A stretch of DNA of 64,000 bases from the IMG/VR virus record IMGVR_UViG_3300047564_002270, positions 1 to 64,000 of that record. The stretch is one strand, 5' to 3'. The position numbers and the translations under genes were made by a program. This DNA is from a virus. Shown here piece after piece: positions 1 to 64,000 of this stretch; position 1 is the first letter of the stretch; every line of letters starts with the position of its first letter. Below the pieces are notes generated by a model that worked only from the letters and a program-made list of their open reading frames with translations, was not told where the DNA came from and ran no database searches.

Positions 1-53
1 GAGGTCTCAGGACCTCCTTTTTTTGTATAATAGTCTCATACGAAAGAAAACCA

Positions 54-2222
54 ATGCCAGTTCGCCACGAAATCAAATCTCAACTTGCCAAACTGCTTGC
101 CACTGAGGACCTCGTGGTGGAGCATAAAAAGGTCTCTACTGCCTGCTTCAACGTTCATACTCGCGTTCTGACTCTGCCTCTCTGGGAGAAGGCAAGTGGC
201 ACCGTATATGACCTTCTGGTGGGGCACGAGGTGGGTCACGCACTCTTTACTCCTGATGAGGACTGGACCGAAACCGCAAAGGTTCCCCCGCAGTTTGTGA
301 ATGTGGTAGAGGATGCTCGCATTGAGAAACTGATGAAGCGCAAGTATATGGGACTTGCTAAGACTTTCTTTAATGGATATAAAGAATTGAATGATGATGA
401 TTTCTTCCAGATTTCTGATGAAGATGTTACTTCATTCAATCTTGCTGACCGTGTAAATCTTTATTTTAAAATTGGCAACTTTTTGACTCTGGATTTTAAA
501 CCAGAAGAGAAAGAGATTGTTGATCTGATTGGTGCTACGGAATCTTTTGCAGATGTTCTGATTGCTGCAGAAGAACTCTATAAGTATTGTAAAAAAGAAC
601 AGGAACAGCAGCAGAAAGTTGCTGATTTTGATTCTCATCAGCAGGAAGGTGATTCGCAATCTCCTGCAAATGAGATTGTAGAAACCAATGAGTCTGACAC
701 TGAACAGGAAGGTTCTACAGATCAAGACCAACCTGATATGGATCAATCTTACGGTGGAACTGCACAGGGGCAGGAAGTTGATACTTCATCTACCAATAAT
801 AAAGAAGAACCTGAAATTCGCACTGCAGATTCCCTTCAAGATAAGATTAAAGATCTTGTTAATACGACTGGAGAAGAAAATAGTTATATTGAAATTCCCG
901 AAGTAAATCTGAATACTGTTATTGGTAAAAATTCTGAAGTTCATAAAGAAATTGACTCTTGTTTTGAGAAGCAGCAAAAAGGTCGTATTGAGTCTGGATT
1001 AGATCCTCTTATCTTTAAATTTTCTGATGCAGAATTTAAGAAGTTTAAGATTTCTGCCCAGAAGGAAGTTAATTATCTTGTGAAAGAGTTTGAATGTCGT
1101 AAGGCAGCAGACTCTTATGCCCGTGCTTCTACTGCTCGGACTGGTGTTCTAGATTGCTCTCGTTTGCATAATTACAAGTTCAGTGAAGATCTGTTTAAAA
1201 AAGTCACTGTTATTCCTGATGGTAAGAACCACGGTCTAGTGTTTGTTCTGGATTGGTCTGGATCAATGTCTGATGTGATGCTTGATACTTGTAAGCAACT
1301 CTTCAACTTGATTTGGTTCTGTAAAAAGGTTTCCATTCCTTTTGAAGTTTATGCCTTCACTAATGAATGGCGTCGTGGTGAGTATGATTACGAAACTGGT
1401 AAGTATCTTGCCGCAGATCGTAATCCCCATTATCAGAAAAAGGAAGGATTGTTGTGTGTAGACGAAACTTTTTCTATGATGAATATTCTCACCAGTAAAG
1501 TTTCTGGGAAAGTGCTTGAACATCAAATGCTAAACATTTGGCGACTTGCTATTTGCTTTGGTAATTCTTATGGTTCTCTTTATACATATCCTGCTCGTAT
1601 GAGTCTTTCTGGAACTCCTTTGAATGAGTCTTTGATTGCTTTGCATCAAATTCTTCCTAAGTTCCAAAAGGAGAATAAACTCCAAAAGGTTCATACCATT
1701 GTTCTTACGGATGGGGAGGCAAATTTTATCCCCTATCATAGGGAAGTTAAGCGTGGGTGGGAGCAAACCCCTTATATTGGACATGCTACGGTTAATCCTG
1801 CCAAAAGTTTTCTCCGTGATAGGAAGTTGGGGACTACTTATTCTTTCGGGTATTCTTATCACGAATTTACAGATACTCTTCTTAAAAACCTGAAAGACAA
1901 GTTTCCTTCGGTAAGTTTTATCGGCATTCGTGTTCTTCCAAGTCGTGATGCAAATCGGTTCATTAGTCTTTATCACAAGTTTTCTGATAAGCAATATTCC
2001 GTTATTCAGAATGATTGGAAGAAACTGAAGAGCTTCACCATCACAAACTCTGGATATGATGTCTACTTTGGTATGTCTGCAAATGCTCTTTCTCAGGATG
2101 CTGAGTTTGAAGTTTCTGAGGATGCTACAAAGGCACAAATTAAATCTGCGTTTGCAAAGTCTCTTAAAACCAAGAAATTGAATAAAAAAGTTCTTGGTGA
2201 GTTTATTTCTTTAGTGGCATAA
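54..2222 (+). CDS. VWA-domain protein with N-terminal HEXXH motif (CobT-like partner of the AAA ATPase)
   Basis: HEVGH motif, acidic linker, MIDAS motif LDWSGSM, GTPL and LTDGE; lies upstream of the CobS-like ATPase. Confidence 0.85.
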   Translation: MPVRHEIKSQLAKLLATEDLVVEHKKVSTACFNVHTRVLTLPLWEKASGTVYDLLVGHEVGHALFTPDEDWTETAKVPPQFVNVVEDARIEKLMKRKYMGLAKTFFNGYKELNDDDFFQISDEDVTSFNLADRVNLYFKIGNFLTLDFKPEEKEIVDLIGATESFADVLIAAEELYKYCKKEQEQQQKVADFDSHQQEGDSQSPANEIVETNESDTEQEGSTDQDQPDMDQSYGGTAQGQEVDTSSTNNKEEPEIRTADSLQDKIKDLVNTTGEENSYIEIPEVNLNTVIGKNSEVHKEIDSCFEKQQKGRIESGLDPLIFKFSDAEFKKFKISAQKEVNYLVKEFECRKAADSYARASTARTGVLDCSRLHNYKFSEDLFKKVTVIPDGKNHGLVFVLDWSGSMSDVMLDTCKQLFNLIWFCKKVSIPFEVYAFTNEWRRGEYDYETGKYLAADRNPHYQKKEGLLCVDETFSMMNILTSKVSGKVLEHQMLNIWRLAICFGNSYGSLYTYPARMSLSGTPLNESLIALHQILPKFQKENKLQKVHTIVLTDGEANFIPYHREVKRGWEQTPYIGHATVNPAKSFLRDRKLGTTYSFGYSYHEFTDTLLKNLKDKFPSVSFIGIRVLPSRDANRFISLYHKFSDKQYSVIQNDWKKLKSFTITNSGYDVYFGMSANALSQDAEFEVSEDATKAQIKSAFAKSLKTKKLNKKVLGEFISLVA

Positions 2223-2239
2223 ATATTGAAAAAAATATT

Positions 2240-2425
2240 ATGGATAAATTTCCGTTTGAACACGTAGTCAAATATGATACCAAAGAAATTTGGATCAAAT
2301 GTGATAGTGCAACTACTGCTCTGGGTATTCCCGCACTTGTTGAAAAGTATTATCCTGGATACACAGGACATATCGGAAGTGTGGAATATTTGGATAAACT
2401 AAGAAACAAAAAAGTCCAATTCTGA
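2240..2425 (+). CDS. small hypothetical phage protein
   Basis: 61-aa ORF in an intergenic gap, downstream of TAAATA. Confidence 0.6.
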   Translation: MDKFPFEHVVKYDTKEIWIKCDSATTALGIPALVEKYYPGYTGHIGSVEYLDKLRNKKVQF

Positions 2426-2504
2426 AACTGTCACACGGGGCACTTCGATGCCCCTTTTTTCTTGCTATAATAACTTCAGTTAAACAAAACAATCTAACTA
2501 CACC

Positions 2505-3635
2505 ATGCCTCGCAACGCTTCCGTGACCGACGAACAACTGATTGACTCTCTCAAAAATCTTTATGGTCCTGAAATTACTTCTGGAGATCTGAAGGGTTTT
2601 TGTGCCTCCCGTGCTATTAATTATCAAACTGCCTCTCGCCGCCTTGAGAAATACAAGACTTCTCGCGGTCGTTGGAATTTGGAAGTGACCCAAGAACGTG
2701 TGGAAGAGATTGAGCGTTCTTTCCACAGCGTTGCTGTTCTTCCCGAAACTCAACAAAATCTTATTCCTGATAAAGATGATACTTTCGTCAAGTTTGGTAA
2801 CTTTAATGATATTAAAAAAATTATTCAGTCCAATTTCTTTTATCCTACGTTTATTACGGGTCTTTCGGGTAATGGTAAAACGCTCTCTGTGGAGCAAGCG
2901 TGTGCTCAACTTAAGCGTGAATTGATCCGTGTCAACATCACGATTGAAACTGATGAGGATGATCTGATCGGTGGTTTCCGCCTTGTGAATGGTGAAACTG
3001 CCTGGCATAACGGTCCTGTGATTGAGGCACTGGAGCGCGGTGCTGTTCTTCTTCTGGATGAGATTGACCTTGCTTCTAACAAAATCCTCTGCCTGCAATC
3101 CGTTCTGGAAGGTAAAGGTGTCTTCTTGAAAAAGATCGGCAGGTTCGTTAAACCTGCTGCTGGATTCAACGTGATCGCCACCGCAAACACCAAGGGTAAG
3201 GGTTCTGATGACGGTAGGTTCATCGGCACCAACGTGCTCAATGAGGCATTCCTGGAGCGTTTCCCTGTGACCTTTGAGCAATCCTATCCCGCTCCCTCTG
3301 TAGAGCAGAAGATCCTTGAGGGCATCGCTCTGGACCTTGGTGTGGAGGATCGTGATTTCTGTAAGCGTTTGGTTGACTGGGCAGACATTATCCGCAAGAC
3401 CTTCTACGATGGTGGTATTGAGGAAATCATCAGCACCCGCCGCCTGGTTCACGTTGTTCGTGCTTTCAGTATCTTTGGTGATAAGGCAAAGGCAATCCAA
3501 GTTTGTGTAAATCGCTTTGACGATGAAACCAAACAAGCATTCCTTGAACTTTATGATAAGGTTGATGCTGATTTCCAGATGCCAGTTCAAACTGAACTGA
3601 CTGTAGAATACATTGACGAGAAGCAAACAAACTGA
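2505..3635 (+). CDS. cobS: CobS/MoxR-like AAA+ ATPase
   Basis: Walker A GLSGNGKT, Walker B LLLDEID, ATANTKG and AFLERF motifs. Confidence 0.9.
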   Translation: MPRNASVTDEQLIDSLKNLYGPEITSGDLKGFCASRAINYQTASRRLEKYKTSRGRWNLEVTQERVEEIERSFHSVAVLPETQQNLIPDKDDTFVKFGNFNDIKKIIQSNFFYPTFITGLSGNGKTLSVEQACAQLKRELIRVNITIETDEDDLIGGFRLVNGETAWHNGPVIEALERGAVLLLDEIDLASNKILCLQSVLEGKGVFLKKIGRFVKPAAGFNVIATANTKGKGSDDGRFIGTNVLNEAFLERFPVTFEQSYPAPSVEQKILEGIALDLGVEDRDFCKRLVDWADIIRKTFYDGGIEEIISTRRLVHVVRAFSIFGDKAKAIQVCVNRFDDETKQAFLELYDKVDADFQMPVQTELTVEYIDEKQTN

Positions 3636-3674
3636 TATAATTGGGGAAGGTAAAAAAGTGCCTTCCCTTTCTTT

Positions 3675-4028
3675 ATGATTGAATCAACTTTTACTATTAA
3701 TATGACTGAACATAAAAATCATCTTTGGAAATATAACGAAGATAAAATCCTTAAGGATGTTGAAGACTATGTAACAACTACCTATCACGGTCATTACTGC
3801 GGTGATAGTGATGGTTATGCTGATATCCAGACTATTGACCTTATGGCAGCAAAAAAACTGGCAGCAGGTTTCTGTCAGGCAAACATCCTCAAATATGGTT
3901 CTCGTTATGGTGACAAGGATGGGCGCAATAAGCGTGATTTGATGAAAGTTATTCACTACGCTATGCTTCTACTTCACTTTGATGGGCACTACACCCGCAA
4001 AGATAACGGTCTCTCTGAATTTCGCTGA
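3675..4028 (+). CDS. conserved phage protein (DUF3310-like)
   Basis: GFCQANILKYGSRYGDKDG..DLMKVIHYA pattern. Confidence 0.65.
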   Translation: MIESTFTINMTEHKNHLWKYNEDKILKDVEDYVTTTYHGHYCGDSDGYADIQTIDLMAAKKLAAGFCQANILKYGSRYGDKDGRNKRDLMKVIHYAMLLLHFDGHYTRKDNGLSEFR

Positions 4029-4033
4029 TTATT

Positions 4034-4699
4034 ATGAAACTCTCTGATAAAACTCTTACAATCCTTAAGAACTTTTCTTCTATCAACCAATCCATCCTGT
4101 TTAAGGAAGGTAGTTCTCTTCGCACTATCAGTGTGATGAAGAACATTCTTGCAGAAGCTAAAATCGAAGAAGAACTTCCTAAGGATTTTGGTATCTATGA
4201 TCTTAATCAATTTCTGAACGGTCTTAACCTGCATCAGAATGCTGAACTTGATTTTGAAAATGACAACTATGTGGTTATTCGTGAAGGTAAATCCCGCTCC
4301 AAGTATTTCTTCGCTGATCCAAATGTAATTGTCACTCCCCCCGATAAATCAATTTCACTACCAAGCGAAGATGTTTGTTTCCTTCTTGATACCAAAGAAC
4401 TTGATAAACTCCTTAAGGCTGCTGCTGTGTATCAACTTCCTGACCTGTCTGTGGTTGGTGAAGCAGGTGTGGTGAAACTCGTTGTTCGTGATAAGAAAAA
4501 CGATACTTCTAATGACTTCTCTGTTGTCGTTGGCGAGACTCATGGTGAATTCGCTTTCAACTTTAAGGTTGAAAATGTTAAGATTATTCCTGGTAATTAT
4601 GAAGTAGTTGTTTCTTCCAAGCTTCTGTCTAGGTTTAAGAATACTGGATTTGATGTTACGTATTGGATCGCTCTTGAACCAGATAGCACCTTTGGGTGA
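4034..4699 (+). CDS. gp45: DNA polymerase sliding clamp gp45
   Basis: MKLSDKTLTILKNFSSINQSI N-terminus, FGIYDLNQFL, YWIALE C-terminus. Confidence 0.95.
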   Translation: MKLSDKTLTILKNFSSINQSILFKEGSSLRTISVMKNILAEAKIEEELPKDFGIYDLNQFLNGLNLHQNAELDFENDNYVVIREGKSRSKYFFADPNVIVTPPDKSISLPSEDVCFLLDTKELDKLLKAAAVYQLPDLSVVGEAGVVKLVVRDKKNDTSNDFSVVVGETHGEFAFNFKVENVKIIPGNYEVVVSSKLLSRFKNTGFDVTYWIALEPDSTFG

Positions 4700-4727
4700 T
4701 ATGATGATTTAAGAACACACCTTTATT

Positions 4728-5237
4728 ATGAACATCTTTGTGACAAGTGAATATCCTGCAGAAAGTGCTCTCTGTCTTCCTGACAAGCACGTTGTAAAGA
4801 TGCCCTTGGAGTGCTGCCAGATGCTTTCTATCGTGGCATCTAAGTGGTATCACAACTACGGACCCCTTCTCAAGGCAGATAGCACTCCTTATAGCACTGA
4901 GAAGGGTGCTTTTCGAAATCATCCCTGCACCAAGTGGGCAGCAGAGAGTATTCATAATGCTTACTGGTTGATTAAACACGGTCTTAATCTGTGCGATGAA
5001 TACACTTTGCGTTATGGTAAAGTTCATTCCTGTTACAAGACACTCGTAGATGCCTTTTATTTGTTCCCCCGTGGTAAAATTAATAAGGTAGAAAACTTCG
5101 TTCGTGCTATGCCAGATGAGTATAAACTTGACACAAGCATTGACACTTTTACTGCTTACAAGATGTATATCGCATCCAAACCTTGGGTTGCATCTAATTA
5201 TCTTCGTATGCCAGAACGCAAACCTGATTGGATCTAA
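4728..5237 (+). CDS. pyrimidine-dimer DNA glycosylase/endonuclease V-like protein
   Basis: MNIF..DKHVVKMPLECCQMLS and NHPCTKW motifs. Confidence 0.7.
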   Translation: MNIFVTSEYPAESALCLPDKHVVKMPLECCQMLSIVASKWYHNYGPLLKADSTPYSTEKGAFRNHPCTKWAAESIHNAYWLIKHGLNLCDEYTLRYGKVHSCYKTLVDAFYLFPRGKINKVENFVRAMPDEYKLDTSIDTFTAYKMYIASKPWVASNYLRMPERKPDWI

Positions 5238-5240
5238 ATT

Positions 5241-6185
5241 ATGACAAGTGAATTTCTTTATGTGGAAAAGTATCGTCCTCAAGTAATTGAGGATTGTATT
5301 CTTCCTGATGATACTAAAAAAACGTTTAAGGAGTTTGTAGAGAAAGGTGAAATTCCAAATCTCCTTCTTGCTGGACCTCCTGGTATTGGTAAAACTACAA
5401 TCGCAAAAGCATTATGTAATGAATTAGGGGCAGATTATTATGTCATTAACGGATCCGACGAAGGACGTTTCCTGGATACTGTACGGAACCAAGCGAAGAA
5501 CTTTGCTTCGACCGTCTCACTTACGGGATCTTCTAAACACAAAGTCATCATCATCGATGAGGCAGATAACACAGGCAACGACGTTCAACTCTTACTACGG
5601 GCAAATATTGAGGCATTTTATAGCAACTGCCGATTTATCTTCACCTGCAACTACAAGAACAAGATCATTGAACCCCTCCACTCCCGATGTGCCGTCATCG
5701 ACTTTACAATCAAGGGAAAACAGAAGCAACAACTTGCAGGAAGTTTCTTCAAAAGAGTTCTCCAAATCCTGGATGCGGAAAAGATTGAGTATGATGAAAA
5801 AGTCGTTGCGGAACTTGTTACAAAGCACTTCCCAGACTTCCGAAGGGTCCTTAACGAATGCCAAAGGTATTCTACGGGGGGTAAAATTGACTCGGGAATT
5901 CTTGCATCGTTCTCAGACATCTCAGTAAATGAACTCGTCAAAAACCTCAAAGATAGGAACTTCCCAGAAGTCCGTAAGTGGGTGGTATCCAACCTGGACA
6001 ACGATGCTCCTGTTCTACTTCGCAGGATTTATGACGCCTGTTATGATTGCCTTTCACCCCAATCTATCCCCGCTGCCGTTCTTGTTATTGCTAAGTATCA
6101 ATACCAATGTGCGTTCGTGGCTGACCAAGAAATTAACCTCTTAGCTGCATTAACTGAAATTATGGTGGAGTGTGAATTCAAATGA
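5241..6185 (+). CDS. gp44: clamp loader large subunit gp44
   Basis: VEKYRP, GPPGIGKTT, IIIDEAD and SRC motifs. Confidence 0.95.
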   Translation: MTSEFLYVEKYRPQVIEDCILPDDTKKTFKEFVEKGEIPNLLLAGPPGIGKTTIAKALCNELGADYYVINGSDEGRFLDTVRNQAKNFASTVSLTGSSKHKVIIIDEADNTGNDVQLLLRANIEAFYSNCRFIFTCNYKNKIIEPLHSRCAVIDFTIKGKQKQQLAGSFFKRVLQILDAEKIEYDEKVVAELVTKHFPDFRRVLNECQRYSTGGKIDSGILASFSDISVNELVKNLKDRNFPEVRKWVVSNLDNDAPVLLRRIYDACYDCLSPQSIPAAVLVIAKYQYQCAFVADQEINLLAALTEIMVECEFK

Positions 6186-6379
6186 AAGTGCCAAGTAAAT
6201 CCGAGTTAATGCATCTTAAAATTCAAGCAGCAATGCGTGAGAATGCATTTGCTGATACGGATGTAAAATATCTTGGTGAGCGTCAGGGGCATCATTGGTA
6301 TTTGATTGCTGGTGAGCATGAAGTGAGGGATGATCAATTTACAGATTTTGATATAGTTGATGATTATGAAAAACTTTAG
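6182..6379 (+). CDS. hypothetical protein
   Basis: 65-aa ORF overlapping the gp44 stop (ATGA). Confidence 0.6.
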   Translation: MKVPSKSELMHLKIQAAMRENAFADTDVKYLGERQGHHWYLIAGEHEVRDDQFTDFDIVDDYEKL

Positions 6380-6584
6380 ACATCAAATTAAATCTCAATG
6401 GTATTATATTTTTTGGGGTGCTATGGCAGTTGCTGTAGTTGGTGGACAGATTTATGTTGGTCTCGGTTATCGTGAAATGGCAGAGGTAACTAAATCTTCT
6501 TCTATTACTGTAACTTGCGTTCCCCCATATGAACCACCATCTTCTTATGCTGCTGGTAAGAATAGGACTGGTGAGTTTGAATAA
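6357..6584 (+). CDS. hypothetical membrane protein
   Basis: one hydrophobic segment; start probably 6366. Confidence 0.55.
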   Translation: MMIMKNFRHQIKSQWYYIFWGAMAVAVVGGQIYVGLGYREMAEVTKSSSITVTCVPPYEPPSSYAAGKNRTGEFE

Positions 6585-6618
6585 CTGCTTCTAAATATAA
6601 CGTTGATATAATTTAAAA

Positions 6619-6906
6619 ATGAGTGTAAAATTAATTCGAATGTCTTCTGGTGAAGATGTGATTGCAACTGTGTTGAATGAAACGGAAGAAACCATTACTA
6701 TTGAAGATAGTATTGTGGCAGTTCCTACATCATCTGGATCTATTGGATTTGCTCCTTGGTCCCCTTTGCAAAGTAAAAATGATAAATCTTTAACTGTCAA
6801 TATGAGATTTGTTGTTTATATTGCTGAACCTGATGAGGGAATTGTAGATCAGTATTCCAAAATGTTCAGTAAATTAATTACCCCAAATAGTAAATTGATA
6901 ACCTAA
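6619..6906 (+). CDS. Sm-like conserved T4-like phage protein
   Basis: VKLIRMSSGEDVIA..FAPWSP pattern, shared with ORF 9209. Confidence 0.65.
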   Translation: MSVKLIRMSSGEDVIATVLNETEETITIEDSIVAVPTSSGSIGFAPWSPLQSKNDKSLTVNMRFVVYIAEPDEGIVDQYSKMFSKLITPNSKLIT

Positions 6907-7769
6907 TGGCAAATACACTTAAATCACTTAAGACTCCTCTTAGATATCCTGGAGGCAAGTCTCGTGCTTGTGTAAAAATGGATCCTTATTTTCCAGATCT
7001 CCGTAACTATGAGGAGTTTAGGGAACCATTTCTGGGGGGAGGTTCTGTAGCAATTCATATCACTAAAAAGTATCCAAATCTTAAGATCTGGGTGAATGAT
7101 CTTTATGAACCTTTGGTTAATTTTTGGCAGCAACTCCAAATGTTTGGGGATGATGTTTCTTCCAGATTGTCTGAATTAAAATCATCTCACCCAGATCCAA
7201 CTCTTGCCAAAAAACTTTTTGATTCTTGTAAAAAAATTATTAACGATTCCGACTATAGCAATTTTGATAGGGCAGTAGCATTTTATGTTGTTAATAAATG
7301 CTCTTTCAGTGGATTGACAGAATCGAGTTCTTTTTCTAAGCAAGCGTCAAGCAGTAATTTTTCTCTCAATGGTATTGAAAAATTAAAAGAGTATTCTAAA
7401 CTGATTGGACATTGGAGAATTACCAACTATTCATATGATGCTATAATGGATAGTAATAAAAATGTTTTTATGTATCTCGATCCTCCTTATGACATTAAGG
7501 ATAATCTCTATGGGAACAAAGGATCAATGCATAAAGGATTTGATCACGATCTTTTCGCTGCTCGTTGCAGTGTTAATAGTATGGATATGCTAGTTAGTTA
7601 TAATTCTGATCAGTTAGTGAAAGATAGATTTACTGATCCTGAATGGAAAGCAGCAGAATTTGATTTGACTTATACAATGCGTTCTGTTGGGGAGTATATG
7701 AGAGAGCAGAAAAAACGCAAAGAACTTTTATTATTTAATTATGAAATACGAACTGAAGGATTGGATTGA
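6906..7769 (+). CDS. dam: DNA adenine methyltransferase (D12/Dam class)
   Basis: LRYPGGKS, EPFLGGGS and YLDPPY motifs. Confidence 0.9.
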   Translation: MANTLKSLKTPLRYPGGKSRACVKMDPYFPDLRNYEEFREPFLGGGSVAIHITKKYPNLKIWVNDLYEPLVNFWQQLQMFGDDVSSRLSELKSSHPDPTLAKKLFDSCKKIINDSDYSNFDRAVAFYVVNKCSFSGLTESSSFSKQASSSNFSLNGIEKLKEYSKLIGHWRITNYSYDAIMDSNKNVFMYLDPPYDIKDNLYGNKGSMHKGFDHDLFAARCSVNSMDMLVSYNSDQLVKDRFTDPEWKAAEFDLTYTMRSVGEYMREQKKRKELLLFNYEIRTEGLD

Positions 7770-8127
7770 TTCGTTGTCATTTAATAAAAATGATCTAACA
7801 GAAGAAGATCCAACGATTATAAAAGACTATCCGCCTTATATTATTAATCGCTGCCTTTCTGGTCACATTGATTGTATTATGTTTGCCAATGAAATGAATA
7901 TGAAACATTATCTTCCCAAAGATATGCAGTATTCATTTTATCTAAATAGTCTGAGGAAAAAGAAGAGATTTTCTCCCTGGATCCGAAAAGATAAAGTCAA
8001 AGATTTAGAATGCGTTAAACAATACTATGGATATAGTAATGATAAAGCATCCCAAGCTTTGAAAATACTAAATAAAGAACAACTTGAATTTATCAAAAAA
8101 AGACTTGAAAGGGGCGGAAAAAAATGA
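7741..8127 (+). CDS. gp62: clamp loader small subunit gp62
   Basis: YPPYIINRCLS..FANEMN..YYGYSNDKA; lies before regA. Confidence 0.9.
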   Translation: MKYELKDWIDSLSFNKNDLTEEDPTIIKDYPPYIINRCLSGHIDCIMFANEMNMKHYLPKDMQYSFYLNSLRKKKRFSPWIRKDKVKDLECVKQYYGYSNDKASQALKILNKEQLEFIKKRLERGGKK

Positions 8128-8561
8128 CAAACTCTATTGAACCACAGGTTAATTGGACACCAAATATGATGGTGGAGGTTATCCTAAATGAACCTGATGA
8201 CTTTCTGAAAGTTCGTGAGACTTTGACCCGTATCGGAGTTGCATCGCGTAAGGAAAAGAAAATCTATCAATCTTGCCATATTCTTCACAAGCAAGGTAGA
8301 TACTATCTTGTTCATTTTAAGGAACTGTTTGCTCTCGATGGCAAACATGCAAATCTTACGGTTAATGATGTTCAAAGAAGGAACAGAATTACCCGTCTTT
8401 TATCAGATTGGGGATTGATTACTGTTGTTAATCAAGACTCTATTACTGATATTGCACCACTTAATCAAATCAAGGTTCTTTCTTATAAGGATAAGGGGGA
8501 CTGGATTTTGGAACAGAAGTATAATATTGGTAAAAAAGGAAAGGGTCAGGAAACCGAATGA
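8124..8561 (+). CDS. regA: translational repressor RegA
   Basis: DDFLKVRETLTRIGVA and QSCHILHKQGRYYLVHFKELF. Confidence 0.95.
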   Translation: MTNSIEPQVNWTPNMMVEVILNEPDDFLKVRETLTRIGVASRKEKKIYQSCHILHKQGRYYLVHFKELFALDGKHANLTVNDVQRRNRITRLLSDWGLITVVNQDSITDIAPLNQIKVLSYKDKGDWILEQKYNIGKKGKGQETE

Positions 8562-8668
8562 TTTTGTAGGGAGTTCAACACTCCCTTTTTTTATGTTTCT
8601 TGTATAATTAGTAGTGGACGCCGTAAGGGTCCTCAAAACACAAACTCGCTTAAAAAGGAGCTACCATA

Positions 8669-9103
8669 ATGACTAACCTTATGAAATATCAGGCTGCGGA
8701 TCTTCCTGCTTTGTTGGAGAGAATTAACCGCAATACCATTGGAATGGATGAATACTTTGACCGTGTATTTAAACTTCACGAAACAACTTCTAATTATCCT
8801 CCATATAATCTTGTTCAGGTGAGTAACGTAGAGTCGAAATTAGAAATTGCACTTGCTGGGTTTAAGAAAAAAGAAGTCTATGTCTACACTCAAGATGGAA
8901 AACTATTCGTCGAAGGACAAAAAGAAGACAAAGAAACAGACACCAACTATGTCCACAAAGGATTGGCTCAACGATCTTTCACCAGATCTTGGACACTCTC
9001 AGATGAAACGGAAGTTAGATCAGTTGAATTTGAGGATGGGTTGTTGACCGTTACTCTTGGTAAGATTGTTCCCGAACACCACAAGCGTAAAGATTATCTA
9101 TAA
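8669..9103 (+). CDS. hsp20: small heat shock protein Hsp20
   Basis: YPPYN, ALAGF, HKGLAQRSF and DGLL motifs. Confidence 0.92.
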   Translation: MTNLMKYQAADLPALLERINRNTIGMDEYFDRVFKLHETTSNYPPYNLVQVSNVESKLEIALAGFKKKEVYVYTQDGKLFVEGQKEDKETDTNYVHKGLAQRSFTRSWTLSDETEVRSVEFEDGLLTVTLGKIVPEHHKRKDYL

Positions 9104-9208
9104 ATATATTTGAATATCGTCGGCGCTAGCCAAAGAGGGGATACTGGCAAAATCCAGTTGACTCCCCTCTATTTTTTTGCTAAAATAACTAAGGATGGGA
9201 AAAAAATT

Positions 9209-9571
9209 ATGACTGTAAAATTGGCACTTTTAAAATCTGGTGAAGATATTATTGCAGATATTAAAGAGATGGTGGTTGGTGATGAAGAAAATCCAAAGGT
9301 TGTTGGATATTTTTTCAATAAGCCTTGCACTGTTAGGATGAGAAATCCACAAGAAATTTTGGAATCTGATGAAAAGTCATTTCAGGTGGCATTGTTTCCC
9401 TGGATTCCTATTTCTAAAGATTCTACGATTCCAGTTCCTTCAGATTGGGTGGTTACTATCGTAGAACCAATTGATAAACTTACCGAAATGTATAAAGATC
9501 AAGTATTGAATTATGGAAAAGAAGATGATAAAGATATTAGTACTGACGAACAAGCAAATTCTGATCAGTAA
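9209..9571 (+). CDS. conserved cyanophage protein (Sm-like)
   Basis: VKLALLKSGEDIIA..FPWIP; sigma70-like promoter upstream (TTGACT/TAAAAT). Confidence 0.65.
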   Translation: MTVKLALLKSGEDIIADIKEMVVGDEENPKVVGYFFNKPCTVRMRNPQEILESDEKSFQVALFPWIPISKDSTIPVPSDWVVTIVEPIDKLTEMYKDQVLNYGKEDDKDISTDEQANSDQ

Positions 9572-9794
9572 GATTGAGGAAGTTGGTGCAGATGTTGGGG
9601 AACCTGATTGTAAGTTAATTAAACCCTTTCTTATAAAAGAACCTCAACTTGAAGGACTTTCTAGAACATTAGAACCATTTCTAATGGGAGTTACAAAACA
9701 AGATACATTTATGATGAGTTCTGACAAGATCCTTACTCTTGCAGATCCAACTCCAACTCTACTTGAAAAATACGAGGATTTGATTAAAGAATGA
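9513..9794 (+). CDS. conserved cyanophage hypothetical protein
   Basis: GEPDCKLIKP motif; overlaps the gp43 start. Confidence 0.65.
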   Translation: MEKKMIKILVLTNKQILISKIEEVGADVGEPDCKLIKPFLIKEPQLEGLSRTLEPFLMGVTKQDTFMMSSDKILTLADPTPTLLEKYEDLIKE

Positions 9795-12286
9795 GATTTT
9801 ATACTAATGTTCAATTGATTGGAAATCAGTTTTTGGTTCGTGGAGTAGAAAATGGTAAAAGATTTGAAACAAGAGACGAGTTCTTTCCAACTCTTTATGT
9901 AAAAACTAAAAAGCCATCCAAATATAGAACATTAAGTGGTGAAGCAGTTGAAGAGGTAAAACCTGGAACAGTTAGGGACTGTCGTGAGTTTTACAGTAAA
10001 TATGAAAATGTTGATGGGTTTGAGATCTATGGAAACGATCGCTATGTCTATCAATACATTTCAGAAAAGTATCCTGAGGATGAAATTAAGTTTGATATTA
10101 GCAAAATCAAACTTGTAACTCTGGATATTGAGGTTGCTTCAGAGCACGGGTTCCCTGATGTGGAATCTTGCTCTGAGGAAATTCTTGCGATTACAATTCA
10201 GGATTATACTACCAAGAAGATTATTACTTGGGGAATTAAACCATTCAATAATACTCGTAGTGATGTAACATATCATCACTGCCCTTCCGAATATCAACTT
10301 CTCAATCATTTCATCAATTATTGGATGAATGATGTTCCAGATGTGATTACTGGGTGGAACGTTCAGATGTATGATATTCCTTATATCTGCAAGAGACTTA
10401 ATCGGGTTCTTGGTGAAAAACTGATGAAACGTTTTTCTAACTGGGGTCTTGTAACTGAGGGTGAAGTTTATATCAATGGACGTAAGCACACTACGTTTGA
10501 CGTTGGTGGTTTAACTCAACTCGATTACCTTGATCTTTATAAGAAATTTACTTATAAAATTCAAGAGTCTTATCGCCTTGATTACATTGCCGAAGTGGAA
10601 CTGGGGCAGAAGAAACTTGATCACTCTGAGTTTGAAACCTTTAAAGACTTTTACACTAACGGTTGGCAGAAGTACATTGAATACAACATCGTTGACGTGG
10701 AACTTGTTGACCGTTTGGAAGACAAGATGAAGTTGATCGAACTTGCATTGACAATGGCATATGACGCTAAAGTGAATTATGCTGATGTTTTCTATCAGGT
10801 TCGTATGTGGGATAATATCATCTACACTTACCTTAAAAAGAGGGATATCGTTATTCCTCCAAAGAATAGGACTAAGAAAGATGAAAAATATGCCGGTGCT
10901 TACGTTAAGGAACCTATTCCTGGAATGTATGATTGGGTGGTGAGTTTTGACCTTAACTCACTATACCCTCACCTCATTATGCAATATAACATCTCTCCAG
11001 AAACTCTTTTAGAAGAAAGGCATCCTACAGTAAATGTGGATAAAATTCTAAATCAGGATCTGAACTTTGAGATGTATAAGGACTATGCAGTATGTGCCAA
11101 TGGTGCAATGTATCGTAAAGACGTTCGTGGTTTTCTTCCAGAACTGATGGAGAAGATTTACAACGAACGTGTAATCTTCAAGAAGAAAATGCTTGCAGCA
11201 GAGCAAGAGTATGAAAAGACTAAGAATAAAGAATTAGTCAAAGAGATTGCTCGCTGCAATAACATTCAAATGGCAAGGAAGATCCAACTTAACTCTGCTT
11301 ATGGTGCTATTGGTAATCAGTATTTCCGCTATTACAAACTAGCAAACGCTGAGGCAATCACCTTATCTGGTCAGGTTTCCATTCAGTGGATTATGGATAA
11401 GATGAATTCTTATTTAAATAAAGTTCTTAAGACTGATGGGGAAGATTATGTTATTGCTTCTGATACTGACTCTTTGTATATCAATATGGGTCCTCTGGTT
11501 GAGAGTGTATTCAAGGGAAGAGAGAAAACTACTCAAAGCATTGTTTCGTTCCTTGATAAGGTCTGTCAGGTGGAACTTGAAAAGTATATTGAAAGTTGCT
11601 ACCAAGAATTGGCGTCCTATGTAAATGCTTATGATCAGAAAATGATTATGAAGCGTGAATGTATTGCTGAGCGTGGTATTTGGACTGCAAAGAAGCGATA
11701 TATTCTAAGTGTTTGGGATAGTGAAGGTGTTCTTTATGAAGAACCCAAATTAAAGATCAAGGGTATTGAGGCAATTAAATCTTCTACTCCTGCACCTTGT
11801 CGTAGTATGTTGAAAAAATCATTTAACATTATGATGAGTGGAAGTGAAGATGACATAATTGATTATATTGAGGAATGTCGAACAAACTTTAAGAATATGA
11901 AACCTGAGCAAATAGCATTTCCTAGAACTGCATCTGATGTTCAGAAGTATTCATCATCTTCTAACATTTATGCATCGAAAACTCCAATTCACGTTAGGGG
12001 AGCTTTGCTATTCAATTATTATGTTAAGCAAAGGAAACTTACTAATAAGTATTCTTTTATTCAGAATGGTGAAAAGGTTAAATATATTTTCCTTAAAAAA
12101 CCAAATATCATTCACGAAAATGTAATTTCTTTCATTCAAGATTTTCCCAAGGAACTTGATCTTGACAAATACATAGATTATGAACTACAATTTGAGAAAG
12201 CATTTTTAGAACCCCTCAAGAGTATTCTTGATGTAGTTGGATGGAGTGTTGAAAAATCTTCAAGTTTAGAATCTTTTTTTGTATGA
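9791..12286 (+). CDS. gp43: family B DNA polymerase gp43
   Basis: exonuclease DIEV, SFDLNSLYP, KIQLNSAYG and DTDS; no intein or intron seen. Confidence 0.97.
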   Translation: MRFYTNVQLIGNQFLVRGVENGKRFETRDEFFPTLYVKTKKPSKYRTLSGEAVEEVKPGTVRDCREFYSKYENVDGFEIYGNDRYVYQYISEKYPEDEIKFDISKIKLVTLDIEVASEHGFPDVESCSEEILAITIQDYTTKKIITWGIKPFNNTRSDVTYHHCPSEYQLLNHFINYWMNDVPDVITGWNVQMYDIPYICKRLNRVLGEKLMKRFSNWGLVTEGEVYINGRKHTTFDVGGLTQLDYLDLYKKFTYKIQESYRLDYIAEVELGQKKLDHSEFETFKDFYTNGWQKYIEYNIVDVELVDRLEDKMKLIELALTMAYDAKVNYADVFYQVRMWDNIIYTYLKKRDIVIPPKNRTKKDEKYAGAYVKEPIPGMYDWVVSFDLNSLYPHLIMQYNISPETLLEERHPTVNVDKILNQDLNFEMYKDYAVCANGAMYRKDVRGFLPELMEKIYNERVIFKKKMLAAEQEYEKTKNKELVKEIARCNNIQMARKIQLNSAYGAIGNQYFRYYKLANAEAITLSGQVSIQWIMDKMNSYLNKVLKTDGEDYVIASDTDSLYINMGPLVESVFKGREKTTQSIVSFLDKVCQVELEKYIESCYQELASYVNAYDQKMIMKRECIAERGIWTAKKRYILSVWDSEGVLYEEPKLKIKGIEAIKSSTPAPCRSMLKKSFNIMMSGSEDDIIDYIEECRTNFKNMKPEQIAFPRTASDVQKYSSSSNIYASKTPIHVRGALLFNYYVKQRKLTNKYSFIQNGEKVKYIFLKKPNIIHENVISFIQDFPKELDLDKYIDYELQFEKAFLEPLKSILDVVGWSVEKSSSLESFFV

Positions 12287-12416
12287 TGAATTTGCCAATT
12301 ACTGATAAAGAATTAGAATTGATAATTGAAATGGTTAAAAGTAGGGATCAGAAACTTTATAATAAGTTATGGACTTATAAATTTAATTTTAAAAATATTA
12401 AAACTGAGAAATAGGT

Positions 12417-13424
12417 ATGGATTTTCTTAAAGATATTGTAAAAGAAATAGGTGATGACTATACAAAACTAGCATCAGATATTGAAGAAACAGAAACTTAT
12501 GTTGACACGGGTTCTTACGTTTTTAATGCACTGGTTTCAGGTAGCATATTTGGTGGTGTATCTGGGAATAAGATTACTGCTATTGCTGGAGAGTCTTCTA
12601 CTGGAAAAACTTTCTTTAGCCTCGCCGTTGTTAAGAATTTTCTTGATAATCATTCCGATGGTTATTGCCTCTACTTTGATACTGAGGCTGCCATTACCAA
12701 ATCTCTCCTGGAAAGTCGCGGCATCGACACATCAAGGTTTGTCGTGGTTAATGTTGTCACCGTAGAAGAGTTTCGAACTAAAGCACTCAAAGCAGTTGAT
12801 CTTTATATGAAGAAACCCGAAGGGGAACGCAGTCCTTGTATGTTTGTGCTAGACTCTTTAGGTATGCTTTCTACCAGTAAAGAAATCACTGATGCCTTAA
12901 ATGAAAAAGAAGTTCGTGATATGACTAAATCACAACTTATCAAAGGCGCTTTCCGTATGCTCACACTCAAATTAGGACAGGCAAATGTACCGCTCATTGT
13001 CACAAATCATACATACGATGTCATCGGAGCTTATGTACCAACGAAAGAAATGGGTGGAGGTTCTGGACTCAAATACGCAGCATCTACGATCATCTATCTC
13101 AGCAAAAAGAAAGAAAAAGATGGAACAGAAGTGGTCGGCAATATTATCAAAGCTAAGACTGCTAAGTCGCGTTTGAGTAAAGAGAATAAACAGGTTGAAG
13201 TTCGCTTATATTATGATGAGAGGGGACTTGATCGATATTACGGACTGCTTGAACTTGGTGAACTTGGTGGACTTTGGAAAAACGTTGCTGGAAGATATGA
13301 GATAGATGGGAAGAAAATTTATGCCAAGCAGATTTTAAAAGAACCTGAGGTATATTTTACAGAAGAAGTAATGCAACAGTTGGACGAAATCGCACAAAGG
13401 GAATTTAGTTATGGAAAAAATTGA
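12417..13424 (+). CDS. uvsX: RecA-like recombinase UvsX
   Basis: GESSTGKT, YFDTE, LDSLG and MGGGSG. Confidence 0.95.
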   Translation: MDFLKDIVKEIGDDYTKLASDIEETETYVDTGSYVFNALVSGSIFGGVSGNKITAIAGESSTGKTFFSLAVVKNFLDNHSDGYCLYFDTEAAITKSLLESRGIDTSRFVVVNVVTVEEFRTKALKAVDLYMKKPEGERSPCMFVLDSLGMLSTSKEITDALNEKEVRDMTKSQLIKGAFRMLTLKLGQANVPLIVTNHTYDVIGAYVPTKEMGGGSGLKYAASTIIYLSKKKEKDGTEVVGNIIKAKTAKSRLSKENKQVEVRLYYDERGLDRYYGLLELGELGGLWKNVAGRYEIDGKKIYAKQILKEPEVYFTEEVMQQLDEIAQREFSYGKN

Positions 13425-14787
13425 GTTTCTAATTCTTAGAAACCTTTTATATAATGAACAATATTTACGCAAAGTTATACCGTTTTTAAAATCAGAATAT
13501 TTTGAAGATCAAAATCAAAAAATAGTTTTTGAGGAAATACTATCATTCGTCAACAAATACAATCAGTTGGCAACGAAAGAAGTTCTTTGTATTGAAGTTG
13601 AAAAAAGAACAGATATCAATGACACTACCTTTAAAGAAATTATCCATTTGATTGGGTGTTTGGATGATATTCCTGCTGAGTTTAATTGGGTAGTTTCTAC
13701 TACTGAAAAGTGGTGTCGTGATCGTGCCATTTATTTGGCACTTATGGAGTCAATTCATATTGCGGACGGTAAGAGTGAAAAGAAAACTCCAGATAGTATT
13801 CCTTCTATTCTTTCTGACGCTCTTGCTGTAAGTTTTGATAATCACGTTGGGCACGATTATTTACAAGATTATGAACAAAGATACGAAGCATATCATAGAA
13901 AGGAGGATAAAATTGAATTTGATCTTGAATATTTTAATAAAATCACAAAAGGTGGGATCCCTAACAAAACTCTTAATATCGCTCTTGCTGGTACGGGCGT
14001 CGGGAAGTCTCTATTCATGTGCCATGTGGCTAGCTCCGTCTTGCTCCAGGGGAGGAACGTTCTCTACATTACAATGGAAATGGCAGAAGAACGAATTGCT
14101 GAGAGAATTGACGCAAACCTCCTGAACGTTCCTATTCAATCTATCATTGATTTGCCTAAGCAAATGTTTGAAAGCAAGGTTACAAACCTTGCCAAGAAAA
14201 CACAAGGAACTCTGATTATCAAAGAGTATCCAACTGCTTCTGCACATAGTGGGCATTTCAAATCTCTTTTGAATGAACTCTCTCTTAAGAAATCATTCAA
14301 ACCAGATATTATCTTCATTGATTACCTTAATATCTGTGCCTCTTCGCGTTATAAGGGAAACAGCAACATTAACTCATATTCTTATATTAAAGCAATCGCA
14401 GAAGAACTTCGTGGTCTTGCTGTAGAGTTCAATGTTCCTATTGTTTCTGCTACTCAAACCACTCGTTCAGGTTATGGCAATAGTGATGTTGAGTTGACTG
14501 ATACTTCTGAGTCATTTGGTCTTCCTGCTACTGCTGACCTTATGTTTGCTTTGATTAGCACTGAAGAGTTAGAAGAGTTGGGGCAAATTCTTGTGAAGCA
14601 ACTTAAGAACCGATACAATGACCCAACAATTTACAAGAGATTTGTTGTTGGTATTGATCGTGCCAAAATGAGATTGTATGATGTGGAACAATCGGCACAA
14701 CAAGACATACTTGACTCTGGTAAAGAAGAAGAGTATGATTATGAAGAAAAGAAACCTAAAAAATCATTTGAAGGATTCAAATTTTGA
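13411..14787 (+). CDS. gp41: replicative helicase gp41
   Basis: AGTGVGKS, IDYLNI, SATQTTR and QLKNRY. Confidence 0.95.
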   Translation: MEKIEFLILRNLLYNEQYLRKVIPFLKSEYFEDQNQKIVFEEILSFVNKYNQLATKEVLCIEVEKRTDINDTTFKEIIHLIGCLDDIPAEFNWVVSTTEKWCRDRAIYLALMESIHIADGKSEKKTPDSIPSILSDALAVSFDNHVGHDYLQDYEQRYEAYHRKEDKIEFDLEYFNKITKGGIPNKTLNIALAGTGVGKSLFMCHVASSVLLQGRNVLYITMEMAEERIAERIDANLLNVPIQSIIDLPKQMFESKVTNLAKKTQGTLIIKEYPTASAHSGHFKSLLNELSLKKSFKPDIIFIDYLNICASSRYKGNSNINSYSYIKAIAEELRGLAVEFNVPIVSATQTTRSGYGNSDVELTDTSESFGLPATADLMFALISTEELEELGQILVKQLKNRYNDPTIYKRFVVGIDRAKMRLYDVEQSAQQDILDSGKEEEYDYEEKKPKKSFEGFKF

Positions 14788-14825
14788 TTAGCTTAAAAAC
14801 TGACTTTTTACTTAATAAATTACCT

Positions 14826-15245
14826 ATGACTGAAACTAAAGTGATTGACACTGAAAAGTATATTAACTTTGTTCGCCAAACTACAAGTCCTGCAAGTTCT
14901 GATTTTAACCAATTAGTTGCTCGTATGACTGAACTTGAACTTGAAAATGACGTAGATACTCCCCGTCTTTTGACTGCTGCGTTTGGTATCAGTGCAGAGG
15001 CAGGTGAATTTACTGAGGTTGTTAAGAAGGTTTTTCTACAAGGCAAACCATATAGTCAAGAGACTGAGTTTCATTTAAAGCGAGAACTTGGAGACATTTT
15101 TTGGTATCTTGCTCAAGCGTGTATGGCACTTGATACTACTTTTGATGAAGTTCTGCAGATGAACTATGAGAAACTGAGTGCTCGTTATCCTGATGGTGCA
15201 TTTGATGTTTATCGTTCCGAAAACCGTGTAGAAGGTGATTTGTGA
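14826..15245 (+). CDS. mazG: MazG-like nucleotide pyrophosphohydrolase
   Basis: AEAGEFTEVVKK and ELGDIFWY. Confidence 0.88.
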   Translation: MTETKVIDTEKYINFVRQTTSPASSDFNQLVARMTELELENDVDTPRLLTAAFGISAEAGEFTEVVKKVFLQGKPYSQETEFHLKRELGDIFWYLAQACMALDTTFDEVLQMNYEKLSARYPDGAFDVYRSENRVEGDL

Positions 15246-15310
15246 TCTAAGTCGTCTTAAACCTCCTCTGGGAGGTTTTTTTTATAAATAACTAAAAAGT
15301 ATTTGTAAAG

Positions 15311-15973
15311 ATGGCAAACATTTATAGAAATCTTGCAGAAGCATATCAGCAGGTTTATACTCCTCAAGAAGTTGATGAAGCAACTGCGATGGCAAAGCGT
15401 GGTCATGATGAGACTGAACTTCGTAAAAGAGCAGGTGGTGGTGAGGCAGCAGATAGAGCAACTTCACTAGAGAATAGACCAACCTATGGTGATGCTAAGA
15501 AGGCAAAACAGAGAACTGATTATGCCAGAAAGCAAAGAGGTGATTTCCGTAAGACCGCATCTTCAAATCCTGGTCTTCACGTTGGACAGCACAAGTCTGA
15601 TGATCCTAAGGTAAAAGCGAAGCAGGCAGCAAGAGGTGCTCAGAGAGGTGCTCTGACTCCCAATGAGAGAAAGCAACTCAATATGGGCGATGAGTCTTTT
15701 GATATTTTTGATATTGTTCTTGAGTTCCTTCAAGTAGAAGGATACGCAGAAACTCTGGAAGAAGCAGAGTGGATGATGGCAAATATTATTGATGAGGAAG
15801 CAATTGAGATTGTCCTCGGTGAAGCACAAGAGGCTCGCAACAATCCTGAGAAGTATGAAGCAGACCAAAAGAAAAAGTCTGCTCCTGTTCGTGGAGAAAG
15901 AACTCCTATGCCCCCAAGAGGTGATAAGCGTAGAGAGGACTTTGAGAAGTGGTATGCTAAGAACGTTCGCTGA
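15311..15973 (+). CDS. probable head-internal protein
   Basis: late promoter TATAAATA upstream; basic modules flanked by VDEA/LGEA sites. Confidence 0.55.
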   Translation: MANIYRNLAEAYQQVYTPQEVDEATAMAKRGHDETELRKRAGGGEAADRATSLENRPTYGDAKKAKQRTDYARKQRGDFRKTASSNPGLHVGQHKSDDPKVKAKQAARGAQRGALTPNERKQLNMGDESFDIFDIVLEFLQVEGYAETLEEAEWMMANIIDEEAIEIVLGEAQEARNNPEKYEADQKKKSAPVRGERTPMPPRGDKRREDFEKWYAKNVR

Positions 15974-16061
15974 TAAATAACGCGGAAGGTTGCTCCAACC
16001 CACCCAACTTTGTTGGGTGGGTTTTTGCTTTCTAAATAGTAAAAAAGTATTTTGAGTTTTT

Positions 16062-17741
16062 ATGGCTATTGCTGATGAAGTTCAAAAAGAATTAAAAAAT
16101 ATTTTTCAAGGGAAATTAGATCTTAAAAAGTTTTATGAAAAATATTCTTCTAGTGGTGGCGAAGACCGACAGGTAGATCCTTTTGACTATACAAATTCTA
16201 CGATGGTTGTGAAACAGTCTAATAGTAGAATTAAATTTATTCCAAGAATTAAATCGAAGCAAGAAAGAAATCATCTCGCTAATGCAACAAAGGAATGGGT
16301 TGAAGAGAATAAAAATTTGTTGAGAGATGCTATTACTCCATATCTTCCTGGAGGTATGATGTATGAAATTAAAATTGATATAGGCGTAAAAACTGGTAGT
16401 GGATCCCAAACTGTAGAGTTTGCATTAGTTCCACAGGGAAAAAAGAATGCAACATTTTCTTTTTGGTGGCAAGGAAAAGGATTATCAAATGGAGCTGCAG
16501 GTAAAAGAACAGATCCGCATGAATTGATGACTGCGTGTTTAATTTTAAATCAAGAAAGAATAAGTCTTGCAAAAGTTAATGGTATGAAAGATGAAGCAAG
16601 GCAAGCATATTTAAAAGAAGTTGTTGATAAATTAGCATCAACTGCATCTAAAGTTGAGGGTTCTGCTGGTCTTGATGGGTTTTATTGTGATAAAGAAAAA
16701 AATGAACCTGATTTAGTCAATCTCGCTAAAGCAATATCAATTTCCAATTATGTAATAAATCAAATTGGAAGAAATGCAAAGGTGCAAACTGTATGGCAAA
16801 CGGGAACTAAATGGGCTCAAGAAATTAAAAGATTTAATGTTGGCCCAGAGACAATGAAAAATTATAATTCTTCTGATATTATTGTTAAGTTTGATTTAAA
16901 AGGTACAACTCATTATTGGGGATTGTCTCTTAAAAAGCGCGGCATTAATGAAGTTGAGCCAACACTTTTAAATAAGCCATTGTTAGGTAAAACTGGATTT
17001 ATTTCTAAAAGCATACCACCTGCAGAAGAAAATAAAATTCAAGTAGCAAAGAAAAAATTTTTTACCAAGGCAATTCAAATAAAGTTAAGAGGTGATGTTT
17101 ATAAAAATAATATTAAAATTGATGATAATACTCCTATAAAAACTATATTGAAAGTTGCCACAGAACTTTTTAGTGATAAAGAAAAGGGTGATATGTTGCG
17201 TGGATATGGTGAATATTCTAAAAATCCAAATATTTATTTTAAAGAAATAGATAGAGTTTTTTTAGAAAAATTCGATAATAATGAAAAATTCTTCAAAGAA
17301 TTTTTAGATACTATTTTTAAGATTGATTTAACTTCATATTTAAAGGGAACCAATTTTCATTTCAGTTTAATTACTGGTGAGGGGGATTATAAATCTGGTA
17401 AATTGTTGCAAGTAAAAGCACCTTTGGAAAAAGAAGGTAGACTTACTACAGAAATTTTTACAGAAATGTTTGGAAGCAAACCAAAAAGTTCTAAGAAATA
17501 TGTTTTAGAAAAACCATCGGATAAAAAACAAGCATTTGAGCCTGGATCTACTGCTGCTAAATTATTTTATATTATGAAAATAGAAGATGTTCATATCGTA
17601 GATCTTGAGGTTAGATATAAAGGTGCAATGACATCCGAACCTCAATTTCAAATTTTTATGAGTACTAGACCAAATAATTTTTCACAACTTTATAAAAAAT
17701 TGTCTAAGAAGAAAAAATTTGGCGAAGAACGTTGGGGTTAA
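16062..17741 (+). CDS. large Lys-rich hypothetical protein with a possible PD-(D/E)XK-like motif
   Basis: SSDIIVK..WGLSLKK; AT-rich; late-type TAAATA upstream. Confidence 0.5.
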   Translation: MAIADEVQKELKNIFQGKLDLKKFYEKYSSSGGEDRQVDPFDYTNSTMVVKQSNSRIKFIPRIKSKQERNHLANATKEWVEENKNLLRDAITPYLPGGMMYEIKIDIGVKTGSGSQTVEFALVPQGKKNATFSFWWQGKGLSNGAAGKRTDPHELMTACLILNQERISLAKVNGMKDEARQAYLKEVVDKLASTASKVEGSAGLDGFYCDKEKNEPDLVNLAKAISISNYVINQIGRNAKVQTVWQTGTKWAQEIKRFNVGPETMKNYNSSDIIVKFDLKGTTHYWGLSLKKRGINEVEPTLLNKPLLGKTGFISKSIPPAEENKIQVAKKKFFTKAIQIKLRGDVYKNNIKIDDNTPIKTILKVATELFSDKEKGDMLRGYGEYSKNPNIYFKEIDRVFLEKFDNNEKFFKEFLDTIFKIDLTSYLKGTNFHFSLITGEGDYKSGKLLQVKAPLEKEGRLTTEIFTEMFGSKPKSSKKYVLEKPSDKKQAFEPGSTAAKLFYIMKIEDVHIVDLEVRYKGAMTSEPQFQIFMSTRPNNFSQLYKKLSKKKKFGEERWG

Positions 17742-17776
17742 ATTAATTAATAAATATAAGTATATAAACGATCAAT

Positions 17777-19030
17777 ATGAAGAGTTTTTCACGATTTTTA
17801 TCTGAGGCAAGAGAGTCGCAGGCAGTAATGCAAGCGCGGCGTCTTGGTCTGACTGGAGATGGCCACGGCGGATGGTATGATAAAAATGGTGAATTTACTG
17901 CCAAGACAGAAGGTGGTAAATTGAAGTTCTATAATCAGAACCAGGTGCCAGGGCAGCAGGACCCTCCCCAGAGGAGGACTGCCGCAAACCAGCAGCCAGT
18001 TGCCACCCAGACCCAGGCACCATCCTCTCAACAGGCACAGCAGGGAGCACCACCACAGGAGCAACCCCAGGGGCAGCAGGAAGCACCCCCAGAAGAGGGG
18101 CAGCAGGAAGACAAGGGAACCCTCACCATTGCTTTTGGTCGTTTTAATCCTCCAACAACTGGACACGAAAAACTTTTAGATACTGTTGCTAATATTGCAG
18201 ATAAGGGTGAGTATCGCATTTATCCTTCAAGATCTAATGATCCTAAGAAAAATCCATTAGATCCTGATACTAAGATTTCAATGATGCGTAGGTTATATCC
18301 AAAGCACGGGGAAAAAATTGTAAATGATGAAGGATCAAAAACAATTTTTGATGTTCTGAAGAAGGCACATCAAGATGGATATTCTGGTGTAAATATTGTT
18401 GTTGGATCAGATCGTCAAGCAGAGTTCCAAAAACTTGCAACCAAGTATAATGGAGACCTGTATGATTTCAAGAATTTGAATATCGTATCTGCGGGAGAAA
18501 GAGATCCTGATGCTGAAGATGTTACTGGAATGTCCGCATCAAAACTTCGCAAGGCAGCAGCAGAAGGGGACTTTGAAACATTCAGAAAAGGAACTCCAAA
18601 GTCCTTAGATGATAAGGAAGCAAGAAAGTTCTTTATGACTCTCCGCAAATCAATGAAGGTTGAAGAAGGTTTTAATCTCTGGGAAATTGCACCTAAAGAA
18701 GATATGGCATCTCTTCGTGAGTCATATATTAACAATGAGGTTTATTGTGAAGGTGAGATTGTAGAAAATATAAACACTGGATTAGTTGGAAAAATTATTC
18801 GCAGAGGAACTAATTACCTGATTTGTGTGACCGAAGATAATCTTATGTTTAAATCTTGGATTAAAGACTTAAACAAAATTGAAGAACAGCAGTGGACCAA
18901 CGTTTCTGGAGTTCCTGCAAATCAAAGAGAAGTTGGAACTGATGCTCTAAGAAAATATACAATGAAGATGACTGGAACGAAAGAAATACGTAATTTCATA
19001 AATAGATACAAGAAGAAAAGTAATCATTAA
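17777..19030 (+). CDS. cytidylyltransferase-like (HxGH nucleotidyltransferase) protein
   Basis: FGRFNPPTTGHEKL, VVGSDR and MSASKLR; N-terminus MKSFSRFLSEA. Confidence 0.85.
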   Translation: MKSFSRFLSEARESQAVMQARRLGLTGDGHGGWYDKNGEFTAKTEGGKLKFYNQNQVPGQQDPPQRRTAANQQPVATQTQAPSSQQAQQGAPPQEQPQGQQEAPPEEGQQEDKGTLTIAFGRFNPPTTGHEKLLDTVANIADKGEYRIYPSRSNDPKKNPLDPDTKISMMRRLYPKHGEKIVNDEGSKTIFDVLKKAHQDGYSGVNIVVGSDRQAEFQKLATKYNGDLYDFKNLNIVSAGERDPDAEDVTGMSASKLRKAAAEGDFETFRKGTPKSLDDKEARKFFMTLRKSMKVEEGFNLWEIAPKEDMASLRESYINNEVYCEGEIVENINTGLVGKIIRRGTNYLICVTEDNLMFKSWIKDLNKIEEQQWTNVSGVPANQREVGTDALRKYTMKMTGTKEIRNFINRYKKKSNH

Positions 19031-19038
19031 AAATTCCA

Positions 19039-21402
19039 ATGAGCAAAGCAATTCTTGAGGATAAGATCGGACCTCATCTTGGTCACGCTGCTGGTGACAC
19101 TGATGCTGAAAAGAAAGCATCTCAACTTGCATCAGATGTCAAGTATAAAGTTCGTCAAGAATTGGGGTCGGATACATCCCTCAATCCTGCTGAGATTGCT
19201 AAGAAGTATTTGCAGCAATTGGCAAAATCACCTGCTCCAGCAGCAGTGAAATTAATTGCTAAGAAAAAATTAGAAGGTTCTTCTACACCTTCATCTTCAT
19301 CAACTCCAGTTTCTGAGGAAGCGGGTGGAGATGATAGGGTATGGATTGTTGTAACAGACAAGAAGACTGGAAATACTTATCGCCGCAGTCTTAGAAAATC
19401 AACTGCCGAAAGGAAAATTGCAGATCTTCGTTCAAATCCAAACATTTCGAGAGTAGAAAGAACTTCATATCATCCTGACGATAAGGATGATGTTCAGGGA
19501 AAGAAAACTGCAAGAGTAAAAGCAGGTAAAGGTTTAGATCAAGATGGTGATGGTGACAAAGATTTTGCTGATGTAATGTCAGCAAGAATGCAAGCATCTG
19601 GAATGTCTAAGAATGCTGCAAACAAGAAAGTTGCTGATAAACCTTATAACAAAAAAGATGTTAAAGAAGGTTTCTCAAACTGGAGAAGTGACCTTATTGA
19701 AGTAGTTGATGATGACATTGCAAATCAAAAGAAAGGTGAAATCAAAGAGAAAAAGGTAGAAAATAAAATTACTATTAATCCTAATGTAGACCTCGGTGAA
19801 AAAATCAATCAGATGGGTGGAGAACTCATTGAAATGGTAGAAATTGATGAAGAACTTTCTTTTGAGGGAGTTCTTGATGAAATCTGTGATGCGGAGTTGG
19901 TCTTCCTTTCAAATGATATTATTGAGCAAGCAGTCGAAGAATTTTTCTTAGAGTGTATTGAAGAAGGATATGAGGTTAAAGATGTAGAAGAGATGCTTAT
20001 CGAGTCTCTTGATACTTCTTTAGAAATGATTTGTGAAGTATCTGATTCTTATTATGATTCTGCTGTTAAGACTTCTAAGAAAAATGCTTCTAAACTGAGA
20101 AGACAAAATAGAATTCAAAAGATCAAAGATACTGTAAAGAAAGTTGGTAAGGCAGTTTCGCATGGAGCGGGATATGTAGCAGGTAAAGCAGTATCTGTTG
20201 CCAAGAAAGTTGGTAGTGAAGTCAAGAAAGGGTATGAGGCAGCTAAAGATTCTGAAGAGACTTCATCTTCATCAGGAACCAGAAAACCACAACCATATCG
20301 TTACGCTAAAAAGGCAGAAAAGAAACCTGGGATTGCTTCTAGACTTGGTAGTGCTCTCAAGAGTGGTCTTAAGAGAGCTGTTAAGCACGGAGCTGCAGCA
20401 GTTTCAAGAGGAGCAAGAAATGTTGCTCGTTCTATGAGTGAAGAGAATATTCAAGAGGTTGCTCCTCCTGGGATGGAAGGAACTGTAAAGGCAATGAAGA
20501 AGCATAAGGATGAAATTGATAATCCTTATGCACTTGCTTGGTATATGAAGAAAAAGGGATATAAGAGCCATAAGACCAAGAGTGGTAAAGATGTAAAAGA
20601 AGCAGTTGGATCTTCTATGGCACAAAAGCAAGATCAAACTCAGGATATGCAGCAAAAGCAGCAACAGCAAAAGTTGCAGCAACAAAAACCAGATCCTGCA
20701 GATAGAAAACTTGCTTCTATTCAGAAAATGCAACTTGCCGCTAAACTAAAGCAAGTTCAGCAGGGAATTCCTCTGAAGGACTCTTATGAGATCGAAGAGG
20801 GTAGAGCAATGGGAAATGTCAGTTCTTCTGATACAAATCCAAGAGGTGCTGCAGTTAGAGCAAGTTCTGGTAGTGGAATGACGATGACTAAGGCTGCTGG
20901 TCTTGGCAAATCAAAGAGCACTGCTAATAATCCTGCTGCTGATGACTTAAGAAAAAAGTATTTTGATAAGCAGGCAAAAGCAGATCGTCGTGCTGCTGCT
21001 AAGGAAAGAGCAGCATCTGGTGATGATAGAGTTGGTAAACTAATTCGTTCGGTTCAGAACTCTCATTACACTCCAGAAGGTGAAATGGTTGACGAAGCAA
21101 GAGCAGAGGATAAGAGAGGTCTTACTCCTACAGGAGCACAAAGACAGAAACAAAAAACTGGTGTTGTAACTTCTTCTGGGCAAGTTGCTCATCCTGCAAC
21201 TTCTTACTCTGGAGGACAAAATCCTCATCTAAGAGGAAAGGGTGGTGGAAATAAAACTCAAAGAAGAGAAGCAAGTCGTAGATATGTAGATCAACCAGGT
21301 GGAGTTTATGCTAAACCTGAAAACAAACAGGGTTCTGGAAGATATGCTGCTATGCAATCTAAGAAGAGACAAAAACCTGACCTCGGGTCAAGGTTTGATT
21401 GA
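19039..21402 (+). CDS. large modular probable head-internal polyprotein
   Basis: alternating basic and acidic modules separated by [ILV]-x-E sites; DxDGDGD motif. Confidence 0.6.
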   Translation: MSKAILEDKIGPHLGHAAGDTDAEKKASQLASDVKYKVRQELGSDTSLNPAEIAKKYLQQLAKSPAPAAVKLIAKKKLEGSSTPSSSSTPVSEEAGGDDRVWIVVTDKKTGNTYRRSLRKSTAERKIADLRSNPNISRVERTSYHPDDKDDVQGKKTARVKAGKGLDQDGDGDKDFADVMSARMQASGMSKNAANKKVADKPYNKKDVKEGFSNWRSDLIEVVDDDIANQKKGEIKEKKVENKITINPNVDLGEKINQMGGELIEMVEIDEELSFEGVLDEICDAELVFLSNDIIEQAVEEFFLECIEEGYEVKDVEEMLIESLDTSLEMICEVSDSYYDSAVKTSKKNASKLRRQNRIQKIKDTVKKVGKAVSHGAGYVAGKAVSVAKKVGSEVKKGYEAAKDSEETSSSSGTRKPQPYRYAKKAEKKPGIASRLGSALKSGLKRAVKHGAAAVSRGARNVARSMSEENIQEVAPPGMEGTVKAMKKHKDEIDNPYALAWYMKKKGYKSHKTKSGKDVKEAVGSSMAQKQDQTQDMQQKQQQQKLQQQKPDPADRKLASIQKMQLAAKLKQVQQGIPLKDSYEIEEGRAMGNVSSSDTNPRGAAVRASSGSGMTMTKAAGLGKSKSTANNPAADDLRKKYFDKQAKADRRAAAKERAASGDDRVGKLIRSVQNSHYTPEGEMVDEARAEDKRGLTPTGAQRQKQKTGVVTSSGQVAHPATSYSGGQNPHLRGKGGGNKTQRREASRRYVDQPGGVYAKPENKQGSGRYAAMQSKKRQKPDLGSRFD

Positions 21403-21438
21403 TCTAAATAAGATAGGATAAATCACACGGAGGTCATT

Positions 21439-21624
21439 ATGTCTTTAGCAGCACTTATTGCTTTTTATAATGCAAATCAGGCGGCAATTCTTACCGTTCT
21501 TTTAATTGTTTCCGAATTTCTTGGTGCAAATCCAAAAATCAAAGCAAACGGTTTAGTATCATTTGTTCTTCAACAAATTCGCCAGAAGGCAGTTGAAGGT
21601 GGAGCAAAAGATCCAACTCCCTGA
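21439..21624 (+). CDS. small membrane protein (holin-like)
   Basis: GGAGG RBS; hydrophobic LLIVSEFLG..KANG. Confidence 0.5.
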   Translation: MSLAALIAFYNANQAAILTVLLIVSEFLGANPKIKANGLVSFVLQQIRQKAVEGGAKDPTP

Positions 21625-21717
21625 TATATACATATAACTTAATAAATCATGGGGAGATTTTGGACTCCCCATTTTTTATAAATATTCTTAGGCAAATTTA
21701 TAGTAAAGGTAACTAGA

Positions 21718-22254
21718 ATGGCACTCTGGGGAAATAGCACAACTGACGAATCCAGACCAAAGTGGTTGAGAGCAAACGATAATCCTGGAAATGATTTAAA
21801 TAACTGTTTTGCTGACGAAAGGGGATGGGTTCTTCGTCACCCTAATGGTTATGAAGAAGTCCTTGTTACCGTTAGTGGTCTTAGCACCAAGATTGGAAAT
21901 GCTACGATTGCTGGTGTATACTTCAATGCAGCATCTTATGCAAAGAATGCTACGGGAACCGTTGTTGTCAATTATAATGAGAAGGTAACTGTTTCCGGTG
22001 GTGCTACTATTGGAGTTGCTGGAACAACTACTGGAACAATTGTTGGAACTGCGGTTACTCAAACTGCTGTTCAGCAAGTTGCATTTACATTTACAGTTCC
22101 AAATACAACTCAAGTTCTGTCAATACGTCCTGGATCTATCGCTGGAACAATTGTTGATGCTATTGGTGGTGCAACATCAGATAAAGTATTTGTTAGTGGG
22201 GAAGTAAAGGGAGTAGGTGGAGTTGGTATAGTTACAACAATTAGCGTTGCTTGA
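21718..22254 (+). CDS. probable virion structural protein
   Basis: late promoter TATAAATA; MALWG N-terminus, GWV..EVLV; Thr/Gly/Val-rich. Confidence 0.65.
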   Translation: MALWGNSTTDESRPKWLRANDNPGNDLNNCFADERGWVLRHPNGYEEVLVTVSGLSTKIGNATIAGVYFNAASYAKNATGTVVVNYNEKVTVSGGATIGVAGTTTGTIVGTAVTQTAVQQVAFTFTVPNTTQVLSIRPGSIAGTIVDAIGGATSDKVFVSGEVKGVGGVGIVTTISVA

Positions 22255-22260
22255 TTATAA

Positions 22261-22653
22261 ATGATATTTAATGAACTGAATGAGGAGAATTTCCTCTTGT
22301 TTGCTATTAAAAACTATGAAAATCCTCAGGCAGTAACTAAGGAAGATTTTGATAAGGACTTAAATCATTTTAAGTATATCAAAAGACTTCTGAAAAGATA
22401 TCAAAAAACGGGAGAGTTGCGGGCACACCTTTTAATTAATCATTTTATTGTTCTTTACAATATATTTGGTGATGCCACAACTCCTATGTTATTTTATAAG
22501 ATTGAAAAAGATCTATGGTCTCCTATGAAAACTTTTATTATGTTTTTAAATAAGCTTCCTGAATTTCCTAAATGTTATATACATGAAATTGAGATTAATT
22601 TAGATTGTTTATCCCAACTTCAGAAAATTTATAATAAAAATGGAAAAGATTGA
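22261..22653 (+). CDS. conserved T4-like hypothetical protein
   Basis: FNELNEENFLLFAIKNY..FKYIKRLL..LINHFIVLYNIFG. Confidence 0.75.
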   Translation: MIFNELNEENFLLFAIKNYENPQAVTKEDFDKDLNHFKYIKRLLKRYQKTGELRAHLLINHFIVLYNIFGDATTPMLFYKIEKDLWSPMKTFIMFLNKLPEFPKCYIHEIEINLDCLSQLQKIYNKNGKD

Positions 22654-22879
22654 TAAGGTCATTAGTTGTTTTAGAAAACTAAATGAGGAAGGAATGGTGA
22701 CTGCATCAGTTCCTGTGAATAAAGTTGGGGACGGTGGATTTACTAGCAGGGCAGATCCAAAAGGACCAGTTGCTGGTCTTGATCCTGTTATGAGATTTGT
22801 GAGAAGAAAGAAAGTTGATTATAGGACGGTTCCAAATAATTATAAAAAATGGGTTAAAAACTTAGATAAGAAGTCCTAA
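22640..22879 (+). CDS. hypothetical protein
   Basis: 79-aa ORF with GPVAGLDP. Confidence 0.6.
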   Translation: MEKIDKVISCFRKLNEEGMVTASVPVNKVGDGGFTSRADPKGPVAGLDPVMRFVRRKKVDYRTVPNNYKKWVKNLDKKS

Positions 22880-22960
22880 ATTATAAATACTTATAAGTTT
22901 GATCTAAACAATTAGTTTTTCTGATAAGAGAATGGGTGGTCTTTCCAGATAACTAGAACC

Positions 22961-23386
22961 ATGTTTAATCCAAACGCTTCGGCAGATACTAAGATTGCTG
23001 TTCTTGAGGAACGCTTATCTGCATACGAATTAATGCTTAAAAGAATAGACGAAGCCATTCAGCTAGTAAGTAAGACCAATCAAAATATTAGTAAAATGCT
23101 GGCAGTTCATGAGGAAAGGATTGAGCAGTGCCACAAAGCAGATGACTATATTGGAAGGTTAGTTGAAGAGTTAAAACTTGAGAATAAAGATCAGCACGAA
23201 GCAGTATCTGAAAGAATTGATAAGATAGAAGAGGATGTTCAAGAGATAGGGAAAATAAAGTGGATGACTGTTGGATGTGGGGTTCTTCTGGCAGTTCTTA
23301 CTACCGCATTTTCTACTCTTGCTTCAGGATGGTGGACACCATCTGAAATGCAAATGCACAATGAGAAAACATTTAGGTCTAGATAA
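22961..23386 (+). CDS. coiled-coil protein with C-terminal TM helix (paralogue of 39135..39557)
   Basis: late promoter; IAVLEERL..HEERIE..KWMTVG..STLASGWWTP. Confidence 0.7.
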   Translation: MFNPNASADTKIAVLEERLSAYELMLKRIDEAIQLVSKTNQNISKMLAVHEERIEQCHKADDYIGRLVEELKLENKDQHEAVSERIDKIEEDVQEIGKIKWMTVGCGVLLAVLTTAFSTLASGWWTPSEMQMHNEKTFRSR

Positions 23387-23565
23387 ATATCAGGAAGAAT
23401 TGGCCAAACGCCAAATGAAAACGAAGAAAAAATTAACACTTTATAGTCTTCAAAAATTAACTAACTCAGTCATAAAGTGGACTGGAATTCTTTCGTTTTA
23501 CTGTAAAAAGAACCTTGACTGATCTGCTAATTCGTTCTAGAATACTACTACGTTAAATTTTGGTT

Positions 23566-24540
23566 ATGGATTTTGTAGATACTAAGTTCATTAGTATTCT
23601 TTCTCCACGTCTTCAGAAGTTCAAGAAAGTTAAAAATAATCTTTATAATTTTCGTTGTCCAATATGTGGAGATTCTCAGAAGAATAAAAATAGAGCTAGG
23701 GGATATTTTTATCAAGTTAAAAATAATTCAAATTTCAAATGCCATAATTGTGGTCTTAATATTTCTTTCAATAATTTCTTAAAACAAGTTGATGTAGAGT
23801 TACATAGGCAATACATTTTTGAAAAATTTAAAGAAGGAAATACTGGTAGAAATTTTCAAGCAGAGGAACCAGTTTTCAAATTTGATAAACCTAAATTTAA
23901 AACAACTTTAGATTTACCTAAAGCAGTAGAAAATGAAAAGGCAAAAGAATATCTTGAAAATAGAAAATTAAACCCTTATAAATTCTATTACACCGACAAA
24001 TTTAAGGAGTGGACTAATTCTAAAATAGAAACATTTGATAGGCAGAGTTTGAAATATGAAGAGGAAAGAATTATAATTCCTCTATACTATAATCAAGAAC
24101 TGGTTGGATTTCAGGGTAGAACACTTGGATCGAGCAGTATAAAATACATTACAATAATGCTAGATGAAAATGCACCAAAAATATATGGTCTCGATGAAAT
24201 TGAAAAAAGCAAAACTGTCTACATTACAGAAGGACCTTTTGATTCGACATTTATCACCAACTCGATTGCTATGTGTGGAGCTGATGGTGATCTTGATAAG
24301 TGGGGTATTAGCAATCGGGTTTGGATATATGACAACGAACCACGTAATAGAGACATCGTATCAAGAATCTCAAAATGCGTCGATAATGGTGAAAAGGTTG
24401 TAATATGGAATACTAATATTCATCAAAAGGATATTAATGATATGGTTTTATCTGGACTTGATGTTCAGAATGTGATAGAATTAAATACTTACTCTGGATT
24501 AGAAGCAAAACTTAAGTTTAATACCTGGAAAAAAATATGA
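23566..24540 (+). CDS. gp61: DNA primase gp61
   Basis: Zn finger CPICGDS..CHNCG, TOPRIM EGPFDS, DNEPRN and KDINDM. Confidence 0.95.
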   Translation: MDFVDTKFISILSPRLQKFKKVKNNLYNFRCPICGDSQKNKNRARGYFYQVKNNSNFKCHNCGLNISFNNFLKQVDVELHRQYIFEKFKEGNTGRNFQAEEPVFKFDKPKFKTTLDLPKAVENEKAKEYLENRKLNPYKFYYTDKFKEWTNSKIETFDRQSLKYEEERIIIPLYYNQELVGFQGRTLGSSSIKYITIMLDENAPKIYGLDEIEKSKTVYITEGPFDSTFITNSIAMCGADGDLDKWGISNRVWIYDNEPRNRDIVSRISKCVDNGEKVVIWNTNIHQKDINDMVLSGLDVQNVIELNTYSGLEAKLKFNTWKKI

Positions 24541-26834
24541 GCAACGGAACAAAAGTTAAAAAGCGCGATGGTCGAATTGAGTCTCTTGACTTAGACAAAA
24601 TGCATTTGATGGTTGAAGAGGCATGTAGGGGTCTTGCAGGAGTCTCTGCTAGTCAAGTTGAGATGACTTCTGGTATTCAGTTTTATGATGGAATTACTAC
24701 AGCAGAAATTCAAGAAATTCTTATTCGTTCTGCTTCTGATTTGATTAATTTGGATCACCCAAATTATCAATTTGTTGCCGCCCGTCTTCTTCTTTTTGCA
24801 GTTCGTAAGCAACTGTATGGGAAAATGAAAGAACTTCCAGATCTTGAGCATCACATTTATAATTGTGTTAATCAAGAGGTGTATGATAATGATATCTTTA
24901 ACAAATACTCCAAGGAAGAGATTGAACGCGCTAATTCTTATATTGACCATGACCGCGACTATCTTTTCACTTATGCGGGTTTACGCCAGGTAGTTGATAA
25001 GTATCTTGTTCAGGACAGAAGTTCTGGAGGTGTTTATGAGACTCCACAATTTATGTACATGATGATTGCTCTGACCATCTTTGCAGAGTATCCTAAAGAA
25101 ACCAGAATGTCATATGTTAAGAGGTATTATGACGCAATCTCCAAACACAAAATCAACATCCCAACCCCAATCATGGCAGGAGTGCGGACACCACTTCGAC
25201 AATTTGCTAGTTGTGTTCTTGTTGATGTTGATGACACCCTCGATTCTATCTTTAGCAGTGATATGGCTATTGGCAGATATGTCGCACAAAGGGCGGGTAT
25301 CGGTATCAACGCAGGTCGCATCCGTGGCATCAACAGCAAAATCAGAGGTGGAGAAGTTCAACACACTGGTGTTGTACCGTTTCTCAAAAAGTTTGAAGCG
25401 ACTGTCAGATGTTGCACGCAAAATGGCATACGAGGTGGATCCGCGACAGTCCACTTCCCAATCTGGCACCAAGAAATAGAAGATATTTTGGTTCTTAAAA
25501 ATAATAAAGGTACTGAGGACAACCGTGTTAGAAAACTTGACTACAGCATTCAGATCAGTAAACTCTTTTATGAGAGGTTCATTCAGGATGGTGAGATCTC
25601 GCTTTTCTCCCCACATGATGTACCTGGACTTTATGATATCTTTGGACTCTCTGGTTTTGATGAACTATACGTTTCATATGAGAAAGATCCGACCATTAAG
25701 AAAAAAACTGTTAAAGCGCAAGAACTTATTCTCAACCTCCTTAAAGAACGTGCGGAAACTGGTCGTATCTACTTAATGAATATTGACCATTGTAATTCTC
25801 ACTCTTCCTTTAAGGATAAGGTGAATATGAGTAATCTTTGTCAGGAGATCACACTTCCAACAGATCCTATTCAACATATTGATGACAATATAGGAGAGAT
25901 TGCTCTCTGCATTCTTTCTGCTATTAATGTCGGTAAAGTAAAGTCTGATGAAGAACTTGAGGAACTTTGTGAACTTTCTGTTCGTGGATTGGAAGAACTC
26001 ATCGACTATCAAAAGTATCCCGTATTGGCGGCAGAAATCGCCACGAAGGCACGTCGTTCTCTTGGAGTAGGGTTTATTGGTCTTGCTCACTATTTGGCAA
26101 AACTTGGGTTCAACTATGATTCCCAAGAAGCATGGGACGCTGTTCATGGTCTTTCTGAGTCTTTCCAATACTATCTTCTGAAGGCATCTAACCAACTTGC
26201 TAAAGAAAAGGGATATTGTGAATACTTTGGTCGCACTAAGTATGCTGATGGCATTCTTCCTATTGATACATACAAAAAAGAAGTAGACGAAATCTCATCC
26301 ATTAAACTTCAGCATGATTGGGAAAATCTTAGAGCATCGATCTTGGCTCACGGTCTCAGGCACTCAACACTGTCCGCACAAATGCCTTCGGAGAGCAGTT
26401 CCGTTGTGTCAAATGCAACAAATGGAATTGAACCGCCTAGGGGATACTTGTCCATTAAGAAATCCAAGAAAGGACCTCTCAAGCAGATTGTCCCTCAATA
26501 TCAATCTCTTAAGAACAATTATACGCTTCTTTGGGATATGGAGTCCAATCGTGGTTATATTAATATTGTTGCTATGATGCAGAAGTTTTTTGATCAAGCG
26601 ATTTCTGGAAATTGGTCTTATAATCCTGAAAATTACCCTGACAATGAAGTCCCAGTTTCTGTAATGGCAAATGATTTCTTAACTACATACAAGATGGGAT
26701 GGAAAACGTCCTACTATCAGAATACTTATGATATTAAGACTGATGAGGTAGTGGAAGAGAAACCCAATCTTCAAGATTTGCTAAGTGAGTTAAGTTCAGT
26801 AGAGGAGGGGGAGTGTGAATCCTGTGCAGTTTAA
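24537..26834 (+). CDS. nrdA: ribonucleotide reductase class Ia alpha subunit
   Basis: ATP cone VKKRDG, PTPIMAG, SNLCQEI and MPSESSS. Confidence 0.97.
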   Translation: MSNGTKVKKRDGRIESLDLDKMHLMVEEACRGLAGVSASQVEMTSGIQFYDGITTAEIQEILIRSASDLINLDHPNYQFVAARLLLFAVRKQLYGKMKELPDLEHHIYNCVNQEVYDNDIFNKYSKEEIERANSYIDHDRDYLFTYAGLRQVVDKYLVQDRSSGGVYETPQFMYMMIALTIFAEYPKETRMSYVKRYYDAISKHKINIPTPIMAGVRTPLRQFASCVLVDVDDTLDSIFSSDMAIGRYVAQRAGIGINAGRIRGINSKIRGGEVQHTGVVPFLKKFEATVRCCTQNGIRGGSATVHFPIWHQEIEDILVLKNNKGTEDNRVRKLDYSIQISKLFYERFIQDGEISLFSPHDVPGLYDIFGLSGFDELYVSYEKDPTIKKKTVKAQELILNLLKERAETGRIYLMNIDHCNSHSSFKDKVNMSNLCQEITLPTDPIQHIDDNIGEIALCILSAINVGKVKSDEELEELCELSVRGLEELIDYQKYPVLAAEIATKARRSLGVGFIGLAHYLAKLGFNYDSQEAWDAVHGLSESFQYYLLKASNQLAKEKGYCEYFGRTKYADGILPIDTYKKEVDEISSIKLQHDWENLRASILAHGLRHSTLSAQMPSESSSVVSNATNGIEPPRGYLSIKKSKKGPLKQIVPQYQSLKNNYTLLWDMESNRGYINIVAMMQKFFDQAISGNWSYNPENYPDNEVPVSVMANDFLTTYKMGWKTSYYQNTYDIKTDEVVEEKPNLQDLLSELSSVEEGECESCAV

Positions 26835-28005
26835 AATTTCTTCCGTAGAAGAACCACAAACAACTATTAAAGGAATGACCGTATTTAATACAGATAAAGT
26901 TGATACCAAAAAACAACCTATGTTTTTTGGACAACCTCTAGGAGTTCAAAGATACGATTCATACAAATATCCAATCTTCGATAAACTAACGACACAACAA
27001 CTTGGTTACTTCTGGAGACCCGAAGAGGTGTCTCTCCAGAAGGATCGTGGGGATTATCATACCCTTCGCCCTGAACAGAAGCATATCTATACTTCTAATT
27101 TGAAGTATCAGATCATGCTTGATTCAGTTCAGGGTCGTGGTCCTGGAATGGCATTTATCCCATATTGCTCCCTTCCTGAATTGGAAGCATGTATGGAAGT
27201 ATGGGGATTTATGGAAATGATCCATAGCCGTTCTTACACTTATATTATCAAAAACATTTATTCAGATCCATCTGAAGTGTTTGACACTATTATTGGTGAT
27301 GAGCGTATTCTGGAACGTGCTAAGAGCGTTACAGAGTCTTATGATGACTTTATTAATTCTGCACAAAGTTATGGTACATCTAATGATTGGATGTATAGAC
27401 TTGAAGGAGTCACAAACGCAAAGGAAACACTCAATGATGTCAAACGAAAACTGTATAGAGCAGTCGCAAACGTTAATATTCTTGAAGGTATTCGCTTTTA
27501 CGTTAGTTTTGCTTGTTCTTTCGCTTTTGGTGAACTTAAGCTTATGGAAGGATCCGCTAAAATCATTAGTCTCATCGCAAGGGACGAAAACCAACACCTA
27601 GCACTTACTCAGAACATTCTGAACAAGTGGAGGGATGGCGATGATCCTGAAATGCAGAAGATTATGAAAGAAGAGGAGGAGTGGACATATAAGATGTTTG
27701 ATCGTGCTGTAAATGAAGAAAAGAAATGGGCAGATTATCTGTTCAAAGATGGAAGCATGATTGGTCTTAATGATAAACTTCTTCAGCAATATGTTGAATG
27801 GATTGCAAATCGTAGACTTAAGGCAATAGGTCTTAAACCTCAGTATGATATTTCGGCAAATAATAATCCACTTCCTTGGACCCAGCATTGGATTTCCTCT
27901 AAGGGACTTCAGGTTGCTCCACAAGAAACGGAAGTTGAGTCCTACGTAGTCGGAGGAATCAAACAAGATGTTACCAAAAATACTTTCTCAGGATTCAAAC
28001 TATGA
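26815..28005 (+). CDS. nrdB: ribonucleotide reductase class Ia beta subunit
   Basis: FWRPEEV, EMIHSRSY, RDENQH and VAPQETEVESY. Confidence 0.97.
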   Translation: MNPVQFKISSVEEPQTTIKGMTVFNTDKVDTKKQPMFFGQPLGVQRYDSYKYPIFDKLTTQQLGYFWRPEEVSLQKDRGDYHTLRPEQKHIYTSNLKYQIMLDSVQGRGPGMAFIPYCSLPELEACMEVWGFMEMIHSRSYTYIIKNIYSDPSEVFDTIIGDERILERAKSVTESYDDFINSAQSYGTSNDWMYRLEGVTNAKETLNDVKRKLYRAVANVNILEGIRFYVSFACSFAFGELKLMEGSAKIISLIARDENQHLALTQNILNKWRDGDDPEMQKIMKEEEEWTYKMFDRAVNEEKKWADYLFKDGSMIGLNDKLLQQYVEWIANRRLKAIGLKPQYDISANNNPLPWTQHWISSKGLQVAPQETEVESYVVGGIKQDVTKNTFSGFKL

Positions 28006-28155
28006 TGAATGGTGTGAGCAGGAAATTCTAAACGCATATAAAGAAGCTGCAGAACATGATGATTTTTTGTTTGGAAATCTTGATTATTGTAAAATTTGGT
28101 TAGATGCAACTGACTAATGCAATATACATAGAGGAGTTCTTGCTCCTCTTTTTTT

Positions 28156-28317
28156 ATGCCTAAAAATCAACTTAATAAAGAAGAACTTAAAGTTCGTATC
28201 CTAAAACTTAAGGATAGGCTTCATAAAGAGCATATTCGTCCAGAGATGGATATGAAAGGACTTGCCCATAAATACCTTAACGAAGTCCTTGATGTGATTG
28301 ATGAGTATAGATATTGA
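28156..28317 (+). CDS. small hypothetical protein (53 aa)
   Basis: MPKNQLNKEELKVRILKLK..AHKYLNEVLD, translated by hand. Confidence 0.55.
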   Translation: MPKNQLNKEELKVRILKLKDRLHKEHIRPEMDMKGLAHKYLNEVLDVIDEYRY

Positions 28318-28744
28318 CTATGAGAACCCTTGGGTCTATAATGGAGTTCCTTTTAACTCGGACGATATACAAGATTTTTTTGGTTTTGTTTATCTTATCC
28401 AGAATAATCTTAATAGCAGGAGATATATTGGCAGGAAGTATTTCTGGCAGTTTAGAACTCCTAAAGGTAAAAAAAGGAAAGTAAAATCAGAATCAAATTG
28501 GAAGGATTACTATGGGTCTTGCCCGGAACTTAAAGAGGACATTGTCAAAGTTGGCAGAGAAAATTTTAGTAGAACTATCTTATCATTACATAAAACAAAG
28601 GGCAAAACAAACTTTGAGGAGACCCGACGACTCTTCACCAATAATGTCCTCACCGAATCCCTTGACAACGGAGATCCAGCATTCTACAATAGCAACATCC
28701 TCAACCGATACTTCCGAAAAGATTACTATGGAAACTCAGATTGA
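28301..28744 (+). CDS. GIY-YIG family endonuclease
   Basis: GFVYLIQN..RYIGRK; YYGS; FYNSNI. Confidence 0.8.
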   Translation: MSIDIDYENPWVYNGVPFNSDDIQDFFGFVYLIQNNLNSRRYIGRKYFWQFRTPKGKKRKVKSESNWKDYYGSCPELKEDIVKVGRENFSRTILSLHKTKGKTNFEETRRLFTNNVLTESLDNGDPAFYNSNILNRYFRKDYYGNSD

Positions 28745-28946
28745 AAGCCAGTCTGTGGCACAAGTGCGCGATTGGGCAATTCAAAAGATCGAATTGCTTC
28801 ACGAAGCAGATCGGCATAAAAATGCCAGGGCACTTGCTGCAGAATTTGATGAGTGGATTAATCTTCCAGAAGATAAAGAAGAACTTGAATATCTTTGTCT
28901 TGAGGATACTGAATGGACCGACGATCAAGAGATTGATATTCGGTAA
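28728..28946 (+). CDS. hypothetical protein
   Basis: METQIE.. acidic 72-aa ORF. Confidence 0.55.
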   Translation: METQIESQSVAQVRDWAIQKIELLHEADRHKNARALAAEFDEWINLPEDKEELEYLCLEDTEWTDDQEIDIR

Positions 28947-29127
28947 TTCAAGTTCTTGACAAGCAATAAATATTAGATTATTATGTTAAAATTCCAAAAA
29001 GGAATCCCCGTTATGAGCGGGGTTTTTTAATTATGAGTCTTTGATATTGATTTAGAGCCGTGGGCGCTGCCCCTGAGAAGGGGAAACTCTCCTTTGCCTA
29101 TACGGATGTAGAGTTCAAATTAACTAA

Positions 29128-29775
29128 ATGCTTAAAAACCTAACAAATGTAACCGTAGCTCTTTTAGGTGCGGTTGCAACATCAGCGGCAACACTGCCAG
29201 CACCGAGTATGGCAACAACTTCAGCACTACAACCACCATTTGTAATTGTTCCTGAAGGCCCTACTCAAGAGACAGAGACCAAAGAGGTTGTTCCCGAAAA
29301 ACCTAAAGTAAAACGATTAGTTTGTAAAGGATGTAATACTAATGAGTCCCGAGCACTGGAATTTCTCCAAGATCGTGGAATCACTGACAAAAACGCCCTA
29401 GCAACCATTATGGGCAATATTCGCCAAGAATCTACCTTCATTCCCAACATATGTGAAGGTGGTGCCAGAGTGCCTTATAGTGGGTGTAGAAGTGGTGGTT
29501 ATGGTCTTATCCAATGGACCAATGCTCCTCGTTTTTATGGACTAGGAGCACATGCTGCCCGTATTGGGGCAAGTCCTTCCTCAATGGACGCGCAACTTGA
29601 TTACATGTTGAATGAAGGTGATTGGAAGATGATTGAGGACAAAATGAAAACACCTGGCAAATCCATTAATGATTATATGAGACTTGCTAAAATGTGGATT
29701 CGTTGGGGACATCATGGAGCAAGAACTGATTTTGCTTATGGTTATGCAAATCGTCTTGTTCTAACTGAAGTCTAA
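29128..29775 (+). CDS. phage tail-type lysozyme (Phage_lysozyme2-like) with signal peptide
   Basis: ATIMGNIRQES, GYGLIQWT and QLDYML. Confidence 0.8.
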   Translation: MLKNLTNVTVALLGAVATSAATLPAPSMATTSALQPPFVIVPEGPTQETETKEVVPEKPKVKRLVCKGCNTNESRALEFLQDRGITDKNALATIMGNIRQESTFIPNICEGGARVPYSGCRSGGYGLIQWTNAPRFYGLGAHAARIGASPSSMDAQLDYMLNEGDWKMIEDKMKTPGKSINDYMRLAKMWIRWGHHGARTDFAYGYANRLVLTEV

Positions 29776-29882
29776 AAATCATAAAAAATTGAATAAAAAT
29801 GGGGGGTGCTGCAGAACCCCCTTTTTTAGTATCAAAAACGCATATATATAATTAACCTCTATAATTATTTTAAAGGAGTATT

Positions 29883-30080
29883 ATGACTGAGACTGCACAA
29901 CAAATTGCTGATGCATTTGCGACTTGGCAAGCTGAAGATGAAAAATTTGCAAAAGGTAATAGTGCTGCTGGCACCAGAGCCCGTAAGGCATTGCAAGAAA
30001 TTACAAAACTTGCAAAATCAAGAAGGGCAGAAATTTCGGAAGAAAAGACTGCACGTAAAGAAGCAAAGGCAGCTGCTTGA
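29883..30080 (+). CDS. histone H1-like (Hc1 family) protein
   Basis: KGNSAAGTRARKALQEITKLAKSRR; AAGGAG RBS. Confidence 0.75.
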   Translation: MTETAQQIADAFATWQAEDEKFAKGNSAAGTRARKALQEITKLAKSRRAEISEEKTARKEAKAAA

Positions 30081-30114
30081 TAAATAAAGGGGAATGGAGA
30101 CATTCCCCTTTTAA

Positions 30115-30399
30115 ATGACAATAGAAGACTTACCAGATAAAGAAAAGATAGTAGATACTTTAGCAGAAGCAGAATATCTAAAGGTAGAAACTGAGATTGG
30201 TGATATAAGTTTAGACTCTTATAACCAAATTAATATTCAACCAAAAGGAACAATATTCGGAACAAAGATCGAAGTTGATGATAATGGAAATATCATTCCC
30301 ACATTAACATTCGATACAAAAAAACTTAAAGAACCTAAGAAAGATATAAATCCCAAAGACATAGTCGACCAAGCATTGGAAGATTTTTGGAATGGATAA
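30115..30399 (+). CDS. hypothetical protein
   Basis: 94-aa ORF coupled to the next ORF. Confidence 0.55.
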   Translation: MTIEDLPDKEKIVDTLAEAEYLKVETEIGDISLDSYNQINIQPKGTIFGTKIEVDDNGNIIPTLTFDTKKLKEPKKDINPKDIVDQALEDFWNG

Positions 30400-30670
30400 G
30401 TATAATATTTTTAAGTTTAAATATGGAAAGGAGAAAAAGGATATCTTTCATTACGCAAAGGTTGGAATTCTTCTTGATGTAGGATTAAGTTTGGTTTCTT
30501 TAATTCCTGGGGTTCAAAAAAAAGATGCCTTCAATGTGATTGATAATGTTCAGAAGAAATTTGGAATTGATGTTCTCAATGATTATATTATAAAAGATGA
30601 AGAATATCTTGGCTATCGTATAGATAGAGTAATCAATGAAGCAATTCAGGATTACGAGAAGGAAAAATGA
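30392..30670 (+). CDS. hypothetical protein
   Basis: 92-aa ORF with overlapping start and stop. Confidence 0.55.
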   Translation: MDKYNIFKFKYGKEKKDIFHYAKVGILLDVGLSLVSLIPGVQKKDAFNVIDNVQKKFGIDVLNDYIIKDEEYLGYRIDRVINEAIQDYEKEK

Positions 30671-31155
30671 AAGTTTATTTTTTCGGTAGAAAAACAATTG
30701 CTTCTGCTATTATTGCCTCTATAATAACATTTTTAATTGTTAATTTGCGTGGATGTGGAATTACTGAGAGTGATATTTACAAATGGTATTTTGAACTTCA
30801 GAAATTAATCAAATGGGATCTACCGAAAACGAATGATATAATAGAAGAAGTCAGAGATCAATTGAACCGTAAGATTATTCAAGATCCTGAACTTTTAGAT
30901 TATAGAGTCCGAAGAGATGTTGACGACGCAATTAATTCTTATGAACGATATGAGAATGAGAATAGAGTTATCTCAATGAAGAACCAGAATATACTTGAAG
31001 AAATTAATAAAGGTAAGTATAATGATCTTCAGAAAAAGATCTTAGAGAACGCAGTATATTATGAATTTGCTGATGGAACTATGGGTATTCGTGGTTCCTG
31101 GGTTCCTGCAGATCCTCGTGAAATTGATTTAGAGAAATTGAATGAAAGTAATTAA
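30667..31155 (+). CDS. hypothetical exported or lipoprotein-like protein
   Basis: N-terminal hydrophobic segment ending LRGC. Confidence 0.55.
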   Translation: MKVYFFGRKTIASAIIASIITFLIVNLRGCGITESDIYKWYFELQKLIKWDLPKTNDIIEEVRDQLNRKIIQDPELLDYRVRRDVDDAINSYERYENENRVISMKNQNILEEINKGKYNDLQKKILENAVYYEFADGTMGIRGSWVPADPREIDLEKLNESN

Positions 31156-31687
31156 AGAAAGTATAAGTGAAGATCTAGCTCATTACTGCCTAGAAGAAAT
31201 TAAAAGATTACAAGGATCTCCTGTATGGACATCTAGTTCTCTTTTTTGGTCTGAAGGTATCAAGAAATGTATTACTGGATCTTGTGTTGTTACGACCACT
31301 GATGAGTCAATTCGATATCAGATTTTAAGTCAGATTAGACATCATCTTCCAAAAGATGCAACTGATATCACAACAATGTTTTATATTTGGCAACCTCATT
31401 CTGGAATATCAAAGCACACGGATCATGGGTATAATTTTGCTGCTACGATTTATCTAAATCCCTCTTGGGATATTGATTGGGGAGGAACTTTCTTATACTA
31501 TAATAAGGGGATTGATTGGGAAGATCCTGATAATGGATATATGTATGATAATGAGAACTGGAAACTTGTAGTTCCAGAATGTAGAACTATGGTTCTAAAT
31601 ACTGATGAAACTTTACATATGGTCACTCCACTTTCTCCTATGAGTCCAGAACTGAGATACACCATACAGATCTGGGGACGCGCTTGA
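31142..31687 (+). CDS. 2OG-Fe(II) oxygenase (prolyl-hydroxylase-like)
   Basis: HTD, IYLN..WGG, HMVTP and RYTIQ. Confidence 0.85.
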   Translation: MKVIKESISEDLAHYCLEEIKRLQGSPVWTSSSLFWSEGIKKCITGSCVVTTTDESIRYQILSQIRHHLPKDATDITTMFYIWQPHSGISKHTDHGYNFAATIYLNPSWDIDWGGTFLYYNKGIDWEDPDNGYMYDNENWKLVVPECRTMVLNTDETLHMVTPLSPMSPELRYTIQIWGRA

Positions 31688-31712
31688 CAGGGGAACGAGG
31701 ATCCTATATAAT
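31684..31712 (+). promoter_or_regulatory. sigma70-type early promoter for the tRNA region
   Basis: TTGACA-17 nt-TATAAT. Confidence 0.8.
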
Positions 31713-31798
31713 AATCTCATAGGCAGCGGGGGTCCAAACCTTGCGTAAGACCTGCCCCTCCCATGCCTCTCAGCGATGCACAAACAGGGAGGACTCTT

Positions 31799-31875
31799 GT
31801 CTCGGTAGCTCAGATGGATAGAGCATCTGCCTTCTAAGCAGTTGGTCACAGGTTCGAGTCCTGTCCGAGACGCCA
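31799..31875 (+). tRNA. tRNA-Arg(UCU)
   Basis: cloverleaf; loop CTTCTAA; CCA encoded. Confidence 0.92.
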
Positions 31876-31948
31876 GGGGAATTAGCTCAGTTGGTAGAGC
31901 GCCTGCTTTGCAAGCAGGATGTCAGCGGTTCGAGTCCGCTATTCTCCA
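31876..31948 (+). tRNA. tRNA-Ala(UGC)
   Basis: cloverleaf; loop TTTGCAA; G3:U70 pair. Confidence 0.93.
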
Positions 31949-32001
31949 CTTGACTTTTTAATAAAAAAAGTCTTATAAATAAAATCACTTAGGTCGAAAC
32001 A

Positions 32002-32103
32002 ATGTCTTATCCAATTCCAACCAAACAGATTAGTAACCTTGATTGCCGCTATTGGCATATTGAGGGTGCTCCCCTGTTTGCGGATATGGAAAGACATATG
32101 TAA
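32002..32103 (+). CDS. 33-aa peptide MSYPIPTKQISNLDCRYWHIEGAPLFADMERHM
   Basis: late promoter TATAAATA upstream and a strong terminator downstream. Confidence 0.45.
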   Translation: MSYPIPTKQISNLDCRYWHIEGAPLFADMERHM

Positions 32104-32123
32104 GATGTTTAATCCATAAAAGC

Positions 32124-32163
32124 AAAAAAGGGGAGAGAAACCAAAAGTTTCCTCCCCTTTTTT
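32124..32163 (+). terminator. intrinsic terminator (potentially bidirectional)
   Basis: AAAAAAGGGGAG...CTCCCCTTTTTT. Confidence 0.75.
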
Positions 32164-32286
32164 GTTGCTTGTGACAGTTTCCTAAGTGTCCACCAACCTC
32201 CCCTCAGAGTTCAAATGGTGGTATTCTATACAAGTGGTTGAGAGACCACACCGAACATCGAAAACTGAATATTTACCACATTATAT

Positions 32287-32358
32287 GGGTCTGTAACTCA
32301 ACGGTAGAGTAACGGGCTTTTAACCTGGAAGTTGTGAGTTCGAATCTCACCAGACCCA
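32287..32358 (+). tRNA. tRNA-Lys(UUU)
   Basis: cloverleaf; loop CTTTTAA. Confidence 0.9.
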
Positions 32359-32362
32359 TCGT

Positions 32363-32444
32363 GGGAGGATTTCCGAGTGGCTAAAGGAACCTGACTGTAA
32401 ATCAGGCGGCTCTGCCTTCGCAGGTTCGAATCCTGCTCCTCCCA
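32363..32444 (+). tRNA. tRNA-Tyr(GUA)
   Basis: cloverleaf with variable arm; loop CTGTAAA. Confidence 0.92.
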
Positions 32445-32448
32445 CCTT

Positions 32449-32522
32449 GACCCATTAGTGTAGCGGTCTATCACGCCACCCTGTCACGGTGGAGATCACG
32501 GGTTCAAATCCCGTATGGGTCG
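32449..32522 (+). tRNA. tRNA-Asp(GUC)
   Basis: cloverleaf; loop CTGTCAC. Confidence 0.92.
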
Positions 32523-32663
32523 TTGAGAGTCAGTATTCTAACTCTCACGCATTCTTCAGAGGTTGCCAGTTTGCAGAAGAATGTTGTAGTAATAACTGGA
32601 ATTGGGGAGGGATTTCCGCCCGATGATTTTAAATCATCACTTTGCGGGATACCCCTCCCATCT

Positions 32664-32735
32664 GGTCCTATCGTCTAGTGGTGAGGACATCACTCTTTCA
32701 CAGTGAAGACACGGGTTCAAATCCCGTTAGGACTA
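32664..32735 (+). tRNA. tRNA-Glu(UUC)
   Basis: cloverleaf; loop CTTTCAC. Confidence 0.92.
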
Positions 32736-32738
32736 TAT

Positions 32739-32815
32739 CCAGATGTAGCTCAGTTTGGTAGAGCCCTCCGTTTGGGGCGGAGTTGTCGGAGGTTCAAATC
32801 CTTTCATCTGGACCA
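32739..32815 (+). tRNA. tRNA-Pro(UGG)
   Basis: cloverleaf; loop TTTGGGG; CCA encoded. Confidence 0.9.
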
Positions 32816-32888
32816 CGGGGAGTAGCTCAGTTGGTAGAGCACGGGATTGAAGATCCTGGTGTCGGCGGTTCAATTCCACCCTCTTCGA
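32816..32888 (+). tRNA. tRNA-Phe(GAA)
   Basis: cloverleaf; loop TTGAAGA. Confidence 0.88.
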
Positions 32889-32892
32889 CCTT

Positions 32893-32964
32893 GGAACCGT
32901 AGCTCAGTGGTAGAGCACTCGGCTGATAACCGAGCGGTCACAAGTTCAAATCTTGTCGGTTCCA
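32893..32964 (+). tRNA. tRNA-Ile(GAU)
   Basis: cloverleaf; loop CTGATAA. Confidence 0.92.
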
Positions 32965-32968
32965 CCTT

Positions 32969-33058
32969 GGAAGTGTGGCAGAGAGGTCTAATGCAGTGGA
33001 TTGCTAATCCGCCGATGTTCTTTAAGGGCATCCGTTGGTTCGAATCCAACCACTTCCG
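32969..33058 (+). tRNA. tRNA-Ser(GCU)
   Basis: long variable arm; loop TTGCTAA. Confidence 0.92.
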
Positions 33059-33143
33059 TTGGAAACATTCTAGAAAATAGAGCCGATATTTCCTCTATCG
33101 AGGTTTGAATGTTCTCCTTGACCGTTGCGGGTAAACGGTCTTT

Positions 33144-33215
33144 GGCAGTGTAGTTCAGTGGTAGAACAAGAGATTCATACCCTCTATGTCGGTAGTTCAA
33201 TTCTACCCACTGCCT
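33144..33215 (+). tRNA. tRNA-Met or Ile2 (CAU)
   Basis: cloverleaf; loop TTCATAC. Confidence 0.82.
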
Positions 33216-33216
33216 T

Positions 33217-33290
33217 GTGTCGTTAGCCTAGTGGTAAGGCAGTGGTTTGTGGAACCACCTAGATGGGTTCAATTCCCATACGACACCCCA
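33217..33290 (+). tRNA. tRNA-His(GUG)
   Basis: cloverleaf; loop TTGTGGA; C73 followed by CCA. Confidence 0.9.
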
Positions 33291-33336
33291 ATTCTACATT
33301 GTAGACCTTATAAATAAAATAAATAGGTCTACTAAA

Positions 33337-33771
33337 ATGAAGTGTAAGAATTGTGGAAAAGAGCATACTCCATCTAGAAATAGTATAGGAGTATATTGTG
33401 GAAACAAATGTCAACATGAGTTTCAAAAAAAACAAAGGATTTCTGATTGGTTATCTGGTGGGAAACTTCCAGGTAGGGGGGCATTAATTGAATACCTATC
33501 CGAAAATTTGGGTGGGTATAAATGTTCTACATGTGGTATTTCAGAATGGAATAATCTTCCTATTTCATTAGAAATAGACCACATAAATGGAAATCCACAT
33601 GATGATAGTTATGTAAATCTTCGTCTTATATGCCCCAATTGCCATTCCCAAACTCCTACTTTTAAAGGTAAAAACAAAGGGAATGGAAGAATTTCCTTAA
33701 TAGAAAGGAGGCGAGAAGATTATCATAGACAAAAACCGCCCGTTAAGCATTGTGGTGATGCAGCAGTTTAG
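33337..33771 (+). CDS. HNH homing endonuclease
   Basis: CKNC..CGNKC, CSTC, LEIDHINGN and NLRLICPNCHSQT. Confidence 0.9.
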   Translation: MKCKNCGKEHTPSRNSIGVYCGNKCQHEFQKKQRISDWLSGGKLPGRGALIEYLSENLGGYKCSTCGISEWNNLPISLEIDHINGNPHDDSYVNLRLICPNCHSQTPTFKGKNKGNGRISLIERRREDYHRQKPPVKHCGDAAV

Positions 33772-33808
33772 TAAACTGCAGAGAACAGTTCAATTCTGTT
33801 ATCGGGCT
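33738..33808 (+). tRNA. tRNA-Thr(AGU), atypical A34
   Basis: anticodon arm GCAGT-TTAGTAA-ACTGC; T arm AACAG-TTCAATT-CTGTT. Confidence 0.78.
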
Positions 33809-33880
33809 TCTGAGGTCGCCAAGCGGTAAGGCAGCGGGTTTTGGTCCCGCCATTCGTGGGTTCGAATCCTACCCTCAGAA
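33809..33880 (+). tRNA. tRNA-Gln(UUG)
   Basis: cloverleaf; loop TTTTGGT. Confidence 0.9.
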
Positions 33881-33883
33881 CCT

Positions 33884-33958
33884 GTTGGGTTGGTGCAATT
33901 GGTAGCATCTCGGTCTCCAAAACCGAAGATCAGAGTTCAAGTCTCTGGCCCTTCGCCA
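33884..33958 (+). tRNA. tRNA-Trp(CCA)
   Basis: loop CTCCAAA; CCA end; two U-U mismatches in the acceptor stem. Confidence 0.83.
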
Positions 33959-33960
33959 AT

Positions 33961-34032
33961 ACCCTGGTAACTCAGTGGAAGAGTGCTTCGCTACGAACGA
34001 AGAAGACGGGGGTTCAAATCCCTCTCAGGGTG
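33961..34032 (+). tRNA. tRNA-Arg(ACG)
   Basis: cloverleaf; loop CTACGAA. Confidence 0.9.
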
Positions 34033-34262
34033 CTTGACAAATTCTTAAGAGTTTGTTACTATATAAAGAGATAGAGGTTAAGTCCCTGTTACATCCTTAT
34101 GAGGTGTATCACACTTAATCCATCAAACGTAGGAAGTGCAATCCCTCTCGCTGGTTAATGCTAGATGAAGGATAAGGTGATTTTGTCCGCACATAGAAAT
34201 CCCTCCTACCACCACAAATATTGGTAGATACGCTTATAAATAATACTAGCAAGTTTACCATT

Positions 34263-34730
34263 ATGAGAAAAAGAGCAGATTTAGATAATAACAAAGAATA
34301 TATTATAAAATCTTTGTTGAGTGGAGAAAAATCTCCAACGGATGTCTGTGTTGAATTTAATTGCAAATACGATACTCTTCGTGCCAGAACAAAAGAGTGG
34401 ATTCCAAATTATAAACCAGACTATACTTCAAAGATAAGAACTTGTGGTGGACAAAATAAACATCTTTCTTTGGAACAATATTATCTACATAAAAATAAAA
34501 AATGTAAAAGGTCTATTTTACATAGATTACTTGTAGAAGAAAGGGGTGATTTTTGTTCTGAATGTGGAGTTTCTTCTACTTGGAATGGTAAAGATTTAAG
34601 ATTACAAGTTGACCATATAAATGGAGAATGTTATGATAATAGACCTTGTAATTTAAGATTACTTTGTCCAAACTGTCATTCGCAGACAGAAACATTCTCA
34701 TCAAAACAATCATTAGCGAGAGTGGTGTAA
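34263..34730 (+). CDS. HNH homing endonuclease
   Basis: CSECG, LQVDHINGE and NLRLLCPNCHSQT. Confidence 0.9.
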   Translation: MRKRADLDNNKEYIIKSLLSGEKSPTDVCVEFNCKYDTLRARTKEWIPNYKPDYTSKIRTCGGQNKHLSLEQYYLHKNKKCKRSILHRLLVEERGDFCSECGVSSTWNGKDLRLQVDHINGECYDNRPCNLRLLCPNCHSQTETFSSKQSLARVV

Positions 34731-34797
34731 TTGGTAGCCACGTTGCTCTTAGAAAGCAATGCTGAAAAGTGTAAGGGTTCGAGTCCCTTCTCTCGCA
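34716..34797 (+). tRNA. tRNA-Leu(UAG)
   Basis: variable arm; loop CTTAGAA. Confidence 0.9.
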
Positions 34798-34837
34798 CTT
34801 GACAATCAAACTAAAATAGTTTATGATTGTCTTATAA

Positions 34838-34909
34838 GCGGAGTTAGTTCAGCGGTAGAACGCTATCCTTCCAAGTTAGATGTCGTCGGTTCGATTCCGA
34901 TACTCCGCT
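34838..34909 (+). tRNA. tRNA-Gly(UCC)
   Basis: cloverleaf; loop CTTCCAA. Confidence 0.92.
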
Positions 34910-34929
34910 CTGAACCTTCGGGTTCTTAT

Positions 34930-35002
34930 TGCCCTATAGCTCAATTGGCAGAGCACGGAGCTGTTAACTCTGGGGTTCTTGGTTCGAGTCCAAGTGGGGC
35001 AG
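34930..35002 (+). tRNA. tRNA-Asn(GUU)
   Basis: cloverleaf; loop CTGTTAA. Confidence 0.92.
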
Positions 35003-35156
35003 TTGGAAGGTCTGGAAATTTTCGGATCTTCCTCTAAATCCTAAAGTCTAGAATTTAGGTCGGGGACTTGATCACCCCCGTTCGGATAGGTAAGGAAAGT
35101 AAAAGGAGCATGGGCACCCTCTTTGCGGGGGAGATACCGCACCTGCCTTATCCTTA

Positions 35157-35231
35157 ACCTCTGGTAGTCTATTGGTAAGGACAGGCGGACAACGCACTTG
35201 GAAACTAGGTTCGATTCCTAGACAGAGGTCA
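35157..35231 (+). ncRNA. tRNA-like RNA with non-canonical anticodon arm
   Basis: acceptor ACCTCTG/CAGAGGT, D arm GTC..GAC and T arm CTAGG-TTCGATT-CCTAG, but only GCG-GACAA-CGC as anticodon arm. Confidence 0.65.
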
Positions 35232-35232
35232 C

Positions 35233-35304
35233 GGGCGATTAACTCAGCGGTAGAGTGCCTCCTTTACACGGAGATGGTCACTGGTTCGAATCCAGTATCG
35301 CCCA
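35233..35304 (+). tRNA. tRNA-Val(UAC)
   Basis: cloverleaf; loop TTTACAC. Confidence 0.92.
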
Positions 35305-35313
35305 TAAGAAATG

Positions 35314-35352
35314 AAAAAACCTCAGGAGCGGCCACCCCTGAGGTTTTATTTT
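35314..35352. terminator. bidirectional intrinsic terminator
   Basis: AAAAAACCTCAGG...CCTGAGGTTTTATTTT. Confidence 0.8.
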
Positions 35353-35378
35353 GACCACACACGTCCCGTTGAGGACAT
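35314..35378 (-). ncRNA. candidate late small RNA complementary to the downstream leader
   Basis: minus-strand TATAAATA at 35389-35382, 5' hairpin GTCC-TCAACG-GGAC, GACGTGTGTG seed, terminator ending in T6. Confidence 0.5.
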
Positions 35379-35437
35379 ACGTATTTATACAATTTGAAAC
35401 AAATTAATCGTTTAAATTATTAAGGAGTTATAAAGTA

Positions 35438-35745
35438 TATAAATAAAATCAAGAGGAGCAATCCTCAGAGTTAGAGACAGCAGACGTATTACTCAGTGAT
35501 TCCTTTTTTGGTTCACTCATTAATGCTTCATTGGGTCTCCTAGATTTTCTTAGGAAAGTCTAAATCACACACGTCACGTATCTCTAACAGGAGATATGTT
35601 CAATCCCGAAGAGAAGTATTCCCAGAGGACTCGGCCAAAGTTCTCTGAGGCAAGGATTCTTCTGGCAATATGTCAGGGAAGGATTGTGCATATCTCTCCA
35701 AAATTACTTATATACACTTTCTTTCCCTTACGGAGAATAAAAAAA
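35438..35745 (+). promoter_or_regulatory. late promoter plus ~300-nt structured 5' leader
   Basis: TATAAATA at 35438-35445; nested stems GTTAGAGA/TCTCTAAC, GACGT/ACGTC, GAGATATG/CATATCTC and CAGAGGACT/AGTTCTCTG. Confidence 0.6.
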
Positions 35746-36648
35746 ATGGCTGATGTAACCGCTTACATGGGTGTAGACCCAGCACTTGCAGATATTCGCA
35801 GAGAAGGTTCTGTAGAGCGTGGAGAAATCCGCTACGATGTTGCTACTCGTGCTGGCGACATTCGTAGAGAAACCGCAGAAGGTATTAGCGAAGTTCGTTA
35901 TGACGTTGCTACCCGCACTGCTGACAACCGTTATGCTAATGCAATCGGTCAAAGCGACATTCGTAAAGAGCAAGCAATCGGTTTTGGTGATACCAGATAC
36001 GCTATTGCTGAGCACTCAGAAGCAACCAACCGTGACGTTTTAACAAGTGGTTTCAATACCAATGTTAAAGTAGACGAAGCTGCTGACAAAATTCAGCAAA
36101 GAGCTGCTGACTTCTACATTGCTGGTCAAGCAAGAGATTTTGATAACTCCCGTGATCTTGCTGCTCTGAAGGCATTCACAGATATGTCTTCTCAAAAACT
36201 CAGCAGTGAGATCCTTCTTGCTACTGAGAAGGCTGCTACTGCTAATGCTCTTGCGTCTGAAAAAGTTGCTGCTGCTGTAGCACTTGAGTCAGCAAGATTA
36301 GGCACTGCTGTAGCACTGGGTCAGTCACAAATCAGCAAAGAAGTTGCTGAAAGTAAGTATGACCTCAGTAAGCAAATGGCTTATGAGAATGAGAAGACCC
36401 GTGACCTCATCAACGACCTCAAGAACTCTGACCTTAACCGTCAGCTCATTGAGCGTAATAGTGATATTAACTATTATCGCCAAGATTGCAATCGTTGGGA
36501 AGGTCTGTATGGCAATGGCCAGTTTGCTCAACTTGCTTCACAAATCAATGCTCTGCAGTCAAACTTAGCAGAAACTCGCCAGGGTCTCTATAACTTTGGA
36601 ACCATGGCTGGTGTAGGTCAATCCTCAAACCAAAATCAGGTTCGCTGA
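35746..36648 (+). CDS. 300-aa hendecad-repeat coiled-coil protein
   Basis: GGAG RBS before ATG 35746; 11-residue repeats DIRRE../EIRYD.. Confidence 0.8.
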   Translation: MADVTAYMGVDPALADIRREGSVERGEIRYDVATRAGDIRRETAEGISEVRYDVATRTADNRYANAIGQSDIRKEQAIGFGDTRYAIAEHSEATNRDVLTSGFNTNVKVDEAADKIQQRAADFYIAGQARDFDNSRDLAALKAFTDMSSQKLSSEILLATEKAATANALASEKVAAAVALESARLGTAVALGQSQISKEVAESKYDLSKQMAYENEKTRDLINDLKNSDLNRQLIERNSDINYYRQDCNRWEGLYGNGQFAQLASQINALQSNLAETRQGLYNFGTMAGVGQSSNQNQVR

Positions 36649-36707
36649 TTATTCATAGTTAAACTTGGGAGGGAAATATTCCCTCCCTTATTACAGGAGA
36701 ATTAACT

Positions 36708-37313
36708 ATGTCTATGGATGATTATGATAGACAACTTATAGAGCTAAATGCTCTTCTTACTGCTGCCAGAAGTCACGGAACCCAAGAGCAGGTGGATTTT
36801 GCTTTGCAAAATATTCAAAAGGCCCTGGGAAATGAGACTCCAAACGGTGGAACAAACATTTCTAATATTACTGTAAATGTCGAAGATGATGATTGCGATG
36901 ATGTGTGCCCACCTGGTCCTCCTGGGCCACCTGGGCCTCCTGGTCCTCCAGGTGAACCAGGACCTCCCGGTCCTCCAGGTGAGCAGGGACCTCCTGGTCC
37001 TCAAGGACCGATAGGAATTTGCAGTTGTAAATGCTCCACACGCCTTGTAACTACCAATTACACGGCAACCTGTGATGATTACTATATTGGAGTTAAATCT
37101 GATGGTCCAGTGACGATTTCACTGCCAGAAGAATGTACCGATTGCTGCGAATTAATTATCAAAGCAGAAATGGGACCTCCTCTTGGAAATAGGAAAGTTA
37201 CTGTTCAGGCAACAGGTGCCAGTTATATTGATGGCACAGACAAATATGTTATAGAAGTCCCGTATCAATCTGTGAATATTATTTGTAGAGATGGAGATTG
37301 GCACATCATCTAA
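36708..37313 (+). CDS. Cys-rich collagen-like protein
   Basis: 12 G-X-Y triplets (7 GPP) flanked by CDDVC and CSCKC; C-terminal domain shared with the next gene. Confidence 0.85.
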
Positions 37314-37322
37314 GGAGAAAAA

Positions 37323-37934
37323 ATGGCTTACTTAGCACAACCTACCTCAAAGACAGAATATGGTGTTGTGGGTGTTGGTAGTTTTATCAATGTTCTTGAT
37401 GGGTTTATTTCTTTAGAACAAGATGTATCACCTACTAGTGTTGTATCTTTTTCTCAGGTTAATGTTGGAAATAAAGATGTAGTTACTTCAGTAAATCCAG
37501 TTGCTGGAGATGGCATCTCAATTACCGATTTAGTTTCGATAGGAAACACAGTTGGATTTGCGGTTTCAAATATAGGTGTTCTATCTTTATCTGCCGGTTC
37601 TGGAATTTCAATTTCCAATACCACCGGAAATATTACAATCTCGGCATCTGGTGCAGACCTGATTGCTACGATTGGAGTTACTGGTGCTTATACTGCAACT
37701 GCAAGTGATGAATATATTGGCGTTTTCAGTGCCTCTGCAGTCACAATTACTCTTCCCATTGGAATTACTGGAAGAGTTTATACAATTAAAGATGAATATG
37801 GTCAGGGATCTGGAAAGATTACAATTAAACCTTCTGGAGCAGAAAAGGTTGATAATTCAAATACTTATGTAATATCGGTGCCGTATCAATCGGTATCGGT
37901 GGTATTTCGTGGCGGACAATGGAGAATTATTTAA
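37323..37934 (+). CDS. fibre-like structural protein, paralogous C-terminal domain to 36708
   Basis: AGDGISI/AGSGISI repeats; YTAT..YIGV..TLP..IK.E..VPYQSV..W.II. Confidence 0.75.
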   Translation: MAYLAQPTSKTEYGVVGVGSFINVLDGFISLEQDVSPTSVVSFSQVNVGNKDVVTSVNPVAGDGISITDLVSIGNTVGFAVSNIGVLSLSAGSGISISNTTGNITISASGADLIATIGVTGAYTATASDEYIGVFSASAVTITLPIGITGRVYTIKDEYGQGSGKITIKPSGAEKVDNSNTYVISVPYQSVSVVFRGGQWRII

Positions 37935-38680
37935 ATCTAAACTTTAAAGTCAGAAAATCACCTTCGGAAGAAAGTGATCTAATCTATAAGAGCGATAATA
38001 CAAAATGTATTCAAGAAATCGCTGACCTAAGACAGTGGGATACTCTTGTAGAAAATCAGGGAACCTTAAGTGCTTGTAGTGGTTCTGCCATTACAAGTGC
38101 CTATGAACTGATGGTAAAGCAATTGTATCCAGAACAGTCTGTGGAATTAAGTGATTTGTTTGTTTATTACAATGCTCGCTTGAATGAAGGAACAGTCAAT
38201 CGGGATATTGGAATTTACGTTAAGACTGGTATGAGTGTTCTAAAAGAATATGGTGTTTGCTCTGAAGATCTATGGCCTTATGATTTAGAAATGTGGGATG
38301 ATAAACCTCCCAATATTGCTTATGATGATGCTGAAAAAAGAAAAATTTTACAGTATCAAAAAGTAACCAGCACATATTATCTCACTGAAGTGTTGAGTGA
38401 CAACAAACCAGTTGTTTTCGGTATGGAAATATATGATAGTTTTATGGAATTAGATAACCGTATTTCGACTGTGCCATTCCCTTCACGTAAGGAAAAAAGT
38501 CAAGGTGGACACGCAATGTGTATGGTTGGTTACGACCTAGAAAAAAGACTTTTTCTTGCGAAGAATAGTTTTGGAACCAATTGGGGAATGGAAGGGTATT
38601 GTTGGGTCCCTTTTGATTACCTTAAACAGGAAGGATACGATGCGTGGATATTTGATATTCCACCCCAAGTAGGAACCTAA
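37919..38680 (+). CDS. papain-like (C1 family) cysteine protease
   Basis: NQGTLSAC (Gln, Cys), GGHAMCMVGY (His), KNSFGTNWG (Asn). Confidence 0.9.
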   Translation: MENYLNLNFKVRKSPSEESDLIYKSDNTKCIQEIADLRQWDTLVENQGTLSACSGSAITSAYELMVKQLYPEQSVELSDLFVYYNARLNEGTVNRDIGIYVKTGMSVLKEYGVCSEDLWPYDLEMWDDKPPNIAYDDAEKRKILQYQKVTSTYYLTEVLSDNKPVVFGMEIYDSFMELDNRISTVPFPSRKEKSQGGHAMCMVGYDLEKRLFLAKNSFGTNWGMEGYCWVPFDYLKQEGYDAWIFDIPPQVGT

Positions 38681-38681
38681 A

Positions 38682-38831
38682 ATGTACGACTATTACCGAC
38701 CCTATGACTACTACCGTCCGTATGGATATGGATATCATAGGTATTATGATTCTTGTTGTTATAGACCTTGGTATTATGGACCATATTCGTATAGTTCATA
38801 TCCTTTTTATCCTTACAGACCTTATTACTAA
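38682..38831 (+). CDS. 49-aa Tyr-rich peptide (21 Tyr)
   Basis: hand translation MYDYYRPYDYYRPYGYGYHRYYDSCCYRPWYYGPYSYSSYPFYPYRPYY; AGGA upstream. Confidence 0.7.
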   Translation: MYDYYRPYDYYRPYGYGYHRYYDSCCYRPWYYGPYSYSSYPFYPYRPYY

Positions 38832-38851
38832 CAATTTAAATGGAGGAAATT

Positions 38852-39121
38852 ATGTTCACCCCCTACTATCCCTATAATAGGAATTATTATCAACCTTATA
38901 TGCCATATAGGCCCTATAGTCCTTATAATGGTTATTATCCAATATCTTCTTATAACTACATGAGAAATCAAATAGCTCAGAACTATCAGAGCATTTATAA
39001 CAGTGGATATATGACTGATGTCATTCAAAGTTCTGATATTAATCAAGTTGGTGCTGGATGTACAGTACCAATTCCTGGAGAACCTCCAGTTCCCCCGATA
39101 GAACCAATTCCAGTTATTTGA
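38852..39121 (+). CDS. Tyr/Pro-rich small protein
   Basis: GGAGG RBS; PYYPY..PY repeats; Pro-rich C-terminus. Confidence 0.7.
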   Translation: MFTPYYPYNRNYYQPYMPYRPYSPYNGYYPISSYNYMRNQIAQNYQSIYNSGYMTDVIQSSDINQVGAGCTVPIPGEPPVPPIEPIPVI

Positions 39122-39134
39122 AAGGTGATCTATT

Positions 39135-39557
39135 ATGGGATTTGGTATAACGAATAAACAAATTGCAGTTCTTGAATCTAGATTTCAATTTTATGAAAAT
39201 CTATCAAAAGAAATGTTGTACAAGTTAGAAAAAGCAGTAGATAGGATTACCGAGAGTAATCATACTGTTGCTATTATTCTTGAACGGCATGAAAATAGAT
39301 TAGACAGTACCGCACAATCAACTGAGTTAATTATCAAAATGATTGATGAGGTGCGTAAATCTGTTGATAAAAAAATAAATTTAGTTGAAAAAAAGATTGA
39401 AGATGTTTCTAGAATAAAATGGATGATTGTTGGTGTTGGAATGGCATCGGCAATTCTAGCAACTTCAATTTCTACTTTGGCATCTGGATGGTGGACTCCA
39501 GGTGAATTGGGATACAAAATGCAACACAAGTACGTTCCAACAGAAAAATCAAAATAA
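39135..39557 (+). CDS. coiled-coil protein with C-terminal TM helix (paralogue of 22961..23386)
   Basis: QIAVLESRF..HENRLD..KWMIVG..STLASGWWTP. Confidence 0.72.
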   Translation: MGFGITNKQIAVLESRFQFYENLSKEMLYKLEKAVDRITESNHTVAIILERHENRLDSTAQSTELIIKMIDEVRKSVDKKINLVEKKIEDVSRIKWMIVGVGMASAILATSISTLASGWWTPGELGYKMQHKYVPTEKSK

Positions 39558-39603
39558 CGTAGCACCATCAGTTGCTTGATATAAATAATAACAAAAAAGT
39601 ATA

Positions 39604-40038
39604 ATGGAAACACTGTACAAACTATTGAGTGATGCTCAGTCATCACTCTTTGTTCTTTTTCATAAGACCTGGGTATTTCATTGGAATGTAGTTGGCAAAG
39701 ATTTCACACAACTACATCAACTGTTTGGTGGTCAATACGAAGCAATGTTTAGTGAGATTGATAGACTTTCAGAACATATGAGATACTTGAATGTTAAACC
39801 TTTGAGTTCTCTTTCAAGAATGCTTGAAGTAACTCAAATTCAAGAAGCAGCAAGTTCTACAACAGCAGACAAAATGCTTTCAGAACTTCTGGAAAATAAT
39901 GAAAAGTTCTGTGAAATGTTAAAAGAAATTTCCGAAGAAGCAGAAGAGCAAAAGTCTTATGCCACTGCTAATCTGGTTCAAGATCTAATGGAGTCTCACG
40001 GTAAATTTATTTGGCAATTAAGAGCACACTCCCAATGA
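39604..40038 (+). CDS. dps: Dps/ferritin-like DNA protection protein
   Basis: FHWNVVG.DF.QLHQLF..QY..IDRLSE; HGKFIWQL. Confidence 0.9.
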   Translation: METLYKLLSDAQSSLFVLFHKTWVFHWNVVGKDFTQLHQLFGGQYEAMFSEIDRLSEHMRYLNVKPLSSLSRMLEVTQIQEAASSTTADKMLSELLENNEKFCEMLKEISEEAEEQKSYATANLVQDLMESHGKFIWQLRAHSQ

Positions 40039-40190
40039 AAAAAACATTTAAACAATTTAAACAAACAGCATATGCTGGTTCAAAACCTCATACTGTGTAT
40101 AACCCTACTACTGGTAAAAAGACACATATAGAGGCAGGAAAAGCAATGGCAAAACGTTCTTCATCAAGTGCTGGTGGAGACGGGCAATAA
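40035..40190 (+). CDS. 51-aa basic peptide
   Basis: MKKTFKQFKQ.. resembles a capsid-targeting N-terminus. Confidence 0.5.
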   Translation: MKKTFKQFKQTAYAGSKPHTVYNPTTGKKTHIEAGKAMAKRSSSSAGGDGQ

Positions 40191-40216
40191 ATAAACACTT
40201 ATAAGATGATAAAAAA

Positions 40217-40474
40217 ATGGAAAACTTAAGAATTAGATGTCGTTCCTGTAATAAGGAATTAGAGGGGCATCCTACTAAAACTGTGACATGTGGTTGTTCA
40301 AATATGGCAACCATCCGTGGAGGAGTCATTTCAGGAGTTGACTTATCCAATGTGGTTATGCTAAACTCTATGAATACCAAAACAAAATCTGGTGTTCTCT
40401 CAAACGAGGACATTGCCTGGCAAGAGGCAAGAAGACAACGTAAAGTTCGTAGATTAGATTTTGAAGTCCGATGA
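40217..40474 (+). CDS. Zn-ribbon hypothetical protein
   Basis: CRSC..CGCSN; RRKVRRLDFEVR-like C-terminus. Confidence 0.65.
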   Translation: MENLRIRCRSCNKELEGHPTKTVTCGCSNMATIRGGVISGVDLSNVVMLNSMNTKTKSGVLSNEDIAWQEARRQRKVRRLDFEVR

Positions 40475-40504
40475 GTATAAATAATACCAGTATACTAAAC
40501 TGGT

Positions 40505-40891
40505 ATGTTTGAAAATTTACCTCCAGTAACTCAAGGGTCGTTAGGTTTATCTTATGCTATTGCCTATCTGACTAAAAAAGGTTATAATGTCTCTGTTCCT
40601 TTAGTTGATAATCAAAGTTATGATTTGGTTTGTGAAGTTGATAGTGAATTAAAAAAAGTTCAAGTTAAGACCACAAGGTTCAAACAAAATTCTAATTACT
40701 GTATTCAACTAAAATCAGTTAGAGCAAATAGAACCGAAAACAATATACATAAATTTAATAATAAAGCATCAGATTATTTACTTGCTGTTACTGAAGTGGG
40801 TGATATTTATTTTATTCCTACCTCAGATATTGTGGCAAAAAACTCATTGTCTTTAGGACCAAAATATGAGTCCTATAAAGATAAATTATAA
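40505..40891 (+). CDS. PD-(D/E)XK homing endonuclease (I-Ssp6803I-like fold)
   Basis: VSVP..DNQSYDLV..KVQVKT; stop codon abuts tRNA-Ser. Confidence 0.78.
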   Translation: MFENLPPVTQGSLGLSYAIAYLTKKGYNVSVPLVDNQSYDLVCEVDSELKKVQVKTTRFKQNSNYCIQLKSVRANRTENNIHKFNNKASDYLLAVTEVGDIYFIPTSDIVAKNSLSLGPKYESYKDKL

Positions 40892-40978
40892 GGAAGGTCA
40901 ATCCGATTGGCGACGGAACCGCTCTTGAAAAGCGTTGAGGTGTTAAAGCCCTTGGGAGTTCGACTCTCCCACCTTCCG
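40892..40978 (+). tRNA. tRNA-Ser(UGA)
   Basis: long variable arm; loop CTTGAAA. Confidence 0.9.
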
Positions 40979-41087
40979 TTTTACTTAAGATTTAACAATT
41001 TTTTGAACTATGTTACAGTATGAACACAAACTTGACTTCTGAGACATATAAGTTATTATAACTAATACAATCAATCAAAAATTTCAT

Positions 41088-41237
41088 ATGGATCAACACA
41101 CCTATGATAATTGGGTGAAGATCAAAGAAACCTTTGAAACTTCTGGTAATACAAATAATATGTTTTACAAGAGAGCAGTTGAAATTGTAAAAACCAGAAG
41201 AGATCCTTTAGCAAAATTCCTTGGCGATGAAAAATGA
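41088..41237 (+). CDS. 49-aa conserved cyanobacterial/cyanophage-type small protein
   Basis: MDQHTYDNWVKIKETFE.SG.T.NMFYKRA. Confidence 0.6.
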   Translation: MDQHTYDNWVKIKETFETSGNTNNMFYKRAVEIVKTRRDPLAKFLGDEK

Positions 41238-41437
41238 TGGAACCAGGTGATGAATTTATAAGTCGTGAAGAAGTTCAGGAGATGATTGATGCTGCTATCA
41301 GAAGACACAACCGTAATGCTTCTATCATTAGTATGTGCGTCGGTTGGGTGGTTCTTTCTTTATTTGCTGAGGGACTTTTGAGATTGATAGGAGTTATTCC
41401 ACCTTTAATGCCATGGCTTAAAATCACTTTAAACTAA
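41234..41437 (+). CDS. small membrane protein
   Basis: EVQEMIDAAIRRHNRNA followed by a TM segment. Confidence 0.6.
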   Translation: MMEPGDEFISREEVQEMIDAAIRRHNRNASIISMCVGWVVLSLFAEGLLRLIGVIPPLMPWLKITLN

Positions 41438-41550
41438 TGGTTCAAATTTCAGAAAAAGATTTAAAAGAATTACAACAAAGAGTCCTTCAGCAAAAAATGG
41501 ATGAACTCTTTGAAGAACCTTCAACTTACGAGGATGAAGAAGATGAGTAA
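41437..41550 (+). CDS. 37-aa acidic peptide
   Basis: TAATG-coupled to the previous ORF; ELFEEPSTYEDE. Confidence 0.5.
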   Translation: MVQISEKDLKELQQRVLQQKMDELFEEPSTYEDEEDE

Positions 41551-41615
41551 ATTAATTTATACCTCAATGACTATTTTCGGTCTTACAGGTCTTTTTATTT
41601 TCTGGAGTCTCAATC

Positions 41616-41816
41616 ATGCATATCTTCGATAAACAAAGATATGCTTTTGCAATGTCTGCTTTTGTGAGAATGCATGGGTATTCTGTTTCTCATAATCATG
41701 ATATTAGACAGTTTTGTATTGAATGGTCTGGTTGGGATGTTTATGCTCCTTTAACGGGGCTTGATGAGGTTGATCAGTATTTTTATTACGAATATAAGAA
41801 TTGGAGAGGGAGATGA
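41616..41816 (+). CDS. hypothetical protein
   Basis: 66-aa ORF. Confidence 0.5.
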   Translation: MHIFDKQRYAFAMSAFVRMHGYSVSHNHDIRQFCIEWSGWDVYAPLTGLDEVDQYFYYEYKNWRGR

Positions 41817-41937
41817 TATTTTATATTGTAGAAACACTTGCAGCGAGTCCAGTTTGGTTGTTTATGTGTGGTATGGGGTTGACAGTGGTTCCTTTTATTG
41901 GTATAATGTTCATACACCGAAATAAATAAACGTGTAA

Positions 41938-42011
41938 CGGGGTGTAGCGCAGTTTGGTAGCGCATCCGCTTTGGGAGCGGGAGGTCGTAGGTTCGAATCC
42001 TATCACCCCGA
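41938..42011 (+). tRNA. tRNA-Pro(UGG), second copy
   Basis: cloverleaf; loop TTTGGGA; TTGACA/TATAAT promoter upstream. Confidence 0.92.
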
Positions 42012-42048
42012 TTGTCTTATGACATTTAGACATTATTGGCTTGAATTT

Positions 42049-42624
42049 ATGAGTGAACATAAAATTGCTAAATCTGCTGGACACTATGAGGAAGTTATTC
42101 CAGATGAGTTGATGGACTTGATTGTCAAGGAAGTAGAAAGTATTGATTATGAAGTTTTTTCAGAAGCCAGTATTGGAGATTCTGGAAGTTCTATTGTGGA
42201 AACTAAAACAAGAAATTCCAAGATCACTTGGTGGTATGAAGAACATTGGGTTTGTTCTATTTTTTCTCATTACTTTAATAAGGCAAATAGAGAGTTCTGG
42301 GAATATGATTTGACTTACTTGTCAGGTATTCAGGTGACGAGTTATGATGTTGGAGAGCATTATGGGTGGCACGCAGACTACGGAAATCCAGATGATTCAA
42401 ATCATACCCGTAAATTAAGTGCCACTTTACTTGTAAATGATCCTTCTGAATATGAAGGTGGAGATCTTGAATTTATTGATTATCATGGAAGAACTCTTGT
42501 TGCCCCTAGGGTGAAAGGAACTATGATTATCTTTGATTCTAGAATTCCTCATAGAGTAACTCCTGTAACTAAAGGAAAAAGAATTTCTTTAGTTTCTTGG
42601 ATGCTTGGTCCTAAACTTCGATAA
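42049..42624 (+). CDS. 2OG-Fe(II) oxygenase
   Basis: WHAD, RKLS, YEGG, HRVTPV and RISLVSW. Confidence 0.88.
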   Translation: MSEHKIAKSAGHYEEVIPDELMDLIVKEVESIDYEVFSEASIGDSGSSIVETKTRNSKITWWYEEHWVCSIFSHYFNKANREFWEYDLTYLSGIQVTSYDVGEHYGWHADYGNPDDSNHTRKLSATLLVNDPSEYEGGDLEFIDYHGRTLVAPRVKGTMIIFDSRIPHRVTPVTKGKRISLVSWMLGPKLR

Positions 42625-42645
42625 ATTATAAATTAAGTTGTAGAT

Positions 42646-42873
42646 ATGGAAAACATTTCACCCACGATGGAAAAATTTAACGTAGAATATTTCCAGCAAA
42701 ATTTTGACGAAATCATGGAAAGAGTTGATAATGGTGAGACCTTTATTGTTCAAAGTGAATATGGGAATGCTATGTTAGTTCCATATAAAGATGTTGTAGA
42801 TGTGTTTGAAGACTCTAGAGTTTCTGAAGAAGATTTTACAAGACTTTACAGAGACCACGAAGAAGCCCCTTGA
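42646..42873 (+). CDS. Phd/YefM antitoxin-like protein (no adjacent toxin seen)
   Basis: FQQNFDEIMERVDNGETFIV..AMLVP pattern. Confidence 0.55.
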   Translation: MENISPTMEKFNVEYFQQNFDEIMERVDNGETFIVQSEYGNAMLVPYKDVVDVFEDSRVSEEDFTRLYRDHEEAP

Positions 42874-42912
42874 CAAAGCGTTTCAGATCCGCTATTATAG
42901 ATCTGAACCTAA

Positions 42913-43000
42913 GCGAGTGAGACTTGGTAGTCAGAGGAGTCTTATAAACTCTTTCCGCCAGATTAGCGGCTTTGACCTGGTTCGAATCCAGGCACTCGTA
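42913..43000 (+). tRNA. atypical tRNA with UAU anticodon, long variable arm and 4-nt D-loop
   Basis: acceptor GCGAGTG/CACTCGT; D arm GACT-TGGT-AGTC; anticodon arm GGAGT-CTTATAA-ACTCT; T arm CCTGG-TTCGAAT-CCAGG. Confidence 0.75.
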
Positions 43001-43046
43001 TTACTCATAACTTTCATAAATAGTTATGAGTTATTTAAAACTTAAT

Positions 43047-43421
43047 ATGCCCAGAAAAAGAAAAACTTCTGCCGATTGTGATATAATACGAGAGTATCAA
43101 CGCAATTGGTTAAGAGATAAACTTAAAAGCGACCCAGAATACAGGGAACGACATTACGCAAACCGACAAAATAGAGCAAAACAAAATAAAGAAAATCTCA
43201 CAAAGTTAAAAGAAAATATTTGTTGCTCTGCTTGTGGTGAATATCATCCAGCATGTTGTATGGATTATCATCATTTAGACCCAAATATAAAAGAAAAAGG
43301 TGTATCACAAATGATACAGGGAAATTCTTGGAAAAAAATTCAAGAAGAAATTTCTAAATGTATTTTAGTTTGTGCAAATTGTCATAGAAAAATTCACGAA
43401 GGACTTATTACGCTCGTTTAG
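43047..43421 (+). CDS. HNH homing endonuclease
   Basis: CSACG..DYHHLDP..KCILVCANCHRKIH. Confidence 0.88.
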   Translation: MPRKRKTSADCDIIREYQRNWLRDKLKSDPEYRERHYANRQNRAKQNKENLTKLKENICCSACGEYHPACCMDYHHLDPNIKEKGVSQMIQGNSWKKIQEEISKCILVCANCHRKIHEGLITLV

Positions 43422-43485
43422 CCATCTGGAGAAGGCAGCGTTCTCATAAAGCGCCATCAGGAGAGTTCGATCCTCTCAACGAGCA
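43412..43485 (+). tRNA. tRNA-Met or Ile2 (CAU)
   Basis: cloverleaf; loop CTCATAA. Confidence 0.85.
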
Positions 43486-43562
43486 TAAGGACACTTCCGA
43501 AAGCGTCCTACTTGACTTCTCTAAGTCAAACCCTTATAATACTAAGGTCAACATTCAAAACA

Positions 43563-43778
43563 ATGACTCTCACTTCTAAATTTAAGAAAGACGTTCAGAC
43601 CCTTCGCGGTGCTGCAAATGGCGATTTCTATCTTGACGTAAAGAATCCAAAACTCTTTAAAAAAGTTCGTCGTTTTTATGAGCAAGAAGGTGTAGTATTC
43701 TCTGGTGATCCACTTGATGACTATGAAATGCTTATGGAATATGTCCTTGCCGATCTAGAATCCGTTGAGGTTGCATGA
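43563..43778 (+). CDS. conserved cyanophage hypothetical protein
   Basis: early promoter TTGACT/TATAAT; LDVKNPKLFKKVRRFY. Confidence 0.7.
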   Translation: MTLTSKFKKDVQTLRGAANGDFYLDVKNPKLFKKVRRFYEQEGVVFSGDPLDDYEMLMEYVLADLESVEVA

Positions 43779-44017
43779 CAAAAGTTCTTTTAGAACGTGA
43801 AGAATACCGATTTGTTGAAGTTGGTATTATTGAGATAAACGGTAAACCTGATTACCGTCTTCAAAAGAAAAATGAATATACAAAACGATGGAATGACATC
43901 TATCTCTTTGATAATCAAATGCAGTGTTTGACTGCTATGGAAGACCATCAATATGCCCGTTGGTTAGATCCAGATAGAGTTCCTTGTTATATTAAAGATG
44001 ATGGGGATGAAGAATAG
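43775..44017 (+). CDS. conserved cyanophage hypothetical protein
   Basis: NGKPDYRLQ..WNDIYLFDNQMQC. Confidence 0.7.
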   Translation: MTKVLLEREEYRFVEVGIIEINGKPDYRLQKKNEYTKRWNDIYLFDNQMQCLTAMEDHQYARWLDPDRVPCYIKDDGDEE

Positions 44018-44203
44018 TCTCGGAAAGACTTAAAACCTGCCCTGGTCGGGAGCAAACCCCTTAGTCACGGATGGACTATAACAGAACTGGTGGAGTCAAG
44101 TATGACCCTATTATGAGTTTCCAGTTTCTCTAAAGAACTGGTGGTGCGGATGGGGTAACCCCGCCTGGTTTCCAATTTCCAGTTAAAGAATTGGTGGCGC
44201 GTG
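44016..44203 (+). ncRNA. manA/wcaG-type structured RNA(s)
   Basis: two AGTCnCGGAnnGACT..CTGGT.GG units, then two TTTCCA..AAAGAAyTGGTGGyGCG units; upstream of ManA-like, gmd and fcl genes. Confidence 0.7.
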
Positions 44204-44264
44204 TAAAGTAGGTTTATACATAAGAGGAGAATAATTCTCCTCTTTTTTTGTATTTGAAATTTGT

Positions 44265-44603
44265 ATGGAAAAGGTAAAACGTCCTTGGGGATGGTATGAA
44301 AATCTTTTAGAAGATTCTGGATATAAAGTAAAAAGACTTTACGTTAATTCGGATCAAAGTATATCTTTACAGTATCATAATTTTAGAAATGAGCACTGGG
44401 TGGTAGTTTCTGGAGATGGTATAGTAGAAATAGATGGTGTTTCTAAGAATATCTTTTCTGGCGATTATATATTTGTTCCATTAAATTCTAAACATCGTAT
44501 TATTGGTGGAAAGTGTGGTATAATTATTGTAGAAGTTCAGATGGGAGAAGTGTGTGAAGAGACTGATATTGTCAGGATTGAAGATCAATATGGTAGAATA
44601 TAA
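44265..44603 (+). CDS. mannose-6-phosphate isomerase type II cupin domain
   Basis: RPWGWY, SLQYH..R.EHW, EVQMG..E.DIVR.ED.YGR. Confidence 0.88.
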   Translation: MEKVKRPWGWYENLLEDSGYKVKRLYVNSDQSISLQYHNFRNEHWVVVSGDGIVEIDGVSKNIFSGDYIFVPLNSKHRIIGGKCGIIIVEVQMGEVCEETDIVRIEDQYGRI

Positions 44604-44620
44604 GGAATTAAATTACTGAA

Positions 44621-45631
44621 ATGACTAAAAAAATTGCTTTAATTACTGGTATAACTGGACAAGATGGATCATATCTTGCTGAACTCCTTTTAGAAAAAGG
44701 ATATGAAGTTCATGGTATTGTTCGTAGATCTTCTTTGATTAATACTGATAGGATTGATCATATCTATAATCACATTCATCTTCATTATGGTGATCTTACG
44801 GATTCCACAAATCTTGTAAGAGTTATTCAGCAGGTTCAACCTGATGAGATTTATAATCTTGGTGCTCAGAGCCATGTAAAAGTTTCTTTTGAAATTCCTG
44901 AATATACCGGACAAGTTGATGCTCTTGGAACTCTTAGAGTTCTTGAGGCAGTTCGCCTTTTAGGAATGGATGACAAAGTTCGCATTTATCAGGCATCTAC
45001 TTCGGAACTTTATGGTAAGGTTCAGGAAATTCCTCAGACGGAGACAACTCCTTTTTATCCAAGAAGTCCTTATGGGGTTGCTAAAATTTATGGTTACTGG
45101 ATCGTTAAAAATTATCGTGAGGCATATGGACTTTATGCTTGCACGGGGATTCTTTTTAATCATGAATCTCCTCGCCGGGGTGAGACATTTGTTACTCGTA
45201 AGATCACAAGAGGTCTTAAGGCAATTTCTGAGGGCAAACAAACCGTTCTTAAACTTGGCAATCTAAATGCCCTTCGTGATTGGGGTCATGCAAAAGATTA
45301 TGTTGAAGCAATGTGGTTAATGCTTCAACAGGATGAACCTGATGACTTTGTAATTGCTACTGGTAAGCAATATTCAGTTCGTGAGTTTGTTGAAAGAGCA
45401 GCACCTTACTTTGGAATGAATATTGAATGGCAGTTTACTGATCAAGGAACTGAAGTTGGAATTGATAAAAATACTGGATTAGTGCGTGTAATGGTCGATC
45501 CTAAATATTTCCGACCTGCTGAAGTTGAAACTTTGTTAGGTGATGCCACAAAGGCAAAGCAGAAACTAGGTTGGGAACCTAAGATTTCTTTTGAACAATT
45601 AGTTGAGGAAATGTGTAAAAATGAATATTGA
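44621..45631 (+). CDS. gmd: GDP-mannose 4,6-dehydratase
   Basis: [20 protein letters not shown] and [15 protein letters not shown]. Confidence 0.96.
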
Positions 45632-46565
45632 TTCTAAAATTTTTATTGCTGGTCATCGAGGTTTGGTTGGATCCGCGCTTACTAGAAATTTAAAGGACCT
45701 TGGACATACTAATGTTCTTGGTGTAAGTAAATCTATATTAGATTTAACAAATCAAAATCAGGTTAATGATTTCTTTGAAAACGAAAGACCCGAGTATGTT
45801 TTTCTTGCTGCCGCAAAAGTCGGCGGTATTGGATATAATAAACAATGCCCCGCAGATTTTATTAGAGAAAATCTGCAAATTCAAACCAACGTGATTGATG
45901 CTGCATATAGAAATGGTTGTAAAAAACTTCTATTTTTAGGATCTGCTTGTATATATCCTAAACATGCGCCAGTTCCAATTAAGGAAGAGTATTTGATGTC
46001 TGGTCCTCTTGAAGAGACGAATATCTCATATTCATTGGCAAAGATTTCTGGATATCTAATGTGCAAAAAATATACTGAACAGTATGGGTTTTCTACTGTT
46101 TCTGTAATGCCAAATAATCTTTATGGTATCAATGATAATTTTATCATTGAGCAATGTCATGTGATTCCAAGTTTTATTAATAAATTTATTTCTGCAAAAG
46201 AAGATAACCAAGATATTGTAACTTGCTTTGGTGATGGAAGTCCAACCAGAGAGTTTTTATTCTCTGATGACCTTGCTGATGGTCTTGTGTTTTTGATGAA
46301 CAATTACTCTGATCCAGAAATTATTAATATCGGACCTCAGAGAGAGGTTAGTATTAAAGAACTTTCTGAATTAATTTCTAAGTTAGTTGAGTATACTGGA
46401 GAAATTTATTGGGATGTCAACAAACCAAATGGAACTCCTAGGAGAGCTTTAGATACTACTAAAATGGATTCCTTAGGTTGGAAGGCAAAAACATCACTTG
46501 AAGATGGTTTAAAAATTACAATTGATTGGTTTTTACAAAATAGGAGCAATTATGTCAGGGTATAA
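45621..46565 (+). CDS. fcl: GDP-L-fucose/colitose synthase (WcaG/Fcl/ColC family)
   Basis: [22 protein letters not shown] and YSLAK. Confidence 0.88.
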
Positions 46566-47718
46566 GTGGCCACTCATGAAAAACACTCTGTCAATCATGG
46601 ACAGAGTTAAATTGGCTAAGTTCATTTTAACTTCAGATAAATTTACTCAAGGTAAAAAAGTAAATCAATTTGAAGATGAGTGGTCAAAATGGATTGGTTG
46701 CAAACATTCTTTATTTGTAACATCTGGAAGTACTGCTAATTTTCTTTTGGTTGCTGCAATAATTGAAAAATTTAATTTACAGAAAGGGGATAAAGTTTTA
46801 CTCCCTGCTTGCACTTGGGTAACCAATATAAACCCTATTTTTCAATTAGGTCTTACTCCAATTTTTTGTGATGTAAATCTAGATGATTATAGTTTTGACA
46901 TTGAAAATTTAAAGCATATTTCCCAGACTCACTCTGATATTAAACTTGTTTTTGTAACTCATCTTCTTGGTATTCCTGCAAAAATAGAAAAGTATAAAGA
47001 GATTTTTCCAAATGCAATCTTTATCGATGATGTATGCGAATCTCATGGTTGTGTTGATTCTTTTGGAAATAAAATTGGATCTAATAGTTTAGGTGCAACT
47101 TTTAGTTTCTATTTTGGTCATCATATGTCAACTATTGAAGGTGGGATGATTTCCACTAATGATAGTGAACTATATGATTTGATGAAACTGAAAAGGTCTC
47201 ATGGGTTGGCAAGAGTGTCTGATAACTTTGATGAATACTCAAAGAAAAATCCAGAGATTGAAAAGTCTTTTCTGTTTGTGACTGATGGATATAATTTCCG
47301 AAATACTGAACTTGGGGCAGTTCTTGGTTTATCTCAACTCAAAAGGTTGGATAAGTTTATTGGAATTAGAAGAAATAATTATAAACAATTTGCCAATATC
47401 ATAAACAAACATAGTGATAAATTTTATCCAGTGGATTATAATTGGGGAAATAGTTGCTTCTGTTTTCCTTTCATTTGCAGGACTGCGGACGTAAAGAATA
47501 AACTAATTCAATTATTTGATAGGTATAAAATAGAATATAGACCAGTTGTCGGTGGGAATCTTTTAAGGCAACCTTATTTAAAAGGTTATACTATTTCTGA
47601 CAAAGTTGATAATTTTAATGTTGACATCATACACGAAAATGGAGTATATATAGGTAACAGTCAATTTGTTACAGAAAAGCAATTAATTCAAATTGATGAA
47701 ATATTAAAATTATTTTGA
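46552..47718 (+). CDS. PLP-dependent DegT-family enzyme, ColD-like 3-dehydratase
   Basis: SGSTANFL, DDVCESHG, SFYFGHHMSTIEGG (His in place of the Schiff-base Lys). Confidence 0.8.
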   Translation: MSGYKWPLMKNTLSIMDRVKLAKFILTSDKFTQGKKVNQFEDEWSKWIGCKHSLFVTSGSTANFLLVAAIIEKFNLQKGDKVLLPACTWVTNINPIFQLGLTPIFCDVNLDDYSFDIENLKHISQTHSDIKLVFVTHLLGIPAKIEKYKEIFPNAIFIDDVCESHGCVDSFGNKIGSNSLGATFSFYFGHHMSTIEGGMISTNDSELYDLMKLKRSHGLARVSDNFDEYSKKNPEIEKSFLFVTDGYNFRNTELGAVLGLSQLKRLDKFIGIRRNNYKQFANIINKHSDKFYPVDYNWGNSCFCFPFICRTADVKNKLIQLFDRYKIEYRPVVGGNLLRQPYLKGYTISDKVDNFNVDIIHENGVYIGNSQFVTEKQLIQIDEILKLF

Positions 47719-47726
47719 GGAAATTT

Positions 47727-48071
47727 ATGAGTAAATTTGGAGATCTTATCGATCAGTGCATTTCACAAACAGTAAATGAAGTTTTGTCTCAGAGAGAACT
47801 TCCAGATATTGAATATATTGCAACTGATAATCTTGGAGAAGTTGTAGAGAAACTTTCTATCCTTCATATTAGAACTTGGATGCTTGAAGATGCAATTCAA
47901 GAAGCAAAAACTGATGAAGAAATTGCTGAGTTAAAAAGAAAAATTGATATTTGCTTTAAAGTAAAAAGACCAAGACTTGTTCAGGCAATTAATTGCTTAG
48001 TTGAAGATGCAATTCATAATAATAAAAGCCTCAGAGAGGACTCTGTGAAATTGTATAAGGGTGTTGAGTAA
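47727..48071 (+). CDS. DUF4254-like helical protein
   Basis: LGEVVEKLSILHIRTWMLED. Confidence 0.6.
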   Translation: MSKFGDLIDQCISQTVNEVLSQRELPDIEYIATDNLGEVVEKLSILHIRTWMLEDAIQEAKTDEEIAELKRKIDICFKVKRPRLVQAINCLVEDAIHNNKSLREDSVKLYKGVE

Positions 48072-49003
48072 TGAAAAATATTTGTTTTTTCTGCCATTTT
48101 CATAATGGGGATATTTTTCATGTGAAATCTTTTATTAAAGATATAACCTCAAAAATAGACACTGAATATTACATAGCTCATCCAAACAGTGAAATTATTA
48201 CCTGTGATATGGATCTTCAGTATATTAATATTCCTTTAAGTTGGTCTAAGTTTACGGAACAATATCAAGAGAATAGAAAATTATATGAAGATCATGTAAA
48301 TTTATTGCTTGGGAAAGAGCATACCAAGTTTATTGAGACTGATGATTGTTTCTACATCAATACTTGGATTGGTGGTTATTTTGGTAATGAAAATGAATAT
48401 AATGGAGAATGTTCTTTGAGAGGATTTTACAGAATGTTCTCTAAAATTTATGAAAAATTGAATGAGGTATTTAATACTAATTTAGAATTAGGGCAGTTAA
48501 ACGATTATCTTCCATTTGTTGATTATTCAAAAATAGATTGTAGTGAAGTTGATAAATTTTTAGAAAACAATAATAATCAAAAAATTCTTATTTGTAATGG
48601 TCCTGCTTGTTCTGGGCAAACAACTTATAATGGAAATATGTCTGAGATTATAGTTCCATTAGCTGAGCAGAATGAAGATAAAACTTTTATTTGTACTCAG
48701 AAATTTGATACTGAATTAAATAATATAAAATTCAGCAATGATATTATTAACTCAAATTCTTGCGATTTGAATGAAATATCTTATCTGTCAAAATTTTGCT
48801 ATTTAATTGTAGGAAGAAATTCTGGACCTTTCTGTTTTTCTACAACTTATGAAAATTTAAATAATAAAGATAAAACATTTTTGGCTTTTGGAACTAGAGC
48901 AACAGATTGTTTAGCTTACGAAATGGATATAAATTCATCTTTTGTTTTTGAATATTTTAACAGCGTGGATGATTTGTATAAATCAATATCTGAATTAGTT
49001 TGA
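48071..49003 (+). CDS. putative glycosyltransferase-related protein
   Basis: HNGDIF..INTWIG..IVGRNSGP; sugar-cluster context. Confidence 0.55.
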   Translation: MKNICFFCHFHNGDIFHVKSFIKDITSKIDTEYYIAHPNSEIITCDMDLQYINIPLSWSKFTEQYQENRKLYEDHVNLLLGKEHTKFIETDDCFYINTWIGGYFGNENEYNGECSLRGFYRMFSKIYEKLNEVFNTNLELGQLNDYLPFVDYSKIDCSEVDKFLENNNNQKILICNGPACSGQTTYNGNMSEIIVPLAEQNEDKTFICTQKFDTELNNIKFSNDIINSNSCDLNEISYLSKFCYLIVGRNSGPFCFSTTYENLNNKDKTFLAFGTRATDCLAYEMDINSSFVFEYFNSVDDLYKSISELV

Positions 49004-49014
49004 CATTATCTTAT

Positions 49015-50565
49015 ATGGAAAAATTTGCATTACTTGAAGTTGGGACTCCGCGTGGATTTCTTTCTAATTATACTACGGTATTAACTTCTTTTAGAAATTT
49101 AGTTAAGAATAAAAATATTGACCCAGAAAATATTTTTATTTCATCGAAAATGTTTTCTCTTTATGGTAATCCTGAGAATTGGTTTGATTCATCTAGGATA
49201 GTTGAAGATAATCCTGAAGAATTTATTTTATGGGATAGTGTAGATAACTTTGATCTATCTCTTTGGCCAACTACTACAGAGCTTGAACTTCAGGAATATA
49301 TTAAATATATTCCCTTTAACGATAGAATTCAACAGTTATTGACATTCGATAAAGTTGATTATTCAAATTGTCTTGGGATTCATTATAGGGGGACTGATAA
49401 TAGAAATGATTGTGGGCATACTGATTTTGTCTCTTTGGAAAAAACATTAAACTCTGCTTTAATTGAATTTAATGAAAACACATATGATTCTATTTTTATT
49501 GCTTCGGATGAACTTGGAGTTGTGGAGGAAGCTAAAGATTTCTTTTTAAAGGAATGTAATTTTAAAAACATACTTCACTTTAACCATATTAGAACAACAG
49601 GATATCAGGGGTTGCATTTTTCTGATTTTTCAGCAGACGAAAAAATAACTCTTGGTGATCAAGTTTTAGTAGACTCTACTACACTTTCAAAGTGTAAGAC
49701 TATAATTGGAAAAACTTCAAATATTGTAAATTATGCTAGGATTCTAAATCCAAATATTGAAATTTTATATCAAGATTTAGATAGCAATCGCTTACTCGGT
49801 AATTTGAATCAAACATTTAATCAAATTAGGATATCTGATATACAACCTTTTATTTTTAATTGGAAAAATCAATTTGAAAAAACTATTAAGACTGAAAAAT
49901 CTTTAAAAGAAATTTTTGGAGATGTGACTGTTATTAATAGTGATGAGGATAATACTAGAGAAGGTTGGATTGATTTAGGAGATAGTGCTTATTTTACCGA
50001 GCAGTTTACTAAAGCTTTGGAATTATTTAAAGACAATAAAAAAGTTTTAATGCATGTTCAAGGAGATACTGAGTATGATAATTATCTCGAATTGGTAAAT
50101 GATGCAAGAAAATATTATTCCATATATGAATGGGGTGTGTATGCTCCTGATATTACTAATGTTTGGTATACTTCAGAAAATGTGGATATTAATGGAATAG
50201 AATCCGAACATGAAAATATTAAAATGGTGGCGTGTACAGATGAAACTGTTTGGTTCATTCATAGGGATATTATAGAAGAATACTATGAAAGAAAACTTTT
50301 CGAAATCATGAATTCGGAAAAAATGAAAATGGGATGGGGTTGGGATTTGGTTATGAATTCTTTATCCTTTTTAAAGGGTAGACCTGTGATCCGGGATTAT
50401 AATCATCAAGTTCAACATAAGGAAGGAACAGATTATGATAAAGCATTTGCATCTCAAGAAATGACCAATCTTTGGTATAATCTTACCGATGACCTAAAAG
50501 AATGTATATCTTACATTAAGGGTGATCGAGAAAATTTAACAAAATATTTCAATAGCGATGGATAA
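49015..50565 (+). CDS. two-domain glycosyltransferase with NodZ/fucosyltransferase-like N-terminal half
   Basis: LGIHYRGTD and IFIASD motifs; C-terminal GWGWD domain. Confidence 0.65.
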   Translation: MEKFALLEVGTPRGFLSNYTTVLTSFRNLVKNKNIDPENIFISSKMFSLYGNPENWFDSSRIVEDNPEEFILWDSVDNFDLSLWPTTTELELQEYIKYIPFNDRIQQLLTFDKVDYSNCLGIHYRGTDNRNDCGHTDFVSLEKTLNSALIEFNENTYDSIFIASDELGVVEEAKDFFLKECNFKNILHFNHIRTTGYQGLHFSDFSADEKITLGDQVLVDSTTLSKCKTIIGKTSNIVNYARILNPNIEILYQDLDSNRLLGNLNQTFNQIRISDIQPFIFNWKNQFEKTIKTEKSLKEIFGDVTVINSDEDNTREGWIDLGDSAYFTEQFTKALELFKDNKKVLMHVQGDTEYDNYLELVNDARKYYSIYEWGVYAPDITNVWYTSENVDINGIESEHENIKMVACTDETVWFIHRDIIEEYYERKLFEIMNSEKMKMGWGWDLVMNSLSFLKGRPVIRDYNHQVQHKEGTDYDKAFASQEMTNLWYNLTDDLKECISYIKGDRENLTKYFNSDG

Positions 50566-51349
50566 AAATAAAGCAGTATTCAAATTAAATAATCTACCTT
50601 CGATATATTGGTTGAACTTAGATTCAGATACTCATCGTTGTCAATATATGGAAGGGCAATTTGATTATTGGGAAATCAAAAAGCATCATCGTATTTCTGG
50701 ATATGATGGAAGAGGTGATGATGTTTCTTCTTATTTGAAGGGGAGAATGCCTGATAATATGACTCAAAATGAGGTTGGATGTGTCTTGTCTCATTTAAAA
50801 GCAATTAAGCATTTTTATGAAGAAACTGACGATCCATATGTTCTTATTCTAGAAGATGATGTAAGTTTTGAACCTGTAAAATATTGGAGTTTTTCTTGGA
50901 CTGATTTTGTTGCAAATCTTCCTTATGATTGGGATTGTGTTCAATTAACAACTATATGTACTGGCGATATACATGTAAATCTTCATATCAGATTTATTAA
51001 TGATTTTTCTGCAGCCGCATATCTTATAACTAGGCATCACGCTGAAAAAATCGTTAAAAATCATATTAGGGGTGACAAATATAAACTTGATAACGGGGTA
51101 AAGCCTAGAGCAGTTTCTGAAGACCTTATTTTTGAATCTGGAAAAACCTATAGTGTTCCGATATTTTTGTATCGTTTGGATATGGGATCTGCCATTCACC
51201 CTGAGCATATTGAGATATTCCATAAAAATAGTCACGACGGTTTAATGAATTTTTGGAAAACTAGTGGATGTGATTTTAAAATATCTCAAATGATGACATA
51301 TGATCCTTATTTAAAGAGAATTACTCATCCTTCTGAAAAAACTTCTTGA
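50558..51349 (+). CDS. glycosyltransferase family 25
   Basis: WLNLD..R, EVGCVLSH, LILEDD and AYLIT. Confidence 0.85.
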   Translation: MDKNKAVFKLNNLPSIYWLNLDSDTHRCQYMEGQFDYWEIKKHHRISGYDGRGDDVSSYLKGRMPDNMTQNEVGCVLSHLKAIKHFYEETDDPYVLILEDDVSFEPVKYWSFSWTDFVANLPYDWDCVQLTTICTGDIHVNLHIRFINDFSAAAYLITRHHAEKIVKNHIRGDKYKLDNGVKPRAVSEDLIFESGKTYSVPIFLYRLDMGSAIHPEHIEIFHKNSHDGLMNFWKTSGCDFKISQMMTYDPYLKRITHPSEKTS

Positions 51350-51491
51350 CAAATCAATTATTCCACCTTATACTAAATAAGTGAGCGTGACGAAACCTCA
51401 ACTACTCGTTTGGTTACGTGAACTAAATCGGAAGATAGTCGGTCTTCCATTCATCCGCAGGTTAACTCTGCGAGAAAATATAGAGATACTT

Positions 51492-52952
51492 ATGTTTAAA
51501 TCCGCAATCGCAGCAACTCTAGCTGCAACCCCACTAGTCGCTGGTGCTGCGTTCGCAGAACCATTTGGTCAATATGGACCATATGTGGAATCACAAGTTA
51601 CTAGTATTAGTCAATTCTCTGATGTGCAACCAACTGATTGGGCATATCAGGCACTCAGCAACCTCGTAGAGCGTTATGGCTGCGTTGCTGGTTATCCTAA
51701 TGGCACCTATGGCGGTGGCAAGGCAATGACCCGCTATGAGGCAGCAGCACTTCTCAATTCTTGCTTGGATCGTGTGACGGAAGTTACTGATGAACTCAAG
51801 CGTCTTATGAGTGAGTTCTCTAATGAACTTGCTGTCATCAAAGGTCGTGTAGACGGTCTTGAAGCAAAGGTTGGTGAACTTGAGGCGACTCAATTCTCTA
51901 CTACTACCAAACTGAAAGGTGAAGCAACATTCGTTCTTGGTGGCGTTCCTGGTTATGATACCAAGAGTGATGTCAGCACTCGCACAGCATTTAACTATGA
52001 TGTTCGTCTGAACTTTGATACTTCATTCACTGGTAAGGATCTGCTTCGCACTCGTCTGCGTTCTTCTAACTTCAGCACTGATCCGTTTGGTTCTTCTTCA
52101 TCGCTGTTTAAACTTGACAAGGCAGACAACTTCTCAAGTGATAATGGAGATAATGTAGTCCTTGATCGTCTGTATTATTCATTCCCTGCGTTCAACAACA
52201 CCACTACTCTGACTGCTGGTGCTAAGGTTCGTAATACCGAAATGGCGTGGGTTCCTTCGGCATATAAGTCTGAAATTCTTGACTTCTTTGCCGTTGCTGG
52301 TGCTCCTGGTGTCTATAACAAGGCAACTGGTGCTGGTTTTGGTGCTCTGTATTCTGGTAAGAGTGGATTTGTTGCTGGTGTAAACTATGTTGCCCAAGAT
52401 GGAGACAACTCTGAAACTGGAGTATTTGATGAAACTGGTGCTCTGAATACTATGGTTCAACTTGGATATCGTGGTAAAAACTATGGTATCGGACTTGGTT
52501 ATCGTTATGGTACTCAGGGAACTCGTGTTCGTACTTATAACGGTCTAGATGGTGCCTCTGGTACTCTTGTTCCTGGACAAACTTCTAGTGGTTACTCTGC
52601 AAACGCTTACTGGCAACCTGAGAAGTCGGGTATTGTTCCTTCAATCACCGTTGGTTATGGTTGGAACACTGTAAGTGGCACTGAGAGTGCTGCTACTGAT
52701 AGTCAATCCTGGATGGCAGGTCTCCAGTGGTCTGATGTATTTGCCAAGGGTAACTCTGCAGGTATCGCTGTAGGTCAAGCACCCACTGGTGAAGAACTTG
52801 AGAAGGCAACAATGCTTGAAATTTTCTACAAGTATCAGGTGTCTGACAACATCAGCATCACTCCTGCGATCTTCTACGCTAGTGACAACCAGCGTCTGAA
52901 TGATAATGCCTCCAAGTGGGGTGGTGTAATCCAGACCAAGTTTACCTTCTGA
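51492..52952 (+). CDS. cyanobacterial outer-membrane porin (SLH + OprB/Som type)
   Basis: signal peptide; SDVQPTDWAYQAL..TRYEAAALL; QFSTTTKLKG; terminal Phe. Confidence 0.9.
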   Translation: MFKSAIAATLAATPLVAGAAFAEPFGQYGPYVESQVTSISQFSDVQPTDWAYQALSNLVERYGCVAGYPNGTYGGGKAMTRYEAAALLNSCLDRVTEVTDELKRLMSEFSNELAVIKGRVDGLEAKVGELEATQFSTTTKLKGEATFVLGGVPGYDTKSDVSTRTAFNYDVRLNFDTSFTGKDLLRTRLRSSNFSTDPFGSSSSLFKLDKADNFSSDNGDNVVLDRLYYSFPAFNNTTTLTAGAKVRNTEMAWVPSAYKSEILDFFAVAGAPGVYNKATGAGFGALYSGKSGFVAGVNYVAQDGDNSETGVFDETGALNTMVQLGYRGKNYGIGLGYRYGTQGTRVRTYNGLDGASGTLVPGQTSSGYSANAYWQPEKSGIVPSITVGYGWNTVSGTESAATDSQSWMAGLQWSDVFAKGNSAGIAVGQAPTGEELEKATMLEIFYKYQVSDNISITPAIFYASDNQRLNDNASKWGGVIQTKFTF

Positions 52953-53005
52953 TAAACTACTCATAGGTTGAGTGAAACCACCCCTTTCTGGGGTGGTTTT
53001 TTTAT

Positions 53006-53034
53006 GTTATAAACTTCTTAACCAAATCTTAGTG
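53006..53034 (+). promoter_or_regulatory. putative Pho box upstream of pstS
   Basis: GTTATAA, CTTAACC and CTTAGTG at 11-bp spacing. Confidence 0.45.
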
Positions 53035-53096
53035 GACTTCTCCTTTCGGATCTTCTATAATTTCGGAGAAGTCTATTTTACTTCTAACAAATTTTT

Positions 53097-54059
53097 ATGA
53101 AACTTAAACACATTTTTGCAATTGGTCTTCTTGCTGCACCTACTGCTGCACTTGCAGGAACGACTTTGAACGGTGCTGGTGCCACCTTCCCCGCACCAAT
53201 TTATCAACGCTGGTTCCAAGATTATGCACGAACTTCTGGGAGTAGGGTTAATTATCAGTCCGTTGGTTCTGGTGCTGGTGTTCGTCAATTCCTTGCGGGC
53301 ACAGTTGACTTCGGGGCAAGTGATGAACCAATCAAAGCATCAGAAGCCGCTAAAGTAAAGCGTGGTGTTGTTCAGATCCCTATGGTGGGTGGAACGATTG
53401 CGATTGCCTATAACAAACCAGGATGCACTTTGAAACTCACTCAGAAGCAAACTGTAGACATCTTTGCTGGACGTATTAAGGATTGGAAGGCACTTGGTTG
53501 TGCTGCTGGTCCTATTCGCACCGTATATCGTGCAGATGGTTCTGGAACTACCTTTGCCTTTACCAACTCCCTGGATGCCTTTGGTGGTTGGACTGCTGGT
53601 GTAGGTAAGGCAGTTAAGTGGCCTACTGGTATTGGTGCAAAAGGTAATGAAGGTGTTTCTGGCACTGTTAAGACTACTCCTGGATCTATTGGTTATGTGA
53701 ACACTGGATTTGTAAAGGTAAATAAACTCCAAGCAGCAGCACTTCAAAACAAGGCAGGTAAGTTTGTTCTTCCTACTGCAGCTTCTGGTTCTACCGCACT
53801 GAATGGTATCAAACTGGATGCAAACCTTGCTGGTGAAAATCCCAATCCTGCTGGTGCAAATGCTTATCCAATTTCTACTTTGACTTGGGTTCTTGCTTAT
53901 AAGACTGGCAATGGTGCCAAGACAAATGATATCCGTGCTGCTCTTAATTATGCTCTGAGTTCTAAGGCACAATCGATTGCTGATGATCTTGGATATGTTC
54001 CTTTGAGTGGTTCTGTGCTTAACAAAGCAAGGATTGCTGTTGGGCGTATTGGTCAGTAA
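53097..54059 (+). CDS. pstS: phosphate ABC transporter substrate-binding protein
   Basis: GAGATFP, YQSVGSGAG, RADGSGTT and YPIST. Confidence 0.95.
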   Translation: MKLKHIFAIGLLAAPTAALAGTTLNGAGATFPAPIYQRWFQDYARTSGSRVNYQSVGSGAGVRQFLAGTVDFGASDEPIKASEAAKVKRGVVQIPMVGGTIAIAYNKPGCTLKLTQKQTVDIFAGRIKDWKALGCAAGPIRTVYRADGSGTTFAFTNSLDAFGGWTAGVGKAVKWPTGIGAKGNEGVSGTVKTTPGSIGYVNTGFVKVNKLQAAALQNKAGKFVLPTAASGSTALNGIKLDANLAGENPNPAGANAYPISTLTWVLAYKTGNGAKTNDIRAALNYALSSKAQSIADDLGYVPLSGSVLNKARIAVGRIGQ

Positions 54060-54141
54060 ATTCAAACAAAACTTTGAGTGGGGGCTTGACGCCCCTTTAT
54101 TTTTCCTATATAATTGTGTAACAATTCGTAATAAAACGAAA

Positions 54142-54351
54142 ATGACTGTAACAAAAAATGAGTTTGGGCAAATGAATATGTTTGCCAAAGAACCTTCGAT
54201 GTATATGTCAAAGGAAGATCTTGAGCGTTATGGTATTGAACCCTATGCTGAGAAAGCGGAGAAAATGAATGGACGTTGGGCTATGGTCGGTTTTGTTGCT
54301 GGGATCATTTCTTATTCTATCACTGGCAACTTCTTCTTCGGAATCTTCTGA
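54142..54351 (+). CDS. hli: high-light inducible protein
   Basis: AEKMNGRWAMVG. Confidence 0.9.
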   Translation: MTVTKNEFGQMNMFAKEPSMYMSKEDLERYGIEPYAEKAEKMNGRWAMVGFVAGIISYSITGNFFFGIF

Positions 54352-54446
54352 GGGTTGACAATGACCTCAATCATCTTTACAATTACTAGTGTTGCCTTTT
54401 TTGTTTTACTGGCACACTCCGTAAATCAACTTTCTGAAACTTACTG

Positions 54447-54740
54447 ATGACTACTTATAACATTACTCTTCAACATCCTGATGGCACTGAAAATGTAATT
54501 CAGTGCGAAGATGACCAATACATTCTGGAAGCTGCTGAAGAAGCAGGTCTTGAACTGCTTTACTCTTGCCGTGCTGGTGCTTGTTCTTCTTGTGCTGGTA
54601 AATTGGTAAGTGGCACTGTTGATAATAGTGAGCAATCTTTTCTGGATGATGATCAAATCGATGATGGATTTATTCTTACTTGTGTGGCATATCCTACCAG
54701 CGATTGTGTGATCCTTACTGAACAGGAAGAAAACCTGTGA
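54447..54740 (+). CDS. petF: [2Fe-2S] ferredoxin
   Basis: [10 protein letters not shown] and LTCVAYP. Confidence 0.95.
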
Positions 54741-55009
54741 GTGCTGGAATGTTAGGGCAATTTGCTATTGCTCTTGAAAAACTTGGATGGGACGCTAACG
54801 ATGAACTCTCTGTAGAGATCGGTGGTGTAGCGGTAACAGGAACTGCAACTCATCCAGATGCTAATGAGAAATGGGCAAAACCATTTGGGACCGTAACTTA
54901 TCACAATGATGCTTTCATTGTGATTAAAAACAAAACCAGAAGTCCTATGGTATTTTCCCAACCCAATCCTGAACTTAAACAACAACACCCCTATACTGGA
55001 GGAAACTAA
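54737..55009 (+). CDS. conserved cyanophage hypothetical protein
   Basis: overlaps the petF stop (GTGA); [13 protein letters not shown]. Confidence 0.6.
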
Positions 55010-55010
55010 A

Positions 55011-55130
55011 ATGAAAAATCTTTTTACTGAGAAAGCAGAACGTATTAATGGTTTGGCTGCTATGATTGGAATTATTGCTGCAATGGGTTCCTATGCCGTA
55101 ACTGGTCAAATTATCCCTGGAGTATTCTGA
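55011..55130 (+). CDS. hli: high-light inducible protein (39 aa)
   Basis: AERINGLAAMIG..TGQIIPGVF, translated by hand; GGAGG RBS. Confidence 0.88.
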   Translation: MKNLFTEKAERINGLAAMIGIIAAMGSYAVTGQIIPGVF

Positions 55131-55195
55131 TTATGATTCGTGACATTTATAATAAAATCATTAACAATAATAAAGGACAAGGTGTGGAGGTTCCT

Positions 55196-55723
55196 ATGCG
55201 TAAAGAAAAATACGTTATCCCCCAAGTTGAATTTGTATTTCGTGAGAATGGTGAGTTTGTAACTCGTAAATCCGCAGAACTGTTCGATGGAAAGCGTGTG
55301 GTCGTGTTTAGTTTGCCTGGTGCTTTCACTCCTACTTGCAGTGCCTATCAGCTACCTGGATTCGAAGAGAGATACGACGACTTTATTGGTCTTGGCATCG
55401 ACGATATTTACTGCATCTCTGTTAATGATGGGTTTGTGATGAATGCTTGGGCACAAGACCAGAACATTGAAAAAGTAAAACTCATTCCAGACGGCAATGC
55501 TTACTTCACACGTTCTATGGGAATGCTTGTCAATAAGTCTAACCTTGGTTTCGGAGATCGCTCTTGGCGTTATGCTATGGTTGTGGATAACGGAGTCATC
55601 AGTAAACTTTTCCTTGAGGAGGGTATGCGTGACAACTCCGATACGGATCCATATGTGGAGAGCACTCCAGAAAACGTTTTTGAATATATTAAATCCACAA
55701 TCTTAGAAAAAGAATTGGTGTGA
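55196..55723 (+). CDS. peroxiredoxin (Prx5/Redoxin type)
   Basis: PGAFTPTCS, SVNDGFVM.AW and RSWRYAM. Confidence 0.92.
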   Translation: MRKEKYVIPQVEFVFRENGEFVTRKSAELFDGKRVVVFSLPGAFTPTCSAYQLPGFEERYDDFIGLGIDDIYCISVNDGFVMNAWAQDQNIEKVKLIPDGNAYFTRSMGMLVNKSNLGFGDRSWRYAMVVDNGVISKLFLEEGMRDNSDTDPYVESTPENVFEYIKSTILEKELV

Positions 55724-55783
55724 TGTTGAGGAGGGTTTAAACCCTCCTTTTTTAATAAATAGATTTGCTGAATAGGTAATCGT

Positions 55784-56476
55784 ATGAAAGTAGATCTTCA
55801 CAACTTCTTTTTAAATTATGATCCTAAAAATCCAAAGCATGTTGCTGCAGTAGAACAACTAGAAGTGGATTTGTCCAGTAAAGAACCTGATTTACTTGAA
55901 GATACTTCAAACTGGGTTAGAATTTTTAGAACTAAAGTTGATCCAGTTATTCCTGGAATTTTAAATGTTCCCTATTTTCCACAAACTGATAATTACAGAG
56001 ATGCTGATCGCACTTGTAATTCTTCCTCTTGTGCAATGTGTTTAGAATATTTTAAACCAGGCACTCTCAAAGGAGCAAAGGGAGATGATGCTTACATTCA
56101 GAAAGTATTTGCCATTGGTGATACAACTAATCACGATGTTCAAACCCGTGTTCTTAAGGATTACGGAGTTAATTCTGATTTTAGGTATAATCTTGGGTTT
56201 TCTGACCTTGATCGTGAGTTGTCTGCTGGGAGACCCGTTGCTATTGGCATACTCCACAGGGGCACTCTTTCTTCTCCTACTGGCGGTCACATATGTGTAG
56301 TGATTGGAAAGAAGGGTGAAGACTACGTTGTAAATGATCCTTATGGTTCTCTGAATGATGGTTATACAGGACCTGTTACAAATGGTAAAGGTGCTGTTTA
56401 CAAGAAGTCTGACCTTATGTATCGTTGGTTGACTAAAGGTAAAGATAAGACTGGTTGGGGTAGAATTTTCAAATGA
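55784..56476 (+). CDS. C39-like cysteine peptidase (putative cell-wall peptidase)
   Basis: VPYFPQ, TCNSSSCAM, GGHICVV and VNDPYG. Confidence 0.8.
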   Translation: MKVDLHNFFLNYDPKNPKHVAAVEQLEVDLSSKEPDLLEDTSNWVRIFRTKVDPVIPGILNVPYFPQTDNYRDADRTCNSSSCAMCLEYFKPGTLKGAKGDDAYIQKVFAIGDTTNHDVQTRVLKDYGVNSDFRYNLGFSDLDRELSAGRPVAIGILHRGTLSSPTGGHICVVIGKKGEDYVVNDPYGSLNDGYTGPVTNGKGAVYKKSDLMYRWLTKGKDKTGWGRIFK

Positions 56477-57090
56477 CAATTAAATTCATTGATGCAGTAA
56501 AAAACCATAAGGATTTACCTCACCAAAATGATGCCTGGGCATTTCTTCAAGCAACTGTTCATAAAGAAGTTTTAGATGAGTTTTCAAGAAGATTTAGAAA
56601 TGAAAAGATAGACCCTACTCTAGAAGGACTTCCAATTCCTGGTGTAGATTTAATAAAAAAGTTTGAAGGATGCCATTTAAAATCATATTACGATCCTCTT
56701 ACTGGAGGACTTCCTATCACGATTGGGTGGGGAAGCACTCGCAGAAAAGATGGAACTCGTTTTATGATTGGGAATACTATTACTCAAGATGAAGCAGATG
56801 ATCTACTTTATTATCAACTGCGCCGTGAGTTCCTTCCTTCATTACAAAAAATACCTTATTGGAGAGAGATGAATGAAAATCAACAAGGCGCAATTCTTAG
56901 CTTTGCTTATAATCTTGGCGCTGATTTTTATGGAAGCCCTAACTTTAATACGATAACCAAAGCACTCAAGGAAAAGAGATGGGGTGATGTTCCTGCTGCT
57001 TTAGAACTTTATCGCAATCCTGGAACAAACGTGGAGGCAGGATTACTTCGTAGAAGAAAGGCAGAAGGTGCTCTGTGGTCTAAAAAGTAG
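56473..57090 (+). CDS. GH24 lysozyme (endolysin)
   Basis: IKKFEGC..Y.D...TIGWGST; SFAYNLG; GLLRRRKAE. Confidence 0.9.
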   Translation: MTIKFIDAVKNHKDLPHQNDAWAFLQATVHKEVLDEFSRRFRNEKIDPTLEGLPIPGVDLIKKFEGCHLKSYYDPLTGGLPITIGWGSTRRKDGTRFMIGNTITQDEADDLLYYQLRREFLPSLQKIPYWREMNENQQGAILSFAYNLGADFYGSPNFNTITKALKEKRWGDVPAALELYRNPGTNVEAGLLRRRKAEGALWSKK

Positions 57091-57091
57091 T

Positions 57092-57427
57092 TCAGTAAGG
57101 TTTAGCAATACCCTCATTTAACATTTTTTCATTAATGGTTACTGGGTCTCCCACAAAATAAAGAGTTCCAAGTATTCTTCCATACTTATCTTCTTTTGTT
57201 GTTTCAATTACCCACTCTCCTTCACGGGAGAGTTCTTTTTTTAACCACTCTTTTGCCGCTAATCCTTTTGCCTTTTCTTCTAAATTTAAGGTCTTTGTTT
57301 CTGCTGTATTGATGCCTTTCAGACGAACTCTGTGAGATAGTGTAATACCAAATCCTAAATCAATATCTAAATCTACAGTGTCTCCATCAATGACTCTGGT
57401 GATCTTCTTGATCTTGTATTGATACAT
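57092..57427 (-). CDS. SNase/thermonuclease-like protein
   Basis: RVIDGDT, RLKGINTAE and DKYGRIL. Confidence 0.85.
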   Translation of the reverse strand: MYQYKIKKITRVIDGDTVDLDIDLGFGITLSHRVRLKGINTAETKTLNLEEKAKGLAAKEWLKKELSREGEWVIETTKEDKYGRILGTLYFVGDPVTINEKMLNEGIAKPY

Positions 57428-57530
57428 TTAATTCATCTGTTGCTTCTTTAAGTATGTAGTAGATTATCCAAGCAACTCCAAGCAATCCAATACCTAACAT
57501 TATAATCACTGACCAAACTACTTCACTCAT
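57387..57530 (-). CDS. small membrane protein
   Basis: single TM segment in the minus-strand operon. Confidence 0.45.
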   Translation of the reverse strand: MSEVVWSVIIMLGIGLLGVAWIIYYILKEATDELNVSIQDQEDHQSH

Positions 57531-57816
57531 TTTTATTATCCTCAGGTTTCCTCTTAAGGTCCGCTTTAAGGGCGATGATAGTTGCAAGTAGAGACATTAG
57601 AGTTTGAACGGATTCTGAAGTATTATCGTCACACTTACTGGGTGGTTTTGCTCCAGTTTGATTAAATGCTTTGACTAGATACAAGTAATGAAGACTTGTC
57701 ATTACTTTAAAATTACAAATTATATAATTTGTAAAGGTCATACCAACGATTGATGCTGCGACAAAAGCAACTAACATTGGGACAATATTGTCAAGGGTGG
57801 GGTATTTAATTTTCAT
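57523..57816 (-). CDS. two-TM hypothetical membrane protein
   Basis: two hydrophobic segments. Confidence 0.55.
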   Translation of the reverse strand: MKIKYPTLDNIVPMLVAFVAASIVGMTFTNYIICNFKVMTSLHYLYLVKAFNQTGAKPPSKCDDNTSESVQTLMSLLATIIALKADLKRKPEDNKNE

Positions 57817-58004
57817 CTTCCTTCTTGTTTATGTATCCAAGTCTTCAATTCATCTAAATATTTTCTTAACATTTCTGCTTTTGCGAGGTGCCACTCATCA
57901 CCGCTCTTGAAGTATTCTTGCGTGTGATTGTCGATGGCTTTTAGAATATTATGGATAGGAGCATTCCAAGGCTCACGCTTTGGAGTATTCCATTCTCTTG
58001 GCAT
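57813..58004 (-). CDS. hypothetical protein
   Basis: GAGG RBS; MPREWNTPKREPWNAPIH. Confidence 0.6.
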   Translation of the reverse strand: MPREWNTPKREPWNAPIHNILKAIDNHTQEYFKSGDEWHLAKAEMLRKYLDELKTWIHKQEGR

Positions 58005-58010
58005 AATTCC

Positions 58011-58112
58011 TCACTTTTTCTTTCCGCCGTTCTTTGCTTTCTTCGCAGTCGCATTACCTTGATTTTGTTTTGAAGGTCCTTTTTTTCCCTTCTTGTTAGG
58101 CGACTTAGACAT
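58011..58112 (-). CDS. 33-aa Lys-rich peptide
   Basis: MSKSPNKKGKKGPSKQNQGNATAKKAKNGGKKK behind minus-strand late-type ATAAATA. Confidence 0.5.
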   Translation of the reverse strand: MSKSPNKKGKKGPSKQNQGNATAKKAKNGGKKK

Positions 58113-58194
58113 TATTAGTCCTTATGATACATGAGTATTTATGGCATTGACATACTTATAAAAAGTATGATAGTATAAAAAAAAATTTATTAGT

Positions 58195-58770
58195 ATGCCA
58201 TCTTCGATAAATGTATTCAATGATATGATCAAAGATCATCTGCAAATAATTAATCCAAGCACAGTTTTGGATGTAGGTGCAGGTGCAGGAAAGATGGGAT
58301 ATCTTTGTAGAGAAGCAGTTAAACATTCTCGAATAGATTGTATAGAGCCAACCGAATCTTATATCGATACGTATAAATTAAATACAATTTATAATAAGGT
58401 TTATAATACATCAATTCAAGATTTTGCAACAAAACATTGTCAAAATAGATATGATTTAGTTATTTTTGGCGATATCTTAGAGCATTTATTTCGTTCTGAA
58501 GCCATTGATTGTTTGGACTTTATTCTCTATAGAACAAATTGGGCAATGATTGTTTGGCCCACAAACTTACCTCAAGATGATTGGGGAGATAATACTTATG
58601 AAATTCATAAATCAAATTTTAAATTAAATGATATTGCTTCAAAATTTGATGTTCTTTACTATAAGAAAAAGTTTTTGGGGTATCACAATAATAATTCTGA
58701 ATATCCTTCTTATGAACTTAATTATTGTCTTATGAGAGGACACGCTGCTAAGAGAAATATTTCCTTGTAA
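58195..58770 (+). CDS. class I SAM-dependent methyltransferase
   Basis: VLDVGAGAG and DILEHL. Confidence 0.82.
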   Translation: MPSSINVFNDMIKDHLQIINPSTVLDVGAGAGKMGYLCREAVKHSRIDCIEPTESYIDTYKLNTIYNKVYNTSIQDFATKHCQNRYDLVIFGDILEHLFRSEAIDCLDFILYRTNWAMIVWPTNLPQDDWGDNTYEIHKSNFKLNDIASKFDVLYYKKKFLGYHNNNSEYPSYELNYCLMRGHAAKRNISL

Positions 58771-58869
58771 TCGAAAAATTTGGGGAAGACCCCTTGACTT
58801 CCTTTTCAGGAAGTGTTATGATAAATACAACATCAAGTTAAGAACTGTTACAACTTCTTAATCTTTGTG

Positions 58870-58938
58870 CTCCCGTTAACCGAGACCTATGGGAGGGTAA
58901 ATCACGTCTCTCATATCCACACTGGAGGGTGGTGTGGA
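58870..58938 (+). ncRNA. PhotoRC-II-like structured psbA leader
   Basis: CTCCC/GGGAG stem with loop GAGAC pairing to downstream GTCTC; TCCACAC/GTGTGGA hairpin. Confidence 0.7.
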
Positions 58939-58989
58939 ACATAATGATACTAGTTCGTCCCCCCGAACTCATATCTAACACTCTTACAA

Positions 58990-60069
58990 ATGACTGCTAC
59001 AATTTCACGTCAACGACAACTTAATACTTGGGACCAGTTCTGTAACTGGGTTACCTCAACCGACAATCGTCTTTATGTCGGGTGGTTCGGAGTCCTTATG
59101 ATTCCTTGCCTTCTCGCTGCTACAACTTGCTTCATTATTGCATTCATCGGTGCTCCCCCTGTGGACATTGATGGCATCCGCGAACCAGTTGCTGGTTCTC
59201 TGATGTATGGAAACAACATCATCTCTGGTGCCGTTGTTCCTTCTTCTAATGCTATCGGACTTCACTTCTATCCTATCTGGGAAGCTGCTTCACTTGATGA
59301 GTGGCTTTATAATGGTGGACCTTTCCAACTTGTTGTATTCCACTTCCTCATTGGCATCTATGCTTATATGGGTCGTGAATGGGAACTCTCCTATCGTTTA
59401 GGTATGCGTCCTTGGATCTGCGTTGCTTACTCGGCACCTGTTGCTGCTGCTTCTGCTGTATTCCTTGTATATCCTTTCGGTCAAGGTTCTTTCTCTGACG
59501 CTATGCCACTTGGCATTTCTGGTACTTTTAACTACATGCTCGTATTCCAGGCAGAACATAACATTCTGATGCACCCCTTCCATATGCTTGGAGTTGCTGG
59601 TGTGTTCGGTGGTTCACTGTTTTCTGCGATGCACGGTTCTCTGGTTACTTCTTCACTGGTTCGTGAAACCACTGAGAACGAGTCACAGAATTATGGTTAT
59701 AAGTTCGGACAAGAAGAAGAGACATACAACATCGTTGCTGCTCACGGGTATTTTGGTCGCCTTATTTTCCAATATGCTTCCTTTAATAACTCGCGTTCGC
59801 TTCACTTCTTCCTTGCTGCCTGGCCCGTTGTAGGCATCTGGTTTACTGCTCTTGGTGTTTCCACGATGGCTTTTAATCTCAACGGACTGAATTTTAACCA
59901 GAGCATTCTGGATAGTCAGAACCGTGTGGTTAATACTTGGGCTGATGTTCTCAACCGTGCTGGACTTGGTATGGAAGTGATGCACGAGAGAAACGCACAT
60001 AACTTTCCTTTAGACCTTGCTGCTGCTGAAGCAACTCCTGTTGCTCTCACTGCACCTTCTATTGGTTGA
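58990..60069 (+). CDS. psbA: photosystem II D1 protein (intronless, Glu130 form)
   Basis: full D1 sequence; MGREWELS; HNFPLDLA. Confidence 0.99.
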
Positions 60070-60165
60070 TAAACAACTCTTATCAAAATGGGGTCCTTCG
60101 GGACCCTTTTTTATTGCTAAATAGTTAAAGTTATGCTATAATAACTTTAACAACTAAAAACGATT

Positions 60166-60600
60166 ATGAAAACTTGTAAAATCTGCAATCAACTAAAACC
60201 ACTTACGGATTTTTATCAAACCGTAAGAAATGGAAAACCATATGGTCATCACGGAAAATGTAAATCTTGCTATGTAAAAAAACAACAAGAGAATTATGAC
60301 CCTATTAAAAAACGAGATGAAAACTTGAAAAGAGTTTATGGTATTGGTATTGAAGAATATAATATTCTTTTAGAAAAACAAGGACATAAATGTGCTATTT
60401 GCAAATCTACCGACCCAAAAGGCAGAAAATCTGGTAGAGGTGGTGGAGTAGATGTTTTCTATGTTGACCACAATCATAAAACTGGTGAAGTAAGAGGTCT
60501 TCTTTGTAATGTTTGTAATAGGACGATTGGATATGTTAATGAAGATGTTGAGTTGATTAAGAGTATGATTGATTATGTTAAAAGGCATAAAGACGATTGA
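60166..60600 (+). CDS. Endonuclease VII-family homing endonuclease (F-CphI-like position)
   Basis: CKIC..CKSC; YGI..Y..L..Q..CAIC; VDHNH..VRGLLC..CN. Confidence 0.88.
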   Translation: MKTCKICNQLKPLTDFYQTVRNGKPYGHHGKCKSCYVKKQQENYDPIKKRDENLKRVYGIGIEEYNILLEKQGHKCAICKSTDPKGRKSGRGGGVDVFYVDHNHKTGEVRGLLCNVCNRTIGYVNEDVELIKSMIDYVKRHKDD

Positions 60601-60631
60601 ATACATAAATACCTAAAAAGTATCGATACAA

Positions 60632-60886
60632 ATGAAAACTTTTAGAGGGTTTATATTGGAGTGTGAATTGATTGAAATGGCTCAAAGAGAAAAACTTCCC
60701 GTAGGCAAAATGCTCAAGCAGGCTGCAAGACATAAAGACCCAGAACGAGTTGCAAGAATGGGTGAGGTTGCTGACAAGTATGATCCTGAAAAGTCCAAAA
60801 GAAAAGAGGAAGATAATAGACGAACAGGAGGACGTAAAAGAGATGCGGGAAGACCTAGAAGTAATGAACTTCAGGATAATTGGTAA
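60632..60886 (+). CDS. probable head-internal small protein
   Basis: late-type ATAAATA upstream; MKTFRGFILE N-terminus. Confidence 0.55.
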   Translation: MKTFRGFILECELIEMAQREKLPVGKMLKQAARHKDPERVARMGEVADKYDPEKSKRKEEDNRRTGGRKRDAGRPRSNELQDNW

Positions 60887-61005
60887 ATTAAGATCTTCTT
60901 GATATTTGAGAGACCCGAAAGGGTCTCTTTTTTATGAGCACTAACACCCATTGACATCCTCCATAAAAAACCTTATAATAAATATTACAAATCGTTAAGG
61001 AGATT

Positions 61006-62067
61006 ATGGTTTCATCTACAATTTCTCAACCTATTCAACAAAGGGGGTGGTTCGATGTCCTGGATGACTGGCTTAAACGAGATCGCTTTGTCTTTGTGGG
61101 TTGGTCTGGATTACTTCTTTTTCCCACTGCTTATTTGGCCCTTGGTGGTTGGCTTACTGGCACAACGTTTGTTACAAGCTGGTACACCCACGGGTTGGCG
61201 TCTTCTTATCTTGAAGGCGCTAATTTTCTCACAGCAGCTGTTTCGACGCCTGCAGATGCTATGGGTCATTCTCTTCTTCTACTTTGGGGTCCTGAGTCTC
61301 AAGGGGATTTTGTCAGGTGGTGCCAACTTGGGGGACTCTGGACTTTTGTGGCGCTCCACGGAGCCTTTGCTCTCATAGGTTTTATGCTCCGCCAGTTTGA
61401 GATCGCTCGTCTGGTAGGTATCCGTCCTTATAACGCAATCGCATTCTCTGGTCCTATCGCAGTATTTGTTTCTGTATTCCTGATGTATCCACTGGGTCAA
61501 TCCAGTTGGTTCTTTGCTCCATCCTTTGGGGTGGCAGCAATCTTCAGGTTCCTACTGTTCCTTCAGGGTTTCCACAACTGGACCCTCAACCCCTTCCATA
61601 TGATGGGAGTTGCTGGTATACTAGGAGGAGCACTGCTCTGTGCAATTCATGGAGCAACTGTAGAAAATACATTATTTGAAGATGGAGATCAAGCGAACAC
61701 ATTCAAGGCATTTGAACCAACACAAGAGGAAGAGACCTATTCAATGGTTACAGCAAACCGTTTTTGGTCACAGATTTTCGGCATTGCTTTTAGTAATAAG
61801 CGTTGGCTTCATTTTTTCATGCTGTTTGTACCTGTCATGGGGTTATGGACTAGTAGCATTGGTATTATCGGTCTGGCTCTTAATCTTCGTGCTTACGACT
61901 TTGTAAGTCAGGAAATCAGGGCTGCAGAAGATCCTGAGTTTGAAACCTTCTACACGAAGAACATTCTACTCAATGAAGGTCTTCGTGCTTGGATGGCACC
62001 TACAGATCAACCTCATGAGAACTTTGTGTTCCCAGAGGAAGTTCTACCGCGAGGTAACGCACTGTGA
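61006..62067 (+). CDS. psbD: photosystem II D2 protein
   Basis: full D2 sequence; [12 protein letters not shown]; EVLPRGNAL. Confidence 0.99.
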
Positions 62068-62306
62068 ACGCTCAGTATTTTCTATACTTAGTTCTATTTG
62101 TATTTGCTCTTATCATTATTCTCAATGAGGATCACGATAATGATGATGATCAAGACGGGGGTATTTTACAACCCGTCTATTCACAAGGACAAAGTTAAAA
62201 ATAAATAAGAGGAGTTCTCTGAACTCCTTTTTTTTATGTTATTCATTCTCATAAGTTTCATACTCTTCGGATTTTTTATGTTTATTATGTCTATTACACA
62301 AGATTT

Positions 62307-62861
62307 ATGAAACGTATAATTTTTGCTATTCTTTTGGTTTTATTCTTTGTTCCATTAGAGTCTCAAAATAAAACTCTGAACAATTATGGAGTGAAGGATA
62401 GAACAATCACACCAACGTTGATAAGTAATACAGTTTCTAATATTCCTATCACAAAGGAAATGAGTTATAAGAAACTGGAAACTTTAGTCCCTTATATCAT
62501 AAAAGCAAGTCAGCAATTTAATATTCCAGAAAATGTTCTTGCTGCAGTTCTTTATGAGGAGATATTGCACCGCAAACCAGTTGATGTAAAGACCTTTGGA
62601 GTTGCGCAGATGGGAGTTCAGGAGTTAGTTATTCAAGGACTTCCACCAAAGAAGCAACTACTAGAAGATGATGAAGTATCTGTATGGTTACTTGCAAGCA
62701 AACTTCGCCGCCTTCAAAAGGAAACAGGTTCTTTAAAGACTGCGATTATATTGCATAATGGGTATTATGATTATTATGAGTCTATAAAAAAATCTGCAAA
62801 GGACACTAAAATATTATCTCTTTTAGAGCAACGTACTAGTAGAAAAACATTATTTGTCTAA
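62307..62861 (+). CDS. secreted lysozyme/lytic-transglycosylase-like protein
   Basis: signal peptide; ASQQFNIP..LAAVLYEE..GVAQM..HNG. Confidence 0.55.
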   Translation: MKRIIFAILLVLFFVPLESQNKTLNNYGVKDRTITPTLISNTVSNIPITKEMSYKKLETLVPYIIKASQQFNIPENVLAAVLYEEILHRKPVDVKTFGVAQMGVQELVIQGLPPKKQLLEDDEVSVWLLASKLRRLQKETGSLKTAIILHNGYYDYYESIKKSAKDTKILSLLEQRTSRKTLFV

Positions 62862-62969
62862 TGATTACCTCCGAAACTCCATACAAACTAGCAGAAATTA
62901 TAAGAGATACTTGGCCAGGTCTTTACAGAAATCCACGAGTGTCTTATAATACTAAAAACAATATACAAG

Positions 62970-63242
62970 ATGAACGAATATTGGATCGTAACAGAAAATA
63001 AGACTGGAAGAATTATTGCTCACTGTGGGGATATTAATGATGCGATAATGATGGTTTCTTTTGATCCTCAACATCGCTCATATAGTCGTCATCGTTTTCT
63101 TATGGATCAGGTAATTGATATAACTTCGACTACTGATAAACAACTTCCAGGTCAACAAGGACTTCCTGCAGGTAAAGTAGAACAACTCAATCCTCATAGG
63201 GAAAAACTTCCAGAAGGACAACAAGAACCTGTAGTTGTATGA
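62970..63242 (+). CDS. hypothetical protein
   Basis: 90-aa ORF. Confidence 0.55.
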   Translation: MNEYWIVTENKTGRIIAHCGDINDAIMMVSFDPQHRSYSRHRFLMDQVIDITSTTDKQLPGQQGLPAGKVEQLNPHREKLPEGQQEPVVV

Positions 63243-63366
63243 ATAAAATAAAAAAAGTTATTGAATTCTTTGAAAGAGACTCTGATATTACTTTATATGA
63301 TGAGTGGCATTACATTTATATCACTATTAAAGAATGTATTAAAATATTAAAAAGTAATTAAATAAT

Positions 63367-64000
63367 ATGATAAAAGTATTATTCTTTGGTATAGAAACAA
63401 AAGATCATATGTGCGAATATGATTTTATCGTAAATGAATTACTTCCTAGTCAAGTTGAACGGGACGATTATTTTCTATCATTAGAAAATATTAAAAATAC
63501 TACTGAAAAATTTGATATTTTTGTATATTTCTGTAGAGAACCTCAAAATTATTCTTGGAGTTATATACCTACTTATAATGAAGTTTTAGAGGCTGTATTA
63601 AAAACAAATCCAGAAATTATAATACAATTATCTGATGAGTTTGTGAGTGAAGATTTGCAAGATCATAATAAATTAGCAAATTACTGTCAATTATTTTTAA
63701 GAAATTATCATCATAAAAATTATTTTTATACTGATAATACTGTGCATATTCCACTTGGTTATACGAATGAATGTAAAGTATTTCAAGAAAAGAAAGATTT
63801 AAATTGGTCTTTTTTGGGTGAGATTAAATCCGATAGATCCAAAATGATTACAAGTTTTTTAAACATTCCAAATCATTTTGTTGGTAGGTCTATGCCAAAA
63901 GATGAAATGTGTAAAATATATTCTAGATCAATTTTCGTTCCATGCGGCCGCGGTAATTCTTCTTTGGATTGTTTTAGACTTTATGAGGCATCTATGAATG
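63367..64000 (+). CDS. exostosin/GT47-like glycosyltransferase (truncated by window end)
   Basis: open frame from ATG 63367; IPLGY, WSFLG, SIFVPCGRGN..DCFRLYEA. Confidence 0.7.
   Translation, partial: MIKVLFFGIETKDHMCEYDFIVNELLPSQVERDDYFLSLENIKNTTEKFDIFVYFCREPQNYSWSYIPTYNEVLEAVLKTNPEIIIQLSDEFVSEDLQDHNKLANYCQLFLRNYHHKNYFYTDNTVHIPLGYTNECKVFQEKKDLNWSFLGEIKSDRSKMITSFLNIPNHFVGRSMPKDEMCKIYSRSIFVPCGRGNSSLDCFRLYEASMN

Follow-up and report, generated by a model that had tools for sequence, protein, structure and literature searches.

In Escherichia coli several divergent type I antitoxin sRNAs are encoded back-to-back with the promoter of their target and do not overlap it, as is the case for IstR-1/tisB, OhsC/shoB, OrzO/zorO and AgrB/dinQ. 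Their short complementarity to the target arises from a direct repeat in the DNA. The target site is located far upstream of the ribosome site, within a 5' UTR that is long and structured. IstR-1 acts on the tisB leader at such a remote position. The locus analyzed in our study shares each of these traits, and by analogy its layout appears closest to that of these E. coli sRNAs. Although T4-like phages belong to the textbook systems, we know of no trans-acting regulatory sRNA with a phage target that has been established for them. Reviews list CfrI of the cyanomyovirus S-PM2 as the only experimentally confirmed non-coding RNA of a cyanophage, and also mention Rfam motifs in S-CREM1 (PMC2984593, PMC12197685).

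The window, i.e. the whole stretch of 64,000 nucleotides that was analyzed, makes up the initial 64 kb of a viral contig of 159 kb which is 76% complete. It encodes a T4-type gp43 with 78% identity to the Synechococcus phages S-SM2 and SynMITS9220M01 as well as the gp41 helicase, the gp45 clamp, the clamp loader, RegA and UvsX. Judging by these genes, the source virus is an uncultured T4-like cyanomyovirus. Essentially all genes are located on the plus strand, including 21 tRNA genes at 31799-35304. Between this tRNA array and the following gene cassette we found a candidate sRNA gene on the minus strand, which probably is a genuine sRNA gene whose product pairs with the cassette leader. The first gene of the cassette (35746-36648, plus strand) encodes a 300-aa repeat/coiled-coil protein, and its start codon and Shine-Dalgarno (SD) sequence are conserved in all loci. 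It is followed by a collagen-like gene at 36708-37313, a fibre-like paralogue and, further downstream, a papain-family protease gene at 37919-38680.

Related loci were collected with the first cassette protein, with two DNA-pattern scans of viral contigs and with one metagenome scan. In this way 26 distinct leader regions, each reaching from the plus late box to the start codon, were obtained, all of them from uncultured viral or metagenomic contigs. Five distinct sequences carry the sRNA module, namely the window and the loci L016, L244, L003 and L059, which again are all metagenomic or uncultured viral sequences. A 14-mer scan of viral contigs returned 60 matches, all of which were due to chance except for two contigs already found and L059. 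Moreover, a covariance-model search of 51 sources detected no diverged homologues of the sRNA. No isolated phage carrying the locus was found by near and distant blastn searches with the locus or by a tblastn search with the first cassette protein, which gave tRNA matches or nothing relevant.

A previous inspection of the DNA, referred to here as the sequence-only reading, had described two late promoters in back-to-back orientation. Both of them are present: the box TATAAATA is located on the minus strand at 35382-35389, where it is the reverse complement of the plus-strand letters, and on the plus strand at 35438-35445. In cyanomyoviruses NATAAATA is the accepted late promoter, and g55, g33 and g45 are present in all of them (PMC2984593). 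The minus box, with an ATAAATA core that is invariant in all five relatives and T or C as its first base, fits this NATAAATA consensus (PMC2984593). As far as a consensus match can tell, the candidate sRNA thus has a promoter of its own which is kept in five of five copies, and the distance from this box to the first base of the 5' hairpin amounts to 5-6 nt in each of them. The plus box of the cassette leader is found at the same place in all related loci as TATAAATA, CATAAATA or ACTAAATA, and nucleotide conservation starts exactly at the box.

In the 159-kb contig TATAAATA occurs 13 times on the plus strand and twice on the minus strand. Nine of the 13 plus-strand sites lie 16-102 nt ahead of an ATG ORF, whereas the plus box of the cassette is located about 300 nt ahead of its start codon. 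T4-type late promoters have a TATAAATA-like -10 box, which gp55/gp33 use together with the gp45 clamp. In this 76% complete contig the box of the putative late promoters shows the strand bias described above, and gp45 and the clamp loader are encoded in the window. Due to the strand bias the conserved minus copy deserves attention; taken on its own, a single minus-strand TATAAATA is within chance expectation. The minus and plus promoters are 31-48 nt apart across the copies (48 nt in the window). Since both of them are late and so close to each other, the sRNA and the leader RNA should appear together. The sequence-only reading had also suggested that the sRNA times the expression of the cassette. 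As both promoters are of the late type, nothing here points to such a timing role.

A minus-strand transcript of about 65 nt with a 5' hairpin and a terminator ending in U6 had been proposed, and our prediction closely agrees with it. The candidate sRNA is 63 nt long (57-68 nt in relatives) and extends on the minus strand from 35376 to 35314, starting 5 nt past the box and ending after U6. Its predicted fold of -27.2 kcal/mol has a terminator of 14 bp, which an open stretch separates from the hairpin at the 5' end. The 5' hairpin (sRNA nt 1-14, 35363-35376, minus strand) has its base at the predicted +1, and its GUCC/GGAC stem is present in five of five copies with loops that vary between CAAC, UUCG and UAUC. 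The exposed seed of 8 nt (sRNA nt 15-22, 35355-35362, minus strand) has a predicted opening cost of 0.1-2.5 kcal/mol. It is invariant in the five copies and belongs to an invariant 14-nt block at 35355-35368, whereas the spacer, the loops and the terminator vary. The terminator hairpin followed by U6 occupies 35316-35347 of the minus strand, and in this window the tRNA array of the plus strand ends with it as well. Read on the minus strand, the order of the parts is the same in all five copies: T/C-ATAAATA, 5-6 nt, the GUCC...GGAC hairpin, the 8-mer, an A/U-rich spacer, the terminator and a run of U6-9.

Several observations assign the module to the minus strand. The terminator helix is 100% paired in the five sequences with compensatory changes at four of eight pairs, and three of its G.U cells would turn into C/A mismatches if they were read on the plus strand. 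The U-run on the minus strand comprises 6-9 nt in all copies, and L003, L244 and L059 have only a poor T-tract on the plus strand. The candidate sRNA therefore ends in what looks like an intrinsic terminator on its own strand, with a paired helix, compensatory changes, G.U pairs and U6-9. Besides, the minus strand of two copies reads C(UUCG)G, a stable tetraloop that is not formed on the plus strand. When scored with a covariance model of the five copies, the minus strand reached 69-86 bits, compared to no more than 26 bits for the plus strand. A plus-strand reading of the module was rejected on the grounds of the G.U pairs, the tetraloop, the T-tracts and these scores. We also rejected a 42-aa minus-strand ORF at 35264-35392, as it spans the promoter box and as the spacer length varies, and a PeSL-like repeat element, as the module occurs only once in the contig. 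A cmscan of both strands of 31000-37000 against Rfam (E<=1) gave no match between 35305 and 35760, the region that contains both the sRNA and the leader.

In the sequence-only reading the seed was linked to the leader by a 10-mer at 35356-35365 and 35566-35575. Both copies are present and are the only exact ones in the window, and the 9-mer core is restricted to these two places in the whole 159-kb contig. The 10-mer repeat alone is unremarkable, as at least three one-mismatch matches were obtained in 17 of 100 shuffles. The target of the seed (35564-35579, plus strand, with its core at 35566-35575) is located just 5' of the 3' strand of the leader helix P2 (35582-35587). Pairing at 15 of 16 positions including one G-U had been claimed, and a check by hand gave the same result, with 14 Watson-Crick pairs, one G.U pair and one A/G mismatch. 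The core CACACGU is present in all five sRNA-bearing leaders within an otherwise unalignable insertion, and it is absent from the other 21 distinct leaders. The CACACA part of the target is predicted to be unpaired with a probability of 0.9-1.0 in the window, L244 and L003. An invariant seed is therefore combined with a target core that is kept in five of five copies and predicted to be mostly unpaired.

We calculated the pairing energies from seed-restricted duplexes and opening energies, as folding of full-length duplexes gave meaningless long looped structures. For the five cognate pairs the predicted net interaction energy, with accessibility taken into account, ranges from -7.8 to -13.9 kcal/mol, and opening costs little for either partner. 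Energies of about -10 kcal/mol alone are not unusual, and a GU-rich seed finds many sites when G.U pairs are allowed. Four of the five copies are limited to a duplex of 10-16 bp. The fifth, L059, can pair almost without interruption over 26 nt, and its target contains a U/U mismatch within the seed match. The invariant seed perfectly matches the leader form in L016, L244 and L003. Covariation of seed and target in relatives, which the sequence-only reading had suggested as a check, was not seen. Among the five copies no compensatory change was found, and target variants (U or a mismatch at one position) occur without a matching change of the seed. With an invariant seed there can be no intermolecular covariation, so its absence is uninformative rather than contrary. 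The repeat itself is conserved in homologous loci, as seed and target core are kept in the five diverged relatives. Taken together, the box, its spacing, the seed block, the terminator and the target core in five relatives support the view that a divergent late promoter directs an sRNA with a seed complementary to the leader. From these comparisons we consider it reasonably probable that the phage sRNA exists and pairs with the leader.

The leader itself (35451-35745, plus strand, 26 distinct sequences) is a conserved structured RNA, as judged from covariation, and new with respect to Rfam. In an alignment of 25 sequences (A3) RNAalifold and pair counting identified seven helices, P1, P2, P2a, P3, P4, P5 and a weak SD hairpin, with 96.9% of the cells paired. 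Seventeen pairs were changed on both sides, a number reached by none of 500 shuffles and compared to 2-7 in slid controls. P1 is a 5' hairpin at leader +1, and P2 is a long-range helix formed by 35471-35476 and 35582-35587. The nucleotides of the leader are conserved from the plus late box to the start codon, whereas the protein is only about 60-70% identical. No conserved small ORF was found in the leader across the related loci. A 350-aa ORF starting with the ATG at 35596 was rejected, because this ATG is ACG in L003 and indels of 1-2 nt occur downstream of it.

The target is part of an optional insertion in the P2 domain (35530-35579, plus strand), which consists of an extra hairpin and a linker that carries the target. 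This insertion of about 50-60 nt is missing from 18 of the 26 distinct leaders, which pass from P2a directly to the 3' strand of P2. Of the eight leaders with an insertion, five contain the target core and three (L026, L027 and L223) another linker sequence. The insertion hairpin is wholly different between the window, L003 and L059, and still the target core is kept. Covariation of seed and target in these three leaders was rejected: L026 shares only an 8-mer at chance level, and the minus late box of L027 drives an HNH endonuclease gene and no sRNA. The conserved leader helices are predicted with probabilities of about 0.95-1.0 in nearly all of 20 leaders without the sRNA, whereas the values are clearly lower in the five carriers.

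According to the sequence-only reading, the target overlaps one strand of a GACGU/ACGUC stem of the leader, and pairing of the sRNA refolds the leader. The stem is indeed part of the minimum-energy fold predicted for the leader of the window (35483-35487 with 35571-35575). There, the 5' strand of P2a contributes the GACGU and the target the ACGUC, so that the conserved P2a/P3 is displaced. However, the stem lies outside the conserved consensus fold, with which it competes, and it is specific to the window. When the target was masked, the predicted probability of P2a/P3 rose to 0.98 in the window (from 0.37), in L016 (from 0.76) and in L003 (from 0.64). Masking had no effect in L244, which is already folded, and gave no useful result in the poorly predicted L059. 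This weakly suggests that pairing might refold the leader, in the sense of restoring the consensus fold. The predicted accessibility of the SD sequence was unchanged by masking.

The explanation which we regard as the best, and to which we would give not quite an even chance as a whole, combines the sRNA, its pairing with the leader and a preference for locking of the leader fold. Late in infection the phage late machinery would start at the minus box and at the plus box 48 nt away. The minus transcript of about 63 nt would begin at +1 with a protective 5' hairpin, expose the 8-nt seed next to it and continue through an A/U-rich spacer to an intrinsic terminator. Its seed would pair with the single-stranded linker in the optional insertion of the cassette leader, at a site about 116 nt from the 5' end of the leader and about 170 nt before the start codon, and pairing could extend into the 5' hairpin of the sRNA to reach 15 of 16 positions. 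The insertion would make the conserved leader fold less secure. Once the linker is occupied by the sRNA, it could no longer mispair with the P2a 5' strand, and the conserved P2a/P3 fold would be locked. The sRNA would then license or tune the expression of the cassette and would not directly block the ribosome site. We infer transcription of the sRNA, its pairing in vivo and the direction of its effect. As P2a/P3 becomes more probable upon masking and the conserved helices are less secure in the sRNA-bearing leaders, we favour a licensing or fold-locking role, which is a thermodynamic prediction on related sequences only. Provided that the sRNA exists and pairs, this activating direction is tentative and stays clearly below an even chance, and a repressive or processing role similar to that of IstR-1 is nearly as likely.

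Such a negative role would involve the same sRNA and the same pairing. The duplex could create a nuclease site, block ribosome standby or loading, or disable the leader, and in this way set a threshold for the cassette mRNA. The locus has the layout of the divergent type I antitoxin sRNAs, with back-to-back promoters, no overlap and a short match to a long 5' UTR far upstream of the SD sequence. The near-continuous 26-nt duplex of L059 would be long enough for a double-strand nuclease; in the other four copies, however, the duplex is as short as 10-16 bp. Moreover, leaders that lack the insertion work without any sRNA, and therefore the add-on could equally be a brake. On the other hand, masking of the target favours the conserved fold in three of five leaders instead of disrupting it, and the leader contains no conserved small toxin-like ORF. 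With no conserved leader ORF and a 300-aa repeat protein encoded by the first gene, the locus does not have the composition of a type I toxin-antitoxin system. Taken as an account of the whole locus, a negative or processing role seems rather unlikely to us.

It is also conceivable that the sRNA is real and has its main targets elsewhere, in host mRNAs or sRNAs or in other phage genes, with the leader site as a sponge, a decoy or a remnant of a duplication. Seeds of 8 nt usually have several targets. In addition, the candidate resembles the host RNA Yfr1, which has a length of 54-69 nt and two stem-loops that flank an ultraconserved single-stranded motif (PMC2190773, PMC6778093). The open motif of Yfr1 contains CCUCACAC, the exact form of the leader site of L059. 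Nevertheless, the seed is perfectly complementary to the leader in L016, L244 and L003, whereas against the Yfr1 motif a check by hand gave a U/U mismatch and 5+2 pairs; with so few pairs Yfr1 was discarded as a target of the sRNA. When sRNA nt 7-28 were tested against 10,625 plus-strand windows of the contig, the leader site ranked second among the non-self sites, with -23.5 kcal/mol compared to a mean of -9.9 and a standard deviation of 3.0 (z about -4.5). The other top sites are located inside coding sequences, are rich in G.U pairs and depend on them.

The genomic position of the gene also speaks against targets elsewhere, since the module always adjoins the leader promoter in the five copies and is missing wherever the leader lacks the site. 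Its upstream neighbours differ and are of at least three kinds. The window and L016 have tRNA-Val at this place, L003 has a protein gene whose stop codon falls inside the hairpin, and L244 and L059 have other sequence. The loci L004 and L008 have the same upstream gene as L003 and carry neither the leader insertion nor the module, which indicates that the module travels with the target-bearing leader. Main targets outside the leader are, in our view, decidedly unlikely.

According to a further alternative, module and leader motif are an inherited coincidence. They would descend from one local duplication in the ancestor of the clade and have no function, and the box and the hairpins would be fortuitous. 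In a tree of the leader core, from which the insertion had been removed, the five carriers form one clade with a support of 0.89 and long internal branches, and L026, L027 and L223 are placed in a distant clade. The co-occurrence of module and target thus counts as one event. The seed does not covary with the target either, and in a single sequence each of the features, taken alone, is close to what chance would give. However, the carriers differ by up to about 0.7 substitutions per site in the leader core. Over this distance the loops, the spacer and the terminator stems, as well as the remainder of the insertion, have diverged or can no longer be aligned, whereas box, 14-nt block and target core have remained intact. 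The stems change in a compensatory fashion, and TATAAATA is otherwise depleted on the minus strand of the contig. It is this conservation in related loci which lifts the finding above chance, even though the features of a single sequence are close to it. The pattern suggests that the sRNA/target pair had a single origin, and its retention through much divergence argues for selection. We therefore hold a functionless coincidence to be very unlikely.

Most improbable is the absence of any regulatory RNA, with the motif copies acting as DNA-protein sites that flank the late promoter and the hairpin as a bidirectional terminator which insulates the cassette, since this reading can account for the 9-10-bp direct repeat about 80 bp upstream and about 125 bp downstream of the plus start site and for a hairpin that ends the tRNA array of the window with a plus-strand T-tract, but leaves unexplained the conserved minus promoter box with its constant spacing, a 5' hairpin whose loops vary, the G.U pairs that turn into plus-strand mismatches and the poor plus T-tracts of L003, L244 and L059, and since we know of no upstream operator sites for T4-type late promoters.

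If the sRNA/target pair is confirmed, the locus would represent RNA-RNA post-transcriptional control within the late programme of abundant aquatic cyanophages, and it could serve as a model for an sRNA gene and its target site that arise together through local duplication. Here a compact candidate sRNA/target pair with back-to-back late promoters is combined with a strongly covarying leader RNA of about 240-300 nt, which is also new, and the related phages offer natural versions of one leader with and without the insertion. One could go further and regard the locus as a two-part RNA device. In this case the leader, which may sense a ligand or a protein, would control a cassette of virion-surface type, and the insertion, acquired in one clade, would make its folding depend on the co-transcribed late sRNA as a cofactor in trans. 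We consider this extension unlikely as it stands. Were it true, the T4 superfamily would have its first trans-acting sRNA for which a phage target is defined, and this sRNA would license a cis-regulatory RNA and leave the ribosome site untouched.

The resemblance to the E. coli type I pairs ends at the genes involved. A 300-aa repeat protein heads a structural-looking cassette here in place of a small membrane toxin, the promoters are phage late promoters, and the complementarity comprises 10-16 nt compared to 18-21 nt in the type I pairs. The possible action of the sRNA is closest to that of DsrA, RprA and ArcZ on the rpoS leader, where sRNAs likewise act in trans, pairing with sites inside a long folded leader well ahead of the start codon and altering the fold that it adopts. 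In contrast to rpoS, whose sRNAs directly free the ribosome site, masking of the target did not change the predicted SD accessibility here. The small RNAs c4 of P1/P7 and CI of P4 are phage-encoded as well and act via short complementary boxes on the leader of their own operon. However, they are processed from the regulated transcript and serve lysogenic immunity, whereas the candidate described here belongs to a lytic T4-like phage and would have a divergent late promoter of its own. With CfrI it shares the origin from a T4-like cyanophage, in our case as a prediction from sequence. CfrI is a cis-antisense RNA of about 225 nt that overlaps psbA and a homing endonuclease gene. In contrast, the sRNA gene at 35314-35376 lies wholly upstream of the leader start at 35451, does not overlap its target and has a short seed match, which is not the arrangement of cis-antisense RNAs of the CfrI, OOP or sar type. 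Rfam and blastn searches revealed no sequence relation between the candidate sRNA and CfrI. With regard to Yfr1, the two stem-loops around an open motif are a common scheme, but the candidate is encoded by a phage, has no match to the Yfr families of Rfam, and its open motif is GU-rich and approximately complementary to the 3' half of the motif in Yfr1. Given its predicted features and no Rfam match, we class the candidate sRNA as a new family within the trans-acting base-pairing sRNAs.

The leader of the late cassette (35451-35745, plus strand) was found to be a strongly covarying RNA of conserved structure, represented by 26 distinct sequences and showing 17 compensatory pairs in alignment A3. 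The same repeat-protein gene is always located downstream of it, and its P4/P5 domain contains a highly conserved purine-rich internal loop. No match for the leader was found in Rfam. We consider the cassette leader a candidate for a new cis-regulatory RNA class. Within helix P2a, columns 40 and 82 of the alignment (35485 and 35527 in the window) hold two pyrimidines, C/C or U/U, in most sequences and show apparent covariation; the exceptions are the window and the related loci L016, L008 and L246. The alignment hints at a conserved non-canonical pair at this position.

The optional insertion of the leader, which carries the sRNA target in the window, includes a hairpin (alignment columns 85-140). 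Between one group of loci, L026, L027 and L223, and another, L003 and L244, all from uncultured viral or metagenomic contigs, this hairpin is closely similar. Since these hairpins are alike although the leader cores of the two groups belong to distant clades, the sequences suggest that the insertion was transferred between lineages via recombination. In the L027/L223 lineage an HNH endonuclease gene occupies the place held by the sRNA gene in the window. In L027 this divergently oriented gene (2217-2585, minus strand, 122 aa) has a late-promoter box to itself: a TATAAATA on the minus strand precedes it by about 25 nt. Two further HNH endonuclease ORFs (33247-33771 and 34221-34730, plus strand) are interspersed among the tRNA array of the window. 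Both contain an internal ATG that is preceded, at a distance of 20 nt, by TATAAATA on the plus strand. Directly 5' of the first tRNA of this array lies an abiF RNA motif (Rfam RF03085; 31757-31793, plus strand; bit score 46.8, gathering threshold 37), and in Synechococcus phage S-CREM1 an abiF motif is likewise annotated adjoining tRNAs.

Across the whole contig, TATAAATA occurs in 13 plus-strand but only 2 minus-strand copies and NATAAATA in 40 and 7, respectively, a bias which fits selection against antisense late promoters. The second minus-strand TATAAATA, at 75457, is located 86 nt ahead of a minus-strand ORF starting with ATG.

In the related locus L059 the first cassette gene (7318-7960) is shorter, with 213 codons, and has one in-frame stop at codon 16. 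Recoding or a nonsense mutation could account for this, as could a sequencing error. Both the leader and the sRNA gene upstream of it are intact.

There may be a weak connection between the sRNA (35314-35376, minus strand) and the Yfr1/Yfr2 network of the host. The motif of the host sRNA Yfr1 contains the 8-mer CCUCACAC (PMC2190773), which is also found within the leader target site of L059, and the phage seed (35355-35362, minus strand) is roughly complementary to this motif, with one mismatch. The phage sRNA is also built like Yfr1, in which an ultraconserved open motif is placed between two stem-loops.

Follow-up and report, generated by a model that had tools for sequence, protein, structure and literature searches.

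A putative accessory virion fibre module with a papain-type protease and tyrosine-rich peptides in a freshwater T4-like cyanophage

A late gene cassette that recurs in uncultured viral contigs encodes a predicted helical rod (g1), a short collagen stalk with an end knob (g2), an optional second knob protein (g3), a papain-type cysteine protease (g4) and two Tyr-rich peptides (g5, g6). We propose that the cassette is an accessory virion fibre module, a hair or whisker, and judge this reading to have about an even chance of being right. The cassette was analysed in a 64,000-nt stretch (the window) of the 159-kb record of a freshwater T4-like cyanophage. We know of no earlier study by anyone of its papain-type protease and two Tyr-rich peptides.

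A conserved late gene unit

In the window sequence, seven tightly packed plus-strand genes stand behind a T4-type late promoter motif (Table 1), with the compositions given in a preliminary description that had taken all seven for one unit. About 18 distinct contigs of uncultured viruses, with identities of 45-96%, have the order g1-g2-(g3)-g4-g5-g6, so that co-conservation of a discrete unit behind the late-promoter motif is borne out, for a smaller set of genes. The constant company is g1, g2, g4, g5 and g6; g3 occurs in about half of the loci (it is missing in L004, L013, L017, L025 and L029), and g7 and dps vary. The order is absent from all cultured phages and bacterial genomes searched, and the cultured phages have no cassette genes except distant protease homologues.

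Table 1 Features of the cassette and its surroundings in the window.
Feature	Position	Strand	Description
Late promoter motif	35438..35445	+	T4-type, TATAAATA, exact match
Leader RNA	35446..35745	+	Conserved structured 5' leader; alignment and covariation, 16 distinct loci
g1	35746..36648	+	Hendecad-repeat rod protein, 300 aa; conserved N- and C-terminal peptides
g2	36708..37313	+	N-terminal helix, Cys-flanked short collagen stalk and knob, 201 aa; Pfam Collagen
g3	37323..37934	+	Beta-structured fibre protein, 203 aa, optional member; knob homologous to g2 knob
g4	37919..38680	+	C1A (papain-family) cysteine protease, 253 aa; no prodomain, no signal peptide
g5	38682..38831	+	49-aa peptide, 21 Tyr (43%), two Cys; no known family
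g6	38852..39121	+	Tyr/Pro-rich protein; middle repeats the g1 C-terminal motif
g7	39135..39557	+	DUF7201 coiled-coil protein, 140 aa; C-terminal hydrophobic (membrane) segment
dps	39604-40038		Ferritin-like domain, E 1e-21

The promoter motif occurs 11 times in the window, 10 of these on the coding strand. Upstream of the cassette, its TAAATA core does not vary in sequence or position among the 13 aligned loci, and no terminator-like site with a credible stem lies between the genes from g1 to g7. The next copy, at 39580, immediately precedes dps, which therefore has a late-promoter motif of its own. g7 is restricted to some of the g3-carrying loci; it matches DUF7201 (PF23831; E 4e-25, 88.7 bits against a cut-off of 27) and phrog_451, and a paralogue at 22961-23386, again with its own TATAAATA, scores 118.9 bits against DUF7201. 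Neither g7 nor dps belongs to the conserved unit.

The rod and knob genes (g1, g2) form an older core of the cassette. Four distant contigs without the protease have g1-like and g2-like genes next to each other, and the g2-like gene is invariably 3' of the g1-like gene, distant contigs included. In one contig (L048), the gene immediately before the pair encodes a protein longer than 1595 aa, with a match to the PHROG 'short tail fiber protein' (E 1e-28).

In T4-like genomes the cassette lies in the tRNA/accessory region, outside the structural gene block, with tRNA genes and homing endonucleases around it. This setting, and the plasticity of a region in which g3, g7 and dps come and go, would fit unrelated accessory genes that travel together by chance in a hypervariable island. 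We consider this extremely unlikely: gene order is strict, one promoter motif and one leader precede the whole set, and spacing is tight, g5 starting 1 nt past the g4 stop codon and overlapping g4 in L004. Chance is largely refuted by the synteny, by the motif common to g1 and g6 and the knob common to g2 and g3 (see below), and by L004, in which the five-gene version forms a plus-strand island amid minus-strand genes.

A structured leader RNA

The 300 nt between the promoter motif and g1 form a conserved structured leader. Across 16 loci, 96.2% of the cells of 65 proposed pairs are paired, against 39-51% with partners slid, and 19 pairs change on both sides, against 3-9 when slid and 0/500 shuffles. 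A search with Rfam 15 at E<=1 gave no family match for the leader and found only tRNA-Val in 35200-40200, and a covariance model of the leader's 3' domain matches this site alone in the 159-kb genome. The leader is missing in the protease-less variants L023 and L024 and in distant loci. In its final small hairpin, the GGAG of the ribosome-binding site is paired with UUCC, and the leader may set the timing or yield of translation. Contigs from three RNA libraries include relatives of the stretch that runs from the leader to g5; these contigs cover 35461 onwards and none covers 35300-35460, both of which we regard as weak observations.

The g1 rod and its common motif with g6

We place the start of g1 at MADV, which matches the orthologues, and reject an upstream in-frame ATG at 35596. 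Self-similarity of the protein peaks at lags of 11, 22 and 33 residues, and AlphaFold2 models residues 15-280 as a single helix (266 residues, mean pLDDT 80). g1 is thus predicted to be a helical rod about 40 nm long, its length variable via repeat number. The number of 22-residue N-terminal repeats differs between loci, and likewise among metagenome contigs, where 259-262 nt are skipped. The family comprises 150 clusters at 50% identity and has no curated Pfam or PDB relative. In outline, g1 resembles T4 fibritin (wac), the trimeric coiled-coil whisker, as a late-expressed helical rod that measures tens of nm and ends in short conserved pieces. Unlike fibritin, it has an 11- rather than 7-residue periodicity and no foldon, and membership of the fibritin family was rejected on the periodicity and the lack of a Pfam/PDB match.

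The last 30-35 residues of g1 have a homologous counterpart in the middle of g6. Local alignments of the two proteins within each of nine loci give z values of 7-18 against shuffles, and an HMM of the motif finds g1 and g6 as its only matches in the whole genome. g1 and g6 may use this motif to compete for, or share, a single docking site. g6 itself is predicted to be disordered (Atlas pLDDT 0.30). Its reading frame gives 93 aa from 38840, but the start at 38852 (89 aa), which follows GGAGG, is likelier and agrees with the 89 aa of a metagenome gene call.

Collagen stalk and knob

g2 contains 12 uninterrupted Gly-X-Y triplets, mostly GPP, and 10 Cys, and matches Pfam Collagen (PF01391; E 2e-7, 31 bits against a cut-off of 27.2). 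The stalk ranges from 4 to 20 triplets across loci. Its repeats match those of 16 PHROGs of collagen-like phage tail fibres (5073, 366, 18350 and others), from which g2 differs in being much shorter, in its flanking Cys clusters and in always following a g1-type rod gene. The same phage genome encodes other large collagen-repeat proteins, so that such proteins are not unusual in this phage.

As the preliminary description had noted, g2 and g3 share a C-terminal domain: their last ~90 residues align with 27-33% identity overall and 24 invariant columns. g3 is always 203 aa long, is 76-96% identical across loci, and metagenomes contain over 1000 relatives of it. The model of residues 113-203 has a pLDDT of about 88-90 and superposes on gp9/gp10-type phage proteins at Z 10-12 (rmsd 1.7-2.6 Å, 82-90 residues). 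The matches include the N-terminal region of CBA120 TSP4 (7rej_B; Z 12.1, rmsd 1.8 Å over 89 residues), T4 gp9 (1qex_A; Z 10.3), T4 gp10 (5iv5_AC; Z 10.0) and, over ~89 residues, the baseplate proteins of Klebsiella phage KP1 and the capsid spike of Pseudomonas phage Pa223; for the first three the rmsd is 1.8-2.0 Å over 86-89 residues. As modelled, the g3 knob has the beta-sandwich of the gp9 middle domain, the gp10 domain and the TSP4 XD domain, and the knob of g2 and g3 is, by this modelling, a T4 gp9/gp10-type fold. An Atlas feature search also indicated phage fibre families. In BFVD, many uncultured-phage proteins with collagen repeats and gp9/gp10 domains match the knob, and a giant-virus protein named 'BclB C-terminal domain-containing' aligns with it over 92 residues.

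The T4 baseplate and CBA120 proteins carry the gp9/gp10-type domain in a trimer, where it serves as an attachment or branching point. The sandwich shows a common fold, not a common function. The cassette knobs differ in having no detectable sequence similarity to these proteins, in standing at the C-terminus of ~200-aa proteins whose genes lie elsewhere than in the structural block and, in g2, in carrying about five extra Cys.

g2 had been likened to BclA, a comparison that the fold matches do not support. The best fold matches of the knob are all of the phage gp9/gp10 type, no C1q/TNF-type structure is among the matches listed, and the conserved helix at the g2 N-terminus appears to be of a different kind from the BclA-type exosporium-targeting motif. 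Two of the cassette proteins consist of parts that are ordinary in phage fibres, which in part bears out an objection that the preliminary description had itself raised against its reading.

Protease and tyrosine-rich peptides

The description of g4 as an intact papain-like protease is confirmed. The protein matches Peptidase_C1 (PF00112; E 6e-13, 49.9 bits against a cut-off of 20.7), with the catalytic Gln47, Cys53, His198 and Asn216 in register, as in the C1A family. These residues are kept in 13 of the 14 g4 orthologues, L019 lacking the Cys region. Only papain-type families match in Pfam at E<=0.1, which rules out an identity with YabG. Among solved structures, g4 is closest to 3OIS_A (E 1e-43, profile residues 9-239), which we take to be xylellain of Xylella fastidiosa; the PDB table names it just 'Cysteine protease'. 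g4 has the same catalytic residues; unlike 3OIS, it lacks the first ~38 residues of the chain, is phage-encoded and is close to a Tyr-rich peptide gene. Pfam finds no I29 prodomain in g4, the mature domain starts after only ~35 residues, and the sequence shows no hydrophobic leader. The missing prodomain and secretion signal do not affect its membership of the catalytic family, and from its sequence g4 is an intact xylellain-like C1A protease.

g5 has no match to any known family in Pfam and PHROG searches. The Tyr- and Cys-rich compositions are conserved: at 13 loci the g5 orthologues have 42-53 aa, with 40-53% Tyr, 11-20% Pro, 8-15% Arg and always 2-3 Cys. Mussel foot proteins 3/5 are ~45-50-residue peptides rich in Tyr, Arg, Gly and Pro, and cnidarian minicollagens are short collagen helices with Cys-rich ends. 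The resemblance of the cassette peptides and g2 to these proteins is compositional, without homology. The mussel and cnidarian proteins are eukaryotic and secreted, and our searches found no DOPA-forming enzyme.

The N-termini of g1 to g6, as read, contain no evident signal peptide. The products might accordingly stay in the infected cell, where the rod and the disordered, Tyr- and Arg-rich g5 and g6 would form a scaffold or condensate and the protease would act on host or phage proteins. A prodomain-less cytoplasmic C1A protease would be active in the reducing cytoplasm, and the long g1 helix with its 11-residue periodicity and the location outside the structural block also suit this reading. 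We nevertheless think it unlikely, given that a gp9/gp10-type knob and a collagen stalk are typical of virion appendages, that the core pair of L048 stands behind a giant tail-fibre-like gene and that the variation in rod and stalk length is in keeping with exposed structures.

The preliminary description had compared these genes to a spore-coat, exosporium or virion-cloak kit that may form a protective layer around virions or the infected cell. The ingredient list is indeed similar to that of the Bacillus set (BclA, ExsY/CotY, CotC/CotG-type Tyr-rich proteins, YabG): a collagen-like protein with a globular end, Cys- and Tyr-rich small proteins, a cysteine protease and assembly in the cytoplasm, which fits the absent signal peptides. 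This is a likeness of composition only. We found no homology between any cassette protein and the proteins of spore coats or exosporia, the knob is of the gp9/gp10 type and the protease is C1A, not YabG. A layer around the infected cell is unlikely because the cassette proteins lack export signals.

The virion form of the proposal, a dense layer that encloses the capsid or the whole particle, matured by the protease and held together by disulfide and/or dityrosine cross-links, seems improbable to us. It would be a protective coat (against UV, grazers and enzymes) rather than discrete fibres. The conserved Tyr and Cys of g5 are in keeping with it, as is the joint gain or loss of g4, both Tyr-rich peptides and the leader, which are co-present or co-absent across loci. 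g2 has 8-10 Cys where the protease and Tyr peptides are present and 3-5 where they are absent, in few cases that are confounded by ancestry. Against a dense layer, the knob is a phage fibre domain, other phages have the rod and knob pair without Tyr peptides or protease, and L019 keeps the remaining cassette though the Cys region of its protease is gone. Neither an oxidase nor a transglutaminase gene lies within the cassette, and no tyrosinase was found in the 159-kb record, in a search whose control was likewise without any match.

A fibre might instead aid adsorption, bringing the protease and sticky Tyr peptides to the host surface so that a protein layer (S-layer, pili or a surface glycoprotein) is digested, as a protein counterpart of polysaccharide depolymerase tailspikes. 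In CBA120, the enzymatic tailspikes are mounted on a module of the same gp9/gp10 type as the knob, the protease is intact at nearly all loci, and an Alicyclobacillus phage homologue of g4 is annotated 'endolysin' (annotation only). However, g4 has no recognisable fibre-attachment domain, the window's copy lacks the conserved C-terminal tail of its orthologues, and a free-thiol protease is disfavoured in the oxidising extracellular milieu. We regard an adsorption aid as very unlikely.

Proposed role

We prefer an accessory fibre: late in infection its parts would assemble in the cytoplasm, and its most likely place is on the virion. This reading rests on the gene order kept in about 18 contigs and the L004 island; on the phage fibre, tailspike and baseplate type of the g3 knob; on the one continuous helix of g1, with rod and stalk lengths polymorphic as is usual for exposed fibres; on the g1/g2 pair that occurs without the protease and, in L048, behind a tail-fibre-like gene; and on the lack of signal peptides in g1-g6 together with the invariant TAAATA core. 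Several points speak against the accessory fibre: the cassette lies in a tRNA/accessory region and not in the structural block, g3 is unusually invariant, unlike a receptor-binding tip, and a common gp9/gp10-type fold does not establish a common function.

In the accessory fibre, g1 would form the long helical rod and g2 the short collagen stalk with its end knob, g3 being a second fibre with the same knob; all three are probably trimers. By analogy with T4 gp10 and CBA120 TSP4, we infer that the knob is a platform for trimerisation and docking, through which the pieces are attached to one another or to the particle. The protease may trim one or more cassette proteins, and the Tyr/Pro/Arg-rich g5 and g6 may coat, glue or cap the fibre, possibly through Tyr-Pro stacking on the collagen stalk and, once the cell has lysed, through disulfide bonds to the Cys-rich g2. 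The roles of the protease and Tyr peptides are conjectural because, to our knowledge, phage fibre modules offer no precedent for a protease or for peptides with 40-50% Tyr.

It is improbable, in our view, that a lineage of freshwater T4-like cyanophages makes a new proteinaceous material on or around the virion, a rod/collagen-knob scaffold loaded with peptides of 40-50% Tyr and hardened through Cys and Tyr chemistry after lysis. In such a material, the rod and the Tyr peptides would have a docking motif in common, maturation would fall to a papain-type cytoplasmic protease dedicated to it, and the ~300-nt leader RNA would gate synthesis and may sense a late-infection signal.

Layout of the cassette and its viral setting

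Downstream of a T4-type late promoter motif, TATAAATA, seven tightly spaced plus-strand open reading frames (g1 to g7) are followed by dps. A preliminary description had read these genes as a spore-coat-like or exosporium-like or virion-cloak assembly cassette, and every element it listed is found in the sequence. The collagen of g2 and the papain-like protease g4 are confirmed by Pfam, the 49-residue peptide with 21 Tyr is g5, and the self-similarity of g1 peaks at lags 11, 22 and 33, in agreement with the hendecad repeat claimed for it. The promoter does precede g1, but the true g1 start lies 300 nt downstream of the motif; likewise, dps follows the cassette but carries a TATAAATA of its own. 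The start of g6 is more likely the second of its two candidates, which is preceded by GGAGG.

Features of the cassette and its surroundings (window numbering)
Feature	Position	Strand	Description
tRNA genes	31799-35304 and 40892-43485		25 genes, ORFs interleaved
ORFs among tRNA genes	33247-33771 and 34221-34730		putative, HNH-type endonuclease-like in appearance
CACACACGTC, first copy	35356-35366		10-nt string
Promoter motif TATAAATA	35438-35445		T4-type late promoter motif
Leader	35446-35745		RNA between promoter motif and g1
CACACACGTC, second copy	35566-35576		10-nt string
g1	35746-36648	+	ORF; rod
g1 repeat region	35804-36067		259-262 nt skipped in relatives
g2	36708-37313	+	ORF; Pfam Collagen
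g3	37323-37934	+	ORF; fibre
g4	37919-38680	+	ORF; Pfam Peptidase_C1
g5	38682-38831	+	ORF; Tyr-rich peptide
g6	38840/38852-39121	+	ORF; Tyr/Pro-rich protein
g7	39135-39557	+	ORF; Pfam DUF7201
Second TATAAATA	39580		precedes dps
dps	39604-40038		Pfam Ferritin-like domain
DUF7201 paralogue of g7	22961-23386		
2OG-Fe(II) oxygenase	41971-42624		prolyl-hydroxylase type, PF13640
Porin	51381-52952		cyanobacterial type, OprB + SLH domains

The two DUF7201 paralogues, g7 among them, are each preceded by the TATAAATA motif and share 75% DNA identity in their membrane-segment regions; the family corresponds to phrog_451, where no function is assigned. An oxygenase of the prolyl-hydroxylase type (64 bits) is encoded 2.4 kb downstream of the cassette. 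It was considered as a collagen-modifying partner hydroxylating (GPP)n and rejected, being near the cassette in no other locus.

The 159-kb IMG/VR virus record of which the window forms the first 64 kb has an estimated completeness of 76%. The window encodes a family-B DNA polymerase with 78% identity to gp43 of the Synechococcus phages S-SM2 and SynMITS9220M01; together with a DnaB-type helicase, NrdA/NrdB, 25 tRNA genes and an OprB/SLH porin gene, this identifies the source as a T4-like cyanomyovirus. The porin is probably an outer-membrane gene derived from the host. Nearly all sequencing runs containing the stretch are freshwater or lake metagenomes. Phages of freshwater picocyanobacteria are abundant and barely cultured.

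Conservation as a unit

IMG/VR scans returned 29 loci with g1 and 14 with g4, against which all window proteins were then compared by tblastn. This synteny search, proposed in the preliminary description, shows that the cassette genes co-occur: the order g1-g2-(g3)-g4-g5-g6 is kept in about 18 distinct contigs, with identities of 45-96%. The module is thus real and conserved, and we regard it as highly improbable that its genes are merely co-travelling. About half of these contigs lack g3, and g7 and dps are variable. In the 258-kb contig L004 a five-gene version forms a plus-strand island flanked by minus-strand genes. In the window g5 begins 1 nt past the stop codon of g4, and in L004 the two genes overlap at the end of g4. 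The cassette is widespread: g3 alone has >1000 metagenome relatives. The g1 family is broad, comprising 150 clusters at 50% identity.

In four distant contigs a g2-like gene directly follows a g1-like gene, and the protease and Tyr-rich peptides are absent. These g2-like genes encode an N-terminal helix and the knob, the C-terminal domain common to g2 and g3, with collagen repeats in some but not all. In contig L048 such a pair is preceded by a protein of >1595 aa with a match (E 1e-28) to the PHROG 'short tail fiber protein', and two T4-like variants (L023 and L024) carry g1 and g2 only. We take the g1-g2 pair to be an older core. The protease, both Tyr-rich peptides and the structured leader are either all present or all absent, and the protease with the Tyr-rich peptides is a lineage-specific add-on. 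The g2 protein has 8-10 Cys with the add-on set and 3-5 without it, although this contrast is drawn from a small number of non-independent cases. A GerE/LuxR-type helix-turn-helix gene adjoins the g1-like/g2-like pair in two distant contigs (L043:3754-4434 and L046:3635-4324).

Rod, collagen stalk and knob

The AlphaFold2 model of g1, based on a 55-sequence alignment, predicts residues 15-280 as one unbroken helix of ~40 nm (mean pLDDT 80). The copy number of its N-terminal 22-residue repeats varies between loci, and 259-262 nt of the repeat region are skipped in metagenome and RNA-library contigs of relatives; the length of the rod is therefore naturally polymorphic by ~87 residues. Against PDB sequences, the g1 profile gave chance-level coiled-coil matches only and the g2 and g3 profiles nothing useful.

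For g3 the AlphaFold2 model is confident for residues 113-203 only. This region matches the gp10-like domain of CBA120 TSP4 (Z 12.1, rmsd 1.8 Å over 89 residues), T4 gp9 (Z 10.3) and T4 gp10 (Z 10.0), with further fold matches to Klebsiella phage KP1 baseplate proteins, a tailspike C-terminus and the Pa223 capsid spike. In BFVD many proteins of uncultured phages that are annotated as collagen-repeat or gp9/gp10 end in this domain. The C-terminal domain of g2 aligns with the g3 knob, with 24 invariant columns. The g2 protein also has a helix at its N-terminus, and Cys residues flank its collagen stretch, as a pair on the N-terminal side and as a C-x-C-x-C cluster on the C-terminal side; the knob contains roughly five further Cys.

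A complex prediction with three g2 knobs and the C-terminal 65 residues of g1 scored 0.21, against a mark of 0.32, and argues neither for nor against a complex. An apparent common 'SQI.E' string had suggested that the g2 N-terminal helix is related to g1; in 10 loci z was at most 3, which is not significant. The genome encodes other collagen-repeat proteins (open frames of 300, 771 and 917 aa; positions 113999-116449 and 148026-150032 of the whole record, outside the window), from all of which the g2/g3 knob is absent.

Protease and tyrosine-rich peptides

All four catalytic residues of g4 are present in 13 of 14 orthologues. Among solved structures, the bacterial cysteine protease 3OIS is closest to g4 (E 1e-43), and a prodomain is absent. 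At L019 the protease (L019:10136-10723) has an internal deletion with loss of the catalytic Cys region, the rest of the cassette being intact, and may be dispensable or decaying there. An adsorption device that digests the host surface is a decidedly unlikely reading of this gene set.

Orthologues of g5 are 42-53 aa long, consist of 40-53% Tyr and invariably contain 2-3 Cys. The g6 protein is predicted to be disordered and has no known relatives; an atlas search with it gave no usable ones. In each of the nine loci compared, the last 30-35 residues of g1 are homologous to the middle of g6 (z 7-18 vs shuffles). The shared motif has the core N-[FYS]-G-x-M, its HMM matches these two proteins only in the whole genome, and residues specific to a lineage vary together in the two proteins. 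As read from sequence, g1-g6 all lack an N-terminal hydrophobic leader, so their assembly should take place in the cytoplasm. We consider an intracellular scaffold or condensate combined with a host-directed protease to be rather unlikely.

The preliminary description proposed a cross-linked coat. The compositions it pointed to are present, but the argument is one from composition only: none of the cassette proteins shows homology to coat proteins, and the cassette contains no oxidase gene. Nor was a tyrosinase found in the 159-kb record, which carries little weight since the control search was likewise without a match. Such a coat thus seems an improbable, if conceivable, product of these genes.

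A structured leader RNA

The leader, ~250-300 nt long, is a conserved structured RNA with strong covariation. Its helices include those formed by alignment columns 187-198/275-286 and 208-224/249-265. In an alignment of 16 sequences, the 65 pairs have 96% of their cells paired, compared with 39-51% with slid partners; 19 pairs are altered on both sides vs 3-9 with slid partners, and none of 500 shuffles reaches 19. Rfam contains no match to it. The leader occurs once in the genome and is confined to cassettes in which the protease and Tyr-rich peptides are present as well. Its final small hairpin pairs with GGAG of the g1 ribosome-binding site, and the leader may be a cis-regulatory RNA of a new kind. 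Evidence of expression comes only from RNA-library contigs, which cover relatives of the stretch from leader through g5; their depth cannot rank genes, and they may stem from DNA carry-over.

The first copy of CACACACGTC lies just downstream of the tRNA-Val terminator and the second within the leader, in a variable hairpin that is an insertion. Of the five leaders having this insertion, four retain CACACACG.

Relatives in cultured phages and the literature

In 50,697 phage records, megablast with the cassette gave nothing usable, and tblastn gave no match or marginal ones only (APSE-1; one at E 2e-3) for g1, g3, the g2 knob and two distant relatives of g1. The weak match of g1 to P47 of Hamiltonella phage APSE-1 (DUF1640, E 6e-4) falls on overlapping opposite-strand annotations in a replication region and was dismissed as uninformative. 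In the records searched, g1, g2, g3, g5 and g6 occur in no cultured phage. Scanning 185,579 prokaryote genomes for patterns derived from the g1 and g3 profiles, and within the reach of those patterns, yielded no confirmed relative.

Our search of the literature on cyanophages with collagen-like, tyrosine-rich or papain-like features found no description of the module, as the preliminary description had also stated; the module is undescribed. We found no phage described as joining known fibre components to a protease and extremely Tyr-rich peptides. Three of the six cassette proteins belong to no described family, and these three and the dedicated leader RNA are uncharacterised.

A possible accessory fibre

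There is about an even chance, in our judgement, that the cassette encodes an accessory virion fibre with the g1 rod and the knobbed g2 stalk as its core. This reading is favoured by the knob fold, by the rod and the collagen stalk and the polymorphic length of both, by the late-promoter motif, by cytoplasmic assembly and by the tail-fibre neighbour in L048. On this view, g3 would be a second knobbed fibre, and the protease and Tyr-rich peptides are candidates for trimming, gluing, capping or cross-linking.

Accessory fibres govern phage-host encounter and survival outside the host. If structural, the Tyr-rich peptides would represent a new biomaterial motif, and if a sensor, the leader would be a new phage cis-regulatory RNA. 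Even as a mere extra whisker, the cassette would remain useful as a marker, and in this phage group it might determine host range or the stability of the particles.
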